Source: a virus (Duplodnaviria; Caudoviricetes). From it: DNA of 64,000 nucleotides. Both the position numbers and the translations under genes were made by a program. The stretch is taken from positions 32,001 to 96,000 of IMG/VR virus record IMGVR_UViG_2563367078_000003; one strand, 5' to 3'. The number at the start of each line of letters is the position of its first letter. Within the stretch, counting starts at the first letter, position 1. The notes under the pieces were generated by a model. That model searched no databases. It was not told the origin of the DNA and saw only the letters and a list, made by a program, of their open reading frames with translations. This document shows, in pieces, positions 1-64,000 of this stretch.

Positions 1-76
1 GATCCGCCTCGATCGTCTTGCTTTTGCGGACATCGTTGAACGGGTCGGTGATATAGGTGTAGCGGTACTTCTTCAT
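1..76 (-). CDS. partial hypothetical protein (runs off window)
   Basis: ATG at 76 with GAGGA RBS; reads MKKYRYTYITDPF... Confidence 0.6.
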   Translation of the reverse strand, partial: MKKYRYTYITDPFNDVRKSKTIEAD

Positions 77-155
77 TGTTTTTCCTCTCGGTTGGTTGCT
101 TCCCCGCTCGATCTCGAATCGACGCCGCCTGTAGCGATGCGGGGAATCCGTTGTG

Positions 156-704
156 TTACTGGGTGATCCCCTGGGCCTGGAGAACCGCCAAGGCCGCCTT
201 CAGTTCGGGGGACTGTTCATTCGCCGCCGCAGCAGCCGGAGCCGCGTTGGTAGCTACCTGGTCAGCCTTGGACCGGTACTCGATGGTGACCATCTTTTTT
301 GGCTCAGCGCCCTGGCCCGGCTCGTCGTGACTCCGGGTGATGCGCTGCCACGAACCGACAGGAAGGGTCTTCTCGCCGTTGGCCCGCAGGACCTTCGCCA
401 GCTCGGACTTCCACGAAGGCTTGAAATAGACCTTGCGCCGTCCATCGTCCCCAGCCCTCTCCGGATCACGAAGGGCGGTCTGGTAGGTGACGACAAGCTG
501 CAGAACCGGCGAACCGTCCTGCCAGGTCTTCATGCGCGGCGGCTGATTCGAACCGGGACGCTGGTATTCCTTTTCCTGCACGACATCTTTCGCGACGACG
601 AAGCCTTCGACGGTGTCACCGATGTTCTTCAGTGAAGCGCTCGGGGCTCCCCCGCCGAGGAGGAAATCGTCAGCATCGGGTACCTGATTAGTCGGCTGTG
701 TCAT
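156..704 (-). CDS. single-stranded DNA-binding protein (actinophage type)
   Basis: FLLGGGAPS...GDTVEG...TWQDGSPVLQLVVT pattern; lies downstream of an exonuclease gene. Confidence 0.65.
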   Translation of the reverse strand: MTQPTNQVPDADDFLLGGGAPSASLKNIGDTVEGFVVAKDVVQEKEYQRPGSNQPPRMKTWQDGSPVLQLVVTYQTALRDPERAGDDGRRKVYFKPSWKSELAKVLRANGEKTLPVGSWQRITRSHDEPGQGAEPKKMVTIEYRSKADQVATNAAPAAAAANEQSPELKAALAVLQAQGITQ

Positions 705-747
705 TTAGTTGTTCTCCCAATGTATGAATCTGTTTCAGGTGATTCCG

Positions 748-848
748 ATTCGGCCACGCGCAAACAAGGGGAGAATTCTGTTCGCGGTGTTTTCGCATCA
801 AGTCAACCAACTAGGTGACTTGCTCCAAACCGTGGAGTGCGGCCGGTG
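748..848 (-). promoter_or_regulatory. multi-stem structured 5' leader of the SSB gene
   Basis: Stems CAAGTCA/TGACTTG (799-822), CTCCA/TGGAG (823-837) and GCGAACAG/TTGTTTGC, closed by CGGCCGC/GTGGCCG; G-U pairs favour the minus strand. Confidence 0.5.
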
Positions 849-874
849 ATGTTATTTAGATGGCGTCCCCCTCG

Positions 875-1666
875 TTATTCGTTGTTTCCAGCGCAGGCGA
901 AAGGCCCACGCCCAGCTGTGGAGAACCACGGGCACCATTGGCAGTCGTCGTCCGGCACGATCGGTATCTGCTTGAAGCCGCGCGGGTCGTGCATGACGTC
1001 CAGGTCCAGCATCTGCTGTTCGGTTTCGTCGATCCTGTCGAGGATTTCGTCTACCGCCGCGTCGCTGTATGGTTCCCGGTCGAGATGCGTTTGCCGCAGG
1101 CTGCCGGTGCGGGAGATGATGATGTTGCCGACGAATTTGACCGGGAACCCCTCATTTTTGTATCCCCGGCCGTACAATTGGCGCTGACCCTTATATCCCG
1201 CCGACGGACCGAATTTCACGATCTTGTCGTAGCTGGTCTTCCCGAGCACCTTCCAGTCGAGCACGCTGTGTGTATCCACGTCGTAGAGGTCGCAGGTGCC
1301 GGACAAACCCGGGCGCACTGTCACCTTCGTCTCCGGGATCCACCGCACCCGCCCGAGGCGATCATTCGCGGCCCGCACAGCCTCTTCCAGCCACGCGTGC
1401 ATCGCGGTACCCATGATCGACGGTAGGGGGTCGCTGAATTTGTTCAGGCCGCGTGATTCCGGCGTCTCGTCTTCCCGACGTGAGGATGCCAGCGAATACG
1501 CCAACCGCCGCTTGCAGAGATAACCGACACCCGAAGGTCCGAGTTCTCGCTGCACTGATCGCGGTCTGGACTTTTCGGCGTCGACGATCAGGTCTCGAAT
1601 ACTACCCAAGAGGTCCGCGTCCGGAATTCCATCGATCTCTTCGGCGAGGATGTCATCGAAGATCAT
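875..1666 (-). CDS. Cas4-like / PD-(D/E)XK exonuclease
   Basis: LGPS..C.RRL, GTAMH, GTCDLYD..VLDWK, Q..LY and C-terminal CxWCP motifs; ATGA overlap with the upstream gene. Confidence 0.85.
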   Translation of the reverse strand: MIFDDILAEEIDGIPDADLLGSIRDLIVDAEKSRPRSVQRELGPSGVGYLCKRRLAYSLASSRREDETPESRGLNKFSDPLPSIMGTAMHAWLEEAVRAANDRLGRVRWIPETKVTVRPGLSGTCDLYDVDTHSVLDWKVLGKTSYDKIVKFGPSAGYKGQRQLYGRGYKNEGFPVKFVGNIIISRTGSLRQTHLDREPYSDAAVDEILDRIDETEQQMLDLDVMHDPRGFKQIPIVPDDDCQWCPWFSTAGRGPFACAGNNE

Positions 1667-1884
1667 TTCGACTCCACCCTGCGCACACGCTGCTCGCCAT
1701 AGATGTCGAGGTTCTTGCGATAGAAGTCGAACTTGTCCGGTGGATTTTCGACGGTCACCGAAGGCCACTCAGGATTCAGCACGTCGATGTATAAATCCCA
1801 GTCGTCATACGAAATCCTCAGCAGCTGATCGTCGTCGAACGAAATCGCAAAGCCGTTGATTTCCACGCTTTTCAGTTGTGCCAT
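1663..1884 (-). CDS. hypothetical protein
   Basis: 73 aa ORF with RBS, coupled to the next gene. Confidence 0.7.
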   Translation of the reverse strand: MAQLKSVEINGFAISFDDDQLLRISYDDWDLYIDVLNPEWPSVTVENPPDKFDFYRKNLDIYGEQRVRRVESK

Positions 1885-1899
1885 ACAATCCCTTCGTGT

Positions 1900-2170
1900 C
1901 GCGGGGAGGAAGCATGGTCATCGGCACTTCGACGAACGAGAGAAATGAAATGAAAGATCGCTCATTCGAATCAGCTGCGCGTTGTTGCGCCGATAGTTCT
2001 CAACTTGATCGACCATGCTGTTGTTGGTCCTGAAATCCGCTGCTCACCCCGGCAATGCGTCACTCAACAGGCAGTGATGGTTTGAGTGTGATTTTGCATG
2101 AGTAGGTGCCCAGCAGCCCTGCACCATTCGGATTTTCAGCGTTACCGCGCTGCGGCGACCATTCCCCGTA
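1900..2170 (-). ncRNA. candidate ~270-nt structured ncRNA
   Basis: ORF-poor gap with nested stems (1902-1907/2163-2168, 1911-1919/2011-2019, 2033-2039/2129-2135, 2060-2067/2082-2091). Confidence 0.55.
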
Positions 2171-2178
2171 CTCAGAGC

Positions 2179-2271
2179 CTAACGGCGGTTGTCGGTTCCC
2201 GCATTCAGGTCGCAGTGCGGGCACCCCGGCTCGTCCGATCCGATCACATGACCGCACCACGAGCAGTACAT
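2179..2271 (-). CDS. 30-aa zinc-ribbon microprotein
   Basis: MYCSWCGHVIGSDEPGCPHCDLNAGTDNRR*, CxxC...CxxC; below the ORF-track length cutoff. Confidence 0.55.
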   Translation of the reverse strand: MYCSWCGHVIGSDEPGCPHCDLNAGTDNRR

Positions 2272-2273
2272 CC

Positions 2274-2525
2274 CTAGCACTGATGCCGTCGATGAAACCC
2301 AGCTTTGTCGACAAGCACCAACGCGGCAGCCGCCCCGATCTGCTCCGGCGTCATGACCTCGCCCACCTTGCCGAGCGTCAGCGCCGTGAAGATCATCGTG
2401 GCCACCCCTACCGCCAGCACGTCGTGGTCGGACAGGTCATCGGTGCGGATCGCCGTCGCCAGCGCCTCGAGCATAGGACTCTCTGAGGGCAGCGGGCCGT
2501 AGTCGTAGGTGTCGATGGTGGTCAA
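2274..2525 (-). CDS. hypothetical protein
   Basis: TTG start overlapping the upstream stop; hydrophobic segments. Confidence 0.55.
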   Translation of the reverse strand: MTTIDTYDYGPLPSESPMLEALATAIRTDDLSDHDVLAVGVATMIFTALTLGKVGEVMTPEQIGAAAALVLVDKAGFHRRHQC

Positions 2526-3061
2526 TCTTTCTGCCTCGCAGTCTTTTTCACGTGCTTCCGGTAGTCGGTGTTCGTCATCTCGACTTCCTCGCCGTCGATC
2601 TCCGCGTCCACCGTCGACAACGCGCCCCACTTGGCTTCGCCGATGCTCGAATTGGCTCGGCCGACGTGGTTCTCGAACGGCGCGTCGTCGAGCCGCTTGC
2701 CGAGGTCGAGCCCGTGCAGTTTGATGAACGGCAGCCGGGACTTGCGCGCTTCTTCCGCCTTCGCGAGGATGCCGACCGCCCAGTCATGGTCCGGGTGATG
2801 CGGCACCGCGCCCAGCGGAGAGAACACCTTGCACACCTCGCGGTACCGGTCGACGATCTCCTGCGCCAGTTGTTCGATCTCGTGCGGGACCGGCGGAATG
2901 TATTGCGGGGCTTCGTATTCCACTTCGACGGGGTTCGCGACATTCACCTTCACGACCGCGAACGTCCTGTCCGGCCGCTGAAGCCACACCGTTTGATGCA
3001 GCGGGCCCGGCGAGACGACATCACCCTCTGCGGGCAGCCCGTCGAGAGTCCTGTACTTCAC
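2522..3061 (-). CDS. hypothetical protein
   Basis: GTGA-coupled ORF in the operon. Confidence 0.7.
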   Translation of the reverse strand: MKYRTLDGLPAEGDVVSPGPLHQTVWLQRPDRTFAVVKVNVANPVEVEYEAPQYIPPVPHEIEQLAQEIVDRYREVCKVFSPLGAVPHHPDHDWAVGILAKAEEARKSRLPFIKLHGLDLGKRLDDAPFENHVGRANSSIGEAKWGALSTVDAEIDGEEVEMTNTDYRKHVKKTARQKD

Positions 3062-3279
3062 CGGATCGCCTTCGGGTTGAACTCGACTTCGCGGATCGTC
3101 CATCGCCCGTTATTGCCGGAGAGTCCGGCGTCTTGCAGCTCCCACGTCACTCGCGGACGGCCATTGCAGGTCAGTAGGTGGTCCAGGTAATGGATGGCCG
3201 CGAATACCGACTCATACGCGCCAACCGCCTCGTCCAGCCGACCGTCCACCCACCCCTCGAGGACGTACACGAACTCCAC
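3058..3279 (-). CDS. hypothetical protein
   Basis: coupled ORF reading VEFVYVLEGW... Confidence 0.55.
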   Translation of the reverse strand: MEFVYVLEGWVDGRLDEAVGAYESVFAAIHYLDHLLTCNGRPRVTWELQDAGLSGNNGRWTIREVEFNPKAIR

Positions 3280-3452
3280 TACTCGGCTCCCGCGACGAAC
3301 GCAGCGCCGGACAGCACCACGAGCCACCACCCGAACCGCAGCACGCGCCCGCCGATCGGCTCCAAGCACTCCTCCACCGCCAGACCCGCCAGCACGAGCA
3401 GCGCACCCGCGACGGCACCGACGAATCCCGCTGTGACACATGCGGTGTGCAT
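3279..3452 (-). CDS. small membrane protein
   Basis: two hydrophobic segments; coupled to neighbours. Confidence 0.55.
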   Translation of the reverse strand: MHTACVTAGFVGAVAGALLVLAGLAVEECLEPIGGRVLRFGWWLVVLSGAAFVAGAE

Positions 3453-3700
3453 CAGTCGTCCCTCCACGAATCGGGAATGCGGTCGAGATACGTCACGGTG
3501 ACAGCGAACGAGTCGGTCGTGACGTCGAGCCATACGCTCAGCAGGTCGATCGCCATGCCCGCGACGGTGTCCTTGTCGATGGCCTGGGTGTACTGCCGCT
3601 CGAAGGATCCGACGCTGACCCGGATGAGCCAGTATCCGCGCACAAAGCCGTGTTCGTCCGGGGAGCAATCCGGCGCGGCGGCTACTTCGTAGATGTTCAT
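3452..3700 (-). CDS. hypothetical protein
   Basis: MNIYEVAAAP..., RBS AAGGA. Confidence 0.6.
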   Translation of the reverse strand: MNIYEVAAAPDCSPDEHGFVRGYWLIRVSVGSFERQYTQAIDKDTVAGMAIDLLSVWLDVTTDSFAVTVTYLDRIPDSWRDD

Positions 3701-3851
3701 TCGCAGTCCTTCTCGGTGTCGCCGAGGCTGTACGGGTTGCTGGTGTATTCGCGACCTGGTGTGCCGTCCGCCCCCTGCCTGTGATTGGCGACAGCTGCGG
3801 CGTATCCCATCTCCCACGCGATGTACGGATGGGTCGGCAATTCCTGCTCAC

Positions 3852-4139
3852 TCATTCAGAGTCCTCGAATCTAGGGTCGGCCTCGATCGGCGGCCACGTA
3901 AACTGCGCAAACGTCCACGCCGGGTCTTCGGTGTCGGCGTATTCGGCGGTGAACTCGTGCCGCATCGCGATCCGGTCGATTTCTTCGAGGTTGGCGGTGC
4001 GGATGGTGTGGCGCAGTATGAGGCGTGTCCGAAGGCCCCTCGCTGCGCCGAGGAGGTGTTCGATGTACCCGCATTCCCAGCCCTGCGAGAAAGTTCCCCC
4101 GCCGCTCGGGCTCACGAGTTCGAATTCGTTCACTCGCAA
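3852..4139 (-). CDS. hypothetical protein
   Basis: ORF in the operon, RBS AAGGA. Confidence 0.6.
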   Translation of the reverse strand: MRVNEFELVSPSGGGTFSQGWECGYIEHLLGAARGLRTRLILRHTIRTANLEEIDRIAMRHEFTAEYADTEDPAWTFAQFTWPPIEADPRFEDSE

Positions 4140-4355
4140 TCCTTTTCTTCGATGTCGAAGTCGTCACCGGCTTGATCGGCGAGGAATTCGTAGAGTTCGT
4201 CCACCGGTTTCATCGTCGGCGATTCTTTTCTTCGCGTTGTTTCTCTGCTCCGGCGGCGTGAGATTCCATCTCTTTCCAGCTTTTGTAGGCGAAGGCTCTC
4301 GCCAGCATGTCCGCTTCGACAGGGCCGAGGGGAGTGCCGTCTTTATATCGCGGCA

Positions 4356-4577
4356 TCATGGTCGCAGTCCTTCAATATCGTTGGCTCTGAAATACCTCTT
4401 CTTCCAGAAACGACTCCCGGACGGGCTCAGATTGAATGCACGGACCTTTTCACGCCTCACCAAGCGATAAACAGTCGACTGTACAACGCGGAGTCGGTAC
4501 GCCGCTTCTTGGGCGTCGATATATTCAACACCTTCGTAGTGGCAAACCATGGGCCCGGCATTCAAATCGTCGAGCAT
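4356..4577 (-). CDS. excisionase/MerR-like HTH DNA-binding protein
   Basis: YIDAQEAAYRLRVVQSTVYRLVRREKV is an HTH_17-like pattern. Confidence 0.7.
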   Translation of the reverse strand: MLDDLNAGPMVCHYEGVEYIDAQEAAYRLRVVQSTVYRLVRREKVRAFNLSPSGSRFWKKRYFRANDIEGLRP

Positions 4578-4972
4578 TACGCTTTCCTGCCGCCGTCGAC
4601 GCGCTCGTAGGTCAGGACGGTCTTCTCCACGGCCTTCAGCTCGAAGAAGCTGCCGCCGTCGTAGCTGACATCGCCGTCGTAGGAGCCGTAGGTGCCGTCT
4701 TTCTGATAGAAGCGAATCGAACCGTCGAGATACGTAACCTTGAAGACCAGACCGGCCGGAGCGGTAGACCCCTGTGCGTATTCGTCGCCGTAGTAATCGT
4801 CGCGATGTGCCTTGCGGCAGTCTTCGATGGTGCTGACGACCTCGACATTGCCGAACACCGGGATATTCGCCGTCTTATGGTATGCCCAGTCGCTCCACGG
4901 CCGAGCGTGCGCCAGCTGATAGAACGCACGGTACAGATCGTAGTTGTAGTATTTGTGGTCTTCGATGTTCAT
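4577..4972 (-). CDS. paralog D of tandem KxGxYxSYxG family
   Basis: FYQKDGTYGSYDGD...FFELKAVEKTVLTYE. Confidence 0.8.
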   Translation of the reverse strand: MNIEDHKYYNYDLYRAFYQLAHARPWSDWAYHKTANIPVFGNVEVVSTIEDCRKAHRDDYYGDEYAQGSTAPAGLVFKVTYLDGSIRFYQKDGTYGSYDGDVSYDGGSFFELKAVEKTVLTYERVDGGRKA

Positions 4973-5286
4973 TACACTTCCTCGTATCGGGTGATGTTCT
5001 GCTTTACGGGCTTGACCTCGTGAAGATCCCCGTCCCAGCTCGTGCCGTCGTAGCTCGAGTAGTAGCCGCTTTTCTTGTAGTACCGGACGCGGTAATCAGA
5101 GAATTCCACTTCGAACACCAGGTGGCGGTGACTTCCCTCGTCCATTCCGCCGACAGATTCGACGAGCTTGACGTACCTGAATGGCGCAGACCGTTCTTCG
5201 CCTACGGTGTACCAGCTGCCCCACCCCGCTTCGCCGTATTCGTCCGCCAGGGATTTGATCGCCTTTTCGATGTCGTCGATATTCAT
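4972..5286 (-). CDS. paralog C of tandem KxGxYxSYxG family
   Basis: VESVGGMDEGSH...YKKSGYYSSYDGTSWDGDLHEVKPV; TAATG coupling. Confidence 0.8.
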   Translation of the reverse strand: MNIDDIEKAIKSLADEYGEAGWGSWYTVGEERSAPFRYVKLVESVGGMDEGSHRHLVFEVEFSDYRVRYYKKSGYYSSYDGTSWDGDLHEVKPVKQNITRYEEV

Positions 5287-5669
5287 TACTTCACCTTCTT
5301 GTATTTCGTCACGACTTCCTGCACCGGCTGCACTTCGAAGAAATCGCCGTACTCCCAATACGCGCCGTTGTAGCTGACCCACCGGCCGTTTTTCTTGTAC
5401 AGCTTTTCGGTGCCGTCCGGGAATGTGATGCGGAGGATGAGATGCATGTGGTCACCCTCGCCTTCACCGCCGACAGATTCGATGGTTTCGACGGAGCCCA
5501 AACCTTCGAATTCGCGAGGCTTCCCGTTCTCCAGTAGTTCAATGACGCCCGGCCAACCCCGGTAGGTGTGCACACCCCGCTCGGTTATGCCGGTCTTCCA
5601 ATGCGTGTATTCGTACGGCTCCCCGAGGGTGAAGTCTTCGAAGTAGTCTCGGATCTGATCGACGTTCAT
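5286..5669 (-). CDS. paralog B of tandem KxGxYxSYxG family
   Basis: IESVGGEGEGDH...YKKNGRWVSYNGAYWEYGDFFEVQPV. Confidence 0.8.
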   Translation of the reverse strand: MNVDQIRDYFEDFTLGEPYEYTHWKTGITERGVHTYRGWPGVIELLENGKPREFEGLGSVETIESVGGEGEGDHMHLILRITFPDGTEKLYKKNGRWVSYNGAYWEYGDFFEVQPVQEVVTKYKKVK

Positions 5670-6070
5670 TTCGCGGGCATCTTTTCGTAGAACCGGACTA
5701 CGCGATCGACCGGAAAGACTTCGAACAGATCGCCGTCCCAGTCGCCGCCATGGAACGAGGCGTAATACCCTTCCTTGCGGAAGACCTGTTCGGCACCATC
5801 CGGAGCGGTGATTCCGAATACCATCTCGGTGTATTCACCATGACCTTCGCCGCCGCCGTCGACGACCAGAGCGGTGAGCATGCCCAGGTCGGGAATCTCG
5901 AAGCTGCAGAGCTTGGTGCGGTAAGTCCCGTCCTCCCAGCCCCAATCTGTCAGCTTTTCCTCGAACGCATCCCAGTTGACGTATTCGCCATCATGGTCGT
6001 AATCCTCGTCATCCTCGGCGGCCTGCCACTTCGCGATAGCGTCTTCGACCTGCTTTGCGGTATAGGTCAT
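5666..6070 (-). CDS. paralog A of tandem KxGxYxSYxG family
   Basis: GGGEGHGEY...FRKEGYYASFHGGDWDGDLFEVFPV; ATGA coupling to the NTase-like gene. Confidence 0.8.
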   Translation of the reverse strand: MTYTAKQVEDAIAKWQAAEDDEDYDHDGEYVNWDAFEEKLTDWGWEDGTYRTKLCSFEIPDLGMLTALVVDGGGEGHGEYTEMVFGITAPDGAEQVFRKEGYYASFHGGDWDGDLFEVFPVDRVVRFYEKMPAK

Positions 6071-6846
6071 GCGGTAATCTCCAATGGAATCAATAGATGT
6101 TTCTTCGACAAATGGTGTTGCACGTAATCGATATCCGGCGTGCGGAAGGTTTTGTAGTTCTCGGCGATGAACTGCGCGGACCGGCCTTTCGTCAGTGACG
6201 TGATCGTTCGGCGCAGCGCCCACGCGTATGCACCTCGAGCCGATCCGGTGTAGTCGTCCGGGATGACGATCCGCTCCAGCGCCGTGACGTACACCTCTTC
6301 GCGGAACAGCTGGACCTGTTTTTCGAACGGCATCGCCCAGACCTTTTGCATGTCCATCTGGACCGTCTTGCCGTCTTTCAAGCAGGATTCGTAGATCGGC
6401 CGGTCGCCGTAGGCCACACTGAGGTGAAGCGAATCGTGGTCGTATTTGCGTCGCACAGCATCGGAGAAGAACTCGTCGGACTCCTGGGTCAGATCGACCT
6501 TCTTCGTGCCGTGGCGGCGCTCCCAGGCCCCGTACAACATGTCGTGCAGCGGCTGGATTATCCGGCCTCCAGAGCCCTGCAGCCACACCAGATCCGACAT
6601 GTGCTTGCCCCAGCTGCCGTTGCGCAACTCCCAATAGCTGTGGCTGAGCTTGATGGTGTACATCTCGTCGAGCGTCGCGACCCGGATCTCGCCGTCTACC
6701 AGCCAATCGGCGAACGCCGGATCCCAGAACGCATCCTCGCCGTCGCCGGGGTGGTCGGTGAACACGTCGACGTCTTTCGGCTCCCGCCGGTCGAACCCCA
6801 GCAGTCCCAGCGCGGTCGAGCCGATGATCAGTTTGTAAACCACCAC
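6067..6846 (-). CDS. Pol-beta superfamily nucleotidyltransferase-like phage protein
   Basis: N-terminal LIIGSTAL...EPKDVDVF (hGS...DxD); also YTIKLSH, KH..D and YDHD.LH motifs. Confidence 0.65.
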   Translation of the reverse strand: MVVYKLIIGSTALGLLGFDRREPKDVDVFTDHPGDGEDAFWDPAFADWLVDGEIRVATLDEMYTIKLSHSYWELRNGSWGKHMSDLVWLQGSGGRIIQPLHDMLYGAWERRHGTKKVDLTQESDEFFSDAVRRKYDHDSLHLSVAYGDRPIYESCLKDGKTVQMDMQKVWAMPFEKQVQLFREEVYVTALERIVIPDDYTGSARGAYAWALRRTITSLTKGRSAQFIAENYKTFRTPDIDYVQHHLSKKHLLIPLEITA

Positions 6847-7187
6847 GGTCCCCACGGGATATTGATGATGATCATGCCGCGCCACCTCCATCCGTTGTCG
6901 TTGAGGAAAGTCATCGCCTGCCCCTTTCCAGTTCGTACACTTGCTGTTCCAGCTTTTCGATCCGCTTCAGCAGCAATGACGAAATCTTCAGCATGTTGAT
7001 ATGGTCCTGCGCTGTCACTTCACAGCCGAAAAGGTTCATCGCTCATCCATTTCTAGGTACAGCTTCGCCCGTTCGAGCATCGCGCCTTTATCCGTTCCGA
7101 GGCGAGCATCCAGCTTGGCCCACTGCTGTTCGGGTGTCGGCCGCGATTCATCTCGGTCTTGTGTTTTCTCTGCCATGTCGATTCCTT

Positions 7188-7442
7188 CTACAACGACCGG
7201 ATTGTGACCCAGTCCGAATAAACCCGGAAGCGATTCCTGCACTGAGCACATCTGATGTCGCGGGAAACGATCACCATGTCGAAACTGGTTTTATGCAATG
7301 CTTCGCAGTCTCGACAGATCAACACATGGTTGCAGCCATGGAAGTTCCCACGAAGGTGTGCCGGTTCTCCGCACCGATGACATTCAGGAACCTTGTCGAG
7401 ATCCACATCCAGTTCGACGGGAGCCTCTACTGCTGCGGCCAT
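7188..7442 (-). CDS. Cys-rich zinc-finger protein
   Basis: CHRC, CNH, CRDC, CAQC. Confidence 0.6.
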   Translation of the reverse strand: MAAAVEAPVELDVDLDKVPECHRCGEPAHLRGNFHGCNHVLICRDCEALHKTSFDMVIVSRDIRCAQCRNRFRVYSDWVTIRSL

Positions 7443-7536
7443 CGCGACTCCACCCATTCCATCAGGTAGTAGGTTCCGTATCCGGCGGCGATTGCTAGGA
7501 AGATCAGCCCCGCAGCCGCCGCGACCCACGCTGCGA

Positions 7537-7761
7537 TCATCGTTGTTGCCTTTCGTAGATCCAGTAGTCGACGCCGTTCGGGTAATCGACGTTTGGTGCG
7601 AGCCGGGCATCAGCGATGATTTCGTTGCGAAACAGCTGCCGCGACCAGGCGAGTTCGGATTCGGCGTCCTGCTCGGCTATGCGCTCGGCTTCGAATTCAC
7701 TGGGGTACCAGCCGAGGATGCCTTCGTGATCGCCTTCGACCCTCTGCAGTTCGTAGATCAA
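7537..7761 (-). CDS. hypothetical protein
   Basis: coupled ORF. Confidence 0.6.
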   Translation of the reverse strand: MIYELQRVEGDHEGILGWYPSEFEAERIAEQDAESELAWSRQLFRNEIIADARLAPNVDYPNGVDYWIYERQQR

Positions 7762-7913
7762 GCGACCCCCGCTTCGACGTCGGCGACAAGCTTTTTAATT
7801 CCCTCCAGCGCCTGCGACGGAATCGGGTGCAGCCACGACATCGACGGATAATCCGGGCAGACGCCGACCCATTCCTGATCTTCAGCCGACCAGAATGCGT
7901 AGAACAATTTCAT
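7758..7913 (-). CDS. stand-alone HicB-like antitoxin N-terminal domain
   Basis: WSAEDQEWVGVCPDYPSMSWL....QALEGIKKLV. Confidence 0.65.
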   Translation of the reverse strand: MKLFYAFWSAEDQEWVGVCPDYPSMSWLHPIPSQALEGIKKLVADVEAGVA

Positions 7914-8401
7914 ACGATGACCTCGTAGTGCTCGATGCCGGTTTTCTTCGGCCGATATTCGATGATCTTCTCGTTGGCCCACTGCGTGAACGGATACGTC
8001 AGGTTGTCGAACGCGGACTCTTTGTGGTCGTCGCGATAATCCGCATACGTCTTTTTCCACGTCTGCCGAATCGAACCATATTGCATCCACAAGTTCTGCT
8101 CGATTGAATCCTCCACGACCTCGGTCGCAATATTCAGCAGCCGGAGTTTGAGATATGGATCGCTATCCCATTCAATCAGAACCTCCCACGCATACCCATC
8201 CGGAGGTGGCTTCAGCTTCTTCGCCAATTCCTGAGCGGGGTGGTAGGGGTGGCCGTAGGTATCGCCGTTCGGATCCTTGTCCCACACCGCCGTGGCTTTT
8301 CGCGACTTCCGTTTGTCCAGCCAGTCCTGGATTTGATAGACGCCGAACCCGGCAAGCCATCCGACGAAGATGCCGATACTGAGTGCGATTGCCCAGGTCA
8401 T
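7910..8401 (-). CDS. membrane-anchored hypothetical protein
   Basis: N-terminal transmembrane helix. Confidence 0.7.
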   Translation of the reverse strand: MTWAIALSIGIFVGWLAGFGVYQIQDWLDKRKSRKATAVWDKDPNGDTYGHPYHPAQELAKKLKPPPDGYAWEVLIEWDSDPYLKLRLLNIATEVVEDSIEQNLWMQYGSIRQTWKKTYADYRDDHKESAFDNLTYPFTQWANEKIIEYRPKKTGIEHYEVIV

Positions 8402-8410
8402 CGGCTAGTC

Positions 8411-8710
8411 TTACTGCGCGCCAGCTGCTGCCTTCGAGTCATTTTTCTTTCTCCGATTCCTCAGCACGGCTTCCGTATTGGCGGCAGTGCAGGATATGCA
8501 TCGACAGCCGAAGTTGGTGTATCCGTTGCACGTTCCGTGGATTTTCAATGTCGTGGACACCAGTCGGCCGTGGATCAGAACCCGGCTTTCCAGGTGGCGC
8601 TGTCGCCAGGTTTCCGCGTACTCGCGACCAGCTTCCACACACGGATCGCACTTGCAGCCTTTTTTGTTGTAGCCGTAATAGCTGCCGTGCTGCCATTGCT
8701 TTTTCGTCAT
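8411..8710 (-). CDS. protein with duplicated HG(S/T)xxGY...GC(K/R)CxxC motif
   Basis: two copies of the His/Cys motif. Confidence 0.75.
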   Translation of the reverse strand: MTKKQWQHGSYYGYNKKGCKCDPCVEAGREYAETWRQRHLESRVLIHGRLVSTTLKIHGTCNGYTNFGCRCISCTAANTEAVLRNRRKKNDSKAAAGAQ

Positions 8711-8723
8711 TACCTCTCCGGGA

Positions 8724-9026
8724 TCAGAGGTACCGAGCGGGATCCGGGTTGACGGGGAAGAGAAGCAGGCCGTGACCGTCTCGGGTCCACCATTCCTTTT
8801 CCATTCCCTCGCCTTCCAGAGTCCACTCGTCCTCGCCGACCGCTTGCTTCACTTCTTTGGGGTGGGTGACGATCGCGAGGGTTTCCTCGTCCTTGACCCA
8901 CAGCCAGAGCTGGTTGACGCGGCGGATGTACCGGTATGGCCGGTTGTATCTGTACAAAGCGTTGTGCGGCGGCTCGTCATCCGGAAAGTCGTCGAAACGC
9001 TTCAGCACCGCGTCGGAGAGGTTCAC
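8724..9026 (-). CDS. hypothetical protein
   Basis: ORF in the operon. Confidence 0.6.
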   Translation of the reverse strand: MNLSDAVLKRFDDFPDDEPPHNALYRYNRPYRYIRRVNQLWLWVKDEETLAIVTHPKEVKQAVGEDEWTLEGEGMEKEWWTRDGHGLLLFPVNPDPARYL

Positions 9027-9196
9027 TTGCCACCGTCGAGTTGGCGGATCATCGCGTTGACCAGACCGGCGGACACCATCGCTTCTCGGGCTTCGTCGTG
9101 ATGCCCATCGATATGCAGGTCCGCGACGACGTCGAGAAGTGTGTTGCGCGCGGTGATCAGCGTGTTTTTATCGCGATTCGATTTGAACATCAGAGG

Positions 9197-9388
9197 TCAT
9201 CCTTTTCGGCAGCCGAGCCGCATGCACCAATCGCGGGTGTGACTGAAGGTGTATTCGCATTTGAAGTCGTTCAGCAGGTCTATTCGCTTGCCGATCTTGC
9301 GACGCTTGGGTTCGTCGTTCATTGATTCGGCGATGTCGTGCAGTGCGTGCAGCTGATCTAAGGTCATTTTCGACAGATCGAAGTCCAT
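9197..9388 (-). CDS. hypothetical protein
   Basis: ORF in the operon. Confidence 0.6.
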   Translation of the reverse strand: MDFDLSKMTLDQLHALHDIAESMNDEPKRRKIGKRIDLLNDFKCEYTFSHTRDWCMRLGCRKG

Positions 9389-9391
9389 CGG

Positions 9392-9991
9392 CTACGACCA
9401 GAGTTGAGGCATGATGTCGACAAAGTCGTGCCGCGCCTGCTGGATTCGCCGATGGTGTTCGGTCTCGCGCTCGCGGTAGGCGGCAAACACGGCTTTCTTT
9501 TCCGGAGGAGACGGTTTCAGTAATGCACCACCGCCAGGCAGCGGCTCGAGTTCGTCTTCCAGCGTCCACCCCGGCGGATGCAGGATCGCCATCTCTTCGT
9601 CGGTAAATCGGGGTCCGGGCTCACCCAGCCGGTCGATCAGGTCTTGGTATTTCGCGAATCGCTCGGGGTCGCAGTAGCACACCGAATATGATTGGTGGTA
9701 TTTGAGTGATGCAATCGCGATGTCGTTGAAACTGGAATCGAACTCGTCGAGAATCCAACCCAGCGAATAGTCCGGGCAGCCGGTCAGTTCGACATACGAC
9801 TTGCCGGGTGTGTCGATGTCGACGCTGAACTTCCAGATCCTGATCCGGAGGGAATGTCCTTCGATGCGGTTACGCGAGTATTTCCACCATTTGTCGAGCG
9901 TCCTGCCGTACTTGTCGATGCTGATCGAACCGAACCGGGTGTAGGCCGCGATGTAGTCCGAGCGCTTCTCGACGCTGATCCACTTCTTCAT
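9392..9991 (-). CDS. hypothetical protein
   Basis: MKKWISVE... 199 aa. Confidence 0.65.
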   Translation of the reverse strand: MKKWISVEKRSDYIAAYTRFGSISIDKYGRTLDKWWKYSRNRIEGHSLRIRIWKFSVDIDTPGKSYVELTGCPDYSLGWILDEFDSSFNDIAIASLKYHQSYSVCYCDPERFAKYQDLIDRLGEPGPRFTDEEMAILHPPGWTLEDELEPLPGGGALLKPSPPEKKAVFAAYRERETEHHRRIQQARHDFVDIMPQLWS

Positions 9992-10175
9992 CCGGAATTT
10001 TTCCCCTGTCATGTGACGGAAAGGTAGGCGTCGAACAATTCGAAGGCGACATTCCTGGCGACCTCCGGCGTGAACCACAGCTCTGTAATCTCGCCCTGCT
10101 CGTCCGGCATGCTCACCGAAATCAACGTCTCGCTGGCACCGTCTGCCGACTTGAAGGTTTCGACATACTTGCTCA

Positions 10176-10451
10176 TCAGATGTCCGCCTTGGTCTTGACG
10201 CTGAAGGTGATCACCGCGTCGAGAATCAGCGCGTACTGCGCCAGCTCGGTCAGCGACGGGTTGTAGTCGATGCTCTCGATCTGGCGGATGTACCACTCGC
10301 TGACACCCATCAACTCCGCCGCGTCCTGCTGAGACAACCCTCGCTGTTCGCGGACGCTGATGAGCCGAGCGCGGAGGTTGATCTGCTCTCCGGCGGAACG
10401 CTTCGCCAGCGCGGACTTGCGGCTGAACGCTTCCTGGACCTTCGACAGCAT
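10176..10451 (-). CDS. XRE-family HTH protein
   Basis: LISVREQRGLSQQDAAELMGVSEWYIRQIES...NPSL. Confidence 0.85.
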   Translation of the reverse strand: MLSKVQEAFSRKSALAKRSAGEQINLRARLISVREQRGLSQQDAAELMGVSEWYIRQIESIDYNPSLTELAQYALILDAVITFSVKTKADI

Positions 10452-10810
10452 CACGCACCCACGCCTTCGTATGGATCCGCCATCTTGACCGCGCGGCCCC
10501 ACGGGTAGCAGTCGTCCTGAAGGTTCTGCACCGTCTGGAACCACTCGATCTGCGGGGTTTTCTCGAAGCCGTGGTCCGCCAGCAGCGCGGTAATCGATGT
10601 GTCGCTGCCGACGTCCAGCTGTTCCGGATCGACGCCGAGGTTGATCAACGCGACGCCGAACAAGCACGACCCGCACAGGCCGCCGGACAATTTGCGTTTG
10701 ACGTACACGCAACTGGCGTCCGGATAGACGTACTCCGGAGTTTCAGCGGCGAGCCGCCGGATTTCATCTTCCAGGTCGTCGAGATCGATGTCGGAGATGT
10801 TAGTGCTCAT
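10451..10810 (-). CDS. hypothetical protein
   Basis: coupled ORF. Confidence 0.7.
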   Translation of the reverse strand: MSTNISDIDLDDLEDEIRRLAAETPEYVYPDASCVYVKRKLSGGLCGSCLFGVALINLGVDPEQLDVGSDTSITALLADHGFEKTPQIEWFQTVQNLQDDCYPWGRAVKMADPYEGVGA

Positions 10811-11012
10811 CGCAGATTGCCTCGTCGTCGCAGTTGTAGCAGAGTTGGACGTTTTTGATTCGGGCCACCGACAGGAAAGAGTGGTTGGCGCTGGTGGCGT
10901 GGATGCCGAGGTCGATTTCGGCGGCTTCGCGGGTTCGATGGGTGCTGAGGATCGCGGCGACTTCGATATCGGGGTTGTCGGCTACCACGGCCCACTCCGG
11001 GAACATCAACAT
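10800..11012 (-). CDS. hypothetical protein
   Basis: overlapping ORF in the operon. Confidence 0.55.
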   Translation of the reverse strand: MLMFPEWAVVADNPDIEVAAILSTHRTREAAEIDLGIHATSANHSFLSVARIKNVQLCYNCDDEAICDEH

Positions 11013-11320
11013 GCTTCGGCCTGCACCTTCTTGTATTCTTCGCGGAATTCGCGCTTGCTGACGATGGTGAAATCGCGGTAGCCCTTGATGACGATGTAGT
11101 GGCCGACCCGGACTTCGATTTCATCCCAGAGTTCGGTGAAGATGAAAAGCCTCGGCAGGCCATACTCCTCTTTGCGATCGAATTCTTGCTCGTCGTCATT
11201 CCACCTGAAGCTGATTCCGTTCGCGGCGAGCCAGAGCGCGGTTTTCCTCATTCGCTCCCAGGTCGGTCCCCACATCTCCGCTTTGACGACCATTTCTCCG
11301 CGCAGGTAATCTTCCATCAT
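11006..11320 (-). CDS. hypothetical protein
   Basis: coupled ORF. Confidence 0.7.
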   Translation of the reverse strand: MMEDYLRGEMVVKAEMWGPTWERMRKTALWLAANGISFRWNDDEQEFDRKEEYGLPRLFIFTELWDEIEVRVGHYIVIKGYRDFTIVSKREFREEYKKVQAEAC

Positions 11321-11613
11321 TCGAAAACCTCCGGCATCCTCTTCGACTTCTTCTGCTCCAGCTTGGCGGCGATTTCCGGATAACCTTTGCGCAGCTCCGC
11401 GACCGATATCCGGCTCTCCTCGCGGGTCGTCCAGGACATGACCGGCTTACCGTCGATCACCAGCGCGTCCGCGTCATCGAAGCTCTGGCCGACGCGATCC
11501 TGGATCTCCTGCCAGTAGTCGTCCTTGATCCCTTTCCACTTCTTTTCCTGCGCCGCCGCGTGCTTCCACTCTTCGTAGGGGTGTTTCGCGTCGGAGATGT
11601 CGATGTGTTTCAT
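11317..11613 (-). CDS. hypothetical protein (resembles the C-terminal region of YqaJ-type phage proteins)
   Basis: DGKPVMSWTT...RISVAELRKGYPEI. Confidence 0.6.
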   Translation of the reverse strand: MKHIDISDAKHPYEEWKHAAAQEKKWKGIKDDYWQEIQDRVGQSFDDADALVIDGKPVMSWTTREESRISVAELRKGYPEIAAKLEQKKSKRMPEVFE

Positions 11614-11948
11614 GCTGCCCCCTTCGACAGTTCTTTCTGAGCGTCGGCGATTCCAGCTCGGGCCGCGATTCCGAGGAGTTGCGCGCGGTGTTGTTCGTTC
11701 CTCTGGAGCTTCACCGGGATTCCCGCCATTACCCATCCGACGATCCGGTATCGGTATGCATACCAAGCACATTCGGCGAACACCGGGCATTTCTGGCAGA
11801 GTTGTGCAGCGGCTTGCCGTCGATTGGCTACCAGGAGTGGTGACGGCAGATTGTCGATGTCGTAATCCTCGGTCGGCCGACCTTTGCATTTCGCTCGGTC
11901 CATCCATGGTTCGAGACCGATGCGGAATTCGTCGTCGAGTGGGATCAT
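11610..11948 (-). CDS. whiB: WhiB-family transcription factor
   Basis: WMDRAKC...AAQLCQKCPVFAEC..YA...GWVMAG: four Cys plus a G-rich turn. Confidence 0.8.
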   Translation of the reverse strand: MIPLDDEFRIGLEPWMDRAKCKGRPTEDYDIDNLPSPLLVANRRQAAAQLCQKCPVFAECAWYAYRYRIVGWVMAGIPVKLQRNEQHRAQLLGIAARAGIADAQKELSKGAA

Positions 11949-12057
11949 CCTGCGGCACCGGCGATTGCTCCCCCGGCTGTTGTTGTTCTGCGCCGTGTAA
12001 GAGGCATGCGGGTACCCACTTTCGTATTGCTGATTGTGTTGAAGTGGCTCGAGGTCG

Positions 12058-12456
12058 CTACGCCGCGCTGGCCTTCGACCCCGGCTTGTATGCGTCGATC
12101 AGATGTTCGATCGCGGTCACCAGGTTGGTGGTGGGCTTCCGCTTGAAACTTTCGAGCAAACGTTCGAGGGCCGCGACCAGATCGGCGACCGGCCGCTGCT
12201 CGAACGTGTCGATCAAATGTTCAATCGCGGCAGTGAGTTCAGGGCTCGGCTTCCGCTTCCCGTTTTCGATCATGGAAAGGTGTTCAGGCGTCCAAGTCCG
12301 ACTGGCCGGTCCGAAAATTTGCTGTGAAAACTCTTCGAGGCTCAGCCCCATCCAGTTCTTGCGGATCTTCGTCAGCCTGACCCCGAGAGTGAGGGGGGCG
12401 GTGACCGGCCTGGCTGCGTCGCGTCGTGCCTGGCTGAGGTCCGGTGTGGTAGCCAT
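12058..12456 (-). CDS. Cro-like XRE HTH protein with duplicated C-terminal segment
   Basis: IRKNWMGLSLEEFS...LSMIENGKRKP; first gene of the leftward operon. Confidence 0.75.
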   Translation of the reverse strand: MATTPDLSQARRDAARPVTAPLTLGVRLTKIRKNWMGLSLEEFSQQIFGPASRTWTPEHLSMIENGKRKPSPELTAAIEHLIDTFEQRPVADLVAALERLLESFKRKPTTNLVTAIEHLIDAYKPGSKASAA

Positions 12457-12628
12457 GCGGTAAAATCTAGCAGGCTTCCCTTTACCGGTCAAAGCAAACG
12501 CGTGGTAAAGATTTTACCGGTAGCTGGACGTGCGCCAAGTTGATGTTGATCCTGGTCAGCGGCCTAAATGTGCCAGATTTGACGTCTCGACTGGTCAAGC
12601 GGTAGTTAACCAGGGTAGTCTGATTTTT

Positions 12629-13114
12629 ATGACACCCGTTTACCACCCGAGAGCAACCGAGTTGGCTGCCCTTCTTGTGCGCCAGCGGGACGTGTTGGGC
12701 ATCAGCGCGTCGTCGATCGTGGGTCGAGGTGGGCCCACGAAGCCGACCTGCTTGGCGTATGAGGCTGGAAGGATCCCCGTACGAATCAACGACGAAACGC
12801 TGGACAAGATCGACGTCGGCTACAGTCTCGATCCCGGAACGGCCCGCGCCATCCTGGAACCGGACACCTCCTTCCTGGCCGACCTCGAAACCATCGTCAG
12901 GAACCACCTCGAAGCGGGCGAGAGGGCGATCCAGCGTCTCAGCGAGACGAGCGAGAACGGCGAAGGCAAGGAGCGTGCGGACGACTGGCTCAGAGCCAAC
13001 GCGATACTTCAGATGCTTCTCGACAGCAGGCGACATCAGACCGAACATCGAGAAACCCCCGCCGCGACCTCGCTACCGGGGGTTTCTCTCGTTAAGGGGA
13101 ATAAACAGGATTAA
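12629..13114 (+). CDS. putative immunity repressor (XRE-like HTH)
   Basis: divergent from the cro-like gene; RQRDVLGIS...GGPTKPT..YEAGR...TLDKID..YSLDPGT. Confidence 0.6.
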   Translation: MTPVYHPRATELAALLVRQRDVLGISASSIVGRGGPTKPTCLAYEAGRIPVRINDETLDKIDVGYSLDPGTARAILEPDTSFLADLETIVRNHLEAGERAIQRLSETSENGEGKERADDWLRANAILQMLLDSRRHQTEHRETPAATSLPGVSLVKGNKQD

Positions 13115-13347
13115 GAGGAAGTTTCCGCCAGCGCCTGCAAGCACTCCCGCATCTCGAGCCGATCTATGCGCAGCCTTCGCACCAGTTCCGCGACTAGCGA
13201 TTCGTTCGAAGCCGTGCACAGCGCCTCCTCCTCGCTTCCCCGGGGATAGAACAGATGTTCGATTGAGTACGAACCTACCAGGATCGAGTCGATGATGCCA
13301 GGGGGCCATTCGAGCGTGGATTCTAACGATCCGGAGACGGTACACGA

Positions 13348-13383
13348 AAGCCCCCCAAGACCTCGAAAGATCTTGGGGGGCTT
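13348..13383. terminator. intrinsic terminator hairpin
   Basis: AAGCCCCCCAAGA/TCTTGGGGGGCTT directly after the DUF397 gene. Confidence 0.7.
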
Positions 13384-13393
13384 GGTGTTTCGG

Positions 13394-13603
13394 TTAGGCG
13401 GGCCTGCGGATCTCCCCGTCTCGGACACCGGCCTCGAATGCATCCCACTCTTTCGGGGTGAAGACGAGAGCCGGGCCACCGGGGTTCTTGGAGTCGCGGA
13501 CTCCGACATGGCCTTCGGCCAGCCACGCGACCTCGACGCACGCGCTTGTCTCGCGGCTCCTGCTAGATTTGAACCACTGCGCATCGGTCACGCTGATGCT
13601 CAC
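13394..13603 (-). CDS. DUF397 protein
   Basis: WFKSSRS....CVEVA...VGVRDSKNPGGPALVFTPKEWDAF. Confidence 0.95.
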   Translation of the reverse strand: MSISVTDAQWFKSSRSRETSACVEVAWLAEGHVGVRDSKNPGGPALVFTPKEWDAFEAGVRDGEIRRPA

Positions 13604-14484
13604 CGGGCATACTCCTTCGCTACTTTCGCGACCAAGTCTCTGGTCTCTGATGGTGCCAACGCTACACGGGAGATGCGTTCGACGGCATTCCGGTACTGCG
13701 CCAGTTCCACTTCCCGCTCCAGGAAGAGATCGCCTGTGTACTCCTCCACGTAGACGACCGGCGGAACGCCCAACCGGGATTCGGCGAGCGTGGGGAACGT
13801 CAGGAGAACGAAGGGACCGCTCAGTAAGCCGACAGGGTTGGGCGTTCCGAATGGTACGACACGGATGCAGTTTCCAGGCAGTTCAGAGATCTCCGCGAGC
13901 CTGACGAGCTGTTTCTCCATGACAGCACCGCCTCCGAGTTGATTACGGAGAACCGCCTCGCCGATGATCACATCGAGCTGGAATTCAGGCTCCTCAAGGC
14001 GCTTCTGCCGTTGCTCGGCCAGACTTACTCGTTGTTCGACCTCTTCGTGGGTCCAGGTCGGGTTTTCTGCCCACGCGATCTCACGCCGATAGTCCCGCGT
14101 TTGGAGCAATCCAGGGACCAGGCTTGTGGCCCACATCGTCACCGAATCTGCTGCGTCCTCCAGGCTGATGTAGTGACTGAAGTCTCCTGAGATCGCATCC
14201 GCGTACGCACGCCACCAACTCCCGCCGGACTTCGAAGCCTCCAGTGACTCGGCCGTGAGTGCGAGCAGCATTCGACGCTCCTGGTCACTGCATTCGTATG
14301 CGTCTGCCAGCGCGTTGATCACCAGGTTTGTGACCTTGGTCTTCACGCCGTCTTCGAGACGCCTCATCGTCGGCGGTGAGTACTCAGCCACCTTCGCTGC
14401 AGCGGAGATTGTCATCTTTGCCCGTTTCCGCAGCTCTGCAAGCTCCCGGCCGAGCGTCCTGCTTGCCGATGTCGGTCCAGCCAT
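13600..14484 (-). CDS. XRE HTH-DUF5753 regulator
   Basis: LGRELAELRKRA...; WW..Y; VPGLLQTRDY; IIGEAVLR; VYVE. Confidence 0.9.
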   Translation of the reverse strand: MAGPTSASRTLGRELAELRKRAKMTISAAAKVAEYSPPTMRRLEDGVKTKVTNLVINALADAYECSDQERRMLLALTAESLEASKSGGSWWRAYADAISGDFSHYISLEDAADSVTMWATSLVPGLLQTRDYRREIAWAENPTWTHEEVEQRVSLAEQRQKRLEEPEFQLDVIIGEAVLRNQLGGGAVMEKQLVRLAEISELPGNCIRVVPFGTPNPVGLLSGPFVLLTFPTLAESRLGVPPVVYVEEYTGDLFLEREVELAQYRNAVERISRVALAPSETRDLVAKVAKEYAR

Positions 14485-14646
14485 GATCCTTAGCCTCGCT
14501 ATCGAAGGGCCTGAAATTTGAAAGCGTTCACCATGAAAGTCTGACACATTCTAGGCGGATAGGCCAGTTTGACTCTTTCAAAATTCTCCAATCGGGTGTC
14601 TACTTAGAGCCACAACCACACACACCCCAATCCACTGGGAGTCACC

Positions 14647-14826
14647 ATGACAGCCGCCGCGATGCTCGACCACCACGCCAGACGCTGGATGACGGATCCG
14701 CTGGCAAGGACCATCCTGACGGATCATGCCGACTGCCTGATGATCCCGGATTTGTGTGCTTGCACGCGCCAGGCGATCGACTACCTGAAGCGGCACGGCG
14801 TCGCGATCCCTGCCGTGAAGGGCTGA
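14647..14826 (+). CDS. small His/Cys protein, paralog 1
   Basis: MTDPLARTILTDHADCLMIPDLCACTRQAIDYLKRHG; RBS GGGAG; below the ORF-track cutoff. Confidence 0.65.
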   Translation: MTAAAMLDHHARRWMTDPLARTILTDHADCLMIPDLCACTRQAIDYLKRHGVAIPAVKG

Positions 14827-14827
14827 G

Positions 14828-15013
14828 ATGACAACCGCGACGCTCGAACTCGACCACACGAACATTCCGAACATGACGACGGCGACCGCGTTCCGAGTCA
14901 GGCGGGAGCACGTCTACTGCTCTCGGTCGTGGTGCGCGCGGAAGCAGCAGGCGATGTCGCTCCTCGCAGACGAAGGGCGCATGAAATTCGACTTCGACCG
15001 GCGGTGGCGCTGA
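14828..15013 (+). CDS. small His/Cys protein, paralog 2
   Basis: MTTATAFRVRREHVYCSRSWCARKQQAMSLLADEGR. Confidence 0.7.
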   Translation: MTTATLELDHTNIPNMTTATAFRVRREHVYCSRSWCARKQQAMSLLADEGRMKFDFDRRWR

Positions 15014-15015
15014 CC

Positions 15016-15264
15016 ATGACCGAGGATGTCGATCTTCTTCATCAGATGCCGACGCGCGAGATGTCTGCACACGACATGCACGTCGAACTCCACAAGAAGT
15101 GTCACCGGCAGTGCTTCCTGACGACGTGCCGCATGAAACAGCACTGCTGGCAGGGCCTTCGGGAGATGAAGCACAACCCGGACAACCCCAAGAAGTGCGA
15201 GGCGTGCTTGGTTGGCGACTACGGCCGTCACGACTACCTCGCAGCGGTGAGGATCGGCAAATGA
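15016..15264 (+). CDS. small His/Cys protein, paralog 3
   Basis: MSAHDMHVEL...HRQCFLTTCRMKQHCWQGL...CEAC. Confidence 0.7.
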   Translation: MTEDVDLLHQMPTREMSAHDMHVELHKKCHRQCFLTTCRMKQHCWQGLREMKHNPDNPKKCEACLVGDYGRHDYLAAVRIGK

Positions 15265-15479
15265 CCGCGCAAGAAAATCCCGTCTACTGCCAACTCCCCA
15301 AGCGGTACATGTCCCCGGCGGAGATGCACAAAGAGCTGACCTACCGTCACGGGAGCTGCACAACCCTCGTCTGCGAGATGAAGCTGCACTGCTGGGAGGA
15401 ATTGAAGAGACAGGGTCACGCGCCAGGGCCTGTTCGTCATTGCATGAAGTGCCGGAACAACAGCGAAGGGGAGGAATGA
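15261..15479 (+). CDS. small His/Cys protein, paralog 4
   Basis: MSPAEMHKEL..RHGSCTTLVCEMKLHCWEEL...CMKC. Confidence 0.7.
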   Translation: MTAQENPVYCQLPKRYMSPAEMHKELTYRHGSCTTLVCEMKLHCWEELKRQGHAPGPVRHCMKCRNNSEGEE

Positions 15480-15664
15480 CTCCGGAACGACCTTGGTCTC
15501 AACACGTCGAGGGTATGATCAGCCGCGCGAGTAAAGCCGGTTACCTGCTGGAATACCGTGGTGAACCGGACTTCGGCTGGAACTTCAAGCGCGACGGCAA
15601 AATGATCCTCGCAAACGTCGATACGACAACTGTCGAGATCGAAATGCAAAAGCTCGGCATCTAA
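15476..15664 (+). CDS. hypothetical protein
   Basis: ATGA-coupled ORF. Confidence 0.6.
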   Translation: MTPERPWSQHVEGMISRASKAGYLLEYRGEPDFGWNFKRDGKMILANVDTTTVEIEMQKLGI

Positions 15665-15730
15665 GCCACACCGAATTCGAAACACACCACAACTCTGCCC
15701 TTTTCACGGGGCACCAACAAAGGAACACGA

Positions 15731-16129
15731 GTGAAGAACAAGATTGTCGCCGGATCGCTGGCGCTGGGCATCATCGGCCTCGGCGCGGGGACGGCTCACG
15801 CTGGCACTCCCGAGCAGAACACCCAGGCCATGAATACTTTCAGTGCCACTGTCGGCGTAGCGACCACCACCGGAGCGCTCGTCGGGACCGGCCTCGGGGC
15901 AGTCGCTGGATGCATCATCGGCGGCGTAGTCACCAGTCCCACAGTCGTTTTCGTTCCGCTGGGGTGCCTGACCACCGGTGCCCTCGGAGCCAGCATCGGC
16001 GGCGTCGCCGGAACTCTGATCGTCGGCGGTCCGACTGCGGTGATCGCTGGCGTTCAGATGGTCGAGGTTTTGATCGCTCCTGCAACCCCGGCCCCGCCGA
16101 TGAAGGCGGTCGGAGCCCCGCTCACCTAA
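15731..16129 (+). CDS. secreted glycine-zipper membrane protein
   Basis: signal peptide ending AHA; GxxxG repeats with two Cys. Confidence 0.75.
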   Translation: MKNKIVAGSLALGIIGLGAGTAHAGTPEQNTQAMNTFSATVGVATTTGALVGTGLGAVAGCIIGGVVTSPTVVFVPLGCLTTGALGASIGGVAGTLIVGGPTAVIAGVQMVEVLIAPATPAPPMKAVGAPLT

Positions 16130-16148
16130 CCGCGAAAGGCTGAGGCGA

Positions 16149-16418
16149 ATGCCGTTCATGGCAACCGAGGCGAAACTTCTTGCCGCACTGCTTCACGCGG
16201 GGATCGGGCAGACCATCCCTCAGCTCAGAACCAAGACCGGCATCTCTGCGAGCACGATCGGATTGAAACTTCGGCAACTCGCGTATCAGGACATGGTCTA
16301 CAAAGACCTCGCAGGCTGGCAGCTCAGTTTGCGAGGACGGCGGGCTATTTCGGCCCCCCGGTATCACGACATCGTCGCCGGACTTCGGCCTGAGCGGCAC
16401 AACCTCGAAAGGAATTGA
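16149..16418 (+). CDS. winged-helix DNA-binding protein
   Basis: TIPQLRTKTGISASTIGLKLRQL...WQLSLRGR. Confidence 0.6.
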   Translation: MPFMATEAKLLAALLHAGIGQTIPQLRTKTGISASTIGLKLRQLAYQDMVYKDLAGWQLSLRGRRAISAPRYHDIVAGLRPERHNLERN

Positions 16419-16703
16419 TCGAATGCTTGGAATCGCAGCGCCTGGGGAATCCGGTAACGCCGAGGACAACATCAACTACAACACCGACCCCCGGCTGGAT
16501 AAAGGCGGCGACGACGGCCCCCGGCAGGGACTCCGCGTCGGCGTGAAGCTCTGACACTTCATTGAAAATCTTCCCTGGCCTACCCCTCATCGGGCCGGGG
16601 AACGCGACAGGGCTCCGAGGTATTTCTCCTTTCGGAAGTCGAGGAGCAAAAGAGTACCGGGGACAATCGGAGCCCTGTCGCACCCAATCGAAAAGCACAC
16701 GAA

Positions 16704-16958
16704 ATGGATTACGCTGATATGGAAGCCTGGCTGATTGTATTAGGCATTGGGTTCGTTGTTGCGACCGTGGGATGGATGTTGTTCTGGCTGGATGCCCGAT
16801 ATGAAGCTGAACTCGAACACGAATTCGAACTCGGGCTGTACTACTCCTCGAATGCCGCAGAACTGATGGACCTCGCCAAGGAGCTGCCGCAGGTCCCCGT
16901 CGAGCCCACCTACACAGATCAGTACGGCGATGTGCGATACGCGGGCGTGCTGCGGTGA
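16704..16958 (+). CDS. small membrane protein
   Basis: N-terminal transmembrane helix. Confidence 0.65.
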   Translation: MDYADMEAWLIVLGIGFVVATVGWMLFWLDARYEAELEHEFELGLYYSSNAAELMDLAKELPQVPVEPTYTDQYGDVRYAGVLR

Positions 16959-17239
16959 GTACGGCTGAGCAAACCGAACCGCCCGCCGCGCTCCAGGCGT
17001 CAAATCCGTCGCAGTTCGTGGCAGCCGTCAGGCGCGATCCGTCATGGTATCTCGTTCACGGGGGTTCGACGGGTTCCAAGCTTCGCCCGCGCGTGATCGT
17101 TGCGTTCTGCGGGCTCAGGGGCGGTCCGTGCAGCGCGGCGATATTCGAAGGCGGCAAGGTCGAAGTCCGGGATTTCGAAGGCGACTGGCTCGGCCGTCTG
17201 AATTACGTCGATCACCGGATGAGACACGCAAAACTCTGA
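16955..17239 (+). CDS. hypothetical protein
   Basis: GTGA-coupled ORF. Confidence 0.6.
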   Translation: MSTAEQTEPPAALQASNPSQFVAAVRRDPSWYLVHGGSTGSKLRPRVIVAFCGLRGGPCSAAIFEGGKVEVRDFEGDWLGRLNYVDHRMRHAKL

Positions 17240-17706
17240 CGCGTGCGACCGATCAGAGTTTTGCGTGTCTGGGTACCGCCCGGCATAAATCGCAGCTCGT
17301 TGCATACCTTGCCGAACATCCGCATCCTACCAAAGGTTGACCGAATTGAACAACGACCTCGTTCTCAGGCTGGCCCACTCCTACGACGGCAGCTCGCCTG
17401 AATTCACCCGTCTCGCAAACCTTTTCGCGACGAGCGCGTTAACCGCCGAAGAACTCCGCGCCGCTGAAGAACAAGGTTGCCGCGTGAACGCGTACTGGCG
17501 CGGGCAGTATATCGGCCAGTTCCCCCCGACCCAATCCCGGCAGAGTATCTGCAAGGAAGTCGCGGTCGCGCACGCTGGATGAAGACTTCCCGGCCGGTTG
17601 ACAGGCGATTACCGGACCGGGAGACGAAAACCCTTGGGACCAGTTACCTCCCCCTGTACGAGGTCCCAAGGGTTTTCTTTCGTGTTCACATCTACAGGAA
17701 TGGAAT

Positions 17707-17952
17707 ATGAGTTCTCGTCTCCTCTGCAACAAGCTCGAACGCGCGTGGATTTCCCAGACGATACAGCTGTACGTTTCCGGGACCGTCGCGTTCATCGCAT
17801 GGCTGTTCTACACGTGGGCGTGCTTGGTTCAATCTCCGGCGTGGGCGGTATGGCGCTCCGTGCTGGGATGCCTTTTCGGACTGGGGACGCTGTGGCTCAC
17901 CTTCGCCGTGCTGCGCCGGAAGCGTACAGAGCGCAAGATCCGGGGTTGGTGA
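17707..17952 (+). CDS. small membrane protein
   Basis: two transmembrane segments. Confidence 0.55.
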   Translation: MSSRLLCNKLERAWISQTIQLYVSGTVAFIAWLFYTWACLVQSPAWAVWRSVLGCLFGLGTLWLTFAVLRRKRTERKIRGW

Positions 17953-18168
17953 CGGCGTGGCACGGATGACTATCGAAATCAACGACCCTCGCCTGGATTT
18001 CGTCGACGGCGTTCAGCGGCTTCAGCAACTGGCGTCCACCTCGGGGCTGGATAAGCTGTCCGGCTGCCACATCTACGGCAGCGTCGACGGCCACGAGGTG
18101 TTCGAAAAGCACCCCACCGGACTCGCGCCGGTCATCCCCTTCCCGACCTATCTCTGCCCATAGAAACA

Positions 18169-18224
18169 CGTCAAGGCCCGCTCTGGTCTAAGTTTTCGAC
18201 ACTTAGATAGAGCGGGCCTTGACG
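18169..18224. terminator. bidirectional terminator hairpin
   Basis: 16-bp perfect arms CGTCAAGGCCCGCTCT/AGAGCGGGCCTTGACG between convergent genes. Confidence 0.75.
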
Positions 18225-18258
18225 GTTTCCCGGAGAGCGATACGTCACGTGATGAAGG

Positions 18259-18780
18259 TCAGCTTTTGGGTTCGAACGCGCAGCCGCAGATGTCGCAGGT
18301 GATGCCGCCTTCGGTGAAGCGACCTGCCGCGATCCGGACCGGCCGGGAGGGCTTGCACTTACACCAGATCGTGATGTTGTTCTTGTCCGGCCTGGGCGGC
18401 TCGATGACCGGCTCCGCGTCCGGGTCGACGTCGGCACTGGCGCGCTTCAGGTAGTCGATGTACATCCTGCCCGCGTGACGCCACGCATACTCCACGTCTT
18501 TCACGATCTTGTCGACGCCGTCGATCTTGGCGAGGTCGGTTCTCAGCGCCTGGGCGTGCTTGTTCGGCAGGTCCGGAAAGTCGAATCTACGGTCGTAAAT
18601 GCGATGCATCCGGTACACCAGCTCGCGATACAGCGGCTCCGGCAGTGTGTACGTCCACGCGAAGCCCCGGCCGGTGGATCTGCCGACAGGCGCTGGGAAC
18701 CGCACACCCGTGGTCTCCTTACGGTGCGCGATCTCCAGCGCCTCTTTGGATTTCCCGCTGATCACCAGCTCGGGCATCAA
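18259..18780 (-). CDS. hypothetical protein with C-terminal zinc ribbon
   Basis: CKC...ITCDICG. Confidence 0.7.
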   Translation of the reverse strand: MMPELVISGKSKEALEIAHRKETTGVRFPAPVGRSTGRGFAWTYTLPEPLYRELVYRMHRIYDRRFDFPDLPNKHAQALRTDLAKIDGVDKIVKDVEYAWRHAGRMYIDYLKRASADVDPDAEPVIEPPRPDKNNITIWCKCKPSRPVRIAAGRFTEGGITCDICGCAFEPKS

Positions 18781-18971
18781 TCCTCCGGCTCCTCGAAGTC
18801 CGACTCCTCGAGATCTCGCACGCCGTCGCGCCTGCTCTGAGCGTCATCGATCACGCCGTCGTAGTGACCCATGACTTGGGCCTTGGCCTCGTCGAGTGTC
18901 AGCGGCTCGCCGTCGTGCTTGCCCCACCACGGCACGATCTCCGGCCCGGACCAATCGATGTAGAACTTCAC
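18777..18971 (-). CDS. hypothetical protein
   Basis: coupled ORF. Confidence 0.6.
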   Translation of the reverse strand: MKFYIDWSGPEIVPWWGKHDGEPLTLDEAKAQVMGHYDGVIDDAQSRRDGVRDLEESDFEEPED

Positions 18972-19152
18972 TTTTCCTCCTTGTCGACCGCTGCCATGAT
19001 CTCTTCCGCCAGCGAGTCCAATGCGGGTATGACGTCCCGGCGCTCCAGTCCATGCGTGGAATAGATTTCGAACAGCCGGGCGGCCTGGGTCAGAACAACG
19101 GCATCGCGGCGGGCGGCATCGCGGGCTTTTTTGCTGCGCAGACTGACCTTGA

Positions 19153-19377
19153 TCACTTCGCGTCCTCGGCGTGGACCGGGCAGAAATCCTGACGGTCGGT
19201 GGGGAAGATTCCGACCTCGGCCTGCGACGGCGACGGGGGCCGCGTTCGGCTTGTCCACTCCTTCATCGCCTTGCTTCTGCGCATCTGACTCGGACTCTGG
19301 TTGACCTCGCCCATGATGTAGTTGGCGCACGGCGGCCGATGATCGCAGTGGATGAAGTAGTGCTTCGTCTCGCTCAT
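19153..19377 (-). CDS. small Cys/His protein
   Basis: CD...C...DFCPVH. Confidence 0.6.
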   Translation of the reverse strand: MSETKHYFIHCDHRPPCANYIMGEVNQSPSQMRRSKAMKEWTSRTRPPSPSQAEVGIFPTDRQDFCPVHAEDAK

Positions 19378-19384
19378 GCTGTTC

Positions 19385-19424
19385 AGGTTAGGGCATTGAC
19401 TCTTAAGAAGCAATGCCCTAACCT
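19385..19424. promoter_or_regulatory. 14-bp perfect inverted repeat between divergent genes
   Basis: AGGTTAGGGCATTG-N12-CAATGCCCTAACCT. Confidence 0.65.
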
Positions 19425-19431
19425 CGGTATC

Positions 19432-19923
19432 ATGACCGACACACCCCGCAAGCTCAGCGAGACAATGCGGACCACTCTCGAAGCGCTGCACGGCTGGGAG
19501 AATATCCTGGGACGCGGCACATCGGCCGGGGAAATCGACGCTGCTGGCGGTTCGCGGAGTTGCCTTCGGCGCGCGATCGAAAACGGGTGGGCGATCAGCT
19601 ACGGTAGCAACGAACTCAGGGATGCTCCCGTTTATCGCCGCACCAAAGCCGGGACCGAGCGCCTGCGGCAAGACGGCTGGGAAGAGGTTGATCCGGAGCC
19701 TACCGTGTATGTACGGATTCGCGTCGACGGCGAGTATGTTCGCGAAACGTTGCAGCTCGCGGAGGCATGCACGTCGGTGGAATTCTGCGTCAGGTCGGAC
19801 CAGCACGAGGTGACCGTCGACGGCCGGAATGTGCACGTCCTCGACAAACAAAACGGCGCTGATTGTGACTACGAATTCCCGACCGAGGTGTACGTGCCCG
19901 AAATCGCGAAGGCAGTCGAATGA
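19432..19923 (+). CDS. hypothetical protein (winged-helix-like N-terminus)
   Basis: first gene of the rightward unit; YRRTKAG.ERL. Confidence 0.6.
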   Translation: MTDTPRKLSETMRTTLEALHGWENILGRGTSAGEIDAAGGSRSCLRRAIENGWAISYGSNELRDAPVYRRTKAGTERLRQDGWEEVDPEPTVYVRIRVDGEYVRETLQLAEACTSVEFCVRSDQHEVTVDGRNVHVLDKQNGADCDYEFPTEVYVPEIAKAVE

Positions 19924-20705
19924 GGAACGTTGTTCATAAACGCAGCACGGTAGTGCATCTCCCCGTCGAGTCGAACGTCCATTATCCGTGGTGTAAGCGG
20001 GAGGCGTTGAAGACAGGGGTGAACCTCGGGCAGAGGCTGGCGCAATACGAGTGGACGAACAGCATGTGGATCCACTGCCCGATCTGCCGCAAAGAGAGCA
20101 ACAAATAAATACATGCGCAGTATTGCATATCAAAGGAAACAGCGATGAACGCCGGGGAACTCAACGCCACGCACATCGGCCGGACCATTTCTTTCGGAGA
20201 GGTCTCCGAAGAACTGAGACAGATATATCATGAGGGCGACTACCCGCACGGGCTGACTTATGTGTGCGTCGGAGAGGCCGTCCGCGAGTTTCAGCTGTAC
20301 CAAAACGATCCGATCAGAATGGAAGACGCGGTATGACGAACGTCGCCGACATGGCCGAATTCCATTACATCCTCACCTGGCAGTCCCCGGACGGCCGCTT
20401 CAACACAAAGGTGGGTACCGCGACCGCGACCGGCAGTACACGCGAGGAGATATTTCAATATATCGTAGACAGTGTCGGTATCGCACAAGGGGATCGGATT
20501 GCCATTATGTTCTTCAGTCTCGAGCCGAACGACCTTGGCGCGATAATGCACACAAAGGAGTAGTAATGGCGAATTCGGAAGCACGCTACGACGCGGACGG
20601 CAACCGGCTGGTGTGGTCGATCATGGACAATGCGTGGATAAAGCTCACGGACTGGAACGAGATAGAACGTGAACGGCTCGCGCTACGAGAAAAGGATGGC
20701 AAGCG

Positions 20706-21104
20706 ATGAGGCGGCAAAAACTTTTTCCGGTGACGCTGTCGTGCAAGCATGAGATCCTGCTTATGGATGCACCTCGGCTCGGCGCAGTCGTTGCATGTTA
20801 CGAGTGCAGTCGCGGAAGCAAGGTGGTGTTCGTCCGCAAATACACCGGCGATTGCCGCGACTGCACGTACCGCAACCACGAAGGCGACCTTACTCTAGCC
20901 AGCGGCAGGGCGCGGCAACACTGCGAGAAGCGCGGTCATCGTGTGCGGATGTGGTACCCGACGTTGGACGTACCGATCACTCTCATACCCGATCGAGAAT
21001 TTGCGGCATTTCGCAACATTGACACCCGGTGGCGGGCGAGTTCGTGCTCAACGCCTCCAACTGAGCAACTGGGCGAACAGGACGAAAGCACCTCTAACCC
21101 CTGA
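20706..21104 (+). CDS. Cys-rich zinc-binding protein
   Basis: LSCKH, CYEC, CRDC, H....GH. Confidence 0.65.
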   Translation: MRRQKLFPVTLSCKHEILLMDAPRLGAVVACYECSRGSKVVFVRKYTGDCRDCTYRNHEGDLTLASGRARQHCEKRGHRVRMWYPTLDVPITLIPDREFAAFRNIDTRWRASSCSTPPTEQLGEQDESTSNP

Positions 21105-21399
21105 TCGGGTTGCCTTGGGCGCGGATGGCGGCGTCTTGTACGCCTGGGACGGCGCTGCCTGCATATCGCGGATGTATTTGCCCCACATGATCTTTCTCCC
21201 CTCAGTGGAGGTTTCAACCTCCGGAACCCTGGGTACGCTAAAGCTCCTCTTCAGGCAGCGTCAAGGGGTCTTTAGTCCCTACATGGAGAGATAACGCTTC
21301 GATGAAGATCCAGACAACCGTCAGCAACGGACGTAACGTCACGACACATCAGGCCGCTACGTCCGTAGACATCAGTACCGAGTCGAGAGATAGCGAACC

Positions 21400-21876
21400 G
21401 TGAAGCACATCATCGCCGCAGCCGCAGTCGCCGCAATCCCCCTGGTTCTCGCCGGTTGTGGCAGCAGCGGCTCCTCCCAGACCGTCACCATCAAACCGGC
21501 CGACGCCACCGCCGCACCGCTCAGCGACATCGCCGTCAGCCCTATCGGCGGCACGCTTACCGTCACTGTTCCGCAGGGCGCGGCCGAGTACACCGTCTCC
21601 AATCCCCGCGTCGTCGACGGCAAGACCCGGATCGACGTCACGGTGACGGATCGGCAAGGAGGACTGTCCCCCGGCGAGTTCGACGGCATGGACGGATCCG
21701 GCACCAAGGTCCAGCAATCCGACGACTACGGCTCCGGCGCGCTCGACGAATCCGGGTTCATGGTGCCACGCGAGGTGCGCAAAGGGTGGGTGGACATCCC
21801 GCTCACCGGAATCAAATCGCTATATCTGACGAACAACGAAGTCGCAAAGGTTGCAGCGCAATGGAATATCCCGTAG
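21400..21876 (+). CDS. lipoprotein
   Basis: signal peptide with lipobox LAGC. Confidence 0.8.
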   Translation: MKHIIAAAAVAAIPLVLAGCGSSGSSQTVTIKPADATAAPLSDIAVSPIGGTLTVTVPQGAAEYTVSNPRVVDGKTRIDVTVTDRQGGLSPGEFDGMDGSGTKVQQSDDYGSGALDESGFMVPREVRKGWVDIPLTGIKSLYLTNNEVAKVAAQWNIP

Positions 21877-22667
21877 CCAAGAGGACGACCGCACTACACC
21901 GCGACCGCACCCCCGGCATTCTCCTGGACATCGTCTGGACCGCGTACGACAAAGTCAGGGCCGTGGATCCCAAGACCGGCGCGGTGGTCGCTATCGCGGG
22001 GGTCGTGAAGGAAGAGGGCTGGGGCGAGGATCGCGTCGTGACGTGGGGGTTGATGCTTCCGGACTACCGCAGAACCTACACCGAAGTCGATGGTGAGGAC
22101 TTGATTCAATCCCTGCGCAAACTGGTGGGAACCTACGAGCGGGCGGCAGCCTAACTGAATGAAGAGTTAGCGATAGGAAATAGCAATGGCTAGCGTTACT
22201 GTAGGAATGAATGAAAAATGGGTTGCTGACCTGGCGAAGGCTGCTTGGGAGTGCGGCGCTGATTTCGATGGAATAGCCGACCCGATGTTCAGCTGGGATA
22301 GGCTGCCCGGCGACGTCAAGCTCGGGATGGTTACAGAAGTTTGCGCGGTATTGAAAGAGCTGGCGCGGCAGGGGCGTCTTCGAGAGCCGGTGGAAGCGTG
22401 AGTAGCCCCGACTTTCCGGGCGTCGCGTGGACGTTGCAAGACCGAATGGACGAGGGCGACTTCGAATTGTTCGCCGTCGAGTATCAAGGACAGACCCACA
22501 TCTTCGACGACCCTGGTGCCAGGAAGTTATGGATCGACGAAGAGATCGAGAAGGGCGCAAAGCGAGAGGACTTCGAATCGTGGGAGGAGTAGTCGGCCTC
22601 CTGTAGCAAATCCATCTAAGTTTCGAAGACTTAGACCAAAAAGTGAACACCGAGTTAGGAGTTAGCA

Positions 22668-23306
22668 GTGAGCAAGGTATTTCCCGAGCGGTACCCGGAC
22701 GAGGTCAGGCAGAAGGCCGTGGACCTGATGAAGAAGTCCGCCAAGGAGGGCATGACTATCACCGAAGCGTCGCAAACTGTGTCGGGAAAGTTCCCGGACG
22801 GCCCGGATTCGACAACGATACTCGGATGGGCGAAAAAGGCTGGCATCGGATTCGTGAGCGGGCAGCGCCGTTACTCCGAAGAGGATCGGGCGAAGTTCGT
22901 TGCCCGCGTGGATGAACTCCTCGCAGAAGGGGTGTCGGTCCGTTCGGCGTGTCGGCAAGCGGCGGAGTCCTCTGACGGCCCATCCACCGAATCGATCCAC
23001 AATTGGTACAAGGAAGCGAAGGCTGTCGAGGCCGAGGACATCCCGGAGCCGCCGAAGAAGGTCGTCGACAAGCAGCCGAAGCGGCGGGATGATGGTCTCG
23101 AGCAGCGGGTCGCTGACCTTGAAATCAAGAACCTGGAGTCCATTCAGCGGATCGCCGACCTCGAAGCGGAGAACGCGGCAACTCTCCGAAAGTACGACGA
23201 CGCGACGCACCAGATCGCCGACCTCGAAGCGAAGCACAAGCGCCTGAAAGAAAAGTACGACCTGCTCAAACCGATCGCCGCTCACATGTTCCTCGAAGAG
23301 AACTAG
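22668..23306 (+). CDS. protein with two IS3-OrfA-like HTH domains plus coiled coil
   Basis: RYPDEVRQKAV...TILGW and RYSEEDRAKFV...SIHNW; heptad repeats IADLE. Confidence 0.65.
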   Translation: MSKVFPERYPDEVRQKAVDLMKKSAKEGMTITEASQTVSGKFPDGPDSTTILGWAKKAGIGFVSGQRRYSEEDRAKFVARVDELLAEGVSVRSACRQAAESSDGPSTESIHNWYKEAKAVEAEDIPEPPKKVVDKQPKRRDDGLEQRVADLEIKNLESIQRIADLEAENAATLRKYDDATHQIADLEAKHKRLKEKYDLLKPIAAHMFLEEN

Positions 23307-23335
23307 CTCGTCCACCACTACCGAAAGGATTGCCG

Positions 23336-23836
23336 ATGGCTACGCAGTTCGAGATCGATCAGAAGAACGACAAGTGGCGGGCGTGGCTAGCGGACATGGA
23401 TGCTGAGATCGACGTGCTGCTGCGGGAGGTGCCCGGCATGCCGGAGAATCCGTGGTCGCTGGAGGGGTTGCGGCACGTCGAACAATTCATCCTCAGGCGG
23501 TTCCCGTCGCTGGACGACGTCAGTAAGAACCCCGAGAACTGGCCGCTGGCGGATCGGCTGGCGCGGTTCATCGGCGAGGTATTCCACAGGCTGTTCGAAG
23601 GCAAGTGGGAAAACCATCCCGAGGAGTACACCACGATCGAGCGGTATCCAGATTTCGGACCGGCGATAACCAACGAGTGGACCGACGTGCCGCTAGATGT
23701 AGGAAATGACATCACGATAATCATTCACCGGCAACGCGGCGAGCATTTGTCGCTGATTTATCGCCATCGGGTTGAGGATTACGCTAAATGGGTGGAATCG
23801 GGTCGGCCACCTCGCATCGAATACCTGCTCACATAA
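23336..23836 (+). CDS. putative immunity protein
   Basis: W..WL.DM...SLEGL..VE..IL....LARFIGEVF....GKW; lies directly upstream of a nuclease gene. Confidence 0.5.
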   Translation: MATQFEIDQKNDKWRAWLADMDAEIDVLLREVPGMPENPWSLEGLRHVEQFILRRFPSLDDVSKNPENWPLADRLARFIGEVFHRLFEGKWENHPEEYTTIERYPDFGPAITNEWTDVPLDVGNDITIIIHRQRGEHLSLIYRHRVEDYAKWVESGRPPRIEYLLT

Positions 23837-23863
23837 CAGAAAAATTCAGCCCCGGGGAAGACG

Positions 23864-25036
23864 ATGGAATGGAACAACGAACTCGAAGCGCAGTATCAAC
23901 GCTACGCTGACGGTAAGTGGCGCAAAGATGGTCATGCTCGCGCGATGTGGAGGCGGCGTGCGGATTGGCTCGAAGCGCGCCAAAGGTGGCAGAAATCCAA
24001 AGATGTCGGAGATCGGTTCCGCGATGGAATGTTGGCGATTCGCGGTCACACACCTGAACGGGGATACCGGAAAGAGCAGCACCTCCGGACCAACGAAGGT
24101 TCTCGATTTCACGACGTTAGACATGCCGAGACCGGTGACGCTTTCGAGTACAAGTCGGGTGCTCTCGATTCTCGAAAATCCATGCCGCAGCTGCAAAAAG
24201 ATGAACGGCACCTGGCGGCCGATAGGTCGGTCGAGTGGGTCATCGTCGAAGGCGCTCGGATCGACAAAGATGTCAAGGCGAAAATCAAAGAGCTGAAAGA
24301 GCGTTACCCGGAGAATTTCCGCGTCGTGCAGGTCACGAAGGAACAGCTCCGAATGGCGCTCACCGTTGCAAAGCATCTGGAAAAGGCGAAGGAAAAGGCG
24401 GCACGGGCAGCACAGAAGGAGGCGCGGGAAGCCGCCGAGCGGGAACGCAAACGCCTTGCACCGAAGCGATTGGTCGAGAAGACGAAAGATCTGACGCGTG
24501 TAGTGGAGGTCAATCGCCAGGCAATCAAGCAGGCCGAGAAGGACGGAAAGGTCTTTCCGGCTCGCGAGCTGACCGAGTCGCACAAGGATGTTCGCCGGTC
24601 GCTGCGCAAGGTCAACAAAGAGGGGCGGAGGCAGGCGCACGAGCTTGTTGCCGGACTGGGGTTGAGCGAGAAGCAATCGCGGGAGATGGAGGCGTATCTC
24701 GCCGAACGCCGCGCCGCGAAGCTGGAGCCGACCGCCCAGGGTGTTCGGGAGATCGGCGCGGCAGCTCGCGCCCGTGAGGCGGAGGAACGAGAGATCGCGG
24801 CGGCGCAGAAGGAGGCTCGAGAGAAGGAGGCTCGGGATCGTCAATGGCGGGAGGAGCAGGCACGGGCGAAAGAGGCGCGAGAGCGGGCAGGGATCAATAT
24901 CCCGGGGATGGAAGCCGTCCTGGGGGGTGGGAGCGTGGCACCATCGCAGGAACTAGCCCGAGGGTCGACCGAATTGCGCCCTCAGAGCCGGAGTCCGGAA
25001 CGGGACAGTCGCGGCCTGAGCAGAGAACGGGACTGA
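23864..25036 (+). CDS. restriction-endonuclease-fold toxin-like protein with coiled coil and basic tail
   Basis: RFHD...AFEYKSG...QLQKD (PD-(D/E)XK); ends RSPERDSRGLSRERD. Confidence 0.6.
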   Translation: MEWNNELEAQYQRYADGKWRKDGHARAMWRRRADWLEARQRWQKSKDVGDRFRDGMLAIRGHTPERGYRKEQHLRTNEGSRFHDVRHAETGDAFEYKSGALDSRKSMPQLQKDERHLAADRSVEWVIVEGARIDKDVKAKIKELKERYPENFRVVQVTKEQLRMALTVAKHLEKAKEKAARAAQKEAREAAERERKRLAPKRLVEKTKDLTRVVEVNRQAIKQAEKDGKVFPARELTESHKDVRRSLRKVNKEGRRQAHELVAGLGLSEKQSREMEAYLAERRAAKLEPTAQGVREIGAAARAREAEEREIAAAQKEAREKEARDRQWREEQARAKEARERAGINIPGMEAVLGGGSVAPSQELARGSTELRPQSRSPERDSRGLSRERD

Positions 25037-25044
25037 AACGCAAA

Positions 25045-25085
25045 AAGACCCCCAGCTCCAGTTGGTAACTGAAACCGGGGGTCTT
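25045..25085. terminator. terminator hairpin between convergent units
   Basis: AAGACCCCC/GGGGGTCTT. Confidence 0.6.
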
Positions 25086-25176
25086 GCAGGGAAGGGCCCG
25101 TAGCAGCGGACCGGCTTCTTTCTGCGGTTTGCTTCGACCATCGCCAAGCTATCAAAGATGTTGCGGCGCGGTCAAA

Positions 25177-25569
25177 TCAGCCGATTGACGCTTCGACGCT
25201 GTAGGTGAAGCTGGGCGTGGTGCCGCCGATGACGCTGCGGGTGCGGATGAACTCCGGGGTGACGAACGCGGCGCGGCTGGTGCCGGTGGTCGTGATGTTC
25301 GTCGGAGCGGTTGCCGTGGTGCCGACCGAGTAGCCGCCGGAGCCGATCACCCCGAGCTGGAACCAGTTGGTCTCGTCGTCCGAGCCTTCGACAACGATGG
25401 TCATGGTCGGGGTAGTGCCGGACGCGGCGGTGACCTTAACGACGATGCTCGTCATGCCGGGGCCGCCCGGGTGGGCAACGTTGTGGGTCGTGGAAGCGGT
25501 CTCGGCCGCCGACGCCTTGAATTCGAAGTGGTCGCCGCGCTGGACGCCGGTAGAGCCTGCAAAGGCCAT
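25177..25569 (-). CDS. small beta-sandwich virion-type protein
   Basis: Thr-rich, VTAASGTTP...VEGSDD..NW; resembles 41928-42323. Confidence 0.6.
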   Translation of the reverse strand: MAFAGSTGVQRGDHFEFKASAAETASTTHNVAHPGGPGMTSIVVKVTAASGTTPTMTIVVEGSDDETNWFQLGVIGSGGYSVGTTATAPTNITTTGTSRAAFVTPEFIRTRSVIGGTTPSFTYSVEASIG

Positions 25570-25571
25570 GA

Positions 25572-26099
25572 TTACCTCTTGTGGTTGAGAATGTGTTGGT
25601 GTGTGGCGTCCAGGCGCGAGCGCGCTTCAGCGGCCACGTACGGGTTCCGGACGACGGTGAGTGAGTTGTCCTGGGTCGTCTCGCCGGATGTGCTCCAGTT
25701 GGTCGAGCCGCCGATCACGTCCAGGCCGTCGACGACCACCATCTTGAGATGGACGATGTTGCCTCGCTCGCTTTTGCCGATCGCAATTGAGCTGGCGGGG
25801 AACACATCTCGCGCCAGGATGGTTTGTTCGTGCTTCCCGGCGGCTTGGCGGGAGTCGAGAGTCAGCTGAACGAACACGTGCTCGTCGTTGATCTTCTCGA
25901 GCAGCAGGTCCGCCAGCTCGTCGTCGTCGAACCCGAACATGCTGACCACCAGCGAATGACTCGCGGATTTGATCATCGATACCAGGACGCCGTGGATGTT
26001 GTCGACGGGCGCGTAGAAGGTCCGCTGGTCGGCGGGATAGCCTGCCGGGATCGGAGTCCGTTTGAAGCTGTCCAGCGCCGACAAGTCAGTCAGTGCCAT
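25572..26099 (-). CDS. phospholipase D/Nuc-family protein (single HKD motif)
   Basis: HLKMVVVDG....GGSTNWS. Confidence 0.85.
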
Positions 26100-26346
26100 T
26101 GGTTTTCTTTCGGTCAGGGGTGAAATCCGTTCCGTGCCAGCGGTATAGCGCGCGGATGTAGATGCAGGTGAGGGCCACCGACAAGGCGATCGTTCCGGGC
26201 TGGCCGGTGACAATCCCGTCGATGACCCACACCGATTGCGCGGCGATGCCGAACAGCCATCCTTTACGCGGGTTGTGCGACGATATCCAGCATTGAATGA
26301 TGCTGACCGCAGCGGTGATCCACGACCAGGCGGCCAATGCGGTCAT
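26086..26346 (-). CDS. small multi-pass membrane protein
   Basis: three hydrophobic segments, GWLFG...W. Confidence 0.6.
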
Positions 26347-26642
26347 CCGATGAACAGTTCCGGCGGCGCGGGGAAATTCGGATCGACTTCGAGTGCGGCT
26401 TTGTGCGCCTTCAAATCCCACGACTGGTGGGGATACAGCGCCTTTTTGAATTCTCGGACGTCACTTTCGAGCTGGTCGCACCGCGCGGTCACACTCGATA
26501 CCTGTGCCAGCGCATTTCGAGCCAGCTCGCTTGCCGTGTCGGCTTTGGTCTTTTTCCGATTAGCCCACGCCATGACGAGTGCTTGCAGCAAAGACCCTCC
26601 GGCGACAAGCGACAGAATAAGGTTTTCCAGGCCGACGCTCAT
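26343..26642 (-). CDS. membrane protein with coiled coil (lysis cassette)
   Basis: N-terminal transmembrane helix followed by a coiled coil. Confidence 0.7.
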   Translation of the reverse strand: MSVGLENLILSLVAGGSLLQALVMAWANRKKTKADTASELARNALAQVSSVTARCDQLESDVREFKKALYPHQSWDLKAHKAALEVDPNFPAPPELFIG

Positions 26643-26644
26643 GA

Positions 26645-26872
26645 TTACTTCCTCGCGGTCAGCTTCGCGACAGGGGTAACCTGCGAACGAATCAGCTCGG
26701 TAGCCGGGACACCCAGCACGATAGCGATCAGAGCGTCGATAGCGGCGGTGTCGGAGATTCCGAACTTCGCGAATACCACCGCGACAATACCGACGATAAT
26801 GGTGTACAGCACCGAACGAACCGGGTTCATCGCCCAGAGGTTCTTCAGGTAGCTGCCTATTGCTTTGAGCAT
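26645..26872 (-). CDS. holin
   Basis: 75 aa, two transmembrane helices, ends IRSQVTPV; downstream of the lysin. Confidence 0.75.
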   Translation of the reverse strand: MLKAIGSYLKNLWAMNPVRSVLYTIIVGIVAVVFAKFGISDTAAIDALIAIVLGVPATELIRSQVTPVAKLTARK

Positions 26873-26894
26873 TGCTGCCCTTTCTATTCAGTTG

Positions 26895-27650
26895 TTACAG
26901 CGCGGCGAGGTCACGCAGGAGGGCGGCCTTGTCGAAGTGCTCGGGGCTCTCGCCGTTGTGCAGGTATTCGTCACTGACGTAAGCGATTGCACGCATCGAC
27001 TGCTGCACGTAGAACGCCCAGGTCATCTTCTGCAGCTTGCCCCACGTCACGACCACGAAATAACCGTTGCGCCGAGCGACGACCGGGACGTAATGGCCGC
27101 CCATGACATCGCCGCCGAGGCGGAAACTCCACGGCTTGCCTGCGGCGAACTGCTCCTGCGCGATGTCCGTCACAGTGATGCCGATGCCAACCGCACCGAA
27201 AAGGTAAGTGGCAGCGGCCAATTCGTTGAGGTTGCCGGGCTCCAGCTCGAGATACGCCGCGATCTTGTGACGGTTACCGGCCGCGTCGATCATGCCGGTG
27301 TTCTTCCGATACTCCGCCGCCGTCGCCATGTCGGTGCCCTGGTCGGAGGTCGGGTCCGCCGGGTTGAAGCCGGTGATCGCCGAGTAGTCCGCCAGCGCGG
27401 TTTCGGTAGTGAATTCCGGAATCGGGTTGCCCGCCGCTGCATTCCAGAGCATCGCTTCGTGGTCGCTACCCGCGATGACGCAGTCGCCGACCTCGTCGTT
27501 GCCCAGCATGCCCCAGTCGGCGATCAGCTGTTCGTGGCCGAAGCTGCCGGGGATCTTGGGGAGTGCGGAGGTCTTCAGATAGCTCCCCAGCTTCAGCGGA
27601 AACGCCTCGTCGGGGGAATCATTGAGACCGAGCTTGTATTCAGTTGTCAC
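26895..27650 (-). CDS. papain-like cysteine peptidase-fold protein
   Basis: WGMLGND..GDCVIAG, GGHYV, VVTWG. Confidence 0.65.
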   Translation of the reverse strand: MTTEYKLGLNDSPDEAFPLKLGSYLKTSALPKIPGSFGHEQLIADWGMLGNDEVGDCVIAGSDHEAMLWNAAAGNPIPEFTTETALADYSAITGFNPADPTSDQGTDMATAAEYRKNTGMIDAAGNRHKIAAYLELEPGNLNELAAATYLFGAVGIGITVTDIAQEQFAAGKPWSFRLGGDVMGGHYVPVVARRNGYFVVVTWGKLQKMTWAFYVQQSMRAIAYVSDEYLHNGESPEHFDKAALLRDLAAL

Positions 27651-27665
27651 GTAAGGTCTTTCGAG

Positions 27666-28625
27666 TTAGGAGTGGGCCGGAGGAGTGGGCGGCTGGTATC
27701 CCGGCATTCCGAGCTTCTGGCCGATCTCGGCGAGCGCGTCGACGACCGTGCGTCCGTTCAGCTGCGGCCATCCGCCGTATTGGTGATTCGGGCCGCTGAG
27801 CTGGTCGCGGACCTCGCCAATAGCGTCGACCGGAGTCAGGCCGCCCAGCTGGGTCCAACCCGCGCCGTTGATGCCGCGCAGCTGATCCCAGATCTCTTGG
27901 AGCATCTGAGCCTGTGCAGGTGTCATATCTGTTTCTCCAATTCCGCAGGCGGCAGCGAAATCGCTGGGGGAAAGACCGTCTGCTGAGTTCATGTCGCAAA
28001 AGCCGAAAGGCGGGCACCACGTCGGCAGAGAACCGCCGAGCAAGGCTGCCAGTTTGTTGTCGGCGTGGTTGTGCAGTATTCGCTTATACGCGCTGGAATA
28101 GACGCCGTCCGTGAATTGGTGCGCGATCTGGCCGGGTAAATTCGGGTTCGTTCCGTATCCCGCGCCGACCATGCGAAGTCCATCCGGCCGGGTGCGCCAC
28201 ATCGAGTAGAAGTCGTTGGCGTTGGCGTAGCCGATTACTCTGCGAGTGCCGATATCATTGGTAGTGCCGAGCCAGTCCGTCCACTGCCAGTACATTTTGT
28301 TGACGCCATCCGATTGATCGCCGCCGGGATTTCCACCGGATTCGAGGTCGATCATCATCACCAACTTGGGATGTGGACCGCCCTGGGCTTCGATCATGTT
28401 TATCGCGGTCTGCCCGGTCGCCTGCCAGTTGGAGCGCCAGAACGAATACACGATGAAACAGCTGAGTTTCCCGGATTCGACGGCGTTGACGGCCCATCGG
28501 TAGTTCTGCGCGAAATTCGGATCTTCGTAGACGCCGTCGTTCGCACGGAAGCAGAAGATTTGATAGGGGTAGGTGTCGTCTACCGGGATTTGCCATGAGC
28601 TGACGTCGGCGTACAAAGAGTCCAC
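27666..28625 (-). CDS. endolysin (lysin A; GH25-like domain plus cell-wall-binding tail)
   Basis: YADVSSWQ, MIDLESGG, IAHQFTDG, CDMNSAD; tail repeats GW.QL.G.T.VDA. Confidence 0.85.
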   Translation of the reverse strand: MDSLYADVSSWQIPVDDTYPYQIFCFRANDGVYEDPNFAQNYRWAVNAVESGKLSCFIVYSFWRSNWQATGQTAINMIEAQGGPHPKLVMMIDLESGGNPGGDQSDGVNKMYWQWTDWLGTTNDIGTRRVIGYANANDFYSMWRTRPDGLRMVGAGYGTNPNLPGQIAHQFTDGVYSSAYKRILHNHADNKLAALLGGSLPTWCPPFGFCDMNSADGLSPSDFAAACGIGETDMTPAQAQMLQEIWDQLRGINGAGWTQLGGLTPVDAIGEVRDQLSGPNHQYGGWPQLNGRTVVDALAEIGQKLGMPGYQPPTPPAHS

Positions 28626-28636
28626 AACGATGCCTC

Positions 28637-29062
28637 CTATTGTGTTAAAACGCCCAGCAGAGTCGTCGCCGCCAGAACTGCGGTGAGGACTCCGTAGGTT
28701 TCGATCACGACCCGCAGCCACGAACTACCGGGCGTATGACGAGCCCAGGTGATGCCAGCGGCGACGACCGCGACCATGACCAGCGCCAGCGCGATAGCTG
28801 GAATCCCGGTCAGGAACAGGTACGGGAATGCGGGGATGAGCGCGCCGACTCCGGAGGCAATTCCGATCGCCGCCGGAGTCGCGAAACTTCCACTGTCGGA
28901 AAGCCATTCGCCGCAGCCCATGCCGATCACTTCCGCGATAGCCAGGCCGATTGCGGCGAGCAGGATCGCGGAGGGATGGTTGTGCAGCGACATGAGAACG
29001 CCTGTGCCGCAGGTCAATCCGTCGACGAGACCGAAGATCACCGCACTTTTCAAGATTTTCAT
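28637..29062 (-). CDS. VIT1/CCC1-like membrane protein
   Basis: VIFGLVDGL, GMGCGEWLS, GALIPAFPY. Confidence 0.7.
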   Translation of the reverse strand: MKILKSAVIFGLVDGLTCGTGVLMSLHNHPSAILLAAIGLAIAEVIGMGCGEWLSDSGSFATPAAIGIASGVGALIPAFPYLFLTGIPAIALALVMVAVVAAGITWARHTPGSSWLRVVIETYGVLTAVLAATTLLGVLTQ

Positions 29063-29111
29063 TTATGTTTCGAATCGTTCGATGCTAAAGCCGATATGAT
29101 AAAATCGACAT

Positions 29112-29843
29112 GTGCCTAAAATGTGTGAAATCGAAGGTTGTGCAAACTCGTCGTCATGCCGGAAAATGTGTCCAGCCCACTACGCTCGGTGGCGAAGGAC
29201 CGGAGATCCGCAGCCTGAGATTCCCATAGCCACAAAGAAGCCCAGCAACGGGTCGTGCGATGTTCCAGAATGCGGACGACCGCGATCGACTGACGGTCTG
29301 TGCTCGACACACAATGAACGACTCAAACGCTATGGCGATCCTGAATTCACAGGCCCCATACGTGGGCGACGCCGGAAAGGTCTGGCACTAGCCGAGGTAT
29401 TCGCTCTTTACATGCCCGGCGAACTCCCTGCCGATGAAACGCCCTGGATATGGCAGGGGCGTGTAGACAAAGACGGATACGGGCAGCTGACTCACGAAAA
29501 CGTCGTATGGGCAGCCCACCGTGCCGCGTACACGATTTTTGTAGGACTCATCCCTGCTGGTTTGATGATTCGGCATAAAAATGACACTCCGCTTGACGTT
29601 AACCCCCTCAATCTCGAACTCGGCACTCATGCAGATAATCAACAAGACAAGATGGAGCGTGGCAGACAGCCTCTAGGCTCCGCGCATGGTCAGTCTAAAC
29701 TGACCGAGGACTCCGTTCGGGAGGCTCGGGAGCTTTACGCCACGGGGAACTATACGCAACTGGAACTAGCGCGGTTTTACGGCATTGACGATAGTACGAT
29801 GTGTGTACTGCTTCAGCGTAAAACATGGAAACATGTTGCCTAG
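29112..29843 (+). CDS. HNH homing endonuclease (opposite strand to the late operon)
   Basis: two CxxxxC...C..H zinc motifs; AHRAAY, IRHKND...NP.NLELGT..DN..D; C-terminal HTH. Confidence 0.85.
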   Translation: MPKMCEIEGCANSSSCRKMCPAHYARWRRTGDPQPEIPIATKKPSNGSCDVPECGRPRSTDGLCSTHNERLKRYGDPEFTGPIRGRRRKGLALAEVFALYMPGELPADETPWIWQGRVDKDGYGQLTHENVVWAAHRAAYTIFVGLIPAGLMIRHKNDTPLDVNPLNLELGTHADNQQDKMERGRQPLGSAHGQSKLTEDSVREARELYATGNYTQLELARFYGIDDSTMCVLLQRKTWKHVA

Positions 29844-30232
29844 GTGGGCAACCCCTCCAGGCTATCCGGGTCGTAGTCCAGGCCGTCCTGCAGCGGTTTG
29901 TCGCCGTAGCCTTCGATCGCGTACCCGCATGCCGCCAGCGCCCAGGTGAAGCAGCCGTCCATGTGGTGCTGCGCGGCGTGCGGGTCTCCCAGAGGGGTGA
30001 ACGATCCAGCTCGGCGGCGAAGCGAAGTCTCTGCGGGCTGGCCGAGCCGATTGGCGTGAAAGACAAGCACTTCGGCGTTGGCGTGCTCCCGCTCGGGATG
30101 TACCACAATGGTCAGGAACCCGAAGGCGAAGCCGTTGTCGAAAATGGGTGGAGTGACTTCATAGCACCGCGCATAGCCGCCGTATCCGAGAACGTTCTCG
30201 AGGTGCAGCCGCGCGGTTTTCGTTGTAGGCAT
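29840..30232 (-). CDS. hypothetical protein
   Basis: ORF in the late operon with RBS. Confidence 0.7.
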   Translation of the reverse strand: MPTTKTARLHLENVLGYGGYARCYEVTPPIFDNGFAFGFLTIVVHPEREHANAEVLVFHANRLGQPAETSLRRRAGSFTPLGDPHAAQHHMDGCFTWALAACGYAIEGYGDKPLQDGLDYDPDSLEGLPT

Positions 30233-30243
30233 TGATGTTTCCT

Positions 30244-31878
30244 TTACGGCGTGGAGATGACCCAGACCATTCCGGCGTTTCCGCCGCCGCCTCCGCCGGG
30301 AGTTTCGCCGGGAATGCAGCCGCCACCTCCGCCACCCGCGCCTCCGGGGTAGCCTCCTGAGCCGCCCTGGCCGCCTTCGCCGGATGCCGAACCAGCGCCT
30401 CCACCCCCGCCCGCTGCGGGCCCGTAGGAGCCTGTGGGGAGGTTCGTGCCGTCCGAGCCGCTGAGGCCGTCTGTGGTGGCCCCGGCTCCGCCGGTCGCGT
30501 TAGCGCCGTTGCCGCCTGCTGTGCCTGGTATGGACGTCGGTGAGCCGCCGGTGCCTCCGCCTGCGTTGTAGGTCGAGGTGTTGCCGGTGCCGGGGCTTGC
30601 CGGGCCGCCTGCGTTGTAGACGCTTCCCGGGGGGCCACCGCCTGCGACAACCGAAGTGCCGTCTGTGCCGGTGAAGCTGCTTGCGGTGCCTGCGGTGCCG
30701 TCGAGGTTTATCGCGGTAATCGTGTCGATCGCAGGGCTGTGGAAATCGTTTTGAAATACCGGATAATTGCCCTCGGTGATGAAGCCGAAATGGCGGTTAC
30801 CCGCGCCGGTCGGGACGGTGCTTCCGGTGTCGGTCCAGGTGCAGACGGTGACTCCGTTGATTTTCCCGGTGAACACATTTCCGCGCCGGGTGAGCGAGAT
30901 CGTCTGGCCGTGCGCCACGCTGGTGGACGATTGAGCGACGACCGTCTGACCCGACAGCGTGCCCTCGGCCGAATACGGGCTGACCGGTGCATTGACCTGC
31001 GTCATCATTCCCGATCCCGAGCCGGTAGATGCTCCGAACACCACGATTTTCGAGCTGGAGGAGTACGTCGTCGGCGCGGGGAAATATACGCAGGTGACGT
31101 TGTCGGTGGCTTCGGGGATCGACGGTGCGACGACAACAGCTTCGATAGTGACGTCGTCGCACAACATTTCGCCGCCGACGTAGGTTGCCCACTGCCCGTT
31201 CTCGCCCGCGCCACCGGAATCGGTTCTGGCTTCGGCGGTGTTGCTGATGATCTGCGGCGAGTTGCTGCCCGAGTCGATTCGCCAGTTGGCGCCGAGGCTG
31301 GTCGAGTTCGCGCGGCCGAAGTCGTCGTAGTAGTAGGCGTACGCGCCAATCCCTTGGATGCCGATTGTGACGGCGTAGCTGGACAGGGACAGGTCGGAGT
31401 CGTTGAATGTCGTTTCCTGCCACCCGCCCATTCCGCCGCCCTGACCGCCGTATTCGGGCCCGGAATCCTCTCCGCCCATTCCGCCGCCACTGCCAGCGAT
31501 GCAGATCACTTTGTGCGTCGAATAGCCGGTCGGTTTGTGCCAGACATCGTTGACGTAATAGACCGCGATCAACTGCCCGTTTTCGAGCTTGGTGATCCTG
31601 TTTTCGTGATTGGCGAGGGTGAGCGATGACGAGGTCAGGTGTGTGGCGTTATCGGCGATCGGCTGGAGAACATTCGATTGGTGCACGTTCTGCGCGTTGG
31701 TGAACGACGCGATCGGCGTGCCTTTCAGCATGTTCTGAATCGTGGTTGTCGTCCAGTCGCTTTGAACGCCTTTCACGCCCGCTGTCTGGCCGTTCGAGGA
31801 TTGCGTGCCGTAGTTGGCTTCCGGGCCGTAAGCGAAAATGTAGTCGCCGAGCGGCGCGCCTTGATCAGGAGCTGTCAC
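30244..31878 (-). CDS. minor tail protein (glycine-rich with lectin-like insert)
   Basis: Gly-rich repeats; DDFGRAN..SLGANW domain. Confidence 0.8.
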   Translation of the reverse strand: MTAPDQGAPLGDYIFAYGPEANYGTQSSNGQTAGVKGVQSDWTTTTIQNMLKGTPIASFTNAQNVHQSNVLQPIADNATHLTSSSLTLANHENRITKLENGQLIAVYYVNDVWHKPTGYSTHKVICIAGSGGGMGGEDSGPEYGGQGGGMGGWQETTFNDSDLSLSSYAVTIGIQGIGAYAYYYDDFGRANSTSLGANWRIDSGSNSPQIISNTAEARTDSGGAGENGQWATYVGGEMLCDDVTIEAVVVAPSIPEATDNVTCVYFPAPTTYSSSSKIVVFGASTGSGSGMMTQVNAPVSPYSAEGTLSGQTVVAQSSTSVAHGQTISLTRRGNVFTGKINGVTVCTWTDTGSTVPTGAGNRHFGFITEGNYPVFQNDFHSPAIDTITAINLDGTAGTASSFTGTDGTSVVAGGGPPGSVYNAGGPASPGTGNTSTYNAGGGTGGSPTSIPGTAGGNGANATGGAGATTDGLSGSDGTNLPTGSYGPAAGGGGGAGSASGEGGQGGSGGYPGGAGGGGGGCIPGETPGGGGGGNAGMVWVISTP

Positions 31879-32354
31879 GCGTCACCGCCCAGGACTTCTT
31901 CGGCCGTGGTGCCTCGCTGGATCTTGACTTGCAATTCGTCCCAGGTGGTTGCTGCGGCGACGGGGCCACGGTCCGGCGGAGGGTCGGTGATATGCCCGAC
32001 GTTGCGAAGTTCCTGGTGGATCCATTCGCGTTCCTGCGTGGTCATCCCGCGCACATTCGGCAGCACCAGCGGTTCGACTTCTTCCGCGTCCATCGGCACC
32101 CACCGCGCCAGACCGTTCAGGAAGCTGGGGTTGCCCCGGGGCGGGAGACGCAATTTCTTCGTCTGGAGCTTGCTGTGGTGCCGGAAGCCGAGTTCGAAAA
32201 GGTGCTTCGAGATGACCTTCGCGGTATTCAGCTGGATGGGCATGGTTTCGGTGTCGCCCATCTGAATCTGCGTGAGCGCCCACAGGAAATGCTCGGTCGG
32301 GTCCTTCGGGTCACACTCGTCGTACTGGGGGAATCGTTTGTTCGTCGATGCCAT
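31875..32354 (-). CDS. minor tail-associated protein (DUF2744-like)
   Basis: CDP.DP.EHFLWAL...SKHLFELGFRH....Q. Confidence 0.75.
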   Translation of the reverse strand: MASTNKRFPQYDECDPKDPTEHFLWALTQIQMGDTETMPIQLNTAKVISKHLFELGFRHHSKLQTKKLRLPPRGNPSFLNGLARWVPMDAEEVEPLVLPNVRGMTTQEREWIHQELRNVGHITDPPPDRGPVAAATTWDELQVKIQRGTTAEEVLGGDA

Positions 32355-32709
32355 CGTTGCGGGCCTGCAATTCGGAAATCAGAGTGTCGAGCTTGGTGTT
32401 CAGTTCGTCGACGGCGCGCATGGTGTGGACCGCGACTTCTTGGTTTCGTGTGTCTTGTCTTCGACCGGCGAGAAGGATCAGCGGCGCGGCGAAGGCGGCT
32501 TGGGTGGACAGCGCGAGATTCAGCAAGACGTACGGATAGTGATCCCAGTGCGGGAATCCGGCTACGACGTTCACGGTCATCCAGATCGCCATGAATACGG
32601 CTTGGACCAGGATGAACGTCCAGCTGCCCATTCCCTTGACGGACGTATCCGCTACGCGTTCGCCGATGCTGAGTTCGTGACCGGCTCGGACTGCTGGATG
32701 CTGAGGCAC
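32311..32709 (-). CDS. DUF1003 membrane protein
   Basis: GERVAD....MGSWTFI...D.YPYVLLNLALS.QAAFAAPLIL. Confidence 0.85.
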   Translation of the reverse strand: MPQHPAVRAGHELSIGERVADTSVKGMGSWTFILVQAVFMAIWMTVNVVAGFPHWDHYPYVLLNLALSTQAAFAAPLILLAGRRQDTRNQEVAVHTMRAVDELNTKLDTLISELQARNDGIDEQTIPPVRRV

Positions 32710-32726
32710 GCGCTGCCCCCTTCTTT

Positions 32727-32744
32727 ATCGTTAGCTTTGCTAAA
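32727..32744. promoter_or_regulatory. 18-bp repeat, copy 1 (palindromic core)
   Basis: ATCGTTAGCTTTGCTAAA, identical to 55115-55132. Confidence 0.65.
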
Positions 32745-32747
32745 TAA

Positions 32748-34562
32748 TTAGATGACCCCGAGATCATGGATCGCGCCCATAATTGCTTGAATGCGCTCGA
32801 AAGCACGCGCCACCGGATCGACCGGAATGCGTTGACCGATAGTGATGTTCCACGTCGGCGCGGTTTTGCGATCCCAGGTCAGCGTAATTTCCGAGACACG
32901 GTCCACGTAAATAGACCCGGGAGGTGTGCCTCGAACGGTAGAGCCGATTCTGTCGCCGACATAAAAGTGACCGAAACCGTTTTGACCGACCAGCCATGGC
33001 AAGCCGTCAGCGACCGAGAATTTATGCGTGAATATCTCGCGCGTCGCCCACATCGATGCCCGGAGTCCAAGCAGTGCGGAAATGGTGTAGGCGTTGTCTC
33101 CTCCAGCCGCGAATCGCTCTCTGTAATGACTGAATCCAAGGCTTTGCGCGCGACTCGGATCCTTCCATGCCATAAAACTCAGAAAAACGTCGGTATATAG
33201 CGGCTTGAGCAGGGAATCCAACATTCCGCCAATAGGTGGAACGCCGATCATCATTGCGATCATGTCTCCGGCCATATTCACGGTCGCGGAGATCAATTCA
33301 TTGACACCGGGCATCGAGTGTCCGCCCGTTACGTGCTGAACGTCTTTCGCTGGAGAACCGGTGAACAATGACGTCTGAATACCCGAGTGGGCTTCTTCGC
33401 GGTAGATGATTCCGGGGCACTGCGGCAGCGTTCCGATCCATCCCGGCTGGTAGTACTCCTCGGGGAAGTTCGGGTCGGGAATCGGCAGCGTGCCGTCGTC
33501 GAAACCATCGGTGGCGAACTGCTGCACGGCATAGAGGAGACCGGTGAACAAATCGCCGCCGAAACTGGTCCCGGTGGTGTACCCCGATTTGTCGAGGATA
33601 TCGATGATCAGGCAGCCGTTGCGGAGCTTAGCGCCTTCCCAGGGGGGTGGATCTCCGGTGAGATATCTTCGGAATGTCGGCGTGAGCTGAGCGTCCTGAA
33701 GAATCGGCTTCGCGACGGTGAAGAAATCTTTGAACCGCGCCAGAAGAATAGCGAAGACAGAATTGTCCTGCCCGACCGGATCAGGCGCGACGACCATTGA
33801 CCACGACGACTGATCCAGGTCGAACCACTGATTAGCATCGAGGGGGTCGTCCGGCAGCATCCACAAAGACGATTCGAGCCGGAGAATATTACAGAAAAGC
33901 GTCGTTTTCAGACACCACTTAGCAGGTCCGAAAAGCAGCCACCATTTTGGAAACTGGATCTCGGCGGGCAAAAAAGGATTGGAGCATATTTACCTTGCCA
34001 GGTCCACCCCCCGCCTAGTCTTCCGGGTAATCCAGAATTTCAGCGGGGGGCGGACCCAGCACAGGATGTGCTTCAATTCTTCGAAATCATGCTTGAACAG
34101 CACCCGGCAAATCATCGTGCCGTCTTGCTGTTTCTCGATTTCGTAGTGATCCATGCGGCCCGACCAGCGGACCCCATCCTTATCGACGGTTACATGGATA
34201 TTCTTGGTCGTACGACCATCATGGTTGATAACCCATTGACTGAGGTAATAGTCGACAGGCATCTCGATCTTGCCCGAGCCGGTCTCGCCGTCGATCTCCT
34301 GGAAACTCGCGGTATAGGCGTGCGCGACCCTCCCTCGCAGGATCCAGTTGCCGTCGAATAGTTTGACGGTCGGCATCCTGAGGCGGTTGTCGCGCTGTTG
34401 TTTGATGTTGTTGACGATCGACCAGTATTCGGCGTCGCAATCGATCGGAGTTACTTCGGAATCAGGCTCGCCGGGGCCGCGATGAAACGGCTTTCGCAGC
34501 GTTACGGTCTGAGCCTCTTGCCGATATCGGCGGGCGTCTGTTGGCCCGAGGTTGTGAATCAT
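32748..34562 (-). CDS. minor tail protein (mycobacteriophage Gp37/ReqiPepy6-like), interrupted by a 72-nt insertion at 33984-34055
   Basis: Both ORFs are in the same frame; removing the insert gives ...ELKHILCW-SNPFLPAEIQFPK... Confidence 0.75.
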
Positions 34563-34575
34563 GCAGAGCCTTTGC

Positions 34576-35514
34576 TCACTCTAGTCCCCAAGGTCTCGAC
34601 CAGCTGCGGGGGCATCTGAGTTGAATGGAATTGCCGACTCCTGCGCCGGACACCGCGATCGGAACCGGGGTAGGCTGCGTATACGCGGGAATCGGGTACA
34701 GGAATTCGACGCCGTTCATCCGCTGGTAAATCGCGGTGTCGAGGCTGGAGACGACCTGTCCGGCCATTGTCATTTCATCGGTGTCGACGACGACGTTTTC
34801 ACCTGCGATCAGCGAGGGCATGGTGATCATGCGGCTGGCGTCGACGGTGGCGCGGTTGAAGCGGCTGTCGCCGTAGGAGTAATCGGGCAGGTGCCAGGTG
34901 ATACCGGCGTTACCGGCTTGCAGGACCCATTTCGCCCACTGTTCGTTGTTGGTGGGGTTCCACTCGGTCAGCGTCGTTGTTTCGAGGCCGCCGTGCGTGG
35001 TGTCCGTCTTTGTAATGTAAGTCTGTGTCCAGTCGTCTTCGACCCATCGCGGATATGCGGCGACGAACGTGACGAGAAGTAGGCCATACCGGCGCTCGTT
35101 CGGGTCGGATTGGACTTTGAGTTTCGGCGTGCCCTTCATGCGGACCGTCAAATACCTCGTGGATTCGCCGACGATCTTGCAGTAGATCCGGCCGTCCTGC
35201 GTATAGCTCAGGCTCTTGCGGAACCGCGAATCGTTGACACGCCACGGAACGTCTTGTGTCGATTTGACGTTGAACGCGAACGCGAATTCGAACATATTCT
35301 CGCGCAGGCCGGTGTATCTGCCGCCGATCTCGAACGCCGTGGACTGGTAGATGGTGTCGATCGGCGATTCGTAGACGTCCTCGAAAGCTGTGCCGAGGCT
35401 TTGCGCGGTGAGGGTGATGCCTTCGTTGCCGTGAAAGTCGCCGCCAGACCAGTGATAGACGTTGTTGTCGGGGCCGACGTAATAGATTTCAAGCTTCTCG
35501 GGAGGGGCGGCCAA
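34576..35514 (-). CDS. distal/minor tail protein
   Basis: follows the tape measure gene; WNPT..EQWAKW, FLYPIP.YT, WSRPWGLE. Confidence 0.85.
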   Translation of the reverse strand: MAAPPEKLEIYYVGPDNNVYHWSGGDFHGNEGITLTAQSLGTAFEDVYESPIDTIYQSTAFEIGGRYTGLRENMFEFAFAFNVKSTQDVPWRVNDSRFRKSLSYTQDGRIYCKIVGESTRYLTVRMKGTPKLKVQSDPNERRYGLLLVTFVAAYPRWVEDDWTQTYITKTDTTHGGLETTTLTEWNPTNNEQWAKWVLQAGNAGITWHLPDYSYGDSRFNRATVDASRMITMPSLIAGENVVVDTDEMTMAGQVVSSLDTAIYQRMNGVEFLYPIPAYTQPTPVPIAVSGAGVGNSIQLRCPRSWSRPWGLE

Positions 35515-35534
35515 TGCGGGACCTTTCGAGCAGA

Positions 35535-35576
35535 AGAAAAGGCCCTCCATCCATCACTGAACGAAGGGCCTTTTCT
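35535..35576 (-). terminator. hairpin after the tape measure gene
   Basis: AGAAAAGGCCCT/AGGGCCTTTTCT followed by a U-rich stretch on the minus strand. Confidence 0.55.
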
Positions 35577-35584
35577 GGTGTATG

Positions 35585-38500
35585 TCAGCTGCCGAAGATT
35601 CCGAGCGGGTCGAAACCCAGGGTCGCTTCGCGCTGAGTTTGCTTCCACTTCCCCATCGCCTCGTCGACGTCGCTCACGTGGAAATGAACTTCGGTCGGGT
35701 GGAGGAATTGAGAAAGCGGATTCTGATTTTGCTGTTGCTGCGGCTGTGCGCCAGGAGGAGGCGTTCCCGGTTGCGTCGTGACACCCTCTTGTCCGGGGTC
35801 GAGCGGATTCGCCGGAGGCTTGGACAAGTCGCCTTGAATCTGATTGGACAGGGTTTGGTACGCGGGTTTGCCGAGCTTTCCCGACTTCTGATACGCGTCC
35901 AGCGCCAGCAGATAACTCGGAACCTGCGTGAATGCCGCTTCTGCAAGGCCGTCACCGCTCGTAGATCCGCCGAGGTCTCCGACGAATTGATCGAAGTTGG
36001 CTTTCGCGAACGCCTGACCCGCCGACTGCGCCTTCAGTCCGAGACCGTTGGCTTGCGCTGCGGCGTTCCAGTTGTCGTTGAGATTGCCGAGCATGTTGTT
36101 CGGAATGACGGTTTCGCCGCCGCCGAACAGCACCAGTTCCGGGCCGAGTTCGCCGACCAGGGACCACCCCTTCTTCGCGTTCGTCGTTCCGGTCGCGTAA
36201 CCCTTCGGAGGCATATTCGCGTTCGCTTGCTGCACCCGATCAATCCCGCCGTATTTCGACTTGATGTAATTGATGCTCGCTGCGAGGTTGTCGACACCTT
36301 CGAAGATGTTTTTGTGGCCTGGTGCGGCGAATGCCGCGAACGTGGTCCCCGTCGTTTGAGCCAAACCCTTCGATGGATTACCGGCTTTCGCGTTGTCGTC
36401 CCAGTCGTTGATCGCGCCGGTATTCCACCCGGATTCGCGCTCGACGAGGGTGTTCATCCCGGCTTCCCACTGCTCTTTCGTGCCGGGAGGCGGAGTGTGG
36501 GTCAGTGCCAGCGCGGCATCGATCACCGCCAGCCGGTCACCGGTCGGGATTGCTCCGCCGATGGTGTTCGTCGATTCGTGGCCGCGAATGAGGTTGGCGA
36601 TGTCGTCACGGCTCTTGGTCGCGATCTGCTTCGGGAAGCTACCGAGGAAGCCCTTCTGGCCGCCGATCATCGGGTCGGGAATCGCGTTCAGCACCGGGTC
36701 GGTCAGCTTCTGGAACAAATCCGAAATGCCGGACCGGACGCCGCCGACCACTGCCTGGAACGCGCTGCCGATCATGCCGAAGAAGCCGCCACCAGATCCC
36801 TTGTCCCCATCAGCTCCAGCGCCCGAATATGCGGGGTTGAAGAACTTCCCGGGCAGGTAGTAGTGGTCAGCGAACTGCGAGTCGTCAGCGCCGATTGCAG
36901 GGCCGTCTACGCGGATGTCATCGTGAACGCCGCCCGACTCCAGCTTGTGTCCGGCGAGAGTGGTCGCCATGTGTCCGTAATTGCCGGGCAGCGGTGTGAC
37001 GCCGATCTCCATGATTCCGCCACGTCCTGGAACGAACCCGAGCGCGGTGAAGTCGGAGGTCGTAGTGAATTCCCGCTTCGGAGTACGACCCAGGAGCGAG
37101 TCGTAGATACCGGAAGCCAAACCCGAACAGTCCAGCCAGCCTTGGTCGTTGTATGGCCTGCCTTGATAGCCAGCAGCCCACTGCAGAGCACGGGCGATTG
37201 CCGGGTTGGTCGAACCGTCTGTCGGGCCGCCGTCAGCGAATCTCAGTCCGGCCGCTTTGCGCATATGCCGGAACGCGATGCCGCCGAGGGAGAATCCCGG
37301 AACTTCGGCCTCGGCGTGTGCGGGTGTGCCGCCGAGTGCGAACCCTGGAATCATCGCGCGTTCGCCGCCGAAATTCATGGCATCCAATACCGCGCGGTTG
37401 CGGCTGGTCGCTTCGGCGTTGACGATGTATTCCCGGTTGGAAACGGCTACGACATGTTTGTCCTCGCGCGAACCGCCGGTGCCGTTGATATATCCGGGTG
37501 AACCGTCCGGCTGACCACCGCTTGCGTATCCCGGAATAGTATCAATTTTGCCCAGGCCGGGAATCTTGCCGACGATGTCGTTGTTCCAGATGCCGATAAC
37601 CCAGTTGATCGGGGTAGCGAACACCTTTTTGATTCCGTCCCAGATATCGCCGATATCCTTCAGCAGCCCGGAGAAGGTGCCTTTGATTCCGTCGACGAAG
37701 CTGCCGATGCCGGTGTCGTTCTTCAGCGCATCCCACGCCTTCGAAGCGATATCCTTGACGTCGCCCCACAATTTCGTGAACGCGTCGGCGATTTTCTTTC
37801 CGAGATCTTCGACGAGCTTGATCAGTTTATCGGGCAGCGATTCGAACCATTTGATGACGTCGTTGACCAAGTCCGGGATAATCGAGTGACCGACCATTTC
37901 GTCGTACAGCCATTCGAACCAGTGGATAATTCCGTTGACAATTCCGAGAACGATTCCTTCGACGGTTTTCCAGGCACCCTTCAGGATGTCGATGACCTCG
38001 CCGAACAGCGACGTAACCAGGTGCCATACTCCGGCAAAGAATGTGCCCAGTCCGGACAGCATATCTTTAAATCCGTTGCCTATTCCGTCGAGTCCGCTCT
38101 TGAACGTCGAGAAATCGCCGGTGAATACACCCTTCAGGAGGCCGAATATGGTCTTGAAGAAATTGAAGCAGATTTCGAAGACGCCCTTCACGGTCTCGAA
38201 GAATCCGCTGATCATCATAATCAGGCCGCGGACCGCGTTGACGATATTCTTGATCGTGTCGACAAAAACGCCGATAATCGGCCCTATGACCCCGGAAATT
38301 ACGCTCATCACGACTTTTCCGATAGCGACGAACGCGCCGCCGATAAAGTCGAGAATAGGCTTCGAGTTATTCCACAGAACCTTCAGCGAAGACCACAAAG
38401 AATCGAACGCCGGTTTCAGGTCTTTATCCCATTCGGCTTTCAGGCTCGACCATATTCCGCCGAACGTAGCCTTCATATCCTGGAGTTCAGGAGCGAATGT

Positions 38501-41500
38501 TTTGCCGAGCGACTTTCCGGCGGAGACTACCGCGCCACCGACGCTGGACCCGGCGTGCATGATCGCGCTTCCGGTTTTCTGCAGGCCGGTCTGACCGTTG
38601 GAATCCTTCTTCGTCGCGAAGCTCGCTACAGCGCCGCCAGCCTTCTTCGTGTCGTTGACGACGGCCGCGCCGAACTCCTGGACCCCCTTGGGCATCTTGT
38701 TCCAGATGTCTTGGAAGACCTTGGTTTGCGTTGCGAGGTAACCGATTCCGGCTGCGACGCCTGCGATAGCGCCCGCAATCAACACGAACGGGTTCAGGTC
38801 CAGTGCCGCGTCGAGCAGGAACCACCCGGCGGCTAGGGGAGCCAGGATCGGCAGCATCGGCTGGAGCCAATTCATCACTGCGGCAAAGCCGGTCGCGAGA
38901 TCCTTGATGATCGGGGCGATGGCGATGATCGCGGGGAACGAACTCTGCACGAGAATGCCGATGATCTGGCCGACGTCCTTCATCACGCTCGCGATGGCGC
39001 TGGCGATGACGGGCAGATCCTTCATCCCGGGACCGAGGCCGTTCAGAAACCCCGCAGCCAGGTCATTGACGCCTTGCAGCAGCGTCGACAGCGCCTGAGA
39101 AGCGGGTCCGGCGTACTGGCCGATGAATGTGCCGATCTGAATGAGGAACTTACCGACCTGATCACCCAGCGAGCGCCACAGATCACCGAAACCGGCCGAC
39201 CCTGCAGACATCTGCGAGAACATCGTGCCGATATCGGTTCCGAGTGAGCGCATCCCGTCGCGGAAGCCCGTAACAGCTGGTTGCGAATTCTGCAGCGCCG
39301 TAACGACTCCCGGCACGGGCCCGAGCATCAACCCGGTCAGTGCGTCGGTGAACGGCTGAACGTAATCGGCCGCGCTCTGGAAGCCCTGCTGAATAACCGG
39401 CTTCATGTCCATGAACTGCTGTTTCAGCGACTGCATCGCGTTGTGCAACGGGCCCTGAAGTGGCGCAGCGAGATCCGCGAACATCGCAGACATCTGAGAC
39501 ATCGCGCTATTAGCGTCCTTGGTCGCTTTCGCGAGTTCGCTATTGGCGCGGGCCTGTTCCTGAAGCGCGACCTTGACAGACTCGGCGGCTTTGAGCTGAG
39601 CTTCGGCGGTCTCGCGCTGAGTGTTGACGAGATCCTGTTGCGAGACCTTCTGCTGATAATCTGCGTCAGCCAGAGCCTCTTTACCCTTGATGACCTTGTC
39701 GTTGCCTTCGACACCCTTTTTGGCTGCGACAGCCGCGTTGTCCTGAAGCTGCTGATTCTTCACGCGAACTTCGTCTTGGTGGGCTTTCGCTTCATCGATT
39801 TGATTGAAAGCGTCTTCGTAATCAAGCGGCGTAACGTCTTGCCGCTTACCGAGTTGGGTGAGGTTTTGGTATGCGCGCGCTACACCAATGTCGGCGGAAC
39901 GCTGATTGATCGGAGCCTGCTCGAGCTGCAGCTGCAGATCCTCGAGTTCCTGGCGAGCGTCGCGGTATGCCTCGGTGAGTGACCGGCGGGCATCTTCCTC
40001 GTTGCGGTCGGCCATCTGTACTTCGTGCTGCGCTGCCGCGATCCTCTGGCTGGATTCGATCGCCGTATCGGCGACATCTCGGTACGCCTGGGCGAGGTCA
40101 CGCTTGGCGGTCTCGGCTTGCAGCTGCGCGGCGTCCATCGCCTCTTTGTGGCTGGCGGCGAGCCGCTTGTTGACCGCGATAGCCGCTCCACCGGCTGCGA
40201 TGACACCAGCGGCAAGACCGGTCGTCATCACCGCGCCCAGAGCCGCAGAGCCGAGGCTGACCAGCGCCATAGCCGACGCAAGATCCTTGACCGACTTCGT
40301 AGCCTTATCAGCAGCGCTCTTGATGCCGTCCAGGCCGCTGGAGTCGGTATCGACCCTTGCAGTCCGCGCCTTTGCGACTTCGTCGAGTTGGGCTCTCGCT
40401 TCGGCGGTGTCGGCCTTCGCGGTGATCACTGCCTCGCGCTGTTGTGCGGAGTGCTCGAACTGCGCATTCGATATACCGGTCGCAGCTGTGTTCTTGATCG
40501 TCGAGATAGTGCGGCTGGCGTCGGCGTCGACTTGGTCGCGATTTTCGCCCCGGTAGACGGCCACCTGACGCGTCGCGACGGCTCGGTCGATGTCGCGTTT
40601 AGCTCCTGCGCTCCGTTGGTCGATGTCGAGCTTTTTGTTTCGTGCCGCGAAATCGAGGTTGTCCTTCGCGCTGGTGATCATCGTCTGGATTTCCATCGGC
40701 CGCTTGCCGGGGAAAGCCTTGTCGAGTTCGTCCTTCGCGTTCTTCAGATCAAGATCAATTTGAAGTTTGCGGCGCTTGGCTACGTCATCGATCGCGGCCT
40801 TCGCATCACCGGCTTGCGCCTGGACCCTGATCGTCGCTGTACGATCCTCGGCGGTCTTGTCGATCTTCGCTTTGGCCGTTGCCGCCGATTCCATCGCTTT
40901 CTGAGCCTGGGACTGCTTGCGTGCGTGAGCTTTTTCCGCAGCGCTCTGGTCGCGAGCGTCCTGGACGATTCCGGCTTTGGTTTTCTTCGTGGTGGCGCGT
41001 TCGTCGATCCCTTGCTGATCCGCCCACTGCTGGACTACGTTCTTTTGCCGCAGCTCATCCATCCGCGCGGAGTTCTTGGCGTTCTTCGCCTCGGATTCGA
41101 GCCCGCTCTTTTCATTGAACGCCGCACGCGCCGATTGCGGATTTCGCCTTCGATCGGGATATCGTTCATTGACGTCGCGTTTCGCCTGCCCGAGCCCTTC
41201 ATCGATCTCGACGTAGCGCTTGCGGCGCACCTCTTCGATCGCGTAATTCATCCTGTTTTTCTGGGCGATCAGGTCGCTCATGCGCTTTTGCGAGGCGGCG
41301 TCGGCTTCGATTTTCGCTACGATCGGCGAGACGCGGGGTTTCGCGAGTTCGTTGAGTTCGGCATTGGCTTCGGAGACGTTCTCGGGGGTTGCGACGAACT
41401 CCGCTGCGCGTTTCTGGTTCAGCCCGTCGAAAGCGGCTGCTGCTTCGGAGACGCCTTGGACTTCCGTGCCGATGACGTTGGTGCGGTCGCGCATAGCGTC

Positions 41501-41905
41501 ATCGGCAGCAGTGGCGGCTTCGCGAGCATTCTCGGGCCGATACCGGATGATCACCGTGCGGTCGTGCGCAGCCTGGTCGAGATCCCGCACCGCGTCCGCT
41601 GTCTCGGCTACAGCCTTCATCGTCACCGGACGGAAGCGGGCGGTTTCGTTGAGCTGCCCCTCGGCGGTCTTGGTGTCGGCAACGCCGTGGAGATGAACGT
41701 CCTGGGGCGTGCTCGTCAGAGCCTTGATTTCCGCTATATCATCGTCGAGGCCGGACAGCTTGACGCGGATGTTGATCGCCTCGTCGGCCAATTTTTGGAG
41801 TTCGGTGCGCGTCTCCAAAAAGTCCTTGCGAGCGGCTTCCATCGCCGGTTTACCGAGATATGCGGCGGTGATGGAGAATTCCAGCGAGGACCTTACTGTT
41901 GCCAT
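35585..41905 (-). CDS. tape measure protein with NlpC/P60-like and lytic transglycosylase domains
   Basis: 2106 aa, helical; DCSGL...GHMA and ERESGWN...N.WD.NA..G.PSKGL.Q motifs. Confidence 0.95.
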   Translation of the reverse strand: MATVRSSLEFSITAAYLGKPAMEAARKDFLETRTELQKLADEAINIRVKLSGLDDDIAEIKALTSTPQDVHLHGVADTKTAEGQLNETARFRPVTMKAVAETADAVRDLDQAAHDRTVIIRYRPENAREAATAADDAMRDRTNVIGTEVQGVSEAAAAFDGLNQKRAAEFVATPENVSEANAELNELAKPRVSPIVAKIEADAASQKRMSDLIAQKNRMNYAIEEVRRKRYVEIDEGLGQAKRDVNERYPDRRRNPQSARAAFNEKSGLESEAKNAKNSARMDELRQKNVVQQWADQQGIDERATTKKTKAGIVQDARDQSAAEKAHARKQSQAQKAMESAATAKAKIDKTAEDRTATIRVQAQAGDAKAAIDDVAKRRKLQIDLDLKNAKDELDKAFPGKRPMEIQTMITSAKDNLDFAARNKKLDIDQRSAGAKRDIDRAVATRQVAVYRGENRDQVDADASRTISTIKNTAATGISNAQFEHSAQQREAVITAKADTAEARAQLDEVAKARTARVDTDSSGLDGIKSAADKATKSVKDLASAMALVSLGSAALGAVMTTGLAAGVIAAGGAAIAVNKRLAASHKEAMDAAQLQAETAKRDLAQAYRDVADTAIESSQRIAAAQHEVQMADRNEEDARRSLTEAYRDARQELEDLQLQLEQAPINQRSADIGVARAYQNLTQLGKRQDVTPLDYEDAFNQIDEAKAHQDEVRVKNQQLQDNAAVAAKKGVEGNDKVIKGKEALADADYQQKVSQQDLVNTQRETAEAQLKAAESVKVALQEQARANSELAKATKDANSAMSQMSAMFADLAAPLQGPLHNAMQSLKQQFMDMKPVIQQGFQSAADYVQPFTDALTGLMLGPVPGVVTALQNSQPAVTGFRDGMRSLGTDIGTMFSQMSAGSAGFGDLWRSLGDQVGKFLIQIGTFIGQYAGPASQALSTLLQGVNDLAAGFLNGLGPGMKDLPVIASAIASVMKDVGQIIGILVQSSFPAIIAIAPIIKDLATGFAAVMNWLQPMLPILAPLAAGWFLLDAALDLNPFVLIAGAIAGVAAGIGYLATQTKVFQDIWNKMPKGVQEFGAAVVNDTKKAGGAVASFATKKDSNGQTGLQKTGSAIMHAGSSVGGAVVSAGKSLGKTFAPELQDMKATFGGIWSSLKAEWDKDLKPAFDSLWSSLKVLWNNSKPILDFIGGAFVAIGKVVMSVISGVIGPIIGVFVDTIKNIVNAVRGLIMMISGFFETVKGVFEICFNFFKTIFGLLKGVFTGDFSTFKSGLDGIGNGFKDMLSGLGTFFAGVWHLVTSLFGEVIDILKGAWKTVEGIVLGIVNGIIHWFEWLYDEMVGHSIIPDLVNDVIKWFESLPDKLIKLVEDLGKKIADAFTKLWGDVKDIASKAWDALKNDTGIGSFVDGIKGTFSGLLKDIGDIWDGIKKVFATPINWVIGIWNNDIVGKIPGLGKIDTIPGYASGGQPDGSPGYINGTGGSREDKHVVAVSNREYIVNAEATSRNRAVLDAMNFGGERAMIPGFALGGTPAHAEAEVPGFSLGGIAFRHMRKAAGLRFADGGPTDGSTNPAIARALQWAAGYQGRPYNDQGWLDCSGLASGIYDSLLGRTPKREFTTTSDFTALGFVPGRGGIMEIGVTPLPGNYGHMATTLAGHKLESGGVHDDIRVDGPAIGADDSQFADHYYLPGKFFNPAYSGAGADGDKGSGGGFFGMIGSAFQAVVGGVRSGISDLFQKLTDPVLNAIPDPMIGGQKGFLGSFPKQIATKSRDDIANLIRGHESTNTIGGAIPTGDRLAVIDAALALTHTPPPGTKEQWEAGMNTLVERESGWNTGAINDWDDNAKAGNPSKGLAQTTGTTFAAFAAPGHKNIFEGVDNLAASINYIKSKYGGIDRVQQANANMPPKGYATGTTNAKKGWSLVGELGPELVLFGGGETVIPNNMLGNLNDNWNAAAQANGLGLKAQSAGQAFAKANFDQFVGDLGGSTSGDGLAEAAFTQVPSYLLALDAYQKSGKLGKPAYQTLSNQIQGDLSKPPANPLDPGQEGVTTQPGTPPPGAQPQQQQNQNPLSQFLHPTEVHFHVSDVDEAMGKWKQTQREATLGFDPLGIFGS

Positions 41906-41927
41906 GACGTACGTCCTTCGCTGATAT

Positions 41928-42323
41928 TCAGTTGACTAGATATGCCGCCACGGTGTAGGTGATCGCGTTAGCGTTGCTGTGGGTGACGACGATTCGCGTG
42001 AAAGGCGGCAGGAAATCCGAAGCAGCGAGATTCGCCGTCGTGGTGATGCCGGGGTGGATTTTCAATGCCGTCGTGCCGACTGCGGTGATAGCGGGCGAAG
42101 TGAGGATCGTCCATGTATTGCCCGACAAGCGGTCTACGCCTTGAATCGACACGGTAATCGATGGCGTGGAAACAACCGCGCTGACATCGCAGACCACGAC
42201 AAGGCCGCTGTAGCGATCGATGCCTTGAATTTCATATGTATCAGGGCTGGCGGTGCGCGAAGCGGAGGTGAGGATATTGACGGCAGGACCGGCCTGGGTC
42301 GCCTCGAGTATGTGATTCGCCAT
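41928..42323 (-). CDS. small beta-sandwich virion-type protein
   Basis: between the chaperone and tape measure genes; resembles 25177-25569. Confidence 0.6.
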   Translation of the reverse strand: MANHILEATQAGPAVNILTSASRTASPDTYEIQGIDRYSGLVVVCDVSAVVSTPSITVSIQGVDRLSGNTWTILTSPAITAVGTTALKIHPGITTTANLAASDFLPPFTRIVVTHSNANAITYTVAAYLVN

Positions 42324-42357
42324 TTAAAGCTTTCCTTTTGAAGCTGGCAGGCCGGTT

Positions 42358-42705
42358 CTAGCCGCCGAATTGAGCGTCGAGTTCGCCGATGTCTTCGCTG
42401 ATCCCCTCGTCCTCGTCGGGTGCGAAAATCTCGTTGGGGCGCGGAACTCGATACCTCGGCGGGACGGGGTTTTCGCCCTCTCCGGACCACGCGCCGCCAG
42501 TGAGATACAGTAAATCTTGGAGCTTTTCGTGGATGTGGGCGAGCATGTCGTCCGAATAAGCGCGGTCGAGGGGGCCGGATGCTTGTTCGTATGCTCGCCA
42601 CTCCGCGAGTTCATGAGATGAGATGGTTTCGAGTAGTTCCTCGACCGTTCTCCCGAGCGCGAGAGCTAGTCGGAAATAGAATCCGCGTCGGGAGTCTCGT
42701 CGAAA
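42358..42705 (-). CDS. tail assembly chaperone frameshift extension (gpT-like)
   Basis: -1 frame reads FYFRLALALGRTVEELL..ISSHELAEW.AY. Confidence 0.75.
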   Translation of the reverse strand, partial: FRRDSRRGFYFRLALALGRTVEELLETISSHELAEWRAYEQASGPLDRAYSDDMLAHIHEKLQDLLYLTGGAWSGEGENPVPPRYRVPRPNEIFAPDEDEGISEDIGELDAQFGG

Positions 42706-43064
42706 GATTCGGTCAGCTCCTCGACATCCTCATCCGTCATTCCGTTCAGCCGCTGGGCCGCGTTGAATACACGCTGAAGTGCCGCGACGCTTTTGTTGCC
42801 GAGCATGTCGATCTCAGCGCGGGTTTTGAACATCCGCTCGCCGGATTCGTCGACCATGCACAGCCCGACCAGCCGGGCCCGGAAGTTGACGAAGTTCTCT
42901 TCACGCTTACCGCCGCGCGTACGGACGGTCGAGGACTCGAATTCGTCGCGCTCGCGGCCGGACAGGGTACGAACCAAGACCGAACCACCCCACTCGGGGA
43001 CGTCGACTTCCTCGGTCTTGCGGTCTTCAGCGGCGAGAATCTGATCACGATTAAGCAGAGCCAT
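42666..43064 (-). CDS. tail assembly chaperone (gpG-like)
   Basis: LNRDQILAAED...VPEWGGSV.VR.LSG.ERD.FE. Confidence 0.85.
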   Translation of the reverse strand: MALLNRDQILAAEDRKTEEVDVPEWGGSVLVRTLSGRERDEFESSTVRTRGGKREENFVNFRARLVGLCMVDESGERMFKTRAEIDMLGNKSVAALQRVFNAAQRLNGMTDEDVEELTESFDETPDADSISD

Positions 43065-43184
43065 TTTGCGGGGCCTTTCAAAACTGTTGCGGGGCTTGAT
43101 AAAACGCGGGCATGGGGAATTAAGGGATGGGTGCAGGGGCCCGCAAAAAACCTGCACCCTCCCGTCTATGAGAGGTGTTGAGCC

Positions 43185-43718
43185 TCACGCTTTTGTTTCG
43201 CCAGCCGAGCCGATCTCTTCCGCTGCGCGGTCTCCGATGGCCTGCATCTTCGGCTCGAGTTCTTCGTCGACCTTGCTCGGCTCCATGACGTCGACCCACC
43301 AGGAGTATTTGCCGTCCTGGTGGTACCACTTCCAGTTCTTGCGCAGTTCGTCCTTTTTGGCGAACAACGGATGCCAGAAGCCGCCGTACGTGGTGTCGAA
43401 GCCGCGAGGGAGGTTTTCTTCGTTCTCTTCCGGCATCGACGTGATGATGTGCATGCCATCGCCGCCGTCTTCGGAGAACTTCTCGACCTGGATGCCTTCC
43501 GCGATCTCGCCGAGGATGTCCTTCTTCGCCTTCGATTCGCCGCGCTGGCCTTTGATCGACTTTTGGGCCTCGCGCTGGAGTTGCTTGGCCTCTTTTTCGA
43601 TCTCGGCTTGGATCCACTTCGGGAAGTTGCGGTCGACTCGGCCGATAATGCGAGCGACGTCGCCGAACTTTTCGTAGCCTTCGAGCTTGACGTTGATCCG
43701 GGCGTCGTGTTCGGACAT
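43185..43718 (-). CDS. putative tail completion protein
   Basis: position in the tail module. Confidence 0.55.
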   Translation of the reverse strand: MSEHDARINVKLEGYEKFGDVARIIGRVDRNFPKWIQAEIEKEAKQLQREAQKSIKGQRGESKAKKDILGEIAEGIQVEKFSEDGGDGMHIITSMPEENEENLPRGFDTTYGGFWHPLFAKKDELRKNWKWYHQDGKYSWWVDVMEPSKVDEELEPKMQAIGDRAAEEIGSAGETKA

Positions 43719-44137
43719 TAGGAAGTGGCGCGGGTGATGCCGGTGCGCTGGGTCGGGAACTTCACCTTGGTCGTCGAGAGGTCACCAACCTTGCCGGTCA
43801 ACGGGGTGTACTCGAGCAGAATGCAGGTGCCGGTGAAGGACGGGTTGGTCGCCGAGACTGCGGATGCGACAGGCTTGACCACGACGGGGAACTCGGACTC
43901 GAGGTCGTACAGCGGGAACAGCGTCGCGTCGACTTCGGCGGCATTGAAATCCTGCTGAAAGTCGATGGTGAACTCGTCTTCCTTCAGGCCCGCCTGAGCT
44001 TCCTTTCCCCCACCCGCGAAATTGGTAGTATCGATTGACGCCTTCTTCAGGGCGATCTCGACGCTGGAAACGTGGTCGGAGAAGTCGACGCCATTGACGG
44101 TGATCGAGCAGTTCCGCAGGATAAACTTGTGAGCCAT
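43718..44137 (-). CDS. major tail (tube) protein
   Basis: ITVNGVDFSDHV.SVE...AGLK....F.QDF...SATNPSF. Confidence 0.8.
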   Translation of the reverse strand: MAHKFILRNCSITVNGVDFSDHVSSVEIALKKASIDTTNFAGGGKEAQAGLKEDEFTIDFQQDFNAAEVDATLFPLYDLESEFPVVVKPVASAVSATNPSFTGTCILLEYTPLTGKVGDLSTTKVKFPTQRTGITRATS

Positions 44138-44140
44138 GGG

Positions 44141-44500
44141 TTATTTGCCCCTTCGGGTTCTAGGGGCAGACGGCCCCTTCTGGGCAGGTGTTTCTTCTGC
44201 CTCTGGAGTGGTTTCTGTGAATGGCACCGGAGGACCGGCTTCGGGGTTCAGACCGAGAAAATCAGGCTCCGAATAGTCGGCCGGAAATTCGCCGGGGGTT
44301 TCGAACGGGATTTCCATGATGTGACCCGCGAGAATCAATGCGTCGGCCTGATCTCTGGTGACTTCCAGTTCGACCGTCTCGCCCGTACATTTCCCCGCGA
44401 CCGTGTGCGGACCGACCACCCGGAAAAGCCGTTTCGCCAGTCCTTGATCGCGGTTGGCGCGACGGATTTCCTCCCACCTCTGCGCATGAGGGCTAACCAA
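44141..44500 (-). CDS. hypothetical protein
   Basis: start uncertain. Confidence 0.5.
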   Translation of the reverse strand: MVSPHAQRWEEIRRANRDQGLAKRLFRVVGPHTVAGKCTGETVELEVTRDQADALILAGHIMEIPFETPGEFPADYSEPDFLGLNPEAGPPVPFTETTPEAEETPAQKGPSAPRTRRGK

Positions 44501-44825
44501 CCTGGACCACCGCCACAGTGACACTTGTCGCTGCATCGAGCGCCAGATGGGCAATGCCGGTGCCGTCGTCGTACGCCTTGCGCAGCGGAACCCACACCTC
44601 GCCGGTAGTCGCGGCAATGGTGACCGTCTTCTGCGGAAGCGCCACGCCGTACGTAGTTGTTCCGGCGACGGTAATGGTCAGGGTGTGTGTGCTGGTATCA
44701 GCATTCTTATAAACGACGAATGTGTTGGTGCCGTTGCCGATCGCGGTTGTATCGGCGGTTGTCGCAGCGGAAAAGGTGGGCTTGGTGCCAGCGTCGGAAA
44801 GCAGCTGAATAGTAAGAGCAGCCAT
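44493..44825 (-). CDS. small virion structural protein
   Basis: Thr/Ala-rich beta protein in the head-tail module. Confidence 0.65.
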   Translation of the reverse strand: MAALTIQLLSDAGTKPTFSAATTADTTAIGNGTNTFVVYKNADTSTHTLTITVAGTTTYGVALPQKTVTIAATTGEVWVPLRKAYDDGTGIAHLALDAATSVTVAVVQVG

Positions 44826-44855
44826 TTGTCGGCTCGCCTTTCAGAAAAGAAGAAT

Positions 44856-45281
44856 TCAGGAGTGCACGGTGATCATCAACACGGCACCGATGTGATTGAT
44901 GGCTGCCGAAGAAAACGAGCCGCCATAGTCCTTCATCCCGTAGCAGTGCGCGAACACCGAGTCGTCCAGCCCGAGATTGGGGGTGTCTTCGATCGCCTGA
45001 GGGATGCTTGTCGAGCCTTTGCCGGTGATGTATCCATCGAGCTTCTGGTATGCATAGAAAGGCTCGGTGCGACTGACCATGATGTAGCAGTAGAAATGCC
45101 AGACGTGGTCACCGCCCTGCATAGCGCCATCAAAGTCGGCGAATCGGGGCTCGAGGATCGCGCAGGGAACTTCGGTCATTTCCTCGACCGACCTGTAGAC
45201 GATCAGTCCGGGAATCGAGTTGCGGATCGTGGTCGTCATCGCGGTCCGGATCTGGGTGAGGGAATATGTCATTCCGGTCAC
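44856..45281 (-). CDS. tail terminator-like protein
   Basis: position; SI..AIE...NLG. Confidence 0.65.
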   Translation of the reverse strand: MTGMTYSLTQIRTAMTTTIRNSIPGLIVYRSVEEMTEVPCAILEPRFADFDGAMQGGDHVWHFYCYIMVSRTEPFYAYQKLDGYITGKGSTSIPQAIEDTPNLGLDDSVFAHCYGMKDYGGSFSSAAINHIGAVLMITVHS

Positions 45282-45919
45282 CCGACCATTGGATGATCAG
45301 CGCAGTACGGATCGAGCATTTCGGCCGCCTGCGGCATATCGTGAACGCGCACCGTGGGCAAACCTCGACCACCGCTGAGCTGCGTACCTGATACGCCGAG
45401 CGGTGCGGTGCCCATTTTGTAGTTCTGCGCGGCCACGGCCAGGCATGCTTGTTTGACAGCGTCGGGAACCGCAGCCCAACCCCAATGCGCGGTTATTTCG
45501 AGCCGGGAGATATCCCACAAATAGCGCCAGAACGGCAGAACCATGCGTCGATACGGCCACCCGGCCACGCCATTGACGACGCCATTGAACGGCTCGAGTT
45601 CGTAATCGGTGTTCACATTGAACGTCGTCAGCGCCGTCGAGGTGATCGTGCGGTGCTGAATGACCAGGTCGGCGGTGGTGTACAAGTCGTCGATCAGTAC
45701 CAACCGCACCGCCGAAGGCCGGAACACTCGCGTAGTCGCAGGCTGTCGGACGCCATTGACGTCGTAGTCATTGTTGAACTGCCTGGCGCAATAATTCTCG
45801 ATCTCGCGGCTTGCGGCATTGATCGCGGCCGTCAACGACGTATCGAAGTTGGTTTCGGTCGGATCGAGATGCATATACGCTTTGATGTCGGCCAGGGTGC
45901 AGTAGTTGTCGCCGTACAT
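45278..45919 (-). CDS. head-tail connector/adaptor
   Basis: YCTLADIK, AASREIE.YC.RQF, TA.WGW..VPDAVKQA. Confidence 0.85.
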   Translation of the reverse strand: MYGDNYCTLADIKAYMHLDPTETNFDTSLTAAINAASREIENYCARQFNNDYDVNGVRQPATTRVFRPSAVRLVLIDDLYTTADLVIQHRTITSTALTTFNVNTDYELEPFNGVVNGVAGWPYRRMVLPFWRYLWDISRLEITAHWGWAAVPDAVKQACLAVAAQNYKMGTAPLGVSGTQLSGGRGLPTVRVHDMPQAAEMLDPYCADHPMVG

Positions 45920-45937
45920 GTCACGCCATCTCTCGGG

Positions 45938-46201
45938 TTATTCGGCAGCCTTCGGGGGGCGACCCGGGCGCTTGACCGGCGCGGGCTTTTCAGCCGGGGC
46001 TTCGAGGGCGTCGTTGACCACAACCCGTCCGTTGTCCATGCGCTCAGGCTCGAGAACGTCATCCGGTTTGAATAGCGACATCCGGCCGTCGAGGATCTTG
46101 TGCCCTTCGCGGACGCGGGTGCCGACAGCACAGAACTGGTGATCGCCGTTGTCGTCGTGGTACCAGAAACTGGTCTTGGCGAGGTAGATTTCGCCTGCCA
46201 T
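45938..46201 (-). CDS. small head-associated hypothetical protein
   Basis: follows the capsid gene; basic tail. Confidence 0.65.
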   Translation of the reverse strand: MAGEIYLAKTSFWYHDDNGDHQFCAVGTRVREGHKILDGRMSLFKPDDVLEPERMDNGRVVVNDALEAPAEKPAPVKRPGRPPKAAE

Positions 46202-46302
46202 ATCAATCCTTTCGAAATAAACGAGGTCAATTCCGCAACGATTTAAAGCCTCCGTATGCGGAATTCGTTACCGGCTTCATCGACCTCGTTTAAATCAATC
46301 GA

Positions 46303-49008
46303 TTACGCCTGGCCCTGAAGGACCTTGAAAGCGTTCGGAACCAGAACGACCGAGTTGTTCATCCAGATCGCATAAATACCGCGCTGGCCGGTCGGACGCT
46401 GGTTCGAACCGAATACCTGGGGGATCAGCTCGACACTCATGCCGATACGGTCCACAATCAGGAACTGCTGGAAATCACCAAAGATCAGGAACAGGTCGCC
46501 GGTAGCGTGGGTCGACGCCATGACCGAGGACTCCAGAGCTGGGTAACCCAGCAGCTCCGAAGGCATTCCCGCGCCAATGCGCTGCCACAGCTGAGCGCCA
46601 CCGTACTGATCGAACTGGCGAATCTTATTGTAATTCGCGCGGTGAGCGATAAACTTGGCGTTCGCATTACGCCAGCGCGGATCGAGGCTTTCCTCGAGGT
46701 GGTAAACATCAGCGGCAGTGAATGCCTGACCCGGAGTCGCGGCCACGTAGGAACCGCCCGGCAGAGTGCCGATGACGCCGCCCGCGTTGGTGCCGGTGCC
46801 ATCCCCCAGCATGAACGAGTTCGCCTCTTCGCGACCCTTGGCGTCAACCAGAGCGCGGGTGATCTCGGAACGCACCTGCGACCAAGACTCAGCCAATTCG
46901 TACGAGAACGGAATGAAGCCAGCGACACGGTTGGTCTTCACGGTCGGCTGGGTCAGGGAGAAGCTGTTGTCCGACGCTTCCGACGCCTCAGCAGAACGGG
47001 TGACGCTGGTGCCCGCAGACACGACGCCCATCCATTCCTTGCCGACGATCTGCTCGACGCGGGAAACGCTCCGCAGCGGATCGATGACGCCAGCACTCGT
47101 AAGGATTACAGTAGGATCGAGTTCGAACGGCACAGCATACCCGCCGCTACCGTCAGTTCCCAAAGACAGAGCACGATATTCCTCGCCGGACAGCATCTGC
47201 GGCGTACCCGCAGCAACCGTCTTCGACCAGGCGCGCTCATACAAGCTCGAGCCGGTCCGCAGCATCCGATGAGCCAGGGTGGCGTTCTCGTCGTCGACGG
47301 TGTCCAGCAGCGCCTGTGCGCTCGTCTGAGCGTCCTCCTTGGCAACCATGCGGGTGTAGTTGGCGCGCTCGATTGCACGGGCGGCGTTGTCCCGGACCAG
47401 CTGCAGGTAGTCGTCCTCGTTGTGCGACGCCTGGCGGATCTCGTTCAGGTCGTAGATGTTCTCCGGCTTGCGGCTACCGGTCGGAGCAGACGAGAACGAA
47501 CGCTCGGTGCGGCCCTCCCGCTCGCCCTCGGCCAGCTCGTCCATCCGCTTCAGAATCGCGGCGATACGAGCCTCCACCTTCGGCCGCTCATCGCGGAGTT
47601 CGGTGTTCTCGGTCTCGACGTCGGCAGGCAGCTCAGCGTCACGGAATTCGACATTGATCTCGGCAACGCGGGCATCGATCTCCGCCAGGCGCTGCCGCAA
47701 CTCGGTAAGAGTCACAGGGGTTTTCCTCTTTACGGGAGCCTCATCGGCTCGGGTTTCTTTCTTTTCGGACTCCCGTGCGCGCAAGGTGCCTTCATCGGCG
47801 GCGTTGTCGTCTTCGGGGTTAATGGCGTCGGTCAGGGTGTCGCGTTGTTCGACGGCGCTGTCCTCAGCGGATTTGGATTCGATGTCAGCGCCGAACTTCT
47901 TCGCTGCGGCCCTGATCTTCGATTTGATTGCCTGCAATTCATCGGGGCTGTAGCCCTTCTGGTTTTTCGGCATGTTTATGTACGACCACGCGGCCCTGAC
48001 GTGAGCCTTCGTGTCGATCGGGTATTTGCCGTTCTTCGGATCTGCGTAAGCGACGTCGCCGTAAGGCTTTTTGTCATCGCTGGCGCGGCCGTCCGGCATA
48101 GTCGGGGAATGCGTCATACAGACGCCGTTGGAAAAGGAATGCTCTACGCCGTCTTCATCGACATACGTATCGACCTCGGCGTCGACATCCTTTGTGTCGT
48201 CATCGCCATCGGTGTCGCCGTCGAGTGCGGTTTCCGGCGGATCGGTCGGGCCGTCGCGGAGTTCTTTCGCCGTCTCGATCGCCTTGTCGACATCCGCCAT
48301 ATGAATGTGGATCTCGGTCTTCGGAGGTTCGCTGCGGACGGTTTCATCGGCCTTCGGAGCGGCTTCCAGCTCGGCCATCGTTCGGCGGTATTCATCGACA
48401 ATCGCCTGGCGCTGTTCGTCGGTGATCTCGTCCATCGAACGGACGCCAACCGAAGTGCCTTCGTAAGCCGGATAAATCACAGGCCCGGCTTCCATCAGCT
48501 TGACCTCGCGGATAGTCCGCTGCAATGGGCCGCGATCTCCGGCATCCCACAGGAGCCTGTTCAGCTCATTGCCGCCAACGCTCCGCCCCTGAGAGTCGGA
48601 CCAGTCCTGGCGAGTGACAGTGAAAGTGAACGACATTCCGCTGATGGCCTGCGCTTCAATGGCCTGGCGGATCGGCTCGACGAGGTCGTTTTCAAAAAGC
48701 CGTGCCTCTACATACAAGCCGTGGTCGTCTTCGCGCATCTCGGTGAAGACGCCGATCGGGACGCCACCAGTGCGGGAATCACGGCCGTGCGCGAACTGGC
48801 AAATAGGAAGCTTGCCCTCTTGGAGGGTCTTTTTGAAGCAGCCAGGAGCCAAGCGCTCGGTAAACGCGCCTTCGAAACTATTGATTTGCGTGTCTTGTCC
48901 AAAAACAGCCGCGTAGCCGCACAACGTTCTCTTATCACTGGGAGCATCACCGGTTGCGGCTAGCGTGAAATCGACGTCGCGAGTTATGATTCTATTGGCT
49001 GGAGGCAT
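46303..49008 (-). CDS. HK97-type prohead protease - major capsid protein fusion
   Basis: GYAAVF, H, SGMSF.F, E..PV.YPAY; central PYGDV.YADP...YPIDT..HVRAAWSYI (DUF6582-like); GGYAVP, FGDF. Confidence 0.9.
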   Translation of the reverse strand: MPPANRIITRDVDFTLAATGDAPSDKRTLCGYAAVFGQDTQINSFEGAFTERLAPGCFKKTLQEGKLPICQFAHGRDSRTGGVPIGVFTEMREDDHGLYVEARLFENDLVEPIRQAIEAQAISGMSFTFTVTRQDWSDSQGRSVGGNELNRLLWDAGDRGPLQRTIREVKLMEAGPVIYPAYEGTSVGVRSMDEITDEQRQAIVDEYRRTMAELEAAPKADETVRSEPPKTEIHIHMADVDKAIETAKELRDGPTDPPETALDGDTDGDDDTKDVDAEVDTYVDEDGVEHSFSNGVCMTHSPTMPDGRASDDKKPYGDVAYADPKNGKYPIDTKAHVRAAWSYINMPKNQKGYSPDELQAIKSKIRAAAKKFGADIESKSAEDSAVEQRDTLTDAINPEDDNAADEGTLRARESEKKETRADEAPVKRKTPVTLTELRQRLAEIDARVAEINVEFRDAELPADVETENTELRDERPKVEARIAAILKRMDELAEGEREGRTERSFSSAPTGSRKPENIYDLNEIRQASHNEDDYLQLVRDNAARAIERANYTRMVAKEDAQTSAQALLDTVDDENATLAHRMLRTGSSLYERAWSKTVAAGTPQMLSGEEYRALSLGTDGSGGYAVPFELDPTVILTSAGVIDPLRSVSRVEQIVGKEWMGVVSAGTSVTRSAEASEASDNSFSLTQPTVKTNRVAGFIPFSYELAESWSQVRSEITRALVDAKGREEANSFMLGDGTGTNAGGVIGTLPGGSYVAATPGQAFTAADVYHLEESLDPRWRNANAKFIAHRANYNKIRQFDQYGGAQLWQRIGAGMPSELLGYPALESSVMASTHATGDLFLIFGDFQQFLIVDRIGMSVELIPQVFGSNQRPTGQRGIYAIWMNNSVVLVPNAFKVLQGQA

Positions 49009-49598
49009 CTATCTAGCTCCTCGATAAACTCCTCAGCAGTCTTCGCATTCTTCCGAAGGTTGCACTGCTGGCAGGAACGAACGAGGTTCCACCAATGATC
49101 GGTGCCGCCTCGAGATAATGGATTCATGTGATCGACATGCATCGACTCAGCGGATTTCCCGCAGTAATAGCAGGGGTCGTTGGCTATACGTTTGCGCCAT
49201 TCAACCGAGTCGATCTTGTCTTGGGCCGTCATGCCGACTGCGCCTTGGTGACGCCTTCTGGCGCTGTGGGCGCGGAAATATTCAGGATGGCCGTCTCGCC
49301 ACTCTTTGTTCATGGCGAGGATGTGCTCTTTATTCGCTAGGTAACGATCCCGGAAGTAGCCAGGATTGGCCTCGCACCAGTTCTTGAATCGCTCCTGCGA
49401 GGCTTCTTTGTTGCGCCAGTAGTAGTCACGCATGTCCGCCAGGTTCTTGTCGCGGTTCTCGTAATATCGGGCGCGCTTATTGGCTAGCAGCTTTTCGCGA
49501 TTTTCCGCTTCGTAAGCTTTTCTGTAGTGCGGTCTGCACTTCTTTTTGCAATAGACTGGATCGTTGCAATTTTCGATCTCGCAAACAGGCTTACTCAA
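48984..49598 (-). CDS. HNH endonuclease
   Basis: CYYCG...HVDHMNPLSRGG....NLVRSCQQCN..K. Confidence 0.9.
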   Translation of the reverse strand: MSKPVCEIENCNDPVYCKKKCRPHYRKAYEAENREKLLANKRARYYENRDKNLADMRDYYWRNKEASQERFKNWCEANPGYFRDRYLANKEHILAMNKEWRDGHPEYFRAHSARRRHQGAVGMTAQDKIDSVEWRKRIANDPCYYCGKSAESMHVDHMNPLSRGGTDHWWNLVRSCQQCNLRKNAKTAEEFIEELDRCLQPIES

Positions 49599-49610
49599 GG
49601 GCTTTAGTCC

Positions 49611-51137
49611 TTATTGCTGCTTTGATTGCCCTTGCTGCGGGCTTTTCTTTGCGGGCTTTACGGGCTTGACCGGTTCTGGACCGTCTGCTTTGTTCGGGTC
49701 CGCAGCCAATTGCTGATCGCGAGGAGGCAGCGTTTCGGTCGGGGCGTCGCCGGAGTAGTCGGTCATATGGCCGAGGCCGGGAGCCATCAACTGGACCGAG
49801 AAAAGGCCGCTGTGCTCGAGCAGAGTCCAGTCCTTTTCGATCAGCGCCTTCACGACCGACTCTGGCGTGTAGCCTTCTTGGACGAGCCGCGCGATAGTCA
49901 TTGCCTCTGTCTGCTGCAGCTGAGCGACGATTTCGCGGTCCTCTTGCAAGAACGAGATATCGCGGTCGTCGTACCAGAGGCGGCAGTTCGCAGGGACGGT
50001 GATCAGCGGCGCGTACGCGGCACACAAATCACGCCACAGCGGCCGGATCGTGCCGTTCGCGAACTGATCAGCGGCTGCCTGGTAGTTGCCCTCATTGAGA
50101 GCGGAACCGCGCATGCCTTCCGTCAGGCCGACAACGGTCGGAGGAACCCGCGCGGCGGCGGCGATGCGCAATTCGGCGATGGAAGTCAGCTTCGAGAAGT
50201 CGATTTCCTGGATTTTCGACCCGAGCGGGGAAACCGTAGCGCCGCCACCGAGATACAGCGTCTCGCCAGCGTGTGACAAACCGTGCTTGGATTGGTTCAT
50301 CATCGTCATGAACTCGTGGAATTGCTCGGAGGTCACGGTCGGATCGAACGACACCAGCAAATTCGGCTGCGCGGAGTTGTTGAAGTAGTTGACTTTGTAG
50401 GTCGATGCGGCTTCATCGGAGATGACTTCTTTGATGATCGGAGTCATCCACGACATGCCGCGATACTGCGCGAGAGGATCCGGAATGGGAGCCCAGTGCG
50501 CGACAATGCCGTTCGAGCCGTCAGCGGGGAACAATTCCCACTTCGTTTTGTCGTCAGTATTGCCGGGCTTGTAGATGTACCCCTGGATATCGGAGTGAAG
50601 CGCTTCCTCGGGGTTCTTCGTCAGAACGATCGACACCCAATCCGGGCGCAACCTGCGCAATCGAGGACCGTCAGGGCCGTCTTCGCGCAGCACGTAATGG
50701 TTGCCGCAGAGGTCGACATCTTGTATCGCGTGCGCGAGGAGCTGAGAAGTGGTGCCGTTGGGCCATGGTGTGCGCAGCAGCCTGATCGACCGTTCGTTTT
50801 CGTCGGTGAAGTCTCCGGGGCGGCCTTTGCTCATTTTCTGGAACGCGAACCGGACTTCGGTGAAAACCATTTGCCGGGCGAGGCAGCACGCGAACACGAC
50901 GCCGCTGGACTTGTATCCGGCGTTGACGTACCCGGCGAAGTCGTTGGGGATTGTTTCGTGGCGCTTATTACTGGAGGCATCGTAGGTTACGAACGGAAAA
51001 GCACCGCCGAAGCCGCCTGCGATCGGATAGGCGCTGCCTTGGAAGGTGAAGTATTCGGCGAGGGCGTTTTGATCGACGACCGGGAAGCCTTGATCTCGCT
51101 TTTCCGGGCGGCGCAGGAGAGACCAGAGATTGGGCAT
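49611..51137 (-). CDS. portal protein (HK97 family)
   Basis: VFAC, GNHY, RGMS, YFNNSAQP, IAAAARVPPTVVG. Confidence 0.9.
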   Translation of the reverse strand: MPNLWSLLRRPEKRDQGFPVVDQNALAEYFTFQGSAYPIAGGFGGAFPFVTYDASSNKRHETIPNDFAGYVNAGYKSSGVVFACCLARQMVFTEVRFAFQKMSKGRPGDFTDENERSIRLLRTPWPNGTTSQLLAHAIQDVDLCGNHYVLREDGPDGPRLRRLRPDWVSIVLTKNPEEALHSDIQGYIYKPGNTDDKTKWELFPADGSNGIVAHWAPIPDPLAQYRGMSWMTPIIKEVISDEAASTYKVNYFNNSAQPNLLVSFDPTVTSEQFHEFMTMMNQSKHGLSHAGETLYLGGGATVSPLGSKIQEIDFSKLTSIAELRIAAAARVPPTVVGLTEGMRGSALNEGNYQAAADQFANGTIRPLWRDLCAAYAPLITVPANCRLWYDDRDISFLQEDREIVAQLQQTEAMTIARLVQEGYTPESVVKALIEKDWTLLEHSGLFSVQLMAPGLGHMTDYSGDAPTETLPPRDQQLAADPNKADGPEPVKPVKPAKKSPQQGQSKQQ

Positions 51138-51138
51138 T

Positions 51139-51297
51139 TCAGTCGTCCTTGACGTCGATCACCAGCGCGGCAGCGAGAACCAGCAGGCCGCACACGATGA
51201 GCGCGATAGGGCCCCATTCCAGATATGCGCCTGCGGTAGCCGATGCGATGCCGGAGAAAGCGGCGATTACGGCCACGAGGGGCTTTACATGCTTCAC
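51139..51297 (-). CDS. small two-helix membrane protein between terminase and portal
   Basis: reads (M)KHVKPLVAVIAAFSG...LLVLAALVIDVKDD. Confidence 0.6.
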   Translation of the reverse strand: MKHVKPLVAVIAAFSGIASATAGAYLEWGPIALIVCGLLVLAAALVIDVKDD

Positions 51298-51307
51298 GTG
51301 GGGCCTT

Positions 51308-52894
51308 TCAACCGCGATAGAACCAGATATTCGCCGGTTTGGTGAAAATGTGCTTTTTGTAGCCGAAATAGGCGAGTGTCATCGCGGTCAGCGGGGTAAT
51401 GTCGGCCGAGGATTCGATCTTGTCCCACGCCCACAGCTCTTGAAGTTTGCGGGTGTTCGCGTTCGCGACGGCGATATCGAGAGGAGCTTGGTCGATGTGC
51501 GTGAACTCGCCTTTTTCCTTGTTGCCCTTCAGCACGATCGAGTCTTTGAAGTCGCCGCAGCCTTGCGCGTATTCGCGGGTGGTGACGGTTTCGACTTTGA
51601 CGCCGCGTGATTCGAGTTCGGGAATCAGTCGACCGGCCGGAGTAGCGGGATTCACGACAACGAAAGCCGGTTTGTTGGCCTTCCAGATGTCGACGACGCG
51701 CTCAACAGCCCATTTGATACCGGGGCGATAGTCGAAAAGCTTTTCTTCTTCGATGCCGGTGATTTCGCCGTGGATCTGCTTGTCTTCGTTCGCGCCTACG
51801 GCGGTGATGCACGTCCAGTCGGCGTCGGGCGAGGAGTCCAGAGCGAGGCAGAACTTCCCTTGCAGCTGCGACAGCGCGTTACGCCGGTCATCCCACGCGG
51901 TTTTCGAGATGACACGCCAGCCACCGTCCTCTGCGGGCCAATCACCTACGGACAGACGCTCTTTCGCGAAGCCGGCGGGCGACATCGCCTTCTTCTCGGT
52001 CTCGCGGATGTACTCCTCGGAGATCCGAATTCCCAAGGCGGGGTTGGCTTTCGCCCACGTGCGGGGGTCGTTGGCGTCGTCGTGGTCTTCGCAGTCCGGC
52101 GGGCAGTACGACGTGCACAGTTCGACGCTCCACTCCATCCAGCCGAAGCGGACTTCGCGGGCTTCCTTGGCGATCACCTTCATGGCGCGGTTGCGGGCCC
52201 GGCCGAAGTGCTCGGCTTCTGCGGTACCGGCGGACCCGGCGTAGATGATCTGGTGATTCGGCTGCGCGGATACCGTGGGCATGGAGGCTTCGATGACCGA
52301 GCTGTCGAGGTTTTTCATCGCCTCGTCGTAGACAACCAGCGGAGCCGAGAACCCGCGTCCCGTGCTGCCCGACCTCGCCTTGAAGATCAACTTCTGGCCG
52401 CTGCGGAGATAGATGCCTTCTTGGCCGTGACCGGCTTTGATCTGCAGGACTTCGCTGCGGAGGTCGGGGGTGTCCTCGATCAGTCGGCGGATGCGCTCGA
52501 AGTGCTTCTGCGACGTGTCGAATAGGTGCGCCGAGTGGATGATCTCCTTCTCGCCGAACAAAAACAGACCAGCCAGTTCGCGAGCTTCGAGGATTCCGCC
52601 TTTTCCGTTCTGTCTGGCTACCACAAGCCCGAATTCGGCTGCCGCCCACTGGTTTTCGTAGCGGCCGTTGACCTCGTCCCAGTACTCTTCGTCGCGGATC
52701 GCGAGCATGTTCTCCAGGACGAGGCACTGCCACGGATCGAGTTCCAGGCCAGCGACTCGCGCGAGATCAATCGCCTCGGAAGCGCGGCTGTCGACCGCCT
52801 TGTACTCTGGGGGCAGCCTTCGTGCCGAGTCCGGAATCGTGTGATGGCTCGGGTACTGGTCGCCGATCAGCGGCGCGGTTACGTATGGAGGCAA
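51308..52894 (-). CDS. terL: terminase large subunit
   Basis: LDPWQ, Walker A VARQNGKG, RGFS..VVYDEA, W.KANPALG, DITPL. Confidence 0.95.
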   Translation of the reverse strand: MPPYVTAPLIGDQYPSHHTIPDSARRLPPEYKAVDSRASEAIDLARVAGLELDPWQCLVLENMLAIRDEEYWDEVNGRYENQWAAAEFGLVVARQNGKGGILEARELAGLFLFGEKEIIHSAHLFDTSQKHFERIRRLIEDTPDLRSEVLQIKAGHGQEGIYLRSGQKLIFKARSGSTGRGFSAPLVVYDEAMKNLDSSVIEASMPTVSAQPNHQIIYAGSAGTAEAEHFGRARNRAMKVIAKEAREVRFGWMEWSVELCTSYCPPDCEDHDDANDPRTWAKANPALGIRISEEYIRETEKKAMSPAGFAKERLSVGDWPAEDGGWRVISKTAWDDRRNALSQLQGKFCLALDSSPDADWTCITAVGANEDKQIHGEITGIEEEKLFDYRPGIKWAVERVVDIWKANKPAFVVVNPATPAGRLIPELESRGVKVETVTTREYAQGCGDFKDSIVLKGNKEKGEFTHIDQAPLDIAVANANTRKLQELWAWDKIESSADITPLTAMTLAYFGYKKHIFTKPANIWFYRG

Positions 52895-53153
52895 GACTGA
52901 TTACCCCCTTGGCAGCTTCCGCTTCTAGATCTTGTTCGGCCGGAAGGGCTGCAAGATCCTCGATGATCTTCTGTAGGCGCAGGACAAGCGCGGCGGTGTC
53001 TCCGGTGCGGAGCTGGCTCATCGCGCATTTGCTGCAGCGGTTGCCTTCGAGTTCGTGAGCGACGTAGTCCCGCAACGCAATCAAGCTCCGGCGGGTGTCA
53101 CCGGATTCGACCTCGGTGGTGAGCGATTTCTGATCGATGAATTCTTCGGTCAT
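52767..53153 (-). CDS. terminase small subunit (putative)
   Basis: GD.R.SL.ALRD.VA.EL...AAL..RL; overlaps the terL start. Confidence 0.65.
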   Translation of the reverse strand: MTEEFIDQKSLTTEVESGDTRRSLIALRDYVAHELEGNRCSKCAMSQLRTGDTAALVLRLQKIIEDLAALPAEQDLEAEAAKGVISLASIRNRAADRRPVPEPSHDSGLGTKAAPRVQGGRQPRFRGD

Positions 53154-53821
53154 TCGGGCCTGATCGAATCTGTGAGAACTTCCGGCCGGATTTTGCGAGT
53201 CCGGATCTCCGGAAGAATGGGATACGTGCGCGGGTCGGCTGGCACGAGGTGAATTCGGCTGCCGACGACCTTGCCGTTGATCAGCGGCCACGTCGGTTCG
53301 ATATTGCCGCCTTCATCCGCCGCGTGGACGATGATGGTTGCGGCGTCGGCACCATGGCCGGTTTCTGCGGCGAATTCGGTGACGGTCGCTATCGCAGATT
53401 CGGTGCCTGAGCCGGTATCGCTGCCGGAGGCAATGTTGATCGCTTTGCCGGAGTCGACGCCGGAACCGGTATCCGCAGTTGCCGTCACAGTGACGTTAGC
53501 GGTGTCGACTCCAGAGCCGGTGTCCGCTGTTGTATCGGTGATGTTCGCGGTGTCCGCGCCGGAGCCGGTGTCCGCGTCGGTCGTCGTGATGCCGGAAGCC
53601 GAGTCCGCACCCGAGCCGGTATCGCTGCCCGCAACAACGTTGGTTGCTATCGCGGTATCCGCGCCGGAGCCGGTGTCACTGACGATGAACGTGACCGCCG
53701 AGACGACTGCGGAGTCAGCGCCCGAGCCGGAATCCGAAGCGGAAACAACTACTGGGCCGGAACTGGCTTTCGGTTTGTTGATGTAGTTCCGGACTGGGAA
53801 TGTGCGGCCTATCCGGGCCAT
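53150..53821 (-). CDS. repeat-rich virion-type protein
   Basis: about nine DTGSG(A/V)D(S/T)A repeats. Confidence 0.7.
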   Translation of the reverse strand: MARIGRTFPVRNYINKPKASSGPVVVSASDSGSGADSAVVSAVTFIVSDTGSGADTAIATNVVAGSDTGSGADSASGITTTDADTGSGADTANITDTTADTGSGVDTANVTVTATADTGSGVDSGKAINIASGSDTGSGTESAIATVTEFAAETGHGADAATIIVHAADEGGNIEPTWPLINGKVVGSRIHLVPADPRTYPILPEIRTRKIRPEVLTDSIRPE

Positions 53822-53876
53822 GGGTTACCTCCAGGCCGAACGACCACCTAATTCGCAAACTGCGGTGTGATGTAGC

Positions 53877-54392
53877 TCACTCTTCCCATATGCAATAGCA
53901 AGTCACATTGATCGCGGTGCTCGCGGTGGGAGTTGCGCGGATTCGAAGAACGTTGCCTGCGGGGATTTCCCATTCGCGACCGAGCGGCCACAGTCGGCTG
54001 TAATACAAGCCGTTCTCGTAGTGGTAGTCGAAAAGCCTGGTCGAGGTGATGGATCCTTCAGCGGAGGCGTTGTAACCGGTCGCCGAGGTGCCGAGGGTGA
54101 CGCTGCTGGATACGCCGGTCGGGACATTGACTTTATGAATTCCGGCGGCGACATGCGCGGTAACGGTCGCGGCGACAGAGCCGGTTTCGATCAGCTCCAT
54201 GCGGCAGTTGTTGGCCGGAGCAGTATCGAAGGTGTATCCCCACTCGAGGACGCGAATCGGATTGCCCGTGCCGGTCTGAATCTGAAGCAAAGTCTTGACG
54301 GTGCCGGAAGTGGCGGAGGTGGCGTTGGTGGCAACCGGAGACGTCAGAGCGCCCGTCGCATTGTTCCACGCTGCAAAACAGGCTGCTGGCAC
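53877..54392 (-). CDS. virion-type beta protein
   Basis: Thr-rich; ends CYCIWEE. Confidence 0.7.
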   Translation of the reverse strand: MPAACFAAWNNATGALTSPVATNATSATSGTVKTLLQIQTGTGNPIRVLEWGYTFDTAPANNCRMELIETGSVAATVTAHVAAGIHKVNVPTGVSSSVTLGTSATGYNASAEGSITSTRLFDYHYENGLYYSRLWPLGREWEIPAGNVLRIRATPTASTAINVTCYCIWEE

Positions 54393-54401
54393 GAAAGTCT
54401 C

Positions 54402-55094
54402 CTAATACAGATTCGACCGCGTGACCGAAGTACTGAGTCGGTTATCTTGATGAATGATGGTCGGGCTGGGAATAGCGACTGTGAGCGCTGTATAGGTGCC
54501 CGCGAAGGTGACGCCGGTCCATGCTCCGGGAGTCTGACTGGATGCGATGGCGTTGAGTTCGGCGCTGGCAATGAATGCGTCGGTCGTGACGCCAGAAGTG
54601 CCCGTGTTAGCCGATTGGTAATTGCTCCAGCCACTGGGAGCGCCGGTCGGGTCGTAGAAGGTCGGCCGCGTTCCGGCATCGATGATCAACCACTGATAGC
54701 TGATATTGCCGAGGGGTGGCGTAAGAGCTGGAGAGGTGGGCGATGTCGAGCTGCCGGTTGCCGATGCGACCGCGATTCCGCCGCCGGGCCATGCACCGGT
54801 CAATCGTAGGGACGCCCAGGCCGCCTGCACCGACGCGCTCGAGGTGACCGTCAACGAGCTGACCGGGCCCTGCTCTCCGGTGAAGAGGGTGATGTAGATG
54901 CCGCTGGCCGCGCCCCAGGTACCTGCGATGCTCCAGCCCGCCGAGGACGTGGAAAGTGTTGCGGCCGATGGGGTTGTCACGAAGACGAGATAGAGGTCAC
55001 CGGTATTGGCGCTGGTGTTGGGGAGCGTGACGGAGTACGAAGTTCCTGCGCTCGAGGTGTTTCCGGTACTGCGCTGGGCGACGGCGATTGTCAC
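54402..55094 (-). CDS. virion-type beta protein
   Basis: Ser/Thr-rich; GDL.LVFV, APSGW. Confidence 0.7.
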   Translation of the reverse strand: MTIAVAQRSTGNTSSAGTSYSVTLPNTSANTGDLYLVFVTTPSAATLSTSSAGWSIAGTWGAASGIYITLFTGEQGPVSSLTVTSSASVQAAWASLRLTGAWPGGGIAVASATGSSTSPTSPALTPPLGNISYQWLIIDAGTRPTFYDPTGAPSGWSNYQSANTGTSGVTTDAFIASAELNAIASSQTPGAWTGVTFAGTYTALTVAIPSPTIIHQDNRLSTSVTRSNLY

Positions 55095-55114
55095 TGCATC
55101 ACCACCCGAGGACG

Positions 55115-55132
55115 ATCGTTAGCTTTGCTAAA
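55115..55132. promoter_or_regulatory. 18-bp repeat, copy 2
   Basis: ATCGTTAGCTTTGCTAAA, identical to 32727-32744. Confidence 0.65.
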
Positions 55133-55134
55133 CA

Positions 55135-55814
55135 CCAGACTTGCCCGCGCGGTGGTTGTGGATTACACCGGGAGAGAAGGGAAGTGGAGGGAGCGCAGGG
55201 GTACCCCGGTACTGCGAAGCACGGATACACCCTTGACGCGATTACACCGGTCGCTTCGGTCGCTACGGTCGCTTGGTATGTACGCAGGCGCGGGGATTAT
55301 TCGGCCTGCCGGGACTGGGATACTGCACAGAGTCCGGCCACCGGCGCAGAGCACGGGGAACCCGGATGCCGCCAGATGATCCGCCCAGCTGCCGCCAGGT
55401 CGCTCCGAGTCCGCCTTTACGCGCAACTCTGTGTCATCGGATGGTTGCAGCAGCCCCTCTGACGGGCGACGACTGCGCGGGCAAGGCGCATCACCCGCGA
55501 CGGTGCCTACGGGCGCAACGGCCAAGGGGTGAGTGGCTGATCAGCCAGAATCGTGAGGTAGGATGTGGTCCTACGGCGCGGATCTGCTATACCCAGGTTC
55601 TCGCCCAGGCCCCGGTTGATGCTGTGAACATCTTCCGGGGCTGACTTGTATCTGGGACAGTAGCACAGCGATCTCGAGGTGCACGTGAACCCGGCGGCCT
55701 CGCGATTGAGGTTCGTCCGCCCTACCGTGTATCATGGTGTGCGCGGGACGCATTAGCGTCTCTGAAGTGAACCCGGCAGCCATCCGGACGGTTGGTGAGC
55801 CGGGTTTCGCGCAT
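55135..55814 (+). ncRNA. candidate ~680-nt large structured RNA, antisense to the late operon
   Basis: long-range stem 55140-55153/55472-55485 plus many hairpins; non-Watson-Crick pairs are G-U on the + strand. Confidence 0.6.
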
Positions 55815-56405
55815 CTAGGACAGGGTAAGTGTCGCAGCGAGCGACCAGATAGCCCCACTGGATTTCGTTCCGAGGCTTTGGATCTTGTGATTCAGCAATA
55901 CCGGCGAGGTGCCGACAGAGGCGAGAGTCGTTCCAGCGGTGATAGTTCCGGACGCGACCGCCCAGCCCCATTCCTGCCAGGCGAAGTTCGCATTGCCCGA
56001 CTGGTACGTACACGTGATATTGATCGTGCCGTTGGACTGCGTCGGAGAACCTGAGTCGGCTTGCTGGTAATACGCATTCGCCGTACCGTCCGCGCCGAGC
56101 GCAGTATCACCAATCACCGCAGTGGTCGTGGAGTTACCAACGCCGACAACCGCATCCGCGTGAGCCAGTGGGGTTCCGCCGCCACCGATGATCAGATTGG
56201 TGATTCGGTTAAGGCCGACCGTGGTCAACAGGTTGCCGGGAACGTCGACAATGTCGTCCGGGACCAGCAGCCCGATAGATTCCAGATGCCGGAGGTGATA
56301 TCCGGTGGGCTCGTGCCCGAACTGGTTTGTCAGTCGCTCGACGGTCTCAGGCTCGTACTTGATGACCTTCGCCGTCATATTCCATTTGATGCCGTCGCCA
56401 GCCAT
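55815..56405 (-). CDS. virion-type protein (resembles tail-fibre N-terminal/baseplate domains)
   Basis: NLLTTVGL...VGVG...ANFAWQEWG...LLNHK..SLGTK.SG..W. Confidence 0.7.
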   Translation of the reverse strand: MAGDGIKWNMTAKVIKYEPETVERLTNQFGHEPTGYHLRHLESIGLLVPDDIVDVPGNLLTTVGLNRITNLIIGGGGTPLAHADAVVGVGNSTTTAVIGDTALGADGTANAYYQQADSGSPTQSNGTINITCTYQSGNANFAWQEWGWAVASGTITAGTTLASVGTSPVLLNHKIQSLGTKSSGAIWSLAATLTLS

Positions 56406-56462
56406 GATGGACGTCCTCTATGAAGTTCTTGAATGCAGGCATTAGTACGTCTGCATGAGTGA

Positions 56463-56756
56463 TCACTGGTTTTCGATGATGATCCGAATGGATCTGGCCC
56501 TCGTCCGGCCGCCGACAGTCACGATGGTGTTGGTGACCGTGTAATAGTTCGGGATGCTGCCGCCGGAGACCCAGACGACGCAAAAAGTAGGGTTCGGCGG
56601 CGATGCGCTCAGGCCGAGGTCGCTGGGCGAGGATGTGACAGCCATTGTCGACGACGCGATCGTGTCATTGATAGGCGCGAGCCACTGCGACCAGTCGAAC
56701 AGGTAATCCAGGACGTCGCCGGGGTTTTTCCTAAATTCGTCGGCTATCGGACTCAC
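56463..56756 (-). CDS. phage fibre-tail adaptor-like protein
   Basis: KNPGDVLDY.FDWS.WL...VWVSGG...Y.VTN.I.T.GGRT. Confidence 0.65.
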   Translation of the reverse strand: MSPIADEFRKNPGDVLDYLFDWSQWLAPINDTIASSTMAVTSSPSDLGLSASPPNPTFCVVWVSGGSIPNYYTVTNTIVTVGGRTRARSIRIIIENQ

Positions 56757-56777
56757 CCCTGGCGTTTTCAGGTCAAA

Positions 56778-57056
56778 TCAGCCCCATTTGCGGGAAATAT
56801 TGACGTTTTGTTCGTAGTGTCCGCCGCGCTTTTCATTGCAGTCGCGATGCGCTGGTCGAATATTGGATGGGTCGTAGATGCGATGTGGCGCGAGATGGCG
56901 CGGCTGCACATGATCGGCGGTCCAGCCCCACTTGGCAGTTCCAGGCAGCGACAGATCTATCTCCGCGCCGCAGATGTGACACACCGGAGCCAGAGTCGCT
57001 TTCAGGCGTCTACACAGATTTTTCCACTCGGCGGTCTTCAGCTCCGGTGCGGACAT
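56778..57056 (-). CDS. packaging-associated HNH endonuclease
   Basis: CHICG..ID...TADHVQP...N.RPAHRDCN.KRG; near the genome end. Confidence 0.85.
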   Translation of the reverse strand: MSAPELKTAEWKNLCRRLKATLAPVCHICGAEIDLSLPGTAKWGWTADHVQPRHLAPHRIYDPSNIRPAHRDCNEKRGGHYEQNVNISRKWG

Positions 57057-57168
57057 TCAGATCAGATCCAACCCTGCGCGAACGCGTAATCGACGATGTT
57101 CTCGACGAGAGTCCAAGCGCCATGCAGAGCGCCCAAAAGATAAACCACGGTAGTCACCTCCATTTCCG

Positions 57169-57807
57169 TTACTGAAAAACCACTCCGGATGCGGTGGTCG
57201 AATAATCGGCTGCCGAAAAGTCGTAGTCGGTGTGCGCACCGAGGAAGTAACCAATCGGGCCAGCGACGGCGTTGCAGACACCATCGGCCGCGTGACACAC
57301 CTCGAGGACCGGCACCGAACCGAAGTCGGCGTCAGCGCCGGAGTAGTCGGGGTACGGCAGCCACTCCATCGGCGCGACAGCCATGAAGCCGGGTCCGCCG
57401 GGGCCAGCGACGCGCTTCGGATCCGCGAGGAGGACAGCGTTGAGATTGGAGGCCGATTTGTGCTCGCTGACCCAGACGTGGACGACCGCAGCGCCGCCGG
57501 AGTGACCCAGGAGCAGGATGTGGTCGGCCGGGCACTGAGCGCGGTGATCGTCGACAAGCCGGTTCAGCTCGTGCACGCCAGCCGGGAGATCGATCGAGTT
57601 GTAGCCGACGCGCTGATCGACCTGCAGATAGTCGGAGTCCTCAGCCGTGAATGCCAGCGGCCAGCCGAAGTTGACCCGAAGGCCGCCGACTCCGATCGAC
57701 CACACGCCGGTACAGACATCGGCATACGCGGGAGCGGGGATGAAAGGAAGAATGCCGCCGATCGCCAAAACCGCAGCGAAGAACAGGCTCAGACATTTGC
57801 GGACCAC
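57169..57807 (-). CDS. secreted cutinase-like alpha/beta hydrolase
   Basis: signal peptide, CP...LLGHSGGA, LLADP, CHAADGVC, H. Confidence 0.8.
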   Translation of the reverse strand: MVRKCLSLFFAAVLAIGGILPFIPAPAYADVCTGVWSIGVGGLRVNFGWPLAFTAEDSDYLQVDQRVGYNSIDLPAGVHELNRLVDDHRAQCPADHILLLGHSGGAAVVHVWVSEHKSASNLNAVLLADPKRVAGPGGPGFMAVAPMEWLPYPDYSGADADFGSVPVLEVCHAADGVCNAVAGPIGYFLGAHTDYDFSAADYSTTASGVVFQ

Positions 57808-58339
57808 GGGCGGCAGCTCTCTCGGAATGGAGTAAGAGAAAGCCCCTCGCGCTGAATCAGCTCAGCCGCCACACCACCAAATCAATAACTGCGGGGCGAT
57901 ATCGAGCGCGAGGGGCATGGTCACCCGGAGTGGAGAAGGCAGCCTTCAGATCGGCGCAACTCAACGGGTGGCACAAAAAATGCCCCGGCGATTTGCCTGA
58001 CCTTTTCGGGCCGGTAGGGATCGTTCCGGGGCTTTGCATTGAATTCGGCGGATGTGGGCATTGAACCGCCTAACGCAAGTTTACCACGACGTGTCAGGTA
58101 TTCGCATTCAGGTCTATTTCCAAAGCCATTTCCGGCGACATTTACGCGGCGGCTCGAGCGAGAAGGCGGCGGTCCAGGCGCTGGGATGGCGAGGCCGAGG
58201 ACGTCGAATTTGCGCTGATCATGATATTCGTGTACAAGCGGCTCCTGTTCACGGCGAGCGTGGGGATGGCCGGTTTTGCCGTCACTCTAGTTACCACACG
58301 GCTATCCACTTTTTGAACGGCTGCGTGATATCGCTTCGC

Positions 58340-58900
58340 CCCGAAATTAGATACCCCAGGGGGGTACACGGAATTCCTGCTCGAAATTCGGGGAAAAATC
58401 GTTCTGGCCTGGTCCTCGGAAAGTCATAACCGCAGGTCAGGGCATTTTTTCACTAGAGAGAGAAGCGGCTCGGGGGCCGTCCCGTATACCCTCCCCGCCG
58501 CCTGGTCGCACCCCCTCCCCCCTATGCCTGGCGTCTCACATTGTGGGATGGGGTCTCGGATGCTGGGATCGCTGGCTACCGACGGGCATCTAGGGGACCT
58601 GGAAGCGGGGGCCCTGCCCGAGATCGGCTGTAGGGACTCGAGCCGATCTTGGTAGGGCCCGGCCTATCGGCGTGTCGCGGCGTGTCGTAGTGAGGTATCT
58701 CTCATTGACAGGTGGGGATGCATGCTGTATTCACGCGCGGTTCCTATCCATCTCCGGACTGCCACGCTGGCACCGAAAACATACTCTGACCTGCGGTTAT
58801 GCCATGCGTAGCCGTGGGGCGGTGCCTCTGACCTGCGCATTTGCACGTGGACACATTGCGTGTACCTTGGACACCAACGGACACCCAACGCACCACTGTG
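58340..58900. other. probable genome end / cos region
   Basis: non-coding, divergent gene orientation, G/C runs (CCCCAGGGGGGT, CCCCCTCCCCCC), 16-bp inverted repeat 58425-58440/58786-58801; upstream of the HNH and terminase genes. Confidence 0.5.
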
Positions 58901-58911
58901 AGGATTGAGTC

Positions 58912-59883
58912 ATGACTACCAACACCAATGCCAACGCCAACACCAATGCCAATGCCGATGCCGATGCCGATGCCGATGCCGATGCTGTGCGTACTGCCTT
59001 GCTGGCGAGCGACACCGGCATCACCGTAAGTGACCTTGTCGCCGCTACGGGCGGAACTACGGCCACCGTGCGCAAGGTGCTGGCTGGCCTCGAGTCGGAC
59101 GGGCTGGCACAGCGTGAGCGCGTCGGGCGTAGCGACCGCTGGTCTGCCGTTGCCGAGTCTGCCGAGGTTGTGACCGAACGGGGCATGACTCATGCCGGAC
59201 TGGACGTGGCGGGTACCGGTATCCGTCTGGTGGAAGACACGCCGGGCGTGTGGATTGCTCTTAAGGGTGGCAACGCACATCGGCCGGGGCTTGCCGCGCG
59301 TGTCGGTACTGTCATGGTGATCAGCGAGGGCAAGTTGCTCGCGATCGGCGAAGGCATGCAAACTGAATACGTCGAATCGCTCGAGGCGGGGGGTCGGTTC
59401 ATCGCTGGCACGGTCAAGGTGCGCAAGTCGACTAAATCCGCGCTGGCACAAGTGAAGCTCGATATCAAGGACAGCGCTCGCGCCCGTAACACCTTGCTCG
59501 CGCGCAAGAACGGACTCAACAAAGCCGCGTACGCGACCCTTGCCGCGCGTATCGAGACTCTTTCCGAGCGCGTGACGGTTGCGAGCGACAAGCATGCAGA
59601 GAAGGGCTTGCGTGCCACCGACGCGCGTCTGTTCACGGCTGGTCAGTCTCTCGAGGAGTCTCAGGCGCGCCAGACGCTCGCTGTTAATCAGTTGGCAGAG
59701 GTGAACCGTCGGTTGCGCCTCGAAATCGACAACCTCCGTGCATTGCGCGACAAGGCGCTCGGTATGGGCGTTCCGCAGTCCGAGGTTGACCAGCTGGTCG
59801 CGTCCGTGAAGCGCTCGGGTGATCCCGTAGCGGAAGCTGCGCAGATTGCCGAGATGTTCGCTGGTCCCGAACCTGCCGAGTGA
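58912..59883 (+). CDS. winged-helix plus coiled-coil protein
   Basis: ITVSDLVAATGGTTATVRKVLAGLESDG; long coiled coil. Confidence 0.75.
   Translation: MTTNTNANANTNANADADADADADAVRTALLASDTGITVSDLVAATGGTTATVRKVLAGLESDGLAQRERVGRSDRWSAVAESAEVVTERGMTHAGLDVAGTGIRLVEDTPGVWIALKGGNAHRPGLAARVGTVMVISEGKLLAIGEGMQTEYVESLEAGGRFIAGTVKVRKSTKSALAQVKLDIKDSARARNTLLARKNGLNKAAYATLAARIETLSERVTVASDKHAEKGLRATDARLFTAGQSLEESQARQTLAVNQLAEVNRRLRLEIDNLRALRDKALGMGVPQSEVDQLVASVKRSGDPVAEAAQIAEMFAGPEPAE
58919..58986 (+). repeat. in-frame hexamer microsatellite (GCCAAT/GCCGAT)n
   Basis: encodes NTNANANTNANADADADADAD. Confidence 0.85.
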
Positions 59884-59889
59884 ATGCCT

Positions 59890-60715
59890 CGAGCCTAGCG
59901 GGCCCAACGTCACAGTGACGCAATCACCCGCTAGGTTCACATAGGCTTACCGCGTAATCGGTCGGTCTATGTGAGCCAGACGGCTCGAAACGGTCCCCAG
60001 TGTCACGCCCTAACAAGCGGACGCGCAACGGGATCACAGCAGGAAAACAGCGCGACGCCCTAAAAAGCGCGCGGACGGTCGGCCCGGACCGCAACCGGTG
60101 TCCACATGATTTGTTCTCAATTCCATAGCGTGAGGCAAGAACGGCGAGCGGGTAGCGTTGTATCATCCCGTAATCGCGCGTCTGATCAGTAGATACCGGC
60201 GTCGGTGCGTATTGGCCTGGTCCGCATGTGAGCGCTTAGGAGGCTCGCGGATACCGCAATGACAAGCCAACGTGCCCGGTCTGTCGATATCGGTAGCGGC
60301 GCACAGATGTTTTGTGCGATTGGCTTCGCGCCCTGGTAACCGTTCTTGTCGACACATATCCACGCCGCAATATCTCTGCGCGCAGGCTGGCACATTGTAG
60401 GGTGTCCGCCTGCGCGTTCGCGGTATTGCGTTGGCAGTGATGAGAGTTTCTACTGTCCGGCAGTGCTGTCTGTTCGATCTAGGATCACGGGCATTGCCGA
60501 AAAACCGGTAGGTCCCGATGACATGGAAACTCGGCGAAGGCTATGCGTTCGCGTTCTGTTGCATCCGCTTGTGTCGGTGCGAATGGTCGCGAAAAACGCT
60601 AAATGTCTGGATTCATTCGATGAAATTGAATCGGTTAGATAGGCCATAGCTGTGCGCATTCGTGCGTGCGGTCATGGCCGACTAGTCGACTTAATCAGTT
60701 GGCTGAAACGCGAGA
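59890..60715 (+). ncRNA. candidate ~830-nt large structured RNA
   Basis: ORF-poor; nested long-range stems 60013-60033/60554-60572, 60134-60144/60340-60350, 60366-60387/60408-60430; G-U pairs on the + strand. Confidence 0.65.
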
Positions 60716-60727
60716 AAGGGTGACTTC

Positions 60728-61054
60728 ATGCATGACAGATTCGATGCCGAGAAAATGGCGGCGGATATGTTAGAGGAGGCACAAGAGCGCACGGCAGGAC
60801 TTCAATGGTCTGTCGAAATACAGGAATTCACAACTGAGCGCGAGTTTGGCAAAAAGCGCATCTATCGAGCCGAAATGGACGATTGCTTTCGGCTGTTCGA
60901 CGAATACCGCGCACTGTTGATCGCTACCGGCGCGCGGCAGACGTGCGGCAACGGTTGGTATTACAGCCTTGAATTGCCCAACAATAGAGCGTGTGTCGTA
61001 ACGCTGTTCGCAGGCGACAAAATGTATACCGGCATTCGCCTGAGCGGCGAGTAA
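60728..61054 (+). CDS. hypothetical protein
   Basis: RBS AAAGGG, 108 aa. Confidence 0.7.
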   Translation: MHDRFDAEKMAADMLEEAQERTAGLQWSVEIQEFTTEREFGKKRIYRAEMDDCFRLFDEYRALLIATGARQTCGNGWYYSLELPNNRACVVTLFAGDKMYTGIRLSGE

Positions 61055-61072
61055 ACAAAAGGAGACGCAACA

Positions 61073-61255
61073 ATGTCGAAATTCATTAGAGGTAATACGG
61101 TTACCGTCAATGGACGCGAAGCGAAGGTCCTCGGAGTTATCACCGAAACTACCCTCAAAATTAGGTTCGAGGGTGAATATCACGCGGACATCGTTTCCGT
61201 TGATGACATTTCCGGCAACGCGATTGGCTTCGACTTCAAGACGTACATGTCCTGA
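61073..61255 (+). CDS. small SH3-like hypothetical protein
   Basis: RBS AAGGAG; beta-strand pattern. Confidence 0.7.
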   Translation: MSKFIRGNTVTVNGREAKVLGVITETTLKIRFEGEYHADIVSVDDISGNAIGFDFKTYMS

Positions 61256-61345
61256 TGCTGTAGCGGAGATAGCGGGGTGCGATGTTGTTTGTCGCACCTC
61301 AGCTACCGCGCTATATCGGCGTGGCATCGAGAGGGGAAATTGAAA

Positions 61346-61585
61346 ATGACTGTCTCACCATGGCAGGATGACCGTCCGCCGAATTATCGCGGGCGCGTAG
61401 CGGATTGCAGCTGGGCGCTGGCGAGCGGACCGGACTCGAGATGGACTGCCAGGGAGTTCCTGAGAGGCAACCCGTTCGAACTGTGCCTGATCGTCCGAGT
61501 GTTCGGGCGGGAGTATTACACGACAACCACGAACGACCTGTTCGACCGGTTGGTGGATCCGGAGATCGTGGCGGTGCTGCTGTGA
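61346..61585 (+). CDS. hypothetical protein
   Basis: RBS GAGGGG. Confidence 0.6.
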   Translation: MTVSPWQDDRPPNYRGRVADCSWALASGPDSRWTAREFLRGNPFELCLIVRVFGREYYTTTTNDLFDRLVDPEIVAVLL

Positions 61586-61875
61586 CGCTGTGGCTGTACA
61601 TCATCGATCCAACCAAGGCCACTGGGCACTACGGGGTGTATCCCGCTCCGCTCGCTCGCTGGCTGGTCCGCAAGGCGAATGAGTTGTGGGTTACGTACGC
61701 CGCCGCTCCGGATGTCTTTCACCGGCTGAGCTACGCCACACGTGAGGACACGTTTCCGACCAGGTAGCACCAAGAGTCCCGTTCGCCTACTCGAGGCGGC
61801 ATAGAGACGAGATTCGAACCGTCACGGGACGCTATGCCCACGTCGGGCAGAAACACAACAGCGGGAGCAGGGGAA

Positions 61876-62559
61876 ATGGAAATTGGTACCGAAACGCGAA
61901 CTATCGAATTCGAGTCGTCGTGGGATTATGACAGGGGCCGGACAACCAAGCCTTTCGATTTGATGCAAGCCTACTTCGAGCTGCACTACCGGGAGATTGC
62001 CGCGCACGTCAACAGCTCGATCAGCAACGGGAGGTCTGACGTTTACTCCGCGTCTGAATGGCTGCTCAAATCTCTGGCTGCGGAGGCGTTCCCCGACCTG
62101 GACTCGACGGCCGTCTATGATGCGATGATCGACGCGGGAGAGTGCAGTATGGGGGTTGTGAGCCACCTGCGAGCGGATAAAGCGTCACAGTACGGAACGA
62201 TCGCAACCCAGTATTGCCCATACTGCGGCGAGGGCGTGTCGGTTGTCGAGGCTGTCGGCGGGGGGCACCACTGGACCTGCCCCAAGGGTCACGCGGACAC
62301 CGTCTATCTGGTCGAGCGCAACCTCATCGGCGGAATCACCCTCGCCGACGAACTCGACATCGAACCGGATGATGGAGATCATGACCTGCCGTACGTCGTG
62401 AGCTTGAACGGCGACATCCTGGGGCAGATCGACTCGGTTGACGGCGAGAAGATCGGCGTATGGATGTACGGCAACGATGACCTCCCGATCGATATCGGCC
62501 AGTACGAAACCTGCCTTGCCGCGATTCAAGCGCTCGCCGACAAGTACGACAACCAGTAG
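61876..62559 (+). CDS. hypothetical protein with zinc ribbon
   Basis: CPYCG...WTCPKGH. Confidence 0.7.
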   Translation: MEIGTETRTIEFESSWDYDRGRTTKPFDLMQAYFELHYREIAAHVNSSISNGRSDVYSASEWLLKSLAAEAFPDLDSTAVYDAMIDAGECSMGVVSHLRADKASQYGTIATQYCPYCGEGVSVVEAVGGGHHWTCPKGHADTVYLVERNLIGGITLADELDIEPDDGDHDLPYVVSLNGDILGQIDSVDGEKIGVWMYGNDDLPIDIGQYETCLAAIQALADKYDNQ

Positions 62560-62569
62560 GGGTGAGCAA

Positions 62570-62908
62570 ATGATATCGACACAGTTTCTCGGCTGGCTTC
62601 CAACTCATGCAGATTGGTTCTGCGAGTCGTTCTATTACGACATGGTCGACCAGATGAACGCCGAGGCCGTTATGGCGGACTGTGCATTCGTCAGGTATAC
62701 AGCCACACCGCAATACCCACCGTGCGAGGAGATTCCAGAAGTGCCTGCTACGCCGATCGTCAAGTACCGGGCCGCCAACGGTCACACGATGGAATACTGG
62801 GCAGATGAGGATAACCCGCGTATGCCAGCACGAGGGGCGGCGTGGCAGGCGTGGTGCGCGGATGATTGTCCGGCCTGCGCGAACGGCGAACCGCTTCCGG
62901 ATTGGTGA
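62570..62908 (+). CDS. hypothetical protein
   Basis: C-terminal CADDCPAC. Confidence 0.65.
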   Translation: MISTQFLGWLPTHADWFCESFYYDMVDQMNAEAVMADCAFVRYTATPQYPPCEEIPEVPATPIVKYRAANGHTMEYWADEDNPRMPARGAAWQAWCADDCPACANGEPLPDW

Positions 62909-62963
62909 TAGCGGGTACCAAGAATTGACCGACCGATGCGACAGCGAATAGGAGAGTACGCAA

Positions 62964-63182
62964 ATGGCAGAGATCGACTACGAGGGAACCGATAACCCGG
63001 AGGCAATCCTGGTGGATGACATGGGCATCATTCGCACCCTCGAAGCGCAATTGTCCAAGGTGAATATCATCAATGATGGAGAACTCTGGATCACGGCATA
63101 CATTAGCGGCATGGAATGCGAGATCTCTATCAAGGGCAAGGATGTTCTCATGCAAATCATCAGGGCAATCAACAATCCCTAG
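62964..63182 (+). CDS. hypothetical protein
   Basis: RBS AGGAG. Confidence 0.65.
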   Translation: MAEIDYEGTDNPEAILVDDMGIIRTLEAQLSKVNIINDGELWITAYISGMECEISIKGKDVLMQIIRAINNP

Positions 63183-63195
63183 CGGAGGCGCAACA

Positions 63196-63441
63196 ATGGA
63201 ATATCCGGAAATCGACTACAGCGGTATCAGCATTCACGAACGGCAGGACGGGAGCTGGTACGTGCCATTCACAAACGGGCGCAGCGTATTCGTTGTTCCT
63301 GGCGAGGTTGACGGCGAATTGCAGCGATTCACAACCCAACTTGACGGCGTAGCGGTGCCTGCTGTCGTAGCCATATCGAAGGGCCCGTTGGATTACCGAG
63401 TAGCCGAAGCGGCGAAGTCTCGGATCATCTCCGGCCATTAG
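63196..63441 (+). CDS. hypothetical protein
   Basis: RBS GGAGG. Confidence 0.65.
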   Translation: MEYPEIDYSGISIHERQDGSWYVPFTNGRSVFVVPGEVDGELQRFTTQLDGVAVPAVVAISKGPLDYRVAEAAKSRIISGH

Positions 63442-63450
63442 GGGTAAGTA

Positions 63451-63666
63451 ATGAAGATAACAACGATCAAGTCAAGAGCCGACTATCGGGCCGCAATCGA
63501 GGGAAAACGGTTCCATTTCGTGCGGGTTGACGATGCCGTATGGATCTACACGCCGACCGCAAACCTTGGCGGATACAATCTCGACCGCTTCGGGGGAACG
63601 CTCACGCCCGCAAGTATCCGGAAATTTATGGATACATTTCTCTCGCCGGAGAGTGGCGGGAAATAA
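63451..63666 (+). CDS. hypothetical protein
   Basis: ORF in the operon. Confidence 0.65.
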   Translation: MKITTIKSRADYRAAIEGKRFHFVRVDDAVWIYTPTANLGGYNLDRFGGTLTPASIRKFMDTFLSPESGGK

Positions 63667-63669
63667 CAC

Positions 63670-63744
63670 CATAGCCCTTGCATTGGCGTACATCTCGCAG
63701 CCAGCGGGAGCGTATACCGGTTCGACTCCGGTCCGGGCACTATG
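63670..63744 (+). ncRNA. tRNA-like element with a canonical T-arm but no full cloverleaf
   Basis: ACCGG-TTCGACT-CCGGT; closing stem CATAG-CCC/GGG-CTATG. Confidence 0.45.
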
Positions 63745-63785
63745 CCGCACACGCGGCAGAAATCTCGACAACAAAGGGATAGATC

Positions 63786-64000
63786 ATGACAACGACCGAA
63801 TTCCACTTGTGCAGCGACTGCGCGAAAGAAAGGACCGAAGGCGTCGACAGTCCGGCGCGCAGCCCCGAGAACTTCAGCACCGAGAATGAATGGCTCGAAA
63901 ACGTGGCGTCGCGGGATGCGAGTATCGAAGTGATGGGGGACGCTGCGCACGCCGGTACACGCGACATCGGCTGCTTCACGTGTTTTGTATGCGACGACAT
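63786..64000 (+). CDS. partial hypothetical protein (Cys-rich)
   Basis: MTTTEFHLCSDC..., runs off the window. Confidence 0.55.
   Translation, partial: MTTTEFHLCSDCAKERTEGVDSPARSPENFSTENEWLENVASRDASIEVMGDAAHAGTRDIGCFTCFVCDD

What the first reader, a model, noticed from the sequence alone, without database searches (positions are those of the whole stretch)
33984..34055. 72-nt hairpin insertion with an in-frame stop splits a minor tail gene: translational bypass or mini-intron candidate
Seen: ORFs 33990-34562 and 32748-33971 share a frame. The mRNA reads ...CAC ATC CTG TGC TGG [GTCCGCCCCCCGCTGAAATTCTGGATTACCCGGAAGACTAGGCGGGGGGTGGACCTGGCAAGGTAAATATGC] TCC AAT CCT TTT TTG CCC. Removing the bracket gives HILCW-SNPFLPAEIQFP, which from recall matches the continuous motif of actinophage minor tail proteins. 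The insert forms a 19-bp stem (three G-U pairs) that starts in the UGC UGG codons, contains UAA in frame, and ends with AAGG 6 nt before a UGC codon. Established: T4 gene 60 bypassing uses a take-off hairpin and a mini Shine-Dalgarno before the landing codon, and introns are known in cluster J mycobacteriophage tail and capsid genes. Inference: ribosome hopping (UGC or UGG to UGC), or a collapsed group I intron relic (it has GACUA and AAGGUA words) that is too short to self-splice and might need a trans-acting partner.
Basis: partly seen in the sequence, partly recalled or inferred. Interest (0 to 1): 0.85.

Follow-up and report, generated by a model that had tools for sequence, protein, structure and literature searches.

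The report
Mobile hairpin gap in phage tail gene
A 72-base hairpin that cuts a prophage tail gene in two is one copy of a conserved family of small hairpin inserts found only in this kind of gene; cells probably skip it when making the protein, perhaps as in the rare phage T4 gene 60 ribosome hop, but this is untested.

Summary
Window 33984-34055 (- strand) is an exact 24-codon (72-nt) insert between the conserved HILCW and SNPFLP of a Gp37-like minor tail gene. None of 26 homologs examined has it.

It is not a one-off. I recovered DNA of 20 related 48-72-nt inserts at four sites of this gene family. A fifth site is known only from protein tails.
- All 20 lie in sense orientation.
- Each is a 20-28-bp hairpin whose base includes the last nucleotides of exon 1, paired to a matching "guide", followed by a short tail.
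- The last three bases usually resemble the last exon-1 codon.
- Stems covary, and wobble pairs fit only the sense strand (40 G.U against 1 C.A).
- Flanking exons are intact in 12 of 12 genes.
- Strong model matches in seven whole genomes lie only in this gene.
- Inteins occupy the same motifs.

This argues against a dead gene. How the gap is skipped is unproven. I favour a ribosome hop, but several gene 60 hallmarks are missing, and I found no isolated phage carrying an insert.

The parts
34056..34562 (-). Exon 1 of the Gp37-like minor tail gene (169 codons, ATG at 34562, ends ...CAC ATC CTG TGC TGG)
   Evidence: ORF list and translation; PF14594 positions 2-104 and phrog_110 positions 30-174; aligns to homologs up to HILCW.
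33984..34055 (-). 72-nt hairpin mini-insert (24 codons, in frame, with a UAA stop), absent from the 26 homologs examined
   Evidence: 24-residue gap in 26 of 26 tblastn alignments. DNA matches in relatives stop near query 500-507 and resume at 577-582, with 72 nt fewer in between. Only full-length model match in the 10.4-Mb genome.
33996..34061 (-). Main hairpin. The 20-bp stem has its 5' strand at 34042-34061, which includes the exon codons UGC UGG at 34056-34061, and its 3' strand at 33996-34015. An inner 6-bp stem lies at 34032-34037 / 34021-34026.
   Evidence: ViennaRNA folds: -61.6 kcal/mol for 121 nt, z -6.1. The same architecture is seen in all 20 family members.
33996..34001 (-). 'Guide' CUGGCA, paired to the last six exon-1 nucleotides UGCUGG (two G.U pairs)
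   Evidence: Fold. In the family, exon positions -1, -2 and -3 are paired in 19, 20 and 20 of 20 inserts, and the partner sequence changes with the insertion site.
33984..33995 (-). Single-stranded tail AGGUAAAUAUGC. It holds the SD-like AAGG, the in-frame UAA (33990-33992), and a final UGC that resembles the exon-1 codons UGC UGG.
   Evidence: Read from the sequence; tails of the family compared.
32748..33983 (-). Exon 2 (411 codons plus stop; begins UCC AAU CCU = SNP, ends ..HDLGVI)
   Evidence: Open to the conserved C-terminus; PF14594 positions 105-369 at 231 bits, phrog_110 positions 174-579 at 512 bits.
34576..35550 (-). Upstream minor tail gene (324 aa, phrog_106), intact; context of the tail module
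   Evidence: PHROGs scan.

Best explanation
The 72 nt is one copy of a gene-specific family of small mobile hairpin inserts (48-72 nt) living in the Gp37-like minor tail genes of prophages of Nocardia and related actinobacteria.

Each insert sits directly after a codon of a highly conserved motif. It starts with G and folds into a long GC-rich helix. That helix also swallows the last 3-6 exon-1 nucleotides by pairing them to a site-specific 'guide' just after the 3' arm. A short tail follows, and its last three bases usually resemble the last exon-1 codon.

I propose that the insert does not kill the gene. When the ribosome holds the last exon-1 codon (UGG here) in the P site, refolding of the helix strips that codon from the peptidyl-tRNA. 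The ribosome then passes the gap and resumes at UCC (Ser), giving ...HILCW-SNPFLP...

Shown here: the insert, the family, the structural conservation on the sense strand, and the intact exons.

Inferred, not shown: that the gene stays functional, and that the skipping is done by the ribosome rather than at the RNA or DNA level.
For: 1. Precise 72-nt insertion: 26 of 26 homologs are continuous at this site.

2. Family. 20 inserts were recovered as DNA, at site A after ..CW, site B after NPF, site D after LLF and site E after SMPGV. Protein tails show site A in six more lineages and a further site C after PRIW. Source names place carriers in Rhodococcoides fascians, Mycobacteroides abscessus and Nocardia.

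3. Structure under selection. RNAalifold on 12 inserts gives 20 pairs, 17 of them with both-sided changes. In the 20 individual folds, insert positions 1-14 are paired in 20 of 20. Non-Watson-Crick positions are 40 G.U against 1 C.A and 1 G.A, so the helix fits only the sense strand. All 20 inserts are in sense orientation.

4. Exon-guide pairing covaries with the site: TTT with AAA, GTT with AAC, GTC with GAC or GAUC, UGCUGG with CUGGCA. [quoted passage not shown]

5. Host genes are not decaying. In 12 of 12 checked genes the exons are open to the conserved ..LGV end, including one gene with two inserts. Same-site pairs have saturated synonymous sites (pS 0.6-0.8) with pN 0.13-0.4, yet the six pairs among the four longer site-B inserts keep 40-43 of 52-55 columns identical; the pairs with L087 keep 30-34.

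6. The metagenome relative X1 has 1 change in the 72-nt insert against 25 in 243 nt of exon 1. Of the 20 changed exon codons, 16 are synonymous.

7. Gene-specific. The model R1 finds no other full-length copy in the own genome and only Gp37 sites in 5 other genomes. In 151 genomes of the genus, all 10 places scoring 37 bits or more lie in Gp37-like genes.

8. Two inteins sit in the same conserved segment, as expected for selfish elements that must spare function.

9. The last exon codon is the rare U-ending one in carriers: TTT in 7 of 7 against 9 of 85 Phe codons in non-carriers, and GTT in 6 of 11 against 1 of 44 Val codons. The insert ends in GTC or TTC in 7 cases. That is weak pairing at take-off and strong pairing at landing.

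10. Insert lengths fall in all three classes modulo 3, and 8 of 8 in-frame inserts carry stops, so the inserts are not read as protein.
Against: - No direct evidence of a joined protein or RNA. No RNA run was listed.
- Gene 60 hallmarks are missing. The codon after the putative take-off is a common sense codon (GUC here), not a stop or a rare codon (compare).
- The last three bases are cognate with the take-off codon in only 7 of 20 inserts. They agree in two of three bases in 10 (including UGG/UGC here) and in one of three in 3. They could equally be a decaying 3-bp target duplication.
- UGG triplets occur inside this gap.
- The four or five sites have different upstream peptides, so there is no common nascent-peptide signal.
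- The helices (20-28 bp) are far longer than the gene 60 hairpin, and ribosomes normally unwind such helices.
- The SD-like purines are absent from most site-E tails.
- I found no insert in isolated phages. blastn of five insert types against 50,697 phage records gave only chance hits. The closest relatives of the M. abscessus carrier, including phiGD24-3, lack the 52 nt.
- The P-values overstate significance, because the sequences are kin.
Confidence: 0.4

Rival explanations
1. Inactivating insertion. A small mobile hairpin has knocked out the tail gene. The prophage is defective, and the family spreads among resident prophage copies, for example by gene conversion, without any rescue of expression.
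For: - An in-frame stop at 33990-33992. Frame-shifting lengths in 12 of 20 inserts and stops in 8 of 8 in-frame ones.
- No isolated phage with an insert was found.
- Carriers seen so far are prophages or metagenome contigs.
- Several gene 60 hallmarks are missing.
- Some genomes hold several Gp37-like copies, up to six matches, so conversion between copies is conceivable.
Against: - 12 of 12 carrier genes have fully open exons and dN/dS well below 1 where it could be computed, between carriers whose synonymous sites are saturated.
- The hairpin is maintained by compensatory changes, and only on the sense strand.
- The exon's last synonymous base covaries with the guide.
- The insert plus about 50 nt of flank is nearly identical in a lineage that is otherwise 10% diverged.
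- The other virion genes scanned in the window hit their PHROG families and lie in long open frames.
- A dead allele cannot spread between hosts through phage particles.
Confidence: 0.22
2. RNA-level removal. The hairpin marks a mini-intron that a trans-acting endonuclease and ligase, from the host or the phage, cut out of the mRNA.
For: - Sense-strand-specific structure.
- The exon-guide helix resembles the pairing that defines the 5' splice site in group I and II introns (my recollection of those families).
- Introns are spliced from tail and capsid genes of cluster J mycobacteriophages (PMC3706429, passages).
- The island here is about 110 kb at 59% GC, like cluster J phages (my recollection).
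Against: - 48-72 nt of near-perfect helix leaves no ribozyme core.
- No Rfam family matches beyond chance.
- Exon 1 ends in G, T or C and the inserts end in various bases, not the U...G of the cluster J introns.
- There is no bulge-helix-bulge motif: the 5' cut would lie inside a helix and the 3' cut in a single strand.
- No RtcB ligase (PF01139) in this 100%-complete genome. Other ligase families were not searched.
Confidence: 0.12
3. DNA-level precise excision. The hairpin is lost from a fraction of the genomes during lytic replication, by slippage across the hairpin between the short direct repeats or by a hairpin-specific enzyme, and this restores the gene.
For: - Imperfect 3-nt direct repeats flank most inserts.
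- Palindromes are deletion-prone (general knowledge).
- The sense-strand asymmetry would also fit single-strand DNA transposition of the IS200/IS605 type (recalled).
- Isolated phages lacking inserts would be expected under this model.
Against: - No Y1 transposase (PF01797) in the own genome.
- The repeats are only 2-3 nt long and never identical (0 of 20).
- An element lost on every induction could not stay conserved with compensatory changes.
- The contigs laid showed no joint skipping the insert, but only one contig spans it.
Confidence: 0.08
4. Functional split. The insert divides the protein into an N fragment (169 aa plus a 21-aa tail) and a C fragment made by re-initiation (TTG at 33971 or nearby), and the two assemble non-covalently.
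For: - A stop codon followed closely by exon 2 in frame.
- An SD-like AAGG in the tail.
- In L085, GAAGGG lies 7 nt before a UUG at the exon-2 start.
- Split phage genes are known, for example T4 genes 39/60 (recalled).
Against: - There is no usable start codon or SD at exon 2 in most members. For example, L100, L107, L083 and L087 begin with CUU, CUC, CUA and UUA, with no in-frame start codon directly upstream.
- The AUG here is out of frame, and TTG 33971 would delete the conserved SNPF and has no purine-rich stretch upstream.
- The cuts lie in the most conserved motifs, at four or five different places. One gene has two inserts, and a named Nocardia genome has N- and C-terminal pieces called as separate proteins.
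- N fragments would carry junk tails of variable length.
Confidence: 0.08

Closest known systems
Phage T4 gene 60 50-nt translational bypass and its homologous MobA-associated cassettes (PMC5462505, passages read; bioRxiv 10.1101/2022.08.31.505936, abstract and sections 15-16 read)
   Same: A non-coding gap of about 50 nt (48-72 nt here) inside an essential phage gene at an invariant residue. A hairpin forms around the last decoded codon. Here there is also an SD-like purine run followed by AU-rich bases a few nt before the resume point. The last three bases of the gap often resemble the last decoded codon. The element is mobile and repeatedly inserted in one gene family.
   Different: No stop or rare codon after the take-off codon. 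Cognate take-off and landing triplets in only 7 of 20 inserts. A 20-28-bp perfect helix instead of a short A-site hairpin. Four or five insertion sites, so no shared nascent peptide. No adjacent homing endonuclease gene: the HNH genes of the island lie elsewhere. No sequence similarity. Bypass is untested here.
Mitochondrial 'byp' elements of Magnusiomyces (features recalled; only mentioned in the text read)
   Same: Many short GC-rich hairpin inserts of tens of nucleotides, at various sites of coding regions and in any frame. They are tolerated through ribosome jumping, and imperfect take-off/landing matches are tolerated too.
   Different: Byps occur in many genes of one mitochondrial genome, whereas these inserts were found in a single phage gene family and usually once per bacterial genome. 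As I recall, byps have a stop or unassigned codon after take-off. The ribosomes and hosts differ.
Candidate UUA-dependent bypass in the terminase gene of Streptomyces phage phiHau3 (PMC10732093, abstract and section 3.4 read)
   Same: An actinobacterial phage or prophage structural or packaging gene interrupted at a conserved junction by a short non-coding block, with predicted local RNA structure. The authors propose bypass.
   Different: Those gaps are 7-10 nt and follow a rare UUA codon. Here the gaps are 48-72 nt, there is no rare codon, and a long hairpin is present.
Group I introns in cluster J mycobacteriophage capsid and tail genes (PMC3706429, passages read)
   Same: Intervening sequences in virion genes of large temperate actinophages, absent from close relatives, with precise restoration of the reading frame.
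   Different: Those introns are 265 and 820 bp, with U at the exon-1 end and G at the intron end, and RT-PCR showed splicing. Here there are 72 nt, G and C at the corresponding ends, and no Rfam intron match.
Inteins in the same Gp37-like proteins (PF14890)
   Same: Selfish insertions in the very same conserved segment (KHI|C...HN|CVW and ..TWA|C...HN|CFGP) that spare gene function.
   Different: Inteins are in-frame protein elements that splice after translation. The hairpin inserts carry stops or shift the frame.
MITE / REP-type palindromic repeats
   Same: Short, non-coding, palindromic and apparently mobile, with short flanking direct repeats.
   Different: The own genome holds a single copy. 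Only one gene family is hit, only one orientation occurs, and the helix extends into the target by a site-specific guide.

Membership tests
Gene 60-type programmed translational bypass | A coding gap separates two ORFs that together encode one contiguous conserved protein | tested here: met
   26 of 26 homologs are continuous across the site, and the Pfam and PHROG profiles are contiguous.
Gene 60-type programmed translational bypass | An mRNA hairpin forms around the take-off codon | tested here: met
   The stem includes UGC UGG. Exon positions -1 to -3 are paired in 19-20 of 20 family members.
Gene 60-type programmed translational bypass | Matched take-off and landing codons, readable by the same tRNA | tested here: inconclusive
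   Here UGG against UGC (two of three bases); UGC...UGC lie 75 nt apart, but that hop would drop Trp. In the family: 7 of 20 cognate, 10 of 20 with two of three bases, 3 of 20 with one of three.
Gene 60-type programmed translational bypass | A stop or rare 'hungry' codon directly after the take-off codon | tested here: not met
   The next codon is GUC here and G(U/C)N in all 20. The first in-frame stop here lies 22 codons on. The feature is as described in the text read.
Gene 60-type programmed translational bypass | An SD-like element a few nt 5' of the landing site, flanked by AU-rich sequence | tested here: inconclusive
   Here AAGG plus UAAAUA lies before UGC. It is present in site-B tails and weak or absent in most site-E tails.
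Gene 60-type programmed translational bypass | A nascent-peptide signal and an experimentally joined product | not testable with these tools
   The upstream peptides differ between the sites. No RNA or proteome data are available.
Group I intron | A conserved catalytic core (P3-P9), U at the exon-1 end and G at the intron end | tested here: not met
   Only 72 nt. The Rfam E-value scan gives chance miRNA-like hits only. The ends are G and C.
Group II intron | A six-domain RNA of several hundred nt with GUGYG...AY ends | tested here: not met
   Length is 72 nt, the insert starts GUCCG and ends UGC, and there is no Rfam match. The consensus ends are recalled.
MITE or other multicopy palindromic repeat | Many copies dispersed in the genome, in both orientations | tested here: not met
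   blastn-short and the covariance model find no other full-length copy in 10.4 Mb. In the family, 20 of 20 are in sense orientation and all lie in one gene family.
IS200/IS605-derived palindrome-associated element | A Y1 (HUH) transposase available in the genome | tested here: not met
   PF01797 has 0 matches in the own genome, while the control genomes respond.
Sipho_Gp37 / phrog_110 minor tail protein (the host gene) | A profile match over the whole length | tested here: met
   PF14594 scores 90.8 plus 231.5 bits, and phrog_110 scores 125 plus 512 bits, on the two halves.

The most novel reading that the evidence does not exclude
These inserts are a new class of bacterial 'self-guided' coding-gap elements. 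A mobile hairpin carries a short guide complementary to the codon it lands behind. Refolding of that helix removes the element from decoding, either by a ribosome hop that needs neither a stop codon nor a nascent-peptide signal, or by a still unknown RNA cut-and-join activity. Essential phage genes could then host them much as they host inteins.
Probability: 0.3. Interest if true: 0.92.

Novelty: new variant of a known kind. Interest (0 to 1): 0.8.

Why it matters
Efficient long-range translational bypass is known from very few natural systems: T4 gene 60 and its relatives, and one yeast lineage's mitochondria.

A second bacterial family would give an independent test of what a ribosome needs in order to hop. 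This family has dozens of natural variants at several sites of one gene. It lacks a stop codon and a shared nascent peptide, and it carries a built-in guide that pairs with the take-off codon.

If the removal turns out to be at the RNA level, it would be a new kind of bacterial mRNA splicing.

There is also a practical consequence. Annotation pipelines call these genes as two or three 'Gp37-like' fragments, so prophages that may be fully functional are scored as defective. This includes prophages of Mycobacteroides abscessus, where prophage-derived phages matter for therapy.

Tried and rejected
- **Close DNA relatives among isolated phages.** megablast of the gene found none. blastn of five insert types gave chance hits only.
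- **tblastn against the phage collection.** tblastn of P0020 shows its nearest phage relatives spanning 539 nt instead of 591, so they lack the insert. P0010 gave nothing useful; Annyong gp27 is continuous. tblastn of a full-length Nocardia homolog found 2,373 phage records. The 60 listed are all single pieces, and the other 2,313 could not be inspected.
- **Exon-based pattern ELKHILxWV.** 0 hits in viral contigs, 15 chance hits in genome contigs, and 34 chance hits in metagenome contigs with none homologous by tblastn.
- **RNA evidence.** No RNA holder was listed. The laid runs are DNA contigs only. X2-X4 gave only short or unrelated pieces, and X2's contig stops at the exon/insert border without telling what follows.
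- **Rfam.** Nothing beyond chance.
- **Specificity of model R1.** It is not perfectly specific. Hits of 32-39 bits in G434, G547, G618, G100 and own contig C6 are generic GC-rich hairpins outside Gp37-like genes. R1 scores the window's own insert at only 28 bits because of its large loop, so the window was missed in the strict runs.
- **Other readings rejected.** Stop-codon readthrough would add 24 residues in a conserved motif, and other members shift the frame. Initiation at the AUG in the tail is out of frame, with no usable slippery site. An intrinsic terminator is unlikely because no U tract follows the stem, but this is not excluded as a side effect.
- **Literature.** Searches found no paper describing these inserts. 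Searches were for background. Supplements were not consulted (closed), so supplementary tables of the M. abscessus prophage papers (PMC8092298 and PMC8092301, seen only as search listings) may bear on the split gene.
- **Not run.** Structure prediction and complex prediction; I judged them not decisive.
Full report
**What is in the window**

The genes here lie on the - strand. An ORF at 33990..34562 (190 aa) and an ORF at 32748..33971 share one frame and are separated by a single TAA at 33990-33992. Both are parts of one Gp37-like minor tail protein. PF14594 matches the first at profile positions 2-104 and the second at 105-369. phrog_110 matches at 30-174 and 174-579.

The surroundings are a tail and head module in long open frames:
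- a 2106-aa ORF in the tape-measure position (not scanned);
- a phrog_106 minor tail gene, and further minor tail genes;
- a major tail protein and a head-tail adaptor;
- a 901-aa protease-capsid fusion, a portal and a large terminase.

The window lies in a 59% GC island of about 110 kb, in a 66.8% GC, 10.4-Mb genome. Names attached to identical or related proteins place the genus as Nocardia.

**The insertion is exact**

A DNA search of 400 genomes of the family gave matches that stop near query 500-507 and resume at 577-582, with 72 nt fewer in the relatives. tblastn of the read-through translation against 26 homologous loci, including phages REQ3 and Morgana whose genes are annotated as single CDSs, gave one alignment each. 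All 26 of 26 show a 24-residue gap between HIL[AC]W and SNPFLP. The insert is therefore 34055..33984.

It folds into a 20-bp stem that begins in the exon codons UGC UGG, plus an inner 6-bp stem. The fold has an energy of -61.6 kcal/mol, z = -6.1, and 0 of 200 shuffles fold as well. A 12-nt tail, AGGUAAAUAUGC, follows.

**It is a family**

A search for short proteins like the N half found fragments 46-61% identical that also run on after HIL[CV]W into V[HRC]... tails. The representative library gave more:
- P0010 and P0020 at the same site.
- P0021 after PRIW.
- P0014 and P0018 after NPF.

In P0006, P0020 and P0021 the ORF continues into frame-shifted exon 2, so their inserts are about 68, about 52 and an undetermined number of nucleotides.

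This gave 20 distinct inserts as DNA:

| Site | Position | Inserts | Lengths |
|---|---|---|---|
| A | after ..CW | 2 | 72 and 55 nt |
| B | after NPF | 5 | 48-55 nt |
| D | after LLF | 2 | 48-49 nt |
| E | after SMPGV | 11 | 48-53 nt |

One gene (L100) carries two inserts. One genome (G572) has inserts in two different prophage genes. Six of the IMG/VR loci duplicate loci I already held.

C-terminal pieces of 155-193 aa, called as separate proteins, confirm further splits at site E.

The loci were chosen with a query and a filter that favour carriers, so 13 carriers among those 36 loci is not a frequency. The less biased figures are 1 carrier (L022, site E) among the 26 loci, and 9 of 151 genomes of the genus with verified inserts. 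The window's own genome was missed at that threshold.

**Common anatomy**

- Every insert starts with G directly after a complete codon: TGG, TTT, GTT or GTC.
- Every insert forms a 20-28-bp, GC-rich, nearly perfect helix with an AU-rich loop that often contains UAA or UGA.
- The helix continues into exon 1. Positions -1, -2 and -3 are paired in 19, 20 and 20 of 20 inserts, and -4 in 18 of 20.
- The partner is a short 'guide' right after the 3' arm, and it differs by site: AAA(GGG) for (CCC)TTT, AAC for GTT, GAC or GAUC for GTC, and CUGGCA for UGCUGG.
- A short tail follows. Its last three bases resemble the last exon codon: identical in 0 of 20, cognate for the same tRNA in 7, two of three bases in 10, one of three in 3.
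- Lengths fall in all three classes modulo 3.
- All 8 in-frame inserts carry a stop.

**Evidence for selection on the structure**

RNAalifold on 12 inserts predicts 20 pairs, 17 of them with both-sided changes. In the individual folds, 408 pairs are Watson-Crick and 40 are G.U. Only two 1x1 mismatches occur, one C.A and one G.A. A palindrome kept at the double-strand level should show C.A as often as G.U, so the fold is kept on the sense strand, which means the mRNA or the coding-strand single-stranded DNA. All 20 inserts have the same orientation.

The core of L116 (site E) is nearly the same as that of the window's insert (site A), but the guides differ to fit each site.

In carriers the last exon codon is TTT in 7 of 7, against 9 of 85 Phe codons at those sites in non-carriers. 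It is GTT in 6 of 11, against 1 of 44 Val codons. These sequences are kin, so the P-values overstate the case.

**Evidence that the host genes are alive**

In 12 of 12 carriers examined, both exons are open up to the conserved ..LGV C-terminus. Carriers of same-site inserts have saturated synonymous sites (pS 0.6-0.8) with pN 0.13-0.4. The six pairs among the four longer site-B inserts nevertheless keep 40-43 of 52-55 columns identical, and the pairs with L087 keep 30-34.

A metagenome contig (run X1) 92% identical to the window covers 33962-34298 without gaps. It has one change in the insert, CGC to CAC, which turns a G.U pair into A-U. It has none in the adjacent 48 nt of exon 1 or the 22 nt of exon 2. 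It has 25 in the remaining 195 nt of exon 1, and 16 of the 20 changed codons there are synonymous. Either the insert and its flanks are strongly constrained, or they were recently transferred between lineages. Both are hard to reconcile with a dead allele.

**Gene specificity**

blastn-short finds no other copy in the own genome. The covariance model R1 finds only the known insert there, plus one generic hairpin, and nothing else in the window. In five carrier genomes it finds only the Gp37 sites, among them a second insert in one gene.

In 151 genomes of the genus, all 10 places scoring 37 bits or more lie in Gp37-like genes. Four weaker hits are ordinary hairpins elsewhere. In a family-wide sample, one 39-bit hit in another genus is also an ordinary hairpin, so the model is not perfectly specific.

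The same conserved segment hosts two inteins, PF14890 in P0029 and in the L098 type.

**Mechanism**

No data here show how, or whether, the gap is removed.

Arguments for a ribosome hop:
- The gap size is close to the 50 nt of gene 60.
- There is a hairpin around the take-off codon, which in gene 60 is thought to drag the P-site codon off the tRNA (PMC5462505).
- The quasi-repeat of the last codon sits at the resume point.
- Carriers use U-ending, wobble-read codons at take-off and C-ending triplets at the end of the gap.
- Here, an AAGG followed by AU-rich bases lies 6 nt before the last triplet.

Arguments against a ribosome hop:
- No stop or hungry codon follows the take-off codon, whereas the gene 60 relatives all have one.
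- Matching is imperfect, whereas the gene 60 relatives match.
- UGG triplets lie inside this gap.
- There is no common nascent peptide.
- The helices are very long.

RNA splicing by a known ribozyme is excluded by size, by the ends and by Rfam. An enzyme-based cut-and-join is possible but finds no RtcB in this genome. IS200/IS605-type DNA excision finds no Y1 transposase. The island's HNH genes are not next to the tail gene. Separate translation of the halves lacks start signals in most members.

**Main caveat**

I found no carrier among isolated, plaque-forming phages. Those searches only reach close relatives of the five inserts I used, and few Nocardia phages are in the collection (8 of 2,373 records with the gene).

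I could confirm the existence of the family but not that statement.

**Literature**

My full-text searches did not find these inserts described. Known neighbours are:
- the gene 60 cassettes (bioRxiv 10.1101/2022.08.31.505936; abstract and sections 15-16 read);
- the phiHau3 terminase candidate (PMC10732093; abstract and section 3.4 read);
- the cluster J introns (PMC3706429; passages read).

**Verdict**

The group I relic idea is wrong. The bypass idea is the best of several unproven mechanisms (about 0.4). The finding is considerably larger than one locus.

Noticed in passing
L090, L092, L096, L098, L099, L104 (e.g. L098:1951-2343): Six Nocardia prophage homologs carry an in-frame insertion of about 131 aa between ..FPKTWA and CFGPARW, beginning with C and ending with HN followed by C. 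Pfam calls it an intein splicing domain (PF14890, 42 bits). It is a mini-intein in the same conserved segment as hairpin sites A-D.
   Followed up: partly
P0029 (291 aa, JGI metagenome): A second, different mini-intein sits at KHI|C...VHN|CVWSNP, two residues before hairpin site A (PF14890, 41.8 bits).
   Followed up: partly
L118 (G520:C54, start of contig): The contig ends inside a site-E hairpin, so these GC-rich hairpins may break short-read assemblies and hide further carriers.
   Followed up: no
window 46303-49008 (-): A 901-aa ORF combines a head maturation protease (phrog_80, residues 7-248) with major head protein matches (phrog_10). It is a protease-capsid fusion.
   Followed up: no
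G000 contig C99, about 20-130 kb (the window is 50237-114236): A low-GC island (about 59% against 66.8% for the genome) of about 110 kb. Its size and GC recall cluster J mycobacteriophages (from memory). The island ends and the integrase were not mapped.
   Followed up: partly
window 49044-49172 and 56823-56981 (- strand; G000:C99:99280-99408 and 107059-107217): Two HNH-domain ORFs lie inside the prophage, one of them between the capsid and portal genes. Neither is adjacent to the interrupted tail gene.
   Followed up: no
L113 (G414:C36), query positions 83-93 of the tail protein: Besides its site-E hairpin, this homolog shows a further break in the tblastn alignment near residue 83-93. I did not inspect it; it could be another insert or a lesion.
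   Followed up: no
Nocardia rhizosphaerihabitans proteins P0014 and P0131 (locus tags two apart on the same 192,896-nt contig): The N-terminal and C-terminal pieces of one Gp37-like gene are annotated as separate proteins, which implies inserts at both site B and site E. The annotation gives no hint that they belong together.
   Followed up: partly

Follow-up and report, generated by a model that had tools for sequence, protein, structure and literature searches.

A conserved three-domain non-coding RNA in the late-gene arm of an actinobacterial prophage and its likely kinship with the RNA-based origins of Cluster A mycobacteriophages

The window analyzed here is a stretch of 64,000 nucleotides from an IMG/VR virus record (IMGVR_UViG_2563367078_000003, positions 32,001 to 96,000), which corresponds to C99:50237-114236 in a 10.4-Mb actinobacterial genome (66.8% GC). 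The window lies in a low-GC island (~59% GC) that extends from about C99:20 kb to 130 kb and is bordered by flanks of host-like GC content. A tyrosine integrase (C99:18378-18881) marks the left edge of the island and is the sole recombinase near it on the contig, on which no serine recombinase was found, and TetR and AraC genes mark the right edge. A search of the island (C99:~20-130 kb) for ParA (PF01656) returned no match, with the nearest located at C99:394180. At ~110 kb, and with one tyrosine integrase at its left edge, the island is much longer than a single typical siphovirus prophage, and it may be composite.

Leftwards from ~57.8 kb, the minus strand of the window carries a series of small ORFs, a gap, three further ORFs and the gene for the large terminase (51308-52894), which is followed on the same strand by the genes for the portal (49611-51137) and a protease-capsid fusion (46303-49008) and, beyond the latter, by an ORF of 2106 aa. 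From ~60.7 kb the direction of the genes is rightwards. Families of initiators, primases or polymerases were not recognized among 15 different early-region ORFs, of which seven were tested in both libraries; most early-region ORFs have no family at all, and a hidden initiator among them is possible. The only recognizable DNA-handling gene among the early-region ORFs tested encodes a HerA-like helicase/ATPase (PF05872, E 4.6e-125; C99:121793-123238).

The gap within the late-gene arm spans 720 bp (55095-55814) between minus-strand ORFs at 54402-55094 and 55815-56405. The only ORFs within it are short (84-124 aa), overlap and occur on both strands. Comparison of these ORFs with PHROG and Pfam found no family, and the two on the minus strand matched 0 PHROG families. 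Among 21 members of the RNA family described below, no reading frame is open throughout, and in 12 of the 21 all six frames of the core contain stop codons. The gap is non-coding, as had been proposed when a first reading, made from the sequence alone (the sequence-only reading), found no credible ORF there; the conserved coding frame that it named as evidence against an RNA is absent from the 21 members. We also considered a split gene or an intron, which we rejected because the ORF at 55815-56405 spans positions 5-168 of 168 of its PHROG profile and is therefore full length. No tRNA or tmRNA was found in the window.

The gap houses two unrelated elements, a minus-strand RNA gene and a separate hairpin. 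This arrangement differs from the single element of ~680 nt that was first envisaged, as the right-hand ~140 nt (55672-55814) are not conserved in the closest relatives and bear the separate hairpin. Every stem and repeat listed in the sequence-only reading is present, including the GCCCCGG hairpin (55609-55641), the three GGTCGCT copies (55249-55276), which are part of a family-wide (CGACC)n stretch, and the pairs of GATTACACCGG (at 55161 and 55240) and GTGAACCCGGC (at 55685 and 55767). The GCCCCGG and GTAGGA/TCCTAC hairpins are real, conserved hairpins of the RNA leader, whereas GGGACGC/GCGTCTC and GTGAACCCGGC/GCCGGGTTTCGC fall in the non-conserved right-hand part. The proposed 14-bp long-range stem exists as an inverted repeat (55140-55156/55469-55485; 17 nt, 88% complementary), but probably stands outside the fold, because its 3' arm is used by the covarying hairpin H2 (55474-55490) and its 5' arm (55140-55156) falls beyond the conserved unit and has no conserved counterpart in L022 and L017, the two other loci of the window's subgroup.

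The separate hairpin, which we call element B (55764-55814, ~50 nt), directly follows the stop codon of the ORF at 55815-56405. Element B does not belong to the RNA family and lacks conservation in both L022 and L017; its own genome has a single copy. It is 83-98% identical in 28 actinobacterial plasmid records (15 from Rhodococcus, nine from Mycobacterium, two from Mycolicibacterium, and one each from Gordonia and Tsukamurella), and blastn against phage records revealed a match between Gordonia phage Zitch and 55764-55803. Copies occur at L005:2686-2736, L006:3001-3048, L007:3001-3072 and L003:2501-2539. In an alignment of nine copies the core is almost invariant, which leaves no informative covariation. 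In four of the six annotated plasmid loci that were inspected, element B lies beyond a minus-strand CDS, at 0-20 nt from its 3' end; the distance is 119 nt in a fifth, and the gene that element B follows is usually a hypothetical one of ~175 aa. Two of the adjacent CDSs are 41% identical to each other, have no family in Pfam, and are unrelated to the ORF of the window.

The RNA gene matches no family in Rfam. Across the 64-kb window there were 0 Rfam matches at the gathering threshold, which was the first check that the sequence-only reading had proposed, and at E<=10 the segment 54900-56000 gave only sX13, a trypanosomatid snoRNA and speF (E 0.6-2.9), all far below their thresholds and attributable to chance. 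Rfam 15 lacks a model for the family, and in nine related loci Rfam detected nothing over the RNA and only a tRNA in L016. This tRNA gene (6336-6408) is about 1.4 kb upstream of the RNA in a Rhodococcus element. The covariance models for large RNAs and for group I and II introns in Rfam had no match. GOLLD and ROOL were named early as comparators to which the RNA could not be assigned, and neither model matched even at E<=10. Like GOLLD and ROOL, the RNA is large, multi-domain and phage-borne and has no known protein partner, but its hosts differ (it occurs in phages of Mycobacteriales) and a function has been tied experimentally to its Cluster A members.

Relatives were found among actinobacteriophages. 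In AnnaL29, Loser, Refuge and Steamy, a blastn search of phage records matched 55431-55517 to non-coding sequence that immediately precedes parA. A search with the AnnaL29 region matched 128 phage records (126 from Mycobacterium and two from Gordonia), which include Gladiator, LadyBird and Alma as well as Gordonia phage Daredevil, which is not a Cluster A phage. In multiple alignments, the sequences run collinearly and in one orientation for ~370 nt, with blocks of identity between variable hairpins, and the core (55160-55530) can be aligned with 20 relatives. In bacterial genomes represented by one genome per species, a degenerate pattern of the most conserved block identified seven loci (one Corynebacterium MAG, one Aeromicrobium MAG, two Nocardia and three Rhodococcus), and the same pattern found 23 viral contigs. 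Domain 1, the most conserved part, served for a covariance model, which detected one copy of the RNA in its own genome, none in eight genomes of the same genus, and copies in four of 150 further genomes sampled from the same GTDB family. Three versions of the RNA query had no match in the PLSDB plasmids.

These relatives connect the RNA to a replication region that has been defined experimentally. According to Wetzel et al. (2020; PMC7157519), 105 of 110 parABS Cluster A phages lack RepA, and in lysogens of Alma and LadyBird the region just upstream of parA is transcribed in reverse into an RNA that matches no ORF. Deletion of Alma 26463-26959 or LadyBird 25900-26299 left lytic growth normal and rendered lysogens unstable, and a segment of ~600 bp left of parA, taken from RedRock, LadyBird, Gladiator, Alma or Et2Brutus, was enough for plasmid replication in M. 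smegmatis, even when stop codons were placed in the overlapping ORFs (PMC7157519). The domain 1 model (R1), which scores 85.1 bits in the window, scores 73.7-88.5 bits in Alma, LadyBird, Gladiator and AnnaL29, and its matches fall within the published deletions of Alma (26738-26829) and LadyBird (26194-26266) and within the published functional segment of Gladiator (24744-24813, inside 24464-25062) (PMC7157519). Judged by the homologous sequence and the collinear order of the domains, the core is homologous to the non-coding RNA origin of the non-RepA parABS Cluster A mycobacteriophages. The two also share the absence of a conserved ORF, in agreement with PMC7157519. The search for homologues that had been suggested in actinophages and Nocardia prophages therefore yielded relatives in both, although they belong to a family already known from Cluster A, and the idea of a new class of large phage RNA stands only insofar as this is a large, multi-domain RNA without an Rfam family, since it is a homologue of an origin that has already been studied.

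We describe the RNA as a ~490-nt unit that runs on the minus strand from ~55651 to ~55163, with its ends placed where conservation stops, and that comprises a 5' leader, domains 1 to 3 and a pyrimidine-rich tail. For the analysis of the fold, the core was divided into three parts, because MAFFT put some helices one column out of register. RNAalifold applied to the MAFFT alignments on both strands returned similar energies and poor structures, and a column-run helix finder was noisy; given this noise, which also affected a duplex tally, we used anchored sub-alignments and covariance models. Domain 1 (55446-55519; model R1) contains the hairpins H1 (55492-55515), H2 (55474-55490, with the loop CUUGCCC) and H3 (55453-55467). 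In a plain MAFFT alignment of 21 sequences (A6), 98.9% of its 378 cells were paired, compared with 86.0% in shuffles and 34-49% in slid controls, and 0 of 500 shuffles equaled this percentage. Compensatory changes were evident in seven of 18 pairs in this alignment and in 10 of 18 when 26 sequences were aligned (A10).

Domain 2 (55315-55438; model R2) is a junction in which the long helix H5 (55426-55433 with 55326-55333) encloses H6 (55401-55423), which closes a conserved loop of 17 nt, and H7 (55385-55398). The model matched the window over its full length (25.9 bits, E 6.5e-4), and the junction was recovered in most of the 21 members when each was folded separately, with helices of differing sequence; the window's own minimum free energy (MFE) fold departs from it. 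Among 15 hits (A9), an alignment that was fitted to the model and hence leans towards it, 94.5% of cells were paired, compared with 61.2% in shuffles, none of 500 shuffles reached this value, and all 22 pairs showed compensatory change. Domain 3 (55195-55325; model R3, 128.3 bits in the window) has two hairpins, H8 (55284-55309, loop AAUAAUCCC) and, on the 3' side, H11 (55206-55224), with three copies of GCGACC between them (55249-55273). Its cells were 96.5% paired in a MAFFT alignment of nine sequences (A11) and 95.8% paired in 23 model-aligned sequences (A12), where 14 of 16 pairs had compensatory changes and 0 of 500 shuffles matched. Slid controls over the three domains gave 29-52% paired cells.

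Together, the alignments show a conserved three-domain secondary structure with covariation, and covariation among homologues, which the sequence-only reading had put forward as a check, is present in all three domains. Folding energy, which was expected to be better than that of dinucleotide shuffles, was not; single-sequence z-scores were at chance level on both strands (-0.72 minus, +0.72 plus), so that the evidence for structure is the covariation and not the energy. Downstream of domain 3 is a C/U-rich tail (55170-55193), and a direct repeat, CCGGUGUAAUC, occurs at 55240-55250 and 55161-55171, where it flanks H11 and the tail. By eye, the repeat pair is specific to each lineage, with CCGAGGUG present twice in L017 and CGAGAG-like copies in Cluster A, which suggests that the two copies may be constrained together. 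A DnaA-box-like AATCCACAA seen by eye beside the 3' repeat was dropped, as it is not conserved in L022 or L017.

We also evaluated which strand carries the structure. In the minus sense, the cells of conserved helices held G·U over A·C by 38:0 (A6) and 9:0 (A11) in unfitted alignments and by 46:1, 19:7 and 37:1 in model-fitted alignments, which indicates that the RNA is on the minus strand. This result reverses the original argument from wobble positions, which had read G-U on the plus strand and placed the RNA there, antisense to the structural mRNA; the RNA instead has the same sense as the structural genes. A strand-neutral duplex tally of G·U and A·C gave 89:46 with terminal pairs and 19:10 for internal pairs (p = 0.14), and RNAalifold energies did not separate the strands. 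The plus strand of the window aligns with the forward strand of the phages, in which the published homologue RNA runs opposite to parA, so the structured strand of the window is the strand reported to be transcribed in the homologues (PMC7157519). Among 13 non-Cluster-A loci examined, the minus-sense RNA is co-oriented with adjacent ORFs in 11, with L012 convergent and L018 unclear, and L016, L030 and L033 are close kin. We consider it very likely that the RNA belongs to this family and is encoded by the minus strand.

That the functional molecule is instead a plus-strand transcript, antisense to the late mRNA, appears highly improbable, although three observations point in that direction. The hairpin of element B is stabler in the plus sense (-28.1 compared with -21.2 kcal/mol); the sole sigma-70-like site in our scan is on the plus strand (55706-55735) but faces away from the RNA core; and a forward-strand TGnTAnnnT motif occurs in Cluster A loci, where forward transcription beside the core is plausible. 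The last of these was observed about 30 nt from domain 1, antisense to the origin RNA, in seven of nine Cluster A loci (L002, L004, L010, L011, L019, L025 and L034); by eye, a GC hairpin with a T-tract comes after the motif. The window has no counterpart of the motif, which could mark a short antisense RNA or the promoter of parA. The ratios of G·U to A·C given above (38:0, 9:0, 46:1 and 37:1), the published RNA-seq direction of the homologues (PMC7157519) and the plus-sense z-score of +0.72 speak for the minus strand, and the window has no plus-strand TGnTAnnnT closer than 330 nt to domain 1.

The 5' edge of the minus-strand unit suggests that it has a promoter of its own. Conservation between the window, L022 and L017, which form the window-type subgroup, extends from about 55671 to about 55163, and at its 5' edge is an extended -10 motif, TGCTACTGT (TGnTAnnnT; 55665-55657, minus strand). 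In the alignment of the three sequences (A4), the T, G, T, A and T of the motif are invariant and the n positions vary, and a same-sense TGnTAnnnT 146-155 nt upstream of domain 1 occurs only in these three. Transcription would be predicted to start at about 55651-55649. Two features are specific to the subgroup, namely a hairpin inserted into domain 2 (55336-55382) and a 5' leader with three hairpins (55534-55645), which RNAalifold places at 55604-55645 (L1, with the GCCCCGG core), 55558-55574 (L3, GUAGGA/UCCUAC) and 55534-55547 (L4). Of the 36 leader pairs predicted from the three sequences, four have compensatory changes, and the apical pair of L3 is A-U, G-C and C-G in turn.

Covariation alone cannot separate RNA from single-stranded DNA, and a G·T wobble is tolerated in DNA hairpins; the pairing could therefore act in single-stranded DNA, as an origin structure of the single-strand-initiation or primosome-assembly type, which would suit homologues that function in replication (PMC7157519). 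We judge this very unlikely, in view of the same-sense RNA detected in lysogens of the homologues (PMC7157519) and the conserved promoter at the 5' edge of the window's unit. That unit is conserved over ~370-490 nt and has multi-domain junctions. To our knowledge, known ssi signals are far smaller.

The setting of the RNA in the window differs from that in Cluster A. The Cluster A origin is central and opposite to the genes, with parA directly downstream in all seven Cluster A records whose annotation was inspected, whereas the RNA of the window is located in the late-gene arm, upstream of the terminase and co-oriented with the genes, has the extra leader and domain 2 hairpin, and is not adjacent to parABS but is borne by an integrated element with a tyrosine integrase at the edge of the island. 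Among the other non-Cluster-A carriers, four of five have an integrase and none of five has ParA. Daredevil has the RNA in a gap of 1.2 kb that is bounded by an HNH endonuclease gene on one side and by the gene preceding the terminase on the other, and the genes lie on the opposite strand, as in the window. The position of the RNA varies: in the window, Daredevil and L016 it is found upstream of the terminase, in L022 it is flanked by tail genes, and in L017 its neighbor is a DUF4143 ATPase gene. A tblastn search with 10 window proteins against all loci revealed no shared flanking genes other than a weak TerL match in L020. These varied positions in differing carriers indicate that the RNA behaves as a self-contained cassette. 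Some carriers are small Rhodococcus elements of ~20 kb with a tyrosine integrase, which are possibly compact phages or satellites. In L016, the RNA is about 2.6 kb upstream of a TerL-like gene, and the IMG/VR records L020 and L030 measure ~20.7-20.9 kb and have direct terminal repeats.

Based on the homologues, the explanation that we favor, with moderate confidence, is that the window encodes a ~490-nt structured non-coding RNA gene of the Cluster A origin family, with its own promoter, that serves here as a protein-independent start of replication in cis. The RNA, or its transcription, would start DNA replication in cis with host enzymes and would not need a phage initiator protein, and in an integrated prophage its purpose would be to replicate the genome after induction or excision rather than to maintain it like a plasmid. 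Transcription in lysogens, a requirement for stable extrachromosomal lysogeny and support of plasmid replication are reported for the Cluster A homologues (PMC7157519), and the replication assays were performed with Cluster A members in M. smegmatis. As the carrier is integrated and no ParA accompanies the RNA, the replication role at the window locus is extended from those homologues by analogy.

The same features leave room for a reading in which the family and strand are as described but the RNA, in integrating phages, is not an origin and instead is a moron-type RNA that acts in regulation, in interference with the host or a competing phage, or by binding a host protein, with autonomous replication being peculiar to the Cluster A parABS lineage. 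We regard this as possible but doubtful. Given that an integrase is present and ParA is absent outside Cluster A (four of five and none of five carriers, respectively, with the window alike), an origin for extrachromosomal maintenance is not obviously needed there. A moron would also fit the different places of the RNA in different genomes, its own promoter in the window subgroup, its absence from PLSDB plasmids, and invariant loops and a junction that are more elaborate than a primer seems to need. However, replication is the only function known from experiment for any member (PMC7157519), we found no alternative partner or target, and no replication initiator was recognized in the early region of the prophage.

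If the RNA is an origin, its mode of action invites comparison with ColE1, which Wetzel et al. (PMC7157519) offered as an analogy in proposing that replication is probably RNA-initiated; the likeness to RNA II consists of a protein-free origin and a long structured transcript. The RNA of the window has no sequence or Rfam relationship to ColE1. The scale is similar to that of RNA II, with the window promoter roughly 490 nt upstream of the end of conservation. ColE1 has the antisense RNA I, whereas in the window the 330 nt upstream of domain 1 contain no plus-strand TGnTAnnnT, and the 3' tail of the window RNA is pyrimidine-rich where that of ColE1 is G-rich. An r(pyrimidine)·d(purine) hybrid is the weakest kind, and therefore a persistent R-loop of the ColE1 style is not favored at the tail.

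The kind of element, an experimentally defined non-coding origin RNA, was already known from what PMC7157519 reports. In the literature search that paper was the only related one, no structural description of the origin RNA was found, and the phrase 'secondary structure' has 0 occurrences in its text. Three aspects are new, namely the three-domain fold and its conservation, the occurrence of the family outside Cluster A and apart from parABS, and the position and promoter of the window's member. The 'RNA-based origin' of a mycobacterial prophage is in use as a plasmid tool, and concrete helices, invariant loops and a promoter are now available as targets for mutation. Without parABS, members of the family occur in a Gordonia phage outside Cluster A and in integrated prophages of Nocardia, Rhodococcus, Corynebacterium and Aeromicrobium, which raises the question of whether such RNAs are general phage origins or something else. 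We suggest, speculatively, that they may form a widespread uncatalogued class of actinobacteriophage RNAs of ~350-500 nt and three domains that act as protein-independent replication initiators beyond Cluster A. Such a class would cover integrating prophages, Daredevil and the ~20-kb integrase-bearing elements with terminal repeats, and the invariant loops and junction would then imply that a folded RNA, rather than a plain primer, recruits the replication machinery of the host.

What the first reader, a model, noticed from the sequence alone, without database searches (positions are those of the whole stretch)
59890..60715. Second giant (~830-nt) structured RNA candidate next to the genome end
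Seen: an ~840-bp ORF-poor gap packed with nested helices: 59891-59902/59927-59938; 59934-59946/59965-59977; ACAAGCGGA..GCAACGGGA 60013-60033 pairing ~540 nt away with 60554-60572; GGCAAGAACGG/CCGTTCTTGTC (60134-60144/60340-60350); CGCAATATC..GCGCGCAGGC/GCCTGCGCGT..GGTATTGCG (60366-60430); 60458-60467/60490-60499. The motif ACGCCCTAA(C/A)AAGCG occurs twice (about 60005 and 60055). G-U pairs point to the + strand, the same sense as the flanking genes. Inference: an early-expressed multi-domain ncRNA (scaffold, decoy or antitermination RNA). It shares no obvious sequence with the 55-kb element.
Basis: partly seen in the sequence, partly recalled or inferred. Interest (0 to 1): 0.8.

Follow-up and report, generated by a model that had tools for sequence, protein, structure and literature searches.

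The report
Hairpin-rich non-coding gap in prophage
An 844-base stretch without genes in a large prophage carries several unusually stable RNA-type hairpins on the transcribed strand, but nothing shows that it is one giant RNA, and its role remains a guess.

Summary
The gap (window 59884-60727) is real and non-coding. It shows no codon periodicity, all 12 of its ORFs score negative on codon usage, and it has no Pfam, PHROG or Rfam match. It is the longest non-coding-like run in a roughly 110-kb low-GC prophage of a 10.4-Mb actinobacterium.

It folds far better than shuffled copies (z -6.3, beyond all 15 control windows). That excess sits in local modules:
- a 100-nt Y-shaped double hairpin right after the upstream gene's stop codon (z -7.2);
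- hairpins at 60341-60442 and 60444-60532;
- a three-hairpin block at 60587-60713.

All six local modules score better on the + strand, the 3' block strongly so. This points to RNA hairpins in the sense of the operon.

The middle part tested (60040-60335) is no more structured than chance. The long-range 9-bp stem is matched or beaten in 13 of 25 shuffles. The 15-nt motif does occur exactly twice.

No homologous DNA could be fetched, so covariation is untested, and no RNA data exist.

My best reading is a cis-acting structured spacer of the early transcript. It resembles the abundant non-coding RNAs that cluster A mycobacteriophages make from their early promoter Pleft. This scan had already noted the same stretch once, on the same DNA (e1-6205351).

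The parts
58912..59883 (+). Upstream gene (323 aa). It has a weak winged-helix N-terminal part, a small beta domain and a long coiled-coil hairpin. It is the first gene of the + strand operon.
   Evidence: ORF. Pfam wHTH families all fall below their cut-offs. Six relatives were found among 1.84 billion representatives. Their C-termini align to the end of this ORF, which fixes the stop at 59883. AF2 model with pLDDT 71.
59884..60727 (+). The 844-nt non-coding gap as a whole.
   Evidence: No Rfam match. No paralogue in the bacterium's own genome.
59889..59988 (+). Y-shaped element. A 7-bp closing stem encloses two adjacent hairpins (59896-59933 and 59934-59977). It starts 6 nt after the stop codon and has no U tract after it.
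   Evidence: -55.0 kcal/mol; z -7.2 on +, -5.5 on - (100 shuffles each). Hairpin 59934-59977 alone gives z -6.8. Part of it (59930-59986) is held, with 5 differences, in a metagenome contig whose flanks do not fit the window.
59998..60069 (+). Two copies of a 22-nt direct repeat (59998-60019 and 60048-60069, 82% alike). The core is ACGCCCTAA(C/A)AAGCG and the spacing is 50 nt.
   Evidence: These are the only two copies in the window. The 50-nt spacing is not a multiple of 3, so the two copies lie in different reading frames (sequence).
60040..60335 (+). Middle part with no excess structure.
   Evidence: z -1.1 (+) and -1.4 (-), 40 shuffles each. The 200-nt windows at 60001 and 60201 give z -0.8 and +0.4.
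60341..60442 (+). Long interrupted hairpin with an 8-bp lower stem, a 10-bp GC-rich stem, a 5-bp tip and an 8-nt loop.
   Evidence: z -3.6 (+) / -2.8 (-). The core 60360-60436 gives z -4.7. A diverged metagenome contig covers 60245-60503.
60444..60532 (+). Branched hairpin with a 9-bp closing stem and a 10-bp inner stem.
   Evidence: z -4.0 (+) / -2.8 (-); z -3.7 with 200 shuffles.
60587..60713 (+). 3' block of three hairpins (60604-60641, 60642-60679, 60683-60705) inside a 5-bp closing stem. It ends just before the ribosome-binding site of the next gene.
   Evidence: z -4.0 on + against -0.8 on -. For 60642-60679: -4.8 / -1.9. For 60683-60705: -3.95 / +0.08. This is the clearest + strand (RNA-level) signal.
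60728..61054 (+). Next gene (108 aa, no known relatives). AAAGGGTG lies 6 nt before its ATG.
   Evidence: Positive codon log-odds. Only itself was found in the 5.8-billion-protein search.

Best explanation
The gap is a non-coding, transcribed spacer of the + strand (probably early) operon of a large prophage. It works through separate local RNA hairpin modules, not through one giant fold.

Inferred scheme:
1. Transcription that starts in the divergent region upstream of the 323-aa gene runs into the Y-shaped double hairpin (59889-59988) right after that gene's stop codon. The Y element acts as a U-tract-less terminator or attenuator, or as a processing and 3'-end-protecting structure.
2. Read-through or processed RNA then carries a mostly unstructured segment. 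This segment holds two copies of a 15-22-nt motif, which may be a binding site for a protein or RNA.
3. Next come the hairpin modules 60341-60442, 60444-60532 and the three-hairpin block 60587-60713. These stabilise or process the transcript and set translation of the first small early gene.
4. Stable fragments may accumulate, as they do from the non-coding region downstream of the early promoter Pleft of cluster A mycobacteriophages.

Shown: the stretch is non-coding, its local stability far exceeds chance, and the stability favours the + strand.
Inferred: transcription, termination or processing, and any trans-acting role.
For: - Non-coding: flat codon periodicity. 12 of 12 gap ORFs are negative on codon usage against 8 of 8 positive neighbours. 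No family hits. It is the longest of only 4 non-coding-like runs of 420 nt or more in the 115-kb island.
- Local modules far beyond shuffles: z -7.2, -3.6, -4.0 and -4.0.
- + strand better in 6 of 6 local modules. The 3' block is almost purely + specific (z -4.0 against -0.8). G-U pairs number 39 on + against 20 on -.
- The same pattern holds elsewhere in the window. In the + operon, all 4 of the 200-nt windows with z <= -3 are stronger on +. In the - strand late operon, 3 of 5 such windows are stronger on -.
- Three hairpins of another family sit between genes further down the same operon and are also + biased. Hairpins in the mRNA sense therefore look like a habit of this phage.
- A diverged relative in one metagenome run keeps pieces of the gap: 60245-60503 with 33 differences and 17 gap letters, and 59930-59986 with 5 differences. 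Its indels are 14, 1, 1 and 1 nt long, which fits non-coding sequence.
- Precedent: L5, D29 and StarStuff make their most abundant, stable, processed RNAs from about 500 bp of non-coding DNA just downstream of Pleft near the right genome end (PMC5712189, passages and section 11 read).
Against: - No expression data of any kind were available.
- No covariation test was possible, because the gap and both flanking genes have no fetchable relatives.
- The Y element, 60341-60442 and 60444-60532 are also significant on the - strand (z -5.5, -2.8, -2.8). DNA palindromes or - strand RNA are therefore not excluded for these three.
- The long span 60013-60572 scores better on the - strand (z -5.8 against -4.1; 15 shuffles each).
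- No + strand terminator-like site with a U tract and no sigma-70-like promoter was found in 57800-61300. The start and end of any transcript are unknown.
- Unlike the cluster A case, a protein gene lies between the presumed promoter region and the gap. There is also no sequence similarity to any phage record.
- The metagenome indels sum to multiples of three (14+1 and +1-1), so they do not exclude coding by themselves.
Confidence: 0.45

Rival explanations
1. One reading: the whole ~830 nt is one discrete, stable, multi-domain ('ornate') non-coding RNA that acts in trans as a scaffold, decoy or antitermination RNA. It would be a new class beside GOLLD and ROOL.
For: - Whole-gap z is -6.26, beyond 15 of 15 control windows.
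- The size is like GOLLD's. GOLLD and ROOL are phage-borne and of unknown function (PMC12286853, passages read).
- A 17-bp Watson-Crick plus G-U complement (60145-60161/60460-60476) is longer than in all 25 shuffles, whose maximum is 16.
- Pieces of the gap are kept in a diverged metagenome relative.
Against: - No Rfam family matches, even at E 10.
- The segment 60040-60335 is no better than shuffles.
- The closing long-range stem is at chance level, matched or beaten in 13 of 25 shuffles.
- A crude test of pairing between the 5' and 3' halves found 93 of 300 shuffles at least as good.
- No tRNA genes lie nearby, where GOLLD and ROOL usually sit: none in the window or in about 52 kb of flanks.
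- No homologues were found, so no covariation can be shown.
Confidence: 0.12
2. A DNA-level control region. The Y element ends the transcript of a separately expressed regulator gene (58912-59883). The rest holds the promoter and operators of the small-gene operon. The two 22-nt repeats would be operator sites, perhaps for the upstream DNA-binding protein.
For: - The direct repeat occurs exactly twice, 50 nt apart, about five helical turns.
- The upstream protein has a weak winged-helix signal (PHROG 'transcriptional regulator' at E 0.0011).
- The Y element, 60341-60442 and 60444-60532 are significant on both strands.
Against: - No promoter-like site was found by the consensus scan, although that scan is tuned to E. 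coli.
- The 3' hairpins are stable only on the + strand, which is an RNA property and not a DNA one.
- 844 bp is far more than a promoter-operator region needs.
- The repeat is not palindromic and has only two copies.
Confidence: 0.2
3. An evolutionary leftover: a decayed gene or a mosaic junction with no function of its own, whose hairpins are incidental or are only terminators of lost genes.
For: - The early region is highly mosaic. Two prophages of the same genus share the cutinase-HNH-terminase module, but they have no relative of the gap or of any of the 9 + strand genes tested.
- One metagenome contig fits only 59930-59986 and is unlike the window on both sides.
- The segment 60040-60335 is featureless.
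Against: - Decayed coding sequence should fold like its shuffles, yet four separate modules have z <= -3.6 with a consistent strand bias.
- No gap ORF hits Pfam or PHROGs, counting 3 and 10 ORFs scanned.
- Phage genomes rarely keep 0.8 kb of useless DNA. This is the longest such run in 115 kb.
Confidence: 0.15
4. The gap holds one or more small, unusual protein genes that were missed, for example 60518-60649 (43 aa) or 60523-60642 (39 aa). Both lie downstream of a GGTAGG motif.
For: - Weak codon-position GC periodicity at 60450-60650, in the frame of the downstream gene.
- A possible ribosome-binding site at 60507-60512 (sequence).
Against: - Codon log-odds are -0.37 and -0.45 for these two ORFs, like the other gap ORFs and unlike the real small genes.
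- Among the gap ORFs scanned there was no family hit, and none for 60518-60649.
- No homologue was found for the 60346-60504 frame among 5.8 billion proteins, although the length range searched was limited.
- At most about 130 nt of the 844 would be explained.
Confidence: 0.05

Closest known systems
Non-coding RNAs made from the early lytic promoter Pleft at the right end of cluster A mycobacteriophages (L5, D29, StarStuff; Dedrick et al. 2017, PMC5712189)
   Same: - A phage of a mycolic-acid actinobacterium.
- Several hundred bp of ORF-free DNA at the head of a long operon of small early genes, near the packaging end of the genome.
- Function unknown.
- In cluster A the RNA is the most abundant phage transcript. 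It is stable, it is processed into 100-500-nt species, and about 90% of transcripts end at its far side (passages and section 11 read).
   Different: - No sequence similarity: blastn against 50,697 phage records found nothing.
- Here a 323-aa gene lies between the presumed promoter region and the gap.
- The gap is longer (844 against about 500 bp).
- Abundance, stability, processing and toxicity are all untested here.
GOLLD and ROOL, large ornate RNAs of phages and prophages (Rfam; Kretsch et al. 2025, PMC12286853)
   Same: - Size class: GOLLD often exceeds 800 nt.
- Phage or prophage location.
- Unknown function (passages read).
   Different: - No match to their covariance models or to any of the 4227 Rfam families, even at E 10.
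- No tRNA island nearby.
- No evidence for a global fold.
Phage antitermination RNA sites: lambda nut (boxA/boxB) and HK022 put (recalled from general knowledge, not from a call)
   Same: - Cis-acting RNA signals early in an early operon.
- put is two adjacent stem-loops, as in the Y element.
- The repeated motif has a faint likeness to boxA.
   Different: - The host's own boxA-like sequence in the rrn leader (L044) has no match within 3 mismatches anywhere in the window.
- No sequence or model comparison with put was possible.
- The resemblance is one of shape only.
U-tract-less ('I-shaped' and tandem) intrinsic terminators described for mycobacteria (recalled, not read here)
   Same: The Y element is a very stable GC-rich hairpin pair directly after a stop codon, with no U run after it.
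   Different: - Termination was not tested.
- At 100 nt with three helices, the element is larger than a usual terminator.

Membership tests
GOLLD / ROOL / any Rfam 15 family | Score at or above the family's covariance-model threshold | tested here: not met
   0 matches at gathering scores over the whole window. 0 matches at E <= 10 over 59700-60900.
GOLLD / ROOL | Usual position beside tRNA genes in a phage or prophage | tested here: not met
   ARAGORN found no tRNA in the window or in three flanking loci covering about 52 kb of the island.
Large ornate RNA (generic) | Multi-domain secondary structure supported by covariation across homologues | not testable with these tools
   No homologous DNA could be fetched. 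The one relative seen (run X1) is shown only as a difference table, and the rows for the gap were cut from that table.
Large ornate RNA (generic) | Global fold with long-range helices beyond chance | tested here: not met
   The 9-bp long-range stem is matched or beaten in 13 of 25 shuffles. The segment 60040-60335 gives z -1.1.
Cluster A mycobacteriophage Pleft non-coding RNA | Sequence similarity to the L5/D29 right-end region | tested here: not met
   blastn in 'distant' mode against 50,697 phage records found no match.
Cluster A mycobacteriophage Pleft non-coding RNA | ORF-free region at the head of the early operon near the genome end | tested here: inconclusive
   The region is ORF-free by codon tests, and small genes without known relatives follow it. 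However, a 323-aa gene precedes it, and neither the promoter nor the genome end was mapped.
Cluster A mycobacteriophage Pleft non-coding RNA | Very abundant, stable, processed early transcript | not testable with these tools
   No RNA run holds the stretch.
lambda-type nut site | A boxA like that of the host's rrn leader | tested here: not met
   The host rrn leader boxA-like sequence was read in L044. It has 0 matches within 3 mismatches in the window, where shuffles expect 3.5.
Canonical intrinsic terminator | GC-rich hairpin followed by a U tract on the transcribed strand | tested here: not met
   The scan of 57800-61300 found no + strand site inside the gap. It found 3 sites in all, equal to the shuffle mean of 3.0.

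The most novel reading that the evidence does not exclude
The gap, or its 3' half of about 390 nt (60341-60727) together with the Y element, encodes a previously undescribed stable phage RNA. It would be made early in infection and act in trans. It might act as a decoy or sponge for a host RNA-binding factor or defence sensor, with the twice-repeated 15-nt motif as the bait. That would make it the first member of a new class of actinophage non-coding RNA and a functional parallel to the unexplained, toxic Pleft RNAs of cluster A phages.
Probability: 0.12. Interest if true: 0.7.

Novelty: new member of a known kind. Interest (0 to 1): 0.33.

Why it matters
Actinobacteriophages are known to make very abundant early non-coding RNAs whose function is still unexplained and which are toxic to the host (PMC5712189). 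An unrelated prophage with a larger, hairpin-rich, ORF-free segment at a similar place suggests the habit is wider than cluster A. It would offer a second system in which to ask what such RNAs do.

If instead the segment is only a terminator plus a leader, it is ordinary phage gene regulation. With no expression data and no covariation, the finding is a candidate and not a discovery.

Tried and rejected
HOMOLOGUE HUNT (all negative)
- Gap DNA: no match in the phage records or in 400 family genomes. In its own genome it matches only itself.
- A 4.8-kb stretch around the gap against 266 genomes of the genus matched only a low-complexity GCCGAT-type repeat.
- The 323-aa protein found no relative in genome contigs, viral contigs or phage records. 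The 5.8-billion word search was swamped by the low-complexity N-terminus. The 266 genus genomes gave only three marginal hits, E about 8-9e-4.
- phmmer over 1.84 billion representatives found six relatives.
- Scans with an alignment of these relatives found nothing in metagenome contigs, genome contigs or 400 family genomes.
- Three relatives used as tblastn queries against the phage records, and two used against viral contigs, also found nothing.
- The downstream 108-aa protein found only itself.
- A gap ORF translation used as bait found nothing.
- Two DNA patterns from the gap had no exact match in viral contigs.
- Earlier notes of this scan show no look-alike stretch in another genome.

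EXPRESSION
- No RNA holder is listed for the stretch.

RUN X1
- The parts of the stretch without contig cover in run X1 are not used as evidence.

REJECTED IDEAS
- nut/boxA: rejected.
- Membership of the downstream intergenic hairpin family: the model R1 finds its three seeds on the + strand, weaker - strand matches at two of them, and four weak matches elsewhere (E >= 0.17). None lies in the gap.
- Transposon-like element: no second copy in the genome.
- tRNA or tmRNA: none.

TESTS THAT LED NOWHERE
- The duplexfold test was a poor design, because it pairs whole halves. I use it only as a crude negative.
- The structure of the upstream protein gave no Foldseek PDB match at E <= 0.001. It adds nothing on how the gap works.
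- By terminase, two genus prophages (65% and 54% identity) and three IMG/VR contigs (about 82%) are related. None of them carries this early region.
Its alignment of the cluster A right-end region might bear on the comparison.

Full report
CONTEXT
The window is C99:50237-114236 of a 10.4-Mb genome with 66.8% GC. It lies inside an island of about 110 kb with about 59% GC (C99 about 20-130 kb).

The island is a prophage.
- The - strand from about 57.8 kb down to 30 kb carries a cutinase-like esterase (Pfam PF01083, E 3e-8). I read an HNH nuclease from its motifs in the ORF translation. I also assign a portal-sized ORF and a 2106-aa ORF of tape-measure size by size and position only.
- The large terminase on that strand is 46% identical to those of Rhodococcus phages and 35% to those of cluster J mycobacteriophages.
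- From 58912 onward a + strand operon starts with a 323-aa gene and continues with small genes that have no known relatives.
- The finding is the 844-bp space between the first and second genes of that operon.

IS IT NON-CODING?
- Codon-position GC periodicity is strong in the flanking genes (spread 0.2-0.4) and flat (0.12 or less) from 59900 to 60450. There is only a weak signal at 60450-60650.
- I trained a codon log-odds score on 11 genes of the prophage. It is negative for all 12 gap ORFs of 34-98 codons on both strands (-0.08 to -0.63). It is positive for all 8 small genes that were not used in training (+0.04 to +0.58).
- Three gap ORFs scanned against Pfam and ten against PHROGs gave nothing better than E 0.048.
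- Over the 115-kb island only four runs of 420 nt or more lack periodicity. This one (59835-60584) is the longest.
- The upstream gene's end is fixed by relatives that align to its C-terminus.

IS IT MORE STRUCTURED THAN CHANCE?
- The whole gap folds at -362.8 kcal/mol on the + strand (z -6.26) and at -324.3 on the - strand (z -4.62; 20 shuffles each).
- Fifteen control windows of the same length gave z from +2.2 to -4.6.
- A scan of 320 non-overlapping 200-nt windows on both strands has mean z of about -0.1 and sd of about 1.3-1.4. The window at 59801 (+) has z -6.2 and ranks second of 640.

Breaking the gap into modules shows where the signal lies:

| Module | z on + | z on - |
|---|---|---|
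| Y element 59889-59988 | -7.2 | -5.5 |
| 60040-60335 | -1.1 | -1.4 |
| 60341-60442 | -3.6 | -2.8 |
| 60444-60532 | -4.0 | -2.8 |
| 60587-60713 | -4.0 | -0.8 |
| inner hairpin 60642-60679 | -4.8 | -1.9 |
| inner hairpin 60683-60705 | -3.95 | +0.08 |

The excess is therefore local and sits at the two ends. The middle part tested is ordinary.

THE LONG-RANGE HELICES
- The 9-bp Watson-Crick stem 60013-60021/60564-60572, which would close the 'giant' fold, is matched or beaten in 13 of 25 dinucleotide shuffles.
- The whole span 60013-60572 scores better on the - strand (z -5.8) than on the + strand (z -4.1; 15 shuffles each). This does not fit a + strand giant fold.
- A crude test of pairing between the two halves is also unremarkable: 93 of 300 shuffles do at least as well.
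- One 17-pair run with seven G-U pairs (60145-60161/60460-60476) exceeds all 25 shuffles, whose maximum is 16. It is not used in the MFE fold and it competes with a local hairpin. I treat it as marginal.

WHICH STRAND?
- All six local modules score better on the + strand. The 3' block is nearly + specific.
- The + strand MFE has 39 G-U pairs and 3 A-C single mismatches. The - strand MFE has 20 and 8.
- Because each strand is compared with its own shuffles, base composition is controlled for.
- The same rule mostly holds elsewhere. All four strongly structured 200-nt windows of the + operon favour +. Of five in the - strand late operon, three favour -.
- This fits RNA hairpins in the sense of transcription. 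The Y element and the two middle hairpins are also significant on the - strand, so a DNA-level role is not excluded for them.

THE REPEAT
- ACGCCCTAA(C/A)AAGCG occurs at 60005 and 60055 and nowhere else in 64 kb within 2 mismatches. The likeness extends to 22 nt.
- The 50-nt spacing puts the two copies in different reading frames.
- It is not like the host's rrn boxA-like sequence, which itself has no match in the window.

KNOWN FAMILIES
- No Rfam family matches at gathering scores (whole window) or at E 10 (59700-60900).
- There are no tRNAs in the window or in three flanking loci of the island.
- A covariance model of the three intergenic hairpins further down the operon matches nothing in the gap.

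RELATIVES
- The gap has no paralogue in its own genome. It has no match in 50,697 phage records, 400 family genomes or 266 genus genomes.
- Both flanking proteins are nearly without relatives. The 108-aa protein finds only itself.
- The 323-aa protein has six relatives among 1.84 billion representatives. Those that span the N-terminal region (P0002, P0003) carry low-complexity sequence in place of its winged-helix part.
- Two prophages of the genus and three IMG/VR contigs share the cutinase-HNH-terminase module, wholly or in part. They have a different region beyond it.
- One metagenome run holds short contigs of a diverged relative. One 248-nt contig covers 60245-60503 with 33 differences and indels of 14, 1, 1 and 1 nt. 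A 516-nt contig fits only 59930-59986, with 5 differences. The per-site differences for these contigs were cut from the output, so no covariation count was possible.

COMPARISON WITH WHAT IS KNOWN
- The closest described thing is the roughly 500-bp non-coding region between Pleft and gene 89 of L5, D29 and StarStuff. It yields the most abundant phage RNAs, which are stable, processed into 100-500-nt species, mostly terminated at a defined place, and toxic when cloned. Their function is unknown (PMC5712189; abstract, passages and section 11 read).
- The present gap is alike in position and in lacking ORFs. It shares no sequence with that region, it follows a protein gene instead of a mapped promoter, and it has no expression data.
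- GOLLD and ROOL are the known giant phage RNAs (PMC12286853, passages read). Membership was tested and not met.

VERDICT
It is wrong in reading it as one nested giant fold.
- My best explanation (0.45) is a transcribed, cis-acting structured spacer. It consists of a terminator- or processing-type Y element after gene 1, an unstructured stretch with a paired motif, and a run of + strand hairpins leading to the next gene. It may leave stable RNA fragments.
- The rivals are a DNA-level control region (0.2), an evolutionary leftover (0.15), a true giant trans-acting RNA (0.12) and missed small genes (0.05).
- Interest is moderate to low until expression or covariation is shown.

Noticed in passing
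Its 200-nt windows give z between -2.1 and +1.9, so it shows no excess structure. In the IMG/VR relative L032, a 145-aa ORF (556-993) lies between the relatives of the 196-aa and 171-aa genes, where this prophage has the gap plus a 230-aa gene.
   Followed up: partly
window 16000-17800: A cluster of strongly structured 200-nt windows on both strands (z -3.3 to -5.1). The 844-nt window at 16000 gives z -4.6. I did not examine it.
   Followed up: no
window 34001-34200: This is the most extreme window of the scan (z -7.8 on the - strand, -5.7 on +). It coincides with the hairpin 'coding gap' in the tail gene that an earlier agent followed up.
   Followed up: no
window 58425-58451 / 58775-58801 and 58826-58844: In the ~1-kb divergent intergenic region upstream of the 323-aa gene there is a 27-nt inverted repeat, 89% complementary with arms 323 nt apart. 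A third, direct copy of its core (CTCTGACCTGCG) lies 42 nt further on. The layout looks like operator sites. TTGACA at 58705-58710 is followed 17 nt later by TATTCA (sequence).
   Followed up: no
window 58912-59883: The 323-aa protein belongs to a tiny family: 6 hits among 1.84 billion representatives. The relatives that span the N-terminal region (P0002, P0003) carry low-complexity Ala/Lys-rich sequence where this protein has a weak winged-helix segment. The model shows a beta domain plus a long coiled-coil hairpin, with no PDB match at E <= 0.001.
   Followed up: partly
L040 1464-1524, 3699-3759, 5224-5284 (window 65464-69284): Three intergenic hairpins of one family have a 10-bp upper stem with G-U pairs and compensatory differences. 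A covariance model finds these three far above everything else, and they score much better on the + strand.
   Followed up: partly
window 58925-58985: The Asn/Ala/Asp-coding hexanucleotide repeat at the start of the 323-aa gene matches low-complexity repeats in 141 of 266 genomes of the genus. This swamps DNA and word-based protein searches.
   Followed up: no
window 61770-61860 and 63670-63760: Both stretches fold into a closing stem with inner hairpins, followed by a small GC hairpin and AGAAA. One contains a GGTTCGACTCC T-loop-like arm. ARAGORN calls no tRNA. z is only -3.0 and -1.9.
   Followed up: partly
L048 (G456:C38) and L049 (G572:C2): Two prophages in other species of the genus keep the order cutinase-like esterase, HNH, 196-aa gene, terminase (44-65% identity). 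Their adjoining regions are unrelated.
   Followed up: partly
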